DNA from: a virus
Taxonomy: Duplodnaviria > Heunggongvirae > Uroviricota > Caudoviricetes
Length of the DNA: 9,576 nt
IMG/VR virus record: IMGVR_UViG_2695420632_000010
Direction: 5' to 3' (one strand)
Shown in pieces: positions 1-9,576 of the stretch. The translations under genes were made by a program, and so were the position numbers. Below the pieces are notes generated by a model that saw only the letters and a list, made by a program, of their open reading frames with translations, was not told the origin of the DNA and searched no databases. How positions within the stretch are numbered: the first letter of the stretch is position 1; each line of letters opens with the position of its first letter.

Positions 1-439
1 GAATGGGAAGGCGATTACGCTTTTTCCTTCCCTTGTCGTCATTGCCCTCCTTATATCTGGCCTGGGGAAGACGTTGCATAACATGCCAGCGCCCATTATT
101 TAATCGCTGGATAAATGCCCGCTGATAACGATGCTGACCGGCTTTGAGTATGCTGTCCGGACGACGCCCCAGCATTCTGATCCCCAGCTTAATCACAGGG
201 AGATCACCGCGGTTAACGATAATTTTTGCATTCGGATTTCTGACCGTCGCCCGTTTCAGTCTGGACCGTTCCTTTACCAGTTTCCGTCTCACCCTGGTTT
301 CCCGGGCAACCTGTGATGAAGACTGATTAATCGCCGTTGTGGCCACGCGGTTAATCGTCATTGCTGAAGCCGCCGGAATGGCGTTTTTACGAACCCGGCT
401 CAGATTATCAATCGCCTGATCAAGCCCTTTTATCGCCAT
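1..439 (-). CDS. Z: Minor tail protein Z, N-terminal 146 codons; gene continues beyond window position 1
   Basis: ATG at 439-437 (minus). My translation begins MAIKGLDQAIDNLSRVRKNAIPAASAMTINRVATTAINQSSSQVARETRVRRKLVKERSRLKRATV and stays open to the window edge. It matches lambda gpZ as I recall it and sits directly after FII as in lambda. Absent from the ORF track because it is truncated by the window edge. Confidence 0.8.
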   Translation of the reverse strand, partial: MAIKGLDQAIDNLSRVRKNAIPAASAMTINRVATTAINQSSSQVARETRVRRKLVKERSRLKRATVRNPNAKIIVNRGDLPVIKLGIRMLGRRPDSILKAGQHRYQRAFIQRLNNGRWHVMQRLPQARYKEGNDDKGRKKRNRLPI

Positions 440-454
440 AATTTCACCCTGCGT

Positions 455-808
455 TTATCGTCGCCGGTTAACAGCGGGTGGTTGCCCACGGTTGAGCCAG
501 AGATAACAGCTTCCCCCGTCATCCGGAGAAACACGATCCACCCAGAACATCTCGCCGTTAATGGTCAGCGTGTCACCACGCCGCACGGCACGCACCGTAT
601 CCGTCCGCACAAATAATGACGGGCTGCTTCCTTCAATACGGACCCCGCCACCGGCAAAACCCAGCGACTCCGGATCGTCAAAAACCCCCTGAACTTCGCT
701 GCCACACTGTGCCCCCGAGGTGAACTGCGCACAGAGCCCCATCACTTCAACAATCGTTCTGTCCACCCCGGCAAGGGCAGCATCAAAGGAATTCTCAAAA
801 TCACGCAT
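455..808 (-). CDS. FII: Head-tail joining (tail attachment) protein FII
   Basis: 117 aa, same length as lambda gpFII. N-terminus MRDFENSFDAAL and C-terminus FWVDRVSPDDGGSCYLWLNRGQPPAVNRRR closely match lambda FII from memory. Its start overlaps the FI stop by 8 nt. Confidence 0.9.
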   Translation of the reverse strand: MRDFENSFDAALAGVDRTIVEVMGLCAQFTSGAQCGSEVQGVFDDPESLGFAGGGVRIEGSSPSLFVRTDTVRAVRRGDTLTINGEMFWVDRVSPDDGGSCYLWLNRGQPPAVNRRR

Positions 809-1169
809 AAACGGCCACTCCGCTCCTGACCATGTCTTTTGCCACTGAGGGGGGCATCAGAATTACTCTGCCAGCATCAACATGCTCAACAGGCCCACCT
901 GTTTCATCGTCAACACCGCACAGGTAAAAACACTTCAGAAGCCTGATACGTTCCAGAATACCAACGTCATCCTCACCGGTGTGCCTGCATGCCTGCTCAT
1001 GAACGGTATCATCAACATCTGCGATTTCATTTTCCGAGGCGCAAACCTCCTCTTCCCACTCTGCCACACGCTGTGCGATATCCGCAGCACTCCCCGACAT
1101 ATCCGCCTCGCGCCCCAGCAGACCAGCCAGTTCACGAAGACGTTTCTGATTTTCTTCTTTTGTTGCCAT
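801..1169 (-). CDS. FI: DNA-packaging protein FI homolog (123 aa from internal ATG)
   Basis: Acidic ~120-aa protein between E and FII, as in lambda. Preferred start is the ATG at 1169-1167, preceded by GGGAG at about 6 nt. The tracked ORF start at 1217 would run through the E terminator hairpin, so that extension is probably not translated. Identity rests on synteny and composition more than on remembered sequence. Confidence 0.65.
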   Translation of the reverse strand: MATKEENQKRLRELAGLLGREADMSGSAADIAQRVAEWEEEVCASENEIADVDDTVHEQACRHTGEDDVGILERIRLLKCFYLCGVDDETGGPVEHVDAGRVILMPPSVAKDMVRSGVAVYA

Positions 1170-1182
1170 ATCCAGCTCCCTG

Positions 1183-1212
1183 TGAAAAAAACACGGGGGC
1201 ATTTCGCCCCCG
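1183..1212 (-). terminator. Rho-independent terminator between E and FI
   Basis: On the minus strand: 7-bp GC stem CGGGGGC / GCCCCCG (1212-1206 / 1200-1194), 5-nt loop, then GUGUUUUUUU (A-run at plus 1185-1191). It lies in the 51-nt gap immediately after the E stop. Confidence 0.7.
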
Positions 1213-1220
1213 CTCACGGA

Positions 1221-2249
1221 TTATTTCACCTGTACCACCACAAACTCATCCGGATCCGGCAGCACCATCAGCGGCGCGGACTGCGTCATGGTGAATTCAC
1301 AGGACGGATCGCCCACGGTCAGCCAGTGTTTCGGGTAACGGGAAGAAGCCACCACTCCTTCAGACAACGCCTGTGCATCCTTAATGGCTCCATAGCAACG
1401 AATCCCCTCTGCTGCCGTATTCCCCAGCACCAGCGTGCCCTCCGGCAGATAACGTTTTTCGGTACCGTCCTCTGCCACATAAGACGTTTTCGCTACCACA
1501 ATGGCCAGATCGCCGTAATACCCCTTGAAGGATACCACTGCGCCCAGATCTTTCACTGCCGTTTCGAGTTGTGAATTTGAGCCGCGACGGGTATCCATTT
1601 TTTCGCGGAAAAGCTTAAAGCCATTCAGCAGACGCCAGACGGTACCGTCCATAATGGCAATATTCACAAGACCACTGGCCTGATCACAGAAAAGGTCGAT
1701 ATCATATGTCGGGTCGAACGTGTCACGATCCTGTTTTGACCACTCCTTACCGCTACCTTGTATGATGTTATTCTTCGTCGATCGGCCAAAATCGACTTCA
1801 ATTTTCTCGAACTGGTCTCCTTCCATCGTATATTTGCCATACAGCACGGCATTCACCGCCTGCATTTCTTCCACCTGCACAATAGCGTGCTCTTCCTGTT
1901 TGAGGTTATCAGTGATGATACGCAGACGACGGTAGGCCGGGTCGTTCAGCTGAGCCGGATCTTCACCGGGAAGGCGCTCAACCGCCTGCTGGTAATTAAA
2001 TTCGTGTTTCGGCTTGACGTAGCCCGGACGCAACACGCGGGTTTCACCACCACGATGGCGCAGCACTTTTCCTTCAACGATCGGGGAGACATAGGCCGCC
2101 ACCGGCGTTTTTCCGGTAATTTTGTCCAGCATCACTTCTTCGGTATGGAAATTCACCGTCCGGCGGAAAAACAGCTCCAGAAACAGCGCACGGAATTTCA
2201 CTTTTTGTTCGGTATAACCGAGTAACTGGCGGGTCGTAAACAATCCCAT
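1221..2249 (-). CDS. E: Major capsid protein E
   Basis: 342 aa against 341 for lambda gpE. Conserved blocks recalled from lambda E include YVSPIV, PGYVKPKHE, AQVEEMQAV, YGKYTM, TRRGSNS-LETAVKDLG and the C-terminal FTM-QSAPLM-L-DPDEFV. RBS AAAGGA sits upstream of the ATG at 2249. Confidence 0.93.
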   Translation of the reverse strand: MGLFTTRQLLGYTEQKVKFRALFLELFFRRTVNFHTEEVMLDKITGKTPVAAYVSPIVEGKVLRHRGGETRVLRPGYVKPKHEFNYQQAVERLPGEDPAQLNDPAYRRLRIITDNLKQEEHAIVQVEEMQAVNAVLYGKYTMEGDQFEKIEVDFGRSTKNNIIQGSGKEWSKQDRDTFDPTYDIDLFCDQASGLVNIAIMDGTVWRLLNGFKLFREKMDTRRGSNSQLETAVKDLGAVVSFKGYYGDLAIVVAKTSYVAEDGTEKRYLPEGTLVLGNTAAEGIRCYGAIKDAQALSEGVVASSRYPKHWLTVGDPSCEFTMTQSAPLMVLPDPDEFVVVQVK

Positions 2250-2513
2250 AAATCAGTTCCTTTCATTCAGAAATCAGTCAAACCACGATGGCGCAGCACT
2301 TTTCCTTCAACGATCGGGGAGACATAGGCCGCCACCGGCGTTTTTCCGGTAATTTTGTCCAGCATCACCTCTTCGGTGTGGAAATTCACCGTACGGCGGA
2401 AAAACAGCTCCAGAAATAGCGCACGGAATTTAACTTTTTGTTCGGTATAACCGAGTAACTGGCGGGTCGTAAACAATCCCATAAATCAGTTCCTTTCATT
2501 CAGAAATCAGTCA
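2049..2513. repeat. Tandem direct duplication, two ~232-bp units (2049-2280 and 2282-2513)
   Basis: Direct alignment of the two units shows 5 mismatches (unit-1 positions 2136, 2145, 2160, 2184, 2199). Each unit carries the 31-bp D-E intergenic leader plus E codons 1-68. Confidence 0.9.
2267..2482 (-). pseudogene. Truncated duplicate of the 5' end of major capsid gene E (E-prime): 68 E codons plus LTDF-stop
   Basis: The 71-aa ORF is identical to E residues 1-68 and then reads into the duplicated leader. It has the same RBS as E, and its stop lies 17 nt upstream of the authentic E start. Confidence 0.8.
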
Positions 2514-2532
2514 GGCCACCATGGTGGCCTGA
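2511..2532. repeat. 22-bp perfect palindrome TCAGGCCACCATGGTGGCCTGA in the D-E intergenic region
   Basis: The sequence is its own reverse complement, verified by hand. It sits between the D stop (2540) and the duplicated E leader, and the upstream edge of duplication unit 2 abuts it. Confidence 0.85.
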
Positions 2533-2539
2533 TAACGTG

Positions 2540-2887
2540 TTATGGCAGAGCCGCGTGACTCAGGGCTGTGCCGGCAAAGGCATTTGCCTTTTTGTGTTCA
2601 TCCACACTGTCAGGCCAGCGGATTGCCTCCGTCGCAAAGGTCCCCGACTTGTAATAGGTCAGCACCGTCTCTGTGCCTTCAAGCGGCAGTACCAGTATGC
2701 CAACCGCACTACCGGCTTTCTGTCCATCCCAGACCACCAGTTTCCCGGTGGCTTCATCCAGCATCAGGGGCGTCAGAGCCGGTGTTGCAGAAGAAATCCC
2801 GCTGCTGCCTGTGGCGGTATGAGCCGGATCATTACCAGCAAAAATACGTACTTCCGCACGCTGTTCAGTGATGGTTTTCGTCACCAT
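2540..2887 (-). CDS. D: Head decoration protein D
   Basis: 115 aa. Contains DPAHTAT, TPLMLD, KLV-WDG, AVGIL, YKSGTF and AFAGTA, which match lambda gpD as recalled. Position between C/Nu3 and E is as in lambda. Confidence 0.85.
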   Translation of the reverse strand: MVTKTITEQRAEVRIFAGNDPAHTATGSSGISSATPALTPLMLDEATGKLVVWDGQKAGSAVGILVLPLEGTETVLTYYKSGTFATEAIRWPDSVDEHKKANAFAGTALSHAALP

Positions 2888-2923
2888 TTTGTTAAAACCT
2901 CATATTGATGGTCAGCACTGACT

Positions 2924-3349
2924 TCATGGCATGGCCATGAGCATTTTCACGTCCGCATCACCGTCTGCTGACGTCTGTGACACGCCACCCCGCACCGCTG
3001 CCGGTGAATGATTCGCCATGAAATGTTCAAACAGGGCGGTTGTGGATGCAGAGACCGGTTCGGCCTTACCTGATCCCGCAGCCAGCACAGCCCGGGCGTT
3101 CTCCACGGTCATTCCCGGGCAGGCCGCCAGTTTTTCAGCCTGCGCTTCTGCCCCTTTTGCCTCATCCAGGGCCATGATCTGATCACGAAGTGAGGGCCCG
3201 GCATCCGCCAGTGGTGCAGCCGCCAGGATCGGGCGGGCTTTTTCCACCGTCATCTCCGGCATCGCCGCCAGCGTTGCCGCCAGTTGTTCACGACCGTTCG
3301 CTTCTTCACACGCCATAATGCGATCGGCTTCACTCTGCGCGGATGCCAC
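2924..3349 (-). CDS. nu3: Nu3-like scaffolding segment (C-terminal domain of C), out of frame (-1) with the protease domain
   Basis: Translation contains RIMACEEANGREQ and PEMTVEKARPILAAAP, resembling the lambda C/Nu3 C-terminus (RIMGILNCEEAHGREEQ, PGMTVKTARRILAAAP). This frame is open upstream to 3439. The tracked start at 3349 is a GTG; the first in-frame ATG is at the RIM motif. The true start is uncertain. Confidence 0.6.
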   Translation of the reverse strand: MASAQSEADRIMACEEANGREQLAATLAAMPEMTVEKARPILAAAPLADAGPSLRDQIMALDEAKGAEAQAEKLAACPGMTVENARAVLAAGSGKAEPVSASTTALFEHFMANHSPAAVRGGVSQTSADGDADVKMLMAMP

Positions 3350-4326
3350 CGGCTGCTGCGGTGCCGCCGCGGCCAGAATCGCCCGGGCCTGTTCAAAGCT
3401 TCCGTTGCAGTTAATTGCGGCATAGTGCCTCCTCTGACATTACTGTTCAGCGCCGTGGCCATCACACTGATGGCATCCGACGCATTGATTAATTCATCCG
3501 CCAGCCCGGCCTCAATGCCGGACTGACCTTCAAAAACGGCGGCCTCTGTTCCCGTGACCGCATCCACAGACAACCCGGTATACATCGCCACTTTTTCGGC
3601 AAACATCCGGTGCGCCGCATCAATCCGCTGCTGCATATCCTGGCGAACCTCTGCCGGCAACGCTTCAAACTGATTGCCATCCACCTTGTGCGCCCCGGCA
3701 TAAATCAGCGTGATATCCACACCGGCCTGCGCCAGATGACCGGCATAGCTGACATGGCTCATCATCACGCCAATGGAGCCGATACGGGATGTCTGGGTAA
3801 CCAGCCGTCGGGAGCAGGCCGACGCCAGCAGCATGGCTGCAGAACAGGCAGTGTCATTGCACAGTGCCCAGACCGGCTTCTGCTGACGGAGGCGGTAAAT
3901 CATGTCAGCGCAGTCAAACGCGCCGGCGGCCTGCCCTCCCGGACTGTCAATGTCCAGCAGTACGCCCCGCACCTGGCTATCCGCCATTGCCAGCTGAAGA
4001 CAGGCGACAATACCGTCATAGCCTGTCATTCCGGAAAATGGCCGCATACCACCCAGCCGGTGCACCAGCGTGCCGGTCACCGGCAGTACAGCAATACCGT
4101 TCACCACCCGGTAAACACGGGCCGGTCGTTTACCTCCGGCCATGTACTCGTCCGTTTCAGCCAGCATCCCGGGAGCATCAAGCTGTACCTGCTGTTGCGG
4201 TACCGAAAGACTTGCTGCCCCCATCTCGCGCCCCAGCGCGCAAAAGAAAACCCGCGCATAGGCGGGCTCCAGAAGCAGCGGTTCATTGAATACTGCTGCA
4301 ATAATGTGTGAAAGATTACGTCTCAC
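3250..4326 (-). CDS. C: Prohead protease C (S49 / ClpP-like family), protease domain; C-terminal ~50 codons are out-of-frame junk
   Basis: GTG start at 4326. N-terminus NLSHIIAAVFNEPLLLEPAYARVFFCAL matches lambda gpC (NLPHIASMAFNEPLMLEPAYARVFFCAL). NGIAVLPV-GTL, YSGMTGY, PVWAL and RRLVTQT-R-GSIGVMM are also conserved. After ...GGTMPQLTATEA the frame turns into an Arg/Trp-rich tail, which indicates a frame break. Start overlaps the B stop by 11 nt. Confidence 0.85.
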   Translation of the reverse strand: MRRNLSHIIAAVFNEPLLLEPAYARVFFCALGREMGAASLSVPQQQVQLDAPGMLAETDEYMAGGKRPARVYRVVNGIAVLPVTGTLVHRLGGMRPFSGMTGYDGIVACLQLAMADSQVRGVLLDIDSPGGQAAGAFDCADMIYRLRQQKPVWALCNDTACSAAMLLASACSRRLVTQTSRIGSIGVMMSHVSYAGHLAQAGVDITLIYAGAHKVDGNQFEALPAEVRQDMQQRIDAAHRMFAEKVAMYTGLSVDAVTGTEAAVFEGQSGIEAGLADELINASDAISVMATALNSNVRGGTMPQLTATEALNRPGRFWPRRHRSSRWHPRRVKPIALWRVKKRTVVNNWRQRWRRCRR

Positions 4327-5908
4327 GTGGTGTTGTCTCCTCTTCCGGCCTGCGACTCTCCGCTATCTGCTGCTGATACGCCTGCGCTATCCACACCGGA
4401 CGTGAGAGTCCGGCTTTTTGCCGCTCAGCAGATTCCCTGACCTGCTGGCGGAAAATGTCCTGATAATCCTCGCCCATCAGCGCCAGCTCTTTCTCATACG
4501 TGCTCAGTCCGGCCTCAATGCGCATCACTGATTCCTGGACTTCCTTGAGCCCGTCAATGGCCATTCTTCCGGCACCAATCCACTCTGCCCGTGACCAGGC
4601 TGATCGCGCCTGATAAAAATCAAAACGTGCCCGTGGCGGACGAATAATCCCCCGAAGAAGTGCCTCTTCCAGCCAGCAGGAAAACATCTGCGTGGCCAGC
4701 CGGGCCGCAATAAATTTTCGCCGCCCCATAAAATAGCGCCACGACTCATTGGCGGAGGCGCGGGCACTTGAGTAACTGACCTTCGAGTAATCACGGGACA
4801 ACTGTTCGTAGGAAACGCCAAGACCGGCGGCGATATACCGCAGCAGCGCCTGTTCAAGCGCAGAAAATCCATTGTCTGAATCCTGCGCGGTCTGAAGTTT
4901 CAGATCATCACCGGGGAAAAGGTGCGGAATTTTGACACCGCCCAGCGTCACGCTATTCGTGTCATACCAGGTGGAGAACTTATCCAGAATATTAATAAGC
5001 GGATTATCCTTCTGCCCCTGCGGCGCACCGGCGATATATTCAAAGGCCTTTTCGGTATCAAGGTCACTTTCAATCGTCGCTGCATACATCGCCTTCACTA
5101 TGGCCGACTGAAGCTGTGTTGCCTGCAGGGAATCCAGCATCTTCAGCCGTTCCATAACGCTGTAAAACTGATTGGCTCCACGGGTCTGCCCGTCCTCCAC
5201 CGGCTCGAAAATATGCAGCATGGCCGGACGCCCGGTGGGTAGTTCACGCGGGATCCGTTCCCATCGTCCATTCCCGGAGCGAGGAAAATCATCCTCACAG
5301 ATATGGTACGCAACGGCACGGCCATATCGATCGACCTCCACACCGGCCCGCAGAAAACGGTTCCCGATACCGTGTCCTGGCGTGTCCACCCGTTTCGGAC
5401 TCACGGCTTTAAAACGCGTACGAAACAGTTGCGTACTCTCCGTATCCCAGACCGGCTGCACAAAGATTTCGCCGTTAAACGCATGAACGCCCACACCTTC
5501 ACGGATAAATTCCGTAAACGTGCGTTTCCCTTCCACGTCGATCTCACCAAACATCCCTTCTGCGTATTCTGACCAGGCCGCCTCCACCTCATCGACAAAA
5601 CTTTTTGCCGCGGTCTCCCGCATCCCCAGCCAGCGCCAGTTCGGACGGTAGCTAATCAGAAACATATGCCCGACAATGTGATCCTTATGCAGGGCCACCG
5701 CATTGGCCGCTATTCCGTTATTGCGCACCAGATCATCTGCACGGGCATTCCCCAGACGCAACGCGGGCAGCAGGGCCGCATCGGCACTCTGCGAGGGTGG
5801 CAACCACTCTGCCATTTGCCCGCCAAATCCTGCACCGCCACCGTTGTAGCTGAGGCTCTCCCGAAGCGGAACGCCGTTCACATCAATCAGGACAGGCGTT
5901 CGTTTCAT
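4316..5908 (-). CDS. B: Portal protein B
   Basis: 530 aa against 533 for lambda gpB. The first ~38 residues (MKRTPVLIDVNGVPLRESLSYNGGGAGFGGQMAEWLPP) are essentially identical to lambda B as I recall it. Its ATG overlaps the W stop as ATGA. Confidence 0.95.
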   Translation of the reverse strand: MKRTPVLIDVNGVPLRESLSYNGGGAGFGGQMAEWLPPSQSADAALLPALRLGNARADDLVRNNGIAANAVALHKDHIVGHMFLISYRPNWRWLGMRETAAKSFVDEVEAAWSEYAEGMFGEIDVEGKRTFTEFIREGVGVHAFNGEIFVQPVWDTESTQLFRTRFKAVSPKRVDTPGHGIGNRFLRAGVEVDRYGRAVAYHICEDDFPRSGNGRWERIPRELPTGRPAMLHIFEPVEDGQTRGANQFYSVMERLKMLDSLQATQLQSAIVKAMYAATIESDLDTEKAFEYIAGAPQGQKDNPLINILDKFSTWYDTNSVTLGGVKIPHLFPGDDLKLQTAQDSDNGFSALEQALLRYIAAGLGVSYEQLSRDYSKVSYSSARASANESWRYFMGRRKFIAARLATQMFSCWLEEALLRGIIRPPRARFDFYQARSAWSRAEWIGAGRMAIDGLKEVQESVMRIEAGLSTYEKELALMGEDYQDIFRQQVRESAERQKAGLSRPVWIAQAYQQQIAESRRPEEETTPRET

Positions 5909-6111
5909 AACCTCACTCCCAGCGGACGACGGCGACGGCGGGTTGTCCCCAGTACCGACTCCGCATCATTGATCGCCCGGTTAAGCTCATCCAGAGAAGC
6001 TGCCGTATATTCAATTCTGCGACCATCTTTCTGGACAGACACCACCCGTTTACCGGTTAATAAATCAAGGCGCGCCTGACGCAGCACCTGCAGTTCAGCG
6101 ACTGTAACCAT
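5905..6111 (-). CDS. W: Head-tail joining protein W
   Basis: 68 aa, same as lambda gpW. The motif TGKRV--VQKDGRR-E-TA-S---L and the RRRR near the C-terminus match lambda W. GGAGGA lies 4 nt upstream of the ATG. Confidence 0.85.
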   Translation of the reverse strand: MVTVAELQVLRQARLDLLTGKRVVSVQKDGRRIEYTAASLDELNRAINDAESVLGTTRRRRRPLGVRL

Positions 6112-8023
6112 TCACTCCTCCGGACAGCTTCGCTGCCAGTTCTTTAAGGGTTGGCCGGGTCGTCTCTTCTTCCCGGGATTTTGCCAGTACAGCCAGATCA
6201 AGCTGCCAGCGTTGCACGGACACACGTAATGCCGCGTAGGCATACACCAGGCAGTCCAGCGCTTCGTTACGCCGCTTTTTGTTATCCCACAGCAGACGCA
6301 TCTTTCCTTTTTCCCACTTCTCCACAAGCTCTTCCGCGACCAGTTGCTGCGCCTCTGTCTGCGAAAAAATCTCCGGATCATCAGGAAAACGGATGGCATA
6401 CGACGTGGCTTCATCCACAGGCGTGGGATCGGCTTTCATACGGGCATAGAGAATTTCTTTTGCGGTGTCCGTCCCCACTTCGCACAGATACACGCCCCGC
6501 TGATTGCGGGTTTTTGGCATGGTGATCACCGGCTTGCCATAAACAGATGCACCTTTTACCGGCAGCACCCGGAAAACACCGTGTTTTTTTGACCTCTGAT
6601 AGACAATTTCGCCATCGATCCCCCCGGTGTCCCAGCAGACACGGGAAATGGTCATTTCGGTTCCGTCTGCATGGCGGTATTTTTTGTTGATCGCCACATC
6701 CACACGTAACAGCGTCTCTTCCTCATCGGGACGCCCCATAATGATGATTTTATCCACCAGAAAGGCTTCCTCTCCCGGAGCCCATCCCCAGACATACATC
6801 TCAAAACGGTTTCGCTGCGAGTCAATGCCCGCCGTCAGATAAACCACCCGGGAAGGCACCGCAGCCGTGTAACGCACAACCTTATCCATCAGCACCTGGT
6901 GATCGAGTTTTTCGCCCACGGCCTCTTCCCAGGTCTCGCCCAGCGTGGTGTTCACAAAGGTTTTCAGGCCGTTGGGATCTTTCAGTGCATCCAGCCAGTC
7001 ATAGACAATCTGTACCCAGGTGGTGAACGGACTGTACGCCGTCCAGATATGGAATGTGATGGAGCGCGGCGGCGGAATTTCATTATCCGCGGCGCTGAAA
7101 AACGTCAGACCGTCGCGGGTCCACATCCCCGTGTTTTCGCAGATCCACCGCCCGTTGCTCTGGTCAAGCTCAGACTGATGGATCACGCAGCCATGATGTT
7201 CACAGAGGTAGAAAACGCTTTCGGGGCTGTCCTTCTCCCATTTAAGGCCAAAAGGCGTGGACTCATCGCCAAATTTCAGATACTGCGCCTCCCCACAGTG
7301 CGGGCAGGGCACATAAAAACGCATGAAATGCGCCGACTCGTTGGCCGCTTTTTCGATCTGGCAGGAGCCTTTTATTTTAGGCGTCGAGCCGCGAATGGAT
7401 TTTGGCCATACCGAGCCCTCAATACGCTTATCCCCCAGCAGGGTTGGCGAGCCCTCTTTTTCGACATCCGGCTCGAACGAGGAAAGTTCGTCATAGCAGA
7501 CCACGTCCACGGATTTTTCACGGTAGTTTTTTGCTGCCGCACCACCCAGGCACCAGAAGCCCACCCCCGATGAAAAGCGTTTCAGCGTGAGAGTATTGTC
7601 ACGATGTTTACGACCCAGCCACGGGGAAAGATCTTTCAGGCATGGCACGTCCCGAATCGTCGCCTCCACGTGAGACTTCATAAAATCTTCAGCGGCAGAA
7701 TCCGTGGGCTGAAAAAGCAGACTGTTTCGGGATTTATGCTCAATAAAATACCCGGCGACTCCCAGCAACATCTTTGTATAGCCAACACGGGCAGATTTAA
7801 TCAGATTAACAGTGCGGATCTGATCATTCCCCATACTGTTCATGATGGCGATCTGGAACGGCAGCGTTTTCCATTCGCCGTCACCGTATGAGGATTCTTT
7901 CGGCAGATAATAATACTGGTCAGCCCATTCAACTGCCGTCATCGGTACAACCCTGACCAGAGGCTGCAGCGCAACCGAAACGGCGGCCACCATATTATTC
8001 AGTTGTTGCTCTGATATATTCAT
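6095..8023 (-). CDS. A: Terminase large subunit A
   Basis: Start set at the ATG at 8023 (MNISEQQ..., compare lambda MNISNSQ), giving 642 aa against 641 for lambda. Extensive matches recalled from lambda gpA, for example TAVEWAD--YYLPKES, KSARVGY-KMLLGV, GDKRIEGSVWPKSIRGSTPK, HFMRF-V-CPHCGE-QYLKFGD, FHIWTAYSPFTTWVQIV and KKRRNEALDC-VYA-AALR. The tracked start at 8080 is an upstream extension into Nu1. Start overlaps the Nu1 3' end by 29 nt, as in lambda. Confidence 0.95.
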   Translation of the reverse strand: MNISEQQLNNMVAAVSVALQPLVRVVPMTAVEWADQYYYLPKESSYGDGEWKTLPFQIAIMNSMGNDQIRTVNLIKSARVGYTKMLLGVAGYFIEHKSRNSLLFQPTDSAAEDFMKSHVEATIRDVPCLKDLSPWLGRKHRDNTLTLKRFSSGVGFWCLGGAAAKNYREKSVDVVCYDELSSFEPDVEKEGSPTLLGDKRIEGSVWPKSIRGSTPKIKGSCQIEKAANESAHFMRFYVPCPHCGEAQYLKFGDESTPFGLKWEKDSPESVFYLCEHHGCVIHQSELDQSNGRWICENTGMWTRDGLTFFSAADNEIPPPRSITFHIWTAYSPFTTWVQIVYDWLDALKDPNGLKTFVNTTLGETWEEAVGEKLDHQVLMDKVVRYTAAVPSRVVYLTAGIDSQRNRFEMYVWGWAPGEEAFLVDKIIIMGRPDEEETLLRVDVAINKKYRHADGTEMTISRVCWDTGGIDGEIVYQRSKKHGVFRVLPVKGASVYGKPVITMPKTRNQRGVYLCEVGTDTAKEILYARMKADPTPVDEATSYAIRFPDDPEIFSQTEAQQLVAEELVEKWEKGKMRLLWDNKKRRNEALDCLVYAYAALRVSVQRWQLDLAVLAKSREEETTRPTLKELAAKLSGGVNGYSR

Positions 8024-8501
8024 CCAGCAAATCCGGTAATTTATCCCCTGCCCGCGCACACTGATTTGCGCCCTTTGCAATAAGGGTTTTCAGATGGTCA
8101 ATATGACGTGGCGTTAAATCCGGGAACTGTCGCTGCATGGATAACGGAATGGAATCAAGCGTACTGGACAATGCCATCGCCAGTTTGCTGAGGGCGAAAA
8201 CGCAGAAGTCTGAATCGATGAGCTTACCTTCGGTTACCTGATTTTTAAGTTTTTGAGCTACAGCCTGTTCTTCTGTCAGTTCAGCTCTGGCCCGAAGCAG
8301 CCTTTCCTCCAGTTCTCCCCCGTCATCAGGTGTTCTCTGATTGTGTTGTCGCCGCTCGCGATCTATCTCCAGTACAGTTTTAACGTCATATAAAACTTCC
8401 CTCCCCCGACGTTCAACAGGAGGAACGCCCCATTTATCAAATGCCTGAACAGAGATACCGATGGAGGAGGCCATATCACTTTTATTCAATAAAAAGGCCA
8501 T
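7995..8501 (-). CDS. nu1: Terminase small subunit Nu1
   Basis: Homology to lambda gpNu1: EVLYD, the middle helical region, and the C-terminal LS-QR-FP-L--RH-D-LK block. Preferred start is the ATG at 8501, preceded by GGAGAGGAG (MAFLLNKSD...). The ATG at 8519 is an alternative. The tracked start at 8606 would run through the cosB repeats and is unlikely. Confidence 0.85.
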   Translation of the reverse strand: MAFLLNKSDMASSIGISVQAFDKWGVPPVERRGREVLYDVKTVLEIDRERRQHNQRTPDDGGELEERLLRARAELTEEQAVAQKLKNQVTEGKLIDSDFCVFALSKLAMALSSTLDSIPLSMQRQFPDLTPRHIDHLKTLIAKGANQCARAGDKLPDLLDEYIRATTE

Positions 8502-8531
8502 CTCCTCTCCATAAGTCATCGATAAAAAGCG

Positions 8532-8680
8532 AAACAACAACCATGTGTTTTTGCAAAACCATTTGATATCATTGACATTTTTCGCATTGACGACATCAAA
8601 ACACATCGTAAGGTTGTTGTATTTATTTTATTTTCACCTTACTTATCAATTAGATATACCAAACAATTAAACAACAACCA
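8532..8680. other. cosB-like region: three copies of ACAACAACC (two direct, one inverted) between cosN and Nu1
   Basis: AAACAACAACCA at 8532-8543 and at 8669-8680, with the inverted copy GGTTGTTGT at 8612-8620. An AT-rich segment with an IHF-like TATCAATTAGATA lies between them (8643-8655). The layout parallels lambda R1/R2/I1/R3, but the sequences differ from lambda. Confidence 0.5.
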
Positions 8681-8717
8681 CCCCCTCAAAAAATCTCATA
8701 AATAGTGAAAACGCGCG

Positions 8718-8729
8718 AGGTCGCCGCCC
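8718..8729 (-). other. cosN: 12-nt cohesive-end sequence GGGCGGCGACCT (minus strand), the virion genome ends
   Basis: Minus strand 8760->8700 reads CGGGTCCTTTCCGGCGATCCGGGCCGTTACG|GGGCGGCGACCTCGCGCGTTTTCACTATTTATGA. This is near-identical to the lambda right-end/left-end junction (..GGTTACG|GGGCGGCGACCTCGCGGGTTTTCGCTATTTATGAAAA) as I recall it. Confidence 0.85.
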
Positions 8730-8981
8730 CGTAACGGCCCGGATCGCCGGAAAGGACCCGCAAAATGATAATGGTTATCATTTTCAATGTAGTCCGGTTT
8801 CTTCCACCATCGCACCGGACTGGCGACTATGAGGGGACAACGCCGCGCTCCGTTAACGCGGTAAACCCCGGTGTGTATCGTTTTTGATTATCCCCGCACA
8901 CTCGCGCAGAGGAGTCTCCCTGTCGGGCTGCGGTCTCTGTTAATGAGGGAATACAGCGACGATACGGCGCATCAGCAAAAC

Positions 8982-9449
8982 TTAGTTCAGGCACTGAGTG
9001 CGGATATAGTCCTGTGCCCCTTCCAGCTGCTTCTGCATTGTCATCAACCGTTCTCTGAGGATGAAATAATCCCGTTCAGCGGTGTCTGCCAGTCGGGGGC
9101 CGGTTGCATTATCCACGCCGGAGGTGCCGGTGGCTTCACGCACGGTACCGGAGCAGGTGGCGTTGATCCGCAGGCGCTTACGACCAGCGGCAACATCAGC
9201 ACGTAGAGTTTCATTTTCAGCTCTCGCATCGGCTAATTCCCTCGAGTATCTGGCATCAAGTTCAGCGACATCACGCTGGCGTATCTGCATATCAGTAATT
9301 GTCGCGTTCGCCAGTTTCAGCTCACTGACTTTTTTATCGCGCTGCGCTTTGTAGGTGATGGCGTTATCGCGGTAATGATTCAGCCCCAGACTAAGCACAC
9401 CACAGGCTACCAGCAGGACAATAATCACCACACACAGAACACGGTTCAT
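8982..9449 (-). CDS. Rz: Spanin, inner-membrane subunit Rz (i-spanin)
   Basis: From the ATG at 9449: [39 protein letters not shown]...[22 protein letters not shown]. Strong match to lambda Rz (..[35 protein letters not shown]..). N-terminal TM segment present. The tracked GTG start at 9533 is a likely over-extension. Confidence 0.9.
9044..9229 (-). CDS. Rz1: Spanin, outer-membrane lipoprotein subunit Rz1 (o-spanin), nested in the +1 frame of Rz
   Basis: 61 aa. Lipobox VVSAC and the proline-rich [27 protein letters not shown] match lambda Rz1 ([27 protein letters not shown]). Entirely embedded within Rz, as in lambda. Confidence 0.8.
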
Positions 9450-9450
9450 A

Positions 9451-9576
9451 TCACCACCAACGGATTGCCCAGACCAGAACAGCAATGGCCACAATACGAA
9501 TAGCAAATGCCATTGCCCGAATAAGTTCAGCACTCATCTTTTTAAAGTTCACGATTTCAGCGCAATGACCAGTTTT
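9451..9576 (-). CDS. 3' end of an unidentified gene immediately upstream of Rz; strongly hydrophobic C-terminus
   Basis: The only open minus-strand frame at the window edge reads ...[41 protein letters not shown]-stop. The TGA stop (9453-9451) lies 1 nt before the Rz ATG. Position suggests a lysis-cassette gene, but the C-terminus does not resemble lambda R as I recall it. Confidence 0.35.

What the first reader, a model, noticed from the sequence alone, without database searches (positions are those of the whole stretch)
2049..2513. Tandem duplication of the 5' end of the major capsid gene; all five differences between copies are synonymous
The 232-bp unit (31-bp leader with RBS plus E codons 1-68) occurs twice in tandem, at 2049-2280 and 2282-2513. 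It yields a stand-alone 71-aa E N-terminal fragment (2267-2482) whose stop lies 17 nt upstream of the real E start. The five mismatches all fall on third codon positions (E codons 17, 22, 30, 35, 38) and none changes the protein. A fresh slippage duplication should be identical, and random drift should hit non-synonymous sites. The pattern suggests the extra copy came from a diverged but selected homologous E gene in another lambdoid phage, or that both copies are under purifying selection. If expressed, the fragment could affect capsid assembly or modulate E translation by termination-reinitiation. A mis-assembly across multiple similar prophages is an equally live explanation.
Basis: seen in the sequence. 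Interest (0 to 1): 0.55.

Follow-up and report, generated by a model that had tools for sequence, protein, structure and literature searches.

The report
Scaffold-gap artefact, not capsid gene duplication
The apparent tandem duplication of the start of the phage capsid gene is two overlapping contig ends that an assembly pipeline glued together across an unresolved one-letter gap (an N in the public record), so it is an assembly artefact in an otherwise ordinary lambda-like prophage.

Summary
The repeat is in the window as described: copy A 2049-2280, one extra base at 2281, copy B 2282-2513. The five mismatches are all synonymous, at E codons 17, 22, 30, 35 and 38. The duplicated part is E codons 1-67, not 1-68.

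The window is the whole 9,576-bp contig CYEG01000068.1 of draft assembly GCA_001285925.2. That record matches the window except at window 2281 and 3397, where it has N. Position 2281 is the duplication junction. Position 3397 is the junction of a second anomaly, where about 104 nt of the C/Nu3 protease-scaffold gene are missing. So the "contig" is three pieces joined over single-N gaps, and no determined sequence crosses either junction.

The junction occurs in 0 of 5,426 complete E. coli genomes (1,886 carry this region, and every row listed spans one copy). It is also absent from the GTDB representatives, IMG/VR, the JGI metagenomes and 93 fetched loci.

Copy A matches the allele of the nearest intact relatives. 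Copy B matches another common natural E allele. All five sites are standing synonymous polymorphisms in the prophage pool, which explains the "all synonymous" pattern.

Verdict: false duplication at a scaffold gap. It is not a real feature and interest is very low.

The parts
2049..2280 (-). Copy A: right-hand end of assembly piece 1 (window 1-2280). It holds the 31-nt E leader with RBS plus E codons 1-67, and continues into full-length E.
   Evidence: define the repeat; no mismatches to the nearest intact relatives L094-L102 apart from the N position; haplotype GGGTA, the same as L004 and L005.
2281..2281 (.). Join marker. It is N in the public record CYEG01000068.1 and is shown as A(+)/T(-) in the window. 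This is the 'junction' of the apparent tandem duplication.
   Evidence: the record and the window differ only here and at 3397; this base is shared by none of the 13 loci compared, and all 92 upstream sequences read lack TTTGACTG (90 read CCTGACTG there).
2282..2513 (-). Copy B: left-hand end of assembly piece 2 (window 2282-3396). It covers the same 232 nt as copy A but carries a different natural E allele, so the overlap was not merged.
   Evidence: no mismatches to 16 loci carrying haplotype TATCG, and 5 mismatches to the nearest relatives. Searches give the haplotype counts.
2267..2482 (-). Spurious 71-aa ORF (E residues 1-67, then X/L-T-D-F) created by the un-merged overlap. Codon 68 contains the N.
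   Evidence: ORF. (called as a 71-aa gene at L103 7095-7310). (codon NTG). (exact product not on record).
1221..2249 (-). Full-length major capsid protein gene E (342 aa, PF03864).
   Evidence: the identical protein is listed in 4,012 blocks of the collection, and all 10 places shown have it as a single copy.
2514..2529 (.). 16-nt perfect palindrome GGCCACCATGGTGGCC between the D stop codon and the E leader. It is part of the native D-E intergenic region.
   Evidence: It is present upstream of the leader in nearly all loci, with the centre reading CCATGG or CCGCGG.
2540..2887 (-). Head decoration protein gene (D/Shp-like, 115 aa, PF02924).
3397..3397 (.). Second join marker. It is N in the public record. 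It stands for about 104 nt of the C/Nu3 (S49 peptidase/scaffold) gene that are present in all relatives, and it produces a false frameshift.
   Evidence: missing stretch. (N in the record). (this junction is in 0 of 5,426 E. coli genomes).
2924..4326 (-). C/Nu3 protease-scaffold gene. It is 501 aa in relatives. Here it is split into ORFs of 358 aa and 109/141 aa by the unfilled gap at 3397.

Best explanation
The window is a short scaffold from a draft short-read assembly, contig CYEG01000068.1 of GCA_001285925.2. It is built from three separately assembled pieces: 1-2280, 2282-3396 and 3398-9576. Each join is marked by a single N.

At the first join, the two piece ends cover the same 232 nt of the genome (the E leader plus codons 1-67). 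They carry two different natural alleles at five synonymous sites. The overlap was therefore not recognised or merged, and the pieces were laid end to end. This produces a false tandem duplication and a spurious 71-aa ORF.

At the second join, about 104 nt were never filled. This produces a false deletion and frameshift in the C/Nu3 gene.

Shown directly: the two Ns sit exactly at the two structural discontinuities. Neither junction is found anywhere else. Both copies are identical to natural single-copy alleles.

Inferred: the second allele comes from another E-bearing lambdoid prophage in the same isolate (or from a mixed sample) whose reads were co-assembled. Also inferred: a scaffolder and gap-filler of the SSPACE/GapFiller type left the single Ns. 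The underlying biology is an ordinary phage-21/lambda-like head gene cluster with one E gene.
For: 1; the window's portal protein leads to L103, NCBI GCA_001285925.2 contig CYEG01000068.1. That contig is 9,576 bp and the locus covers 1-9576 reversed.
2. L103 equals the reverse complement of the window except at two positions, which are N in L103. These map to window 2281 and 3397. L103 has exactly 2 Ns and the window has none.
3; 2281 and 3397 are the breakpoints of the only two structural differences from related prophages within 1-8781 (a gain of 233 nt and a loss of 103 nt).
4; 1,886 of 5,426 complete E. coli genomes carry this D-E region, and in every row listed the match spans 518 nt, i.e. 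a single copy. A junction-spanning query is covered at 80% or more in 0 genomes.
5; the exact junction is absent from the GTDB species representatives, IMG/VR and the JGI metagenomes; none of 93 fetched loci has two copies.
6; the nearest relatives (L094-L102, same portal protein, normal layout with a 501-aa C and one E) match copy A and 2515-3396 exactly, apart from the N positions. They differ from copy B at all five SNPs.
7; both haplotypes exist as single-copy alleles (GGGTA in 3 loci, TATCG in 18). All five sites are segregating synonymous polymorphisms, as are 25 of the 28 segregating sites in codons 1-67.
8; every other position where the window departs from its nearest relatives within 1-8781 (52, 65, 1581, 3538) carries the base seen in L009/L018/L020-type prophages. 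Those loci also carry the copy-B allele.
9. Literature:
- GapFiller extends both gap edges and closes a gap only if the extensions overlap and the size fits the estimate (PMC3446322).
- Single-N insertions are treated as markers of construction anomalies in scaffolds (PMC5902842).
- A gap between duplicated copies on one scaffold, with allelic differences between them, is a primary hallmark of false duplications (PMC9516828).
Against: No reads were available, so coverage, allele ratios at the five sites and junction-spanning reads could not be inspected. The assembly pipeline used for GCA_001285925.2 was not identified, and no paper mentioning the accession was found. A second E-bearing prophage in this isolate is inferred, not observed. 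In principle a single N could be an ambiguous base call inside a real junction.
Confidence: 0.94

Rival explanations
1. A real tandem duplication with two different alleles. Illegitimate or unequal recombination between two different lambdoid phage genomes (co-resident prophages, or a prophage and an infecting phage) joined E codon 67 of one genome to the E leader of the other. The N would then be just one uncalled base.
For: The two copies are distinct natural alleles. These prophages are highly mosaic. Many genomes carry up to 5 such loci. There is weak similarity between E codons 65-68 (CATCGTGGTGG) and the palindrome upstream of the leader (CATGGTGGCC).
Against: The junction base is an N. 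The only other N in the record sits exactly on the other structural anomaly, 1.1 kb away. A crossover within the weak similarity would give CGTGGCCTGACTG, but the record reads CGTGGTNTGACTG. The junction is found in no other genome or contig. Sequence on both sides of copy B is identical to the same resident prophage type. That pattern would need a 232-nt insertion of foreign allele rather than a simple crossover.
Confidence: 0.04
2. A real duplication that started as two identical copies through replication slippage. One copy was later patched by short gene conversion from another prophage's E allele. The five SNPs lie within 64 nt.
For: The five differences cluster at 2136-2199 / 2369-2432. 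The rest of the unit is identical between the two copies, so a single conversion tract could explain all five.
Against: The evidence is the same as for the first rival: N at the junction, a second N at the second anomaly, and no recurrence elsewhere. This explanation also needs two rare events instead of one assembly error.
Confidence: 0.01
3. A functional N-terminal capsid fragment. The 71-aa product is kept by selection and modulates E translation (termination-reinitiation) or capsid assembly.
For: The fragment has an intact RBS and start codon, and its stop lies 17 nt before the E start. The differences between the copies are all synonymous.
Against: It requires the duplication to be real (see the first rival). 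The synonymous pattern is fully explained by pre-existing allelic polymorphism. No such ORF was seen in any other genome examined. The same scaffold also shows an apparently broken essential C/Nu3 gene at the other N.
Confidence: 0.01

Closest known systems
False ('heterotype'-like) duplications flanking assembly gaps in draft genomes (Ko et al. 2022, PMC9516828; Kelley & Salzberg, cited there)
   Same: Two adjacent copies lie on one scaffold and are separated by a gap character. The copies differ only at allelic variants, each of which exists as a single-copy sequence elsewhere. The result is a spurious extra gene model. The duplication is absent from higher-quality assemblies of relatives.
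   Different: This is a haploid bacterium. The two 'haplotypes' are most likely paralogous copies in two co-resident lambdoid prophages (or a mixed culture), not diploid alleles. The gap is a single N. Read depth and read-pair discordance could not be checked.
Scaffolder and gap-filler joins (SSPACE plus GapFiller type; GapFiller paper PMC3446322). Single-N insertions as scaffold construction anomalies (PMC5902842).
   Same: Single Ns sit at joins where the flanks either overlap without being merged (negative gap, 232 nt) or leave sequence missing (about 104 nt). GapFiller closes a gap only when the two extensions overlap and the inserted size matches the estimate. Allelic ambiguity blocks closure.
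   Different: The actual software used for GCA_001285925.2 was not established. That SSPACE writes a single n for unmerged negative gaps is from my own memory of its manual and was not verified here.
Phage 21 / lambda-type head morphogenesis cluster (Nu1-A-W-B-C/Nu3-D(shp)-E(gene 7)-FI-FII-Z)
   Same: The gene order and Pfam families are the same (PF07471, PF05876, PF02831, PF05136, PF01343, PF02924, PF03864, PF14000, PF05354, PF06763). The D-E region is 95% identical in DNA to phage 21 (M81255).
   Different: Nothing of substance once the two assembly joins are repaired. It is an ordinary E. coli-type lambdoid prophage module, 98.7% identical to its best match among complete genomes and 99.9% or more to several draft contigs.

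Membership tests
Genuine tandem gene-fragment duplication | The novel junction is read as continuous determined sequence. | tested here: not met
   The junction base is N in the source record. It is one of only two Ns, and both lie on structural breakpoints.
Genuine tandem gene-fragment duplication | The same junction recurs in related or clonal genomes, or in independent assemblies. | tested here: not met
   It is found in 0 of 5,426 complete E. coli genomes, in no GTDB representative, IMG/VR contig or JGI metagenome, and in 0 of 93 loci. The nearest relatives, at 99.9% identity or more, carry a single copy.
Genuine tandem gene-fragment duplication | The breakpoints are explained by microhomology or slippage. 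| tested here: inconclusive
   There is weak similarity between CATCGTGGTGG and CATGGTGGCC. However, the predicted product CGTGGCCTGACTG does not match the observed CGTGGTNTGACTG.
Genuine tandem gene-fragment duplication | Reads or PCR products span both copies. | not testable with these tools
   No read data were accessible.
False duplication at an assembly gap | A gap character lies between the two copies on the same scaffold. | tested here: met
   There is an N at L103 7296, which is window 2281, exactly between copy A and copy B.
False duplication at an assembly gap | The copies differ only at allelic variants that exist as single-copy sequences elsewhere. | tested here: met
   Copy A equals the allele of L004, L005 and L094-L102. 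Copy B equals the allele of 16-18 other loci. All five sites are segregating polymorphisms.
False duplication at an assembly gap | Other signs of piecewise construction appear in the same scaffold. | tested here: met
   A second N at window 3397 replaces about 104 nt that are present in all relatives.
False duplication at an assembly gap | Read depth is abnormal (each copy at a fraction of the expected depth) and read pairs are discordant. | not testable with these tools
   No read data were accessible.
Lambda / phage 21-type major capsid protein E (PF03864) in a lambdoid head module | A Pfam Phage_cap_E hit and the conserved gene order Nu1-A-W-portal-S49 protease-D-E-FI-FII-Z. | tested here: met
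   The precomputed Pfam hits and gene order for L103 and its relatives show this. RefSeq annotation of L001-L003 agrees.

The most novel reading that the evidence does not exclude
The isolate really carries a 233-bp tandem duplication with two different alleles of the E leader plus codons 1-67, formed by illegitimate recombination between two lambdoid prophages. The assembler merely failed to call one base at the junction. The resulting 71-aa N-terminal capsid fragment, which ends 17 nt upstream of the E start, would then be a candidate modulator of E translation or procapsid assembly.
Probability: 0.04. Interest if true: 0.35.

Novelty: not a real feature. Interest (0 to 1): 0.03.

Why it matters
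It matters only as a caution. Single-N joins in draft bacterial assemblies can pass for tandem duplications, deletions, frameshifts and small new ORFs, especially in prophage regions that are present in several near-identical copies. In this window the Ns had been turned into ordinary bases. That hid the one clue a reader of raw sequence would have needed. The "all differences synonymous" pattern looks like evidence of selection on a duplicate. In fact it is what any two natural alleles of a strongly conserved capsid gene look like. If the duplication were real it would be a modest curiosity: a private lesion in one prophage.

Tried and rejected
1. Non-templated 'A' idea. I first noticed that both junctions had an odd 'A' on the plus strand and considered a non-templated base (error-prone repair, A-tailing, erroneous contig ends). 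For 3397 a natural allele AGCTTCCG exists, which seemed to explain that base. The real explanation came later: both bases are N in the record.\n\n2. HindIII site. The deletion junction reads AAGCTT, which briefly suggested engineering. I rejected this because the first A of that site is an N.\n\n3. Microhomology-mediated template switching at the duplication junction. The predicted sequence does not match the observed one.\n\n4. Looking for a natural allele with TTTGACTG upstream of the leader, which would make the junction a homologous crossover. None of the 92 upstream sequences read has it.\n\n5. Exact look-up of the 71-aa product. It found nothing, most likely because codon 68 contains the N.\n\n6. 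Literature searches.\n- The search for the accession found nothing.\n- The search for an explicit statement that SSPACE or GapFiller leave a single N found only indirect support.\n- The Pilon paper hit was a false lead, because 'single n' matched 'single nucleotide'.\n\n7. Left-versus-right chimera test against 13 loci. It was uninformative because of heavy natural mosaicism. It became informative only once near-identical relatives were found.

Full report
**1. The observation**

The window contains a 2.0-copy tandem repeat of period 233 at 2049-2524, with 96% matches. It was also found as a direct repeat, 2049-2281 and 2282-2514, at 97% identity.

- The genes lie on the minus strand. An alignment of the two copies in gene orientation shows identical 31-nt leaders (TGACTGATTTCTGAATGAAAGGAACTGATTT), followed by ATG and E codons 1-67.
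- There are five mismatches, all at third codon positions of V17, L22, R30, H35 and E38, and all synonymous.
- The exact unit is 232 nt: 2049-2280 and 2282-2513, with one extra base at 2281.
The only correction is that 67 codons of E are duplicated, not 68.

**2. Is it seen anywhere else?**

- The D-E region occurs in 1,886 of 5,426 complete E. coli genomes. In every listed row the 751-nt query maps onto a 518-nt stretch, which is a single copy. The 20 phage records that hold most of the query, phage 21 among them, do the same.
- I designed a query in which single-copy genomes could cover at most 77% of its length. No genome covered it at 80% or more.
- The exact junction string is absent from one genome per GTDB species, from IMG/VR and from the JGI metagenomes.
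- Among 93 loci fetched through the E protein, none has two copies. None of the 92 upstream sequences read has TTTGACTG upstream of the leader: 90 read CCTGACTG, one reads ACCTGACTG, and one has an unrelated upstream sequence.

**3. Why the differences are all synonymous**

- At the five sites, copy A reads GGGTA and copy B reads TATCG. Both haplotypes exist exactly as ordinary single-copy E alleles. GGGTA is in L004, L005 and one other locus. TATCG is in 18 loci. Intermediate haplotypes also occur.
- Across 93 full-length E alleles, all five sites are segregating polymorphisms. Of the 28 segregating sites in codons 1-67, 25 are synonymous third positions. Of 351 pairs of distinct 201-nt alleles, 164 differ only synonymously.
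- The pattern is therefore what two natural alleles of this strongly conserved capsid gene look like. It says nothing about selection on a duplicate.

**4. A second anomaly**

Against related prophages the window also lacks about 103 nt at 3397/3398, inside the C/Nu3 (S49 peptidase/scaffold) gene. That gene is 501 aa in the relatives. In the window it is split into a frameshifted 358-aa ORF and a downstream ORF. This junction is also absent from all 5,426 complete E. coli genomes.

**5. The decisive result**

- Looking up the window's portal protein returned the source. The window is the complete 9,576-bp contig CYEG01000068.1 of draft assembly GCA_001285925.2, fetched as L103.
- L103 is the reverse complement of the window except at exactly two positions, where L103 has N. 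L103 position 7296 is window 2281, and L103 position 6180 is window 3397. L103 holds exactly two Ns and the window none.
- These are the junction of the "duplication" and the junction of the "deletion". The record reads …CATCGTGGTnTGACTGATTTC… and …CAACGGAAGCnTTGAACAGG….
- The contig is therefore a scaffold of three pieces (1-2280, 2282-3396, 3398-9576) joined by single-N markers. No determined sequence crosses either junction.
- Two Ns among 9,576 positions both landing exactly on the only two structural breakpoints within 1-8781 cannot be coincidence.

**6. What lies underneath**

- Nine other contigs encoding the identical portal protein (L094-L102) have the normal layout, with a 501-aa C, D and one E. 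They are nearly identical to the window; for example, L097 has 2 mismatches in 6,104 nt to the right of 3398.
- Apart from the N positions, they match copy A and 2515-3396 exactly. They differ from copy B at all five SNPs. Copy A is thus the resident allele and copy B is the foreign one.
- The few other positions within 1-8781 where the window departs from these relatives (52, 65, 1581, 3538) all carry the base found in L009/L018/L020-type prophages. Those loci also carry the copy-B allele.
- This suggests, by inference only, that the isolate holds a second closely related E-bearing prophage whose reads were co-assembled. Many E. coli genomes carry two to five such loci.

**7. Mechanism (inferred)**

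Where near-identical prophage copies differ by a few SNPs, short-read contigs break. A scaffolder orders the pieces, and a gap-filler extends both edges. GapFiller closes a gap only if the two extensions overlap and the inserted length fits the estimate, and allelic ambiguity hampers this (PMC3446322).

- At the first join, two ends covered the same 232 nt with five allelic mismatches and were not merged. This left a false tandem duplication around one N.
- At the second join, about 104 nt were left unfilled around one N.

Single-N insertions are recognised as markers of scaffold construction anomalies (PMC5902842). A gap between adjacent duplicated copies that differ by allelic variants is a primary hallmark of false duplications (PMC9516828). 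Which software built this assembly was not established.

**8. Comparison with what is known, and verdict**

Once the two joins are repaired, the locus is an ordinary phage-21/lambda-type head module: Rz, Nu1, A, W, portal, C/Nu3, D, E, FI, FII and Z, with the expected Pfam families.

- The "duplication" meets every testable criterion for a false duplication at an assembly gap.
- It fails the testable criteria for a genuine duplication: a sequenced junction and recurrence in other genomes. The breakpoint logic was inconclusive.
- A genuine duplication with two different alleles remains possible in principle, at a few percent, because no reads could be examined. Read mapping or a PCR across window 1950-2600 (about 418 bp against about 651 bp) would settle it.
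- I classify the finding as not a real feature, with very low interest.

Noticed in passing
window 3397 (within 2924-4326, minus strand): This is the second single-N join of the source record. About 104 nt of the C/Nu3 S49 protease/scaffold gene are replaced by one N, which the window shows as A. The result is an apparent 103-nt deletion and frameshift: ORFs of 358 aa and 109/141 aa instead of 501 aa. The junction even mimics a HindIII site (AAGCTT).
   Followed up: yes
window 52, 65, 1581, 2369-2432, 3538: Within 1-8781, every position where the window departs from its near-identical relatives (L094-L102) carries the base of L009/L018/L020-type prophages. This hints that reads from a second, co-resident E-bearing prophage were blended into this contig.
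   Followed up: partly
L104 1501-1745 (Aeromonas phage AP1, MT713136.1 250152-250396): The record of a 254-kb Aeromonas T4-like phage contains 245 nt that are 96.7% identical to codons 1-81 of this E. coli lambdoid capsid gene. The match starts exactly at the ATG, ends abruptly on both sides, and lies unannotated in a patch of about 50% GC near the record's end. It looks like a contaminant or chimeric stretch in that record.
   Followed up: partly
window 2514-2529: A 16-nt perfect palindrome, GGCCACCATGGTGGCC, lies between the D stop codon and the E leader. It is conserved across loci. The two commonest variants (centre CCATGG or CCGCGG) both keep the perfect palindrome, while rarer variants break one arm. 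It may be an RNA hairpin or a processing or attenuation signal between D and E. I did not investigate further.
   Followed up: no
window 8781-8993 versus L001/L002 (about 9650-10880): Between Nu1 and the Rz/Rz1 lysis genes, the best complete-genome relatives carry roughly 0.8-1.1 kb of extra sequence that the window lacks (a YlcI/YnfO family gene and small hypothetical genes). L097 matches the window straight through this region. This is a natural mosaic boundary near the expected cos region and has no N associated with it.
   Followed up: partly
window 8982-9533 and 9044-9229 (minus strand): An Rz-type spanin gene carries an embedded Rz1-like ORF in another reading frame (61 aa, lipoprotein-like N-terminus ending in a Cys). 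This is the usual nested lysis-gene arrangement of lambdoid phages.
   Followed up: no

Follow-up and report, generated by a model that had tools for sequence, protein, structure and literature searches.

The window, 9,576 nt of DNA in all, is the entire contig CYEG01000068.1 of the draft assembly GCA_001285925.2. Its minus strand carries a phage 21-type lambdoid late operon with the order Rz/Rz1, cos site, Nu1, A, W, B, C, D, E, FI, FII, and the start of Z. An exact copy of the lambda cohesive-end 12-mer, GGGCGGCGACCT, is found at 8718-8729 on the minus strand, about 217 nt upstream of the Nu1 start, which fits the position expected for a packaging module of the lambda/phage 21 type. The Rz/Rz1 spanin pair (8982-9533 and 9044-9229, minus strand) is ordinary, with Rz1 lying entirely within Rz in another frame and bearing a lipoprotein-like signal (...LVVSAC). 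In the interval from the lysis genes to the small terminase gene, the closest complete genomes are ~1 kb longer (window ~8600-9000; F8704-2 1843-3093), with small hypothetical genes and a member of the YlcI/YnfO family in this stretch; the difference in length upstream of Nu1 is probably ordinary lambdoid mosaicism. One end of the 9.6-kb contig (window position 9576) lies a little upstream of Rz and the other (position 1) inside tail gene Z, consistent with assembly breaks at sequence common to several prophages.

Table 1. Features of the protease-scaffold locus and its surroundings (window coordinates)
Feature	Position	Strand	Basis
Portal gene B (Phage_portal_2)	4316-5908	-	Pfam
S49 peptidase ORF (C-type), 358 aa	3250-4326	-	ORF list and Pfam
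5' part of the gene (gene nt 1-929): S49 prohead protease domain and codons 1-9 of the nested scaffold gene	3398-4326	-	Pfam; colinear with intact 1506-nt genes
Start of the nested scaffold gene: RBS AGAGGAGG (3435-3428) and ATG (3423-3421)	3421-3435	-	Identical to the gene 6 start of M81255/OL657228
N of the record (A in the window), very probably a scaffold join with ~104 nt missing (gene nt 930-1033)	3397	.	Record and alignments
Flanks of the join: ...ACGGAAGC on one side, TTGAACAGG... on the other	3397		
3' part of the gene (gene nt 1034-1506): scaffold (Nu3-like) domain in the correct frame	2924-3396	-	Gapless alignment to AR_0017 and phage 21
Arg/Trp-rich tail of the 358-aa ORF, very probably spurious	3250-3396	-	Scaffold domain in the wrong frame
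Tri1 box, leftover 3' part; its 5' 63 nt fall within the gap	3356-3396	-	M81255 repeat_region via alignment
Second "Tri box" repeat	3209-3319	-	M81255 annotation transferred
"Tri3 box" repeat	3065-3178	-	M81255 annotation transferred
Head decoration gene D (HDPD)	2540-2887	-	Pfam
Apparent tandem duplication, clearly false (copies 2282-2513 and 2049-2280)	2049-2513	-	Repeat search, 97% identity
Spurious 71-aa ORF with the N-terminal sequence of capsid protein E	2267-2482	-	From the unmerged overlap
Second N (A in the window), a scaffold join of pieces with overlapping ends	2281	.	Record comparison
Major capsid gene E (Phage_cap_E)	1221-2249	-	Pfam

The C-type ORF lies between the lambda-family portal gene B on one side and genes D and E on the other, and an S49 (ClpP/SppA-like) serine peptidase domain is found in the N-terminal two thirds (Pfam PF01343 Peptidase_S49, E = 7.8e-36, residues 146-293). 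Its 358-aa translation is sensible as far as ...GGTMPQLTATEA, beyond which it gives way to an Arg/Trp-rich tail; scaffold-like sequence is encoded in a second frame on the same strand that stays open between 3439 and 2924. The first-pass annotation, made from the letters alone, had described the two frames in just these terms, the second as Nu3-like, and had bracketed the break at 3392-3420; the S49 domain and the extent of the open frames confirm the description, and the bracket was correct, the junction lying at exactly 3397. As that annotation had also noted, the sequence is free of slippery heptamers: the zero frame of ORF 3250-4326 contains no X_XXY_YYZ motif.

The window was compared base by base with the deposited record. 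Exactly two positions differ, 3397 and 2281, and at both the record has N where the window has A; they correspond to the "n" at 6180 and the "n" at 7296 of CYEG01000068.1, respectively. A single base missing from the A3 run at 3395-3397 had been proposed as the cause of the frame break, and the third A of that run is in fact an N. Substituting any base for this N leaves the out-of-frame tail unchanged.

Positions 2924-4326 were used as a megablast query against 5,426 complete E. coli genomes with a coverage threshold of ≥80%. At this threshold the region was found in 1,866 of the 5,426, with a median of two and a maximum of six matching places per complete genome holding the gene. The best 40 of the 1,866 genomes all match in two pieces with a span of 1505-1506 nt, compared with 1403 nt in the window; the best phage matches, phage 21 included, likewise span about 1500-1506 nt, and every phage record crossing the junction aligned in two pieces. 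AR_0017, the closest among the matches listed (99.6% identity), encodes a 501-aa "S49 family peptidase" in one 1506-nt ORF, and the annotated relatives have a single continuous ORF of that length. Pairwise alignments with AR_0017, phage 21, and F8704-2 place the whole discrepancy in a single clean gap, where 104 nt of the relatives (gene nt 930-1033) stand against one base in the window and the flanks are otherwise nearly identical, so that the net loss at 3397 is 103 nt. Once the N is replaced by the relatives' 104 nt, the frame that is broken in the window can be read without a break from the start of the protease to the stop of the scaffold, giving a gene of 1506 nt and a 501-aa protein without internal stop that differs from the AR_0017 protein at 2 residues. 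The scaffold domain would therefore look frameshifted because the 103 net missing bases equal 1 mod 3, and for the same reason the tail at 3250-3396 would be scaffold domain misread in the wrong frame. In several complete E. coli genomes (e.g., NZ_CP043406.1), an IS200C transposase gene lies between the S49 peptidase and head decoration genes, at a site homologous to about window 2890-2925.

These intact 1506-nt relatives bear out the proposal of the first-pass annotation that both halves belong to one C/Nu3-type gene. Its estimate of ~467 codons for the intact ORF gives way to 501 codons, found both in the relatives and in the gap-filled gene. Aligning the C genes of relatives, which it had advised as the way to locate the indel, did position the break at 3397, and what emerged there was the absence of 104 nt and not an indel of one base. 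A single-base indel in the A3 run is thus rejected, since the relatives have 104 nt at that place and not 2.

The comparison also tells against programmed ribosomal frameshifting as the means by which the protease and scaffold frames are joined. Nothing beyond the two-frame appearance of the window favors it, the zero frame is devoid of a slippery heptamer, and one continuous frame is present in every relative examined, the offset in the window being created by the N. With neither a slippery site nor a conserved two-frame arrangement, the probability of this explanation is negligible, as the first-pass annotation had anticipated in calling it unlikely.

Within the gene, the nested scaffold reading frame is preceded by a separate RBS, begins at its own ATG, and in the gap-filled gene ends at the common stop at 2924-2926. 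Its ATG lies 9 codons upstream of the break, and because of this position a gene 6-type product would be frameshifted too in the sequence as given; contrary to what had been suggested, an internal start consequently would not yield the scaffold domain from the sequence as it stands. The gap comprises 41 nt upstream of the Tri1 box together with the first 63 nt of Tri1. The scaffold domain contains (at 3065-3396, minus strand) three imperfect ~37-aa repeats of the form ...EA.GREQLA..LA..P.MTVE.AR.ILAAA, which in M81255 are annotated as the Tri1, Tri, and Tri3 boxes of unknown function; most of the first repeat is lost to the gap.

The second N has a discontinuity of its own. It sits at 2281, exactly between the two copies of an apparent 232/233-nt tandem duplication that comprises the D-E intergenic region and E codons 1-67, and relatives have one copy of this D-E intergenic/E 5' stretch. 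A register scan gave a 232-nt overlap with 5 mismatches between the piece ends, all of them synonymous because both copies translate identically. A real tandem duplication of the E 5' end was considered and rejected, the copies differing at 5 synonymous sites and having an N between them: a fresh duplication would give identical copies, so the five silent differences fit two alleles instead, which implies either at least two related prophages or a chimeric scaffold. The pieces meeting at 2281 overlap by 232 nt and would have stayed unmerged because they differ at 5 sites. Since the N at 2281 clearly sits on such an unmerged overlap, it serves as independent evidence that the Ns in this contig mark joins.

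Searches for the junctions themselves were negative. Neither a 56-mer over the frame-break junction nor a 56-mer across the 2281 junction was found in the 5,426 complete E. coli genomes, and a 26-mer over the frame-break junction had no match in 185,579 GTDB species-representative genomes. Elsewhere in the head cluster the genes are intact and free of further lesions, with 98.6-99.9% identity to intact relatives, and the middle piece, 2282-3396, aligns in one piece at 99.9% to the intact C-D-E loci of other genomes.

On this evidence, drawn from the deposited sequence and its relatives, the frame break is very likely a draft short-read assembly artefact at a single-N join and not a mutation. 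The contig would consist of three assembled pieces, 1-2280, 2282-3396, and 3398-9576, joined by single N characters, and the join at 3397 would skip ~104 nt of the protease-scaffold gene, which the real genome would carry intact. The N lies exactly at the discontinuity, and each flank is colinear with intact references. Co-resident related prophages are the likely cause of the assembly-graph break in the cluster: the 5 allelic mismatches suggest that at least two closely related lambdoid prophages were present and that these broke the assembly there. A scaffolder or gap closer may then have left a single N after estimating a gap of zero or less. Tools of the SSPACE type may write a single N where their gap estimate comes out at zero or below. 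That a gap of ~104 nt received a single N is plausibly due to under-estimation of the gap size or to partial filling of the gap. The single-N convention is not stated in the GapFiller paper, and the exact tool behavior is what we infer; a literature search found no publication on CYEG01/GCA_001285925 naming the assembler or scaffolder. In scaffolding generally, contigs linked by read pairs are strung together with Ns standing for gaps whose size is unknown, and false joins can arise from greedy scaffolding and gap filling (PMC5320598).

The first-pass annotation had left a choice between a real inactivating indel in a defective prophage and a sequencing error. The sequence does seem to be in error, although not through base calling or a 1-nt error, a single-N join hiding ~104 nt being the probable source; the inactivating indel is unsupported, the junction not lying in determined sequence. 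A pseudogene would have its lesion in determined, contiguous sequence, and here the junction base is N, likewise at 2281.

That the gap at 3397 nonetheless conceals a genuine lesion, whether a 103-nt deletion or an IS insertion, is improbable; if it did, neither the fusion nor the nested scaffold protein would be intact, and the prophage would assemble no heads. Taken at face value, the deposited sequence reads as though a decaying prophage had truly lost 103 nt of gene C by deletion, with the N as an ambiguous base at the junction. Prophage decay by deletion is common, and in relatives the stretch absent here is bordered by a weak microhomology of 3 nt (AGC); the protease-scaffold fusion and the nested scaffold protein would each lack the scaffold domain, and no proheads would form. 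However, the junction base is N in the record, and the contig's only other N is also on a structural discontinuity, an unmerged two-allele overlap, so that a deletion would need both Ns to fall on structural anomalies by coincidence. The junction was, moreover, seen in no other genome of the complete E. coli set or the GTDB representatives, and the rest of the head cluster is intact at the identity to relatives given above. Together these points make a true deletion highly unlikely. A microhomology-mediated event in particular was rejected, the shared sequence being only the 3-nt AGC and the junction base, which matches neither flank, being the N placeholder.

The missing 104 nt are awkward for the suggestion that the gap hides some other real lesion, such as an IS element inserted into the Tri1 part of gene C, because a simple insertion leaves abutting flanks and a target-site duplication. 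IS elements do break short-read assemblies, and the IS200C found between C and D in some relatives indicates that insertion into the head cluster occurs. Against this, the single-N join itself indicates that read pairs placed the two pieces close together, and co-resident paralogous prophages, of which the 5 mismatches in the other overlap speak, suffice to explain the breaks; we accord a hidden lesion of this type very little probability.

The break in the protease-scaffold gene is, in all likelihood, not a real feature of this prophage. The value of the finding is in quality control only, and it adds nothing new on lambda-type prohead proteases. When Ns are shown as A, single-N joins can mimic frameshifts, deletions, tandem duplications, and short novel ORFs, and gene callers have already called join-derived proteins on this contig, namely, the 358-aa protease with the Arg/Trp tail, a 109-aa ORF, and the 71-aa capsid fragment. 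Flagging or masking Ns before the sequence is read would remove this class of false finding.

The two joins resemble the scaffold-join artefacts known from short-read drafts and would be of the same kind, one with missing and the other with duplicated sequence, and both junctions are unique to assembly GCA_001285925.2. The gene itself is an ordinary, previously described homologue of phage 21 gene 5/6 and lambda C/Nu3. Phage 21 (GenBank M81255, OL657228) has 96.9% nucleotide identity over the gene, and the window differs from it only by point substitutions and by the 104 nt missing at the N join. Phage 21 gene 5 encodes a 501-aa capsid protease/scaffolding protein, the same length as the window gene after gap filling, and is placed between the portal and head-decoration genes, as in the window. 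Its gene 6 is a nested in-frame Nu3 analogue that starts at the ATG of MPQLTATEA... with an AGGAGG RBS ahead and contains three "Tri box" repeats, and the same Tri repeats are present in the window gene. In lambda, a single reading frame and stop codon serve both gpC and Nu3, and the window gene has this architecture in common with them: an S49 protease domain, then a scaffold domain, the scaffold protein having an in-frame start of its own inside the gene. The lambda C protein has 439 aa, compared with 501 aa in the phage 21 type, and the lambda C gene was not among the megablast matches of the window region, which makes it more distant at the DNA level. Phage 21 gp5 matches lambda C by BLASTp with E = 4.9e-139 (OL657228 annotation), and the gene order Nu1-A-W-B-C-D-E in the window is the same as in lambda.
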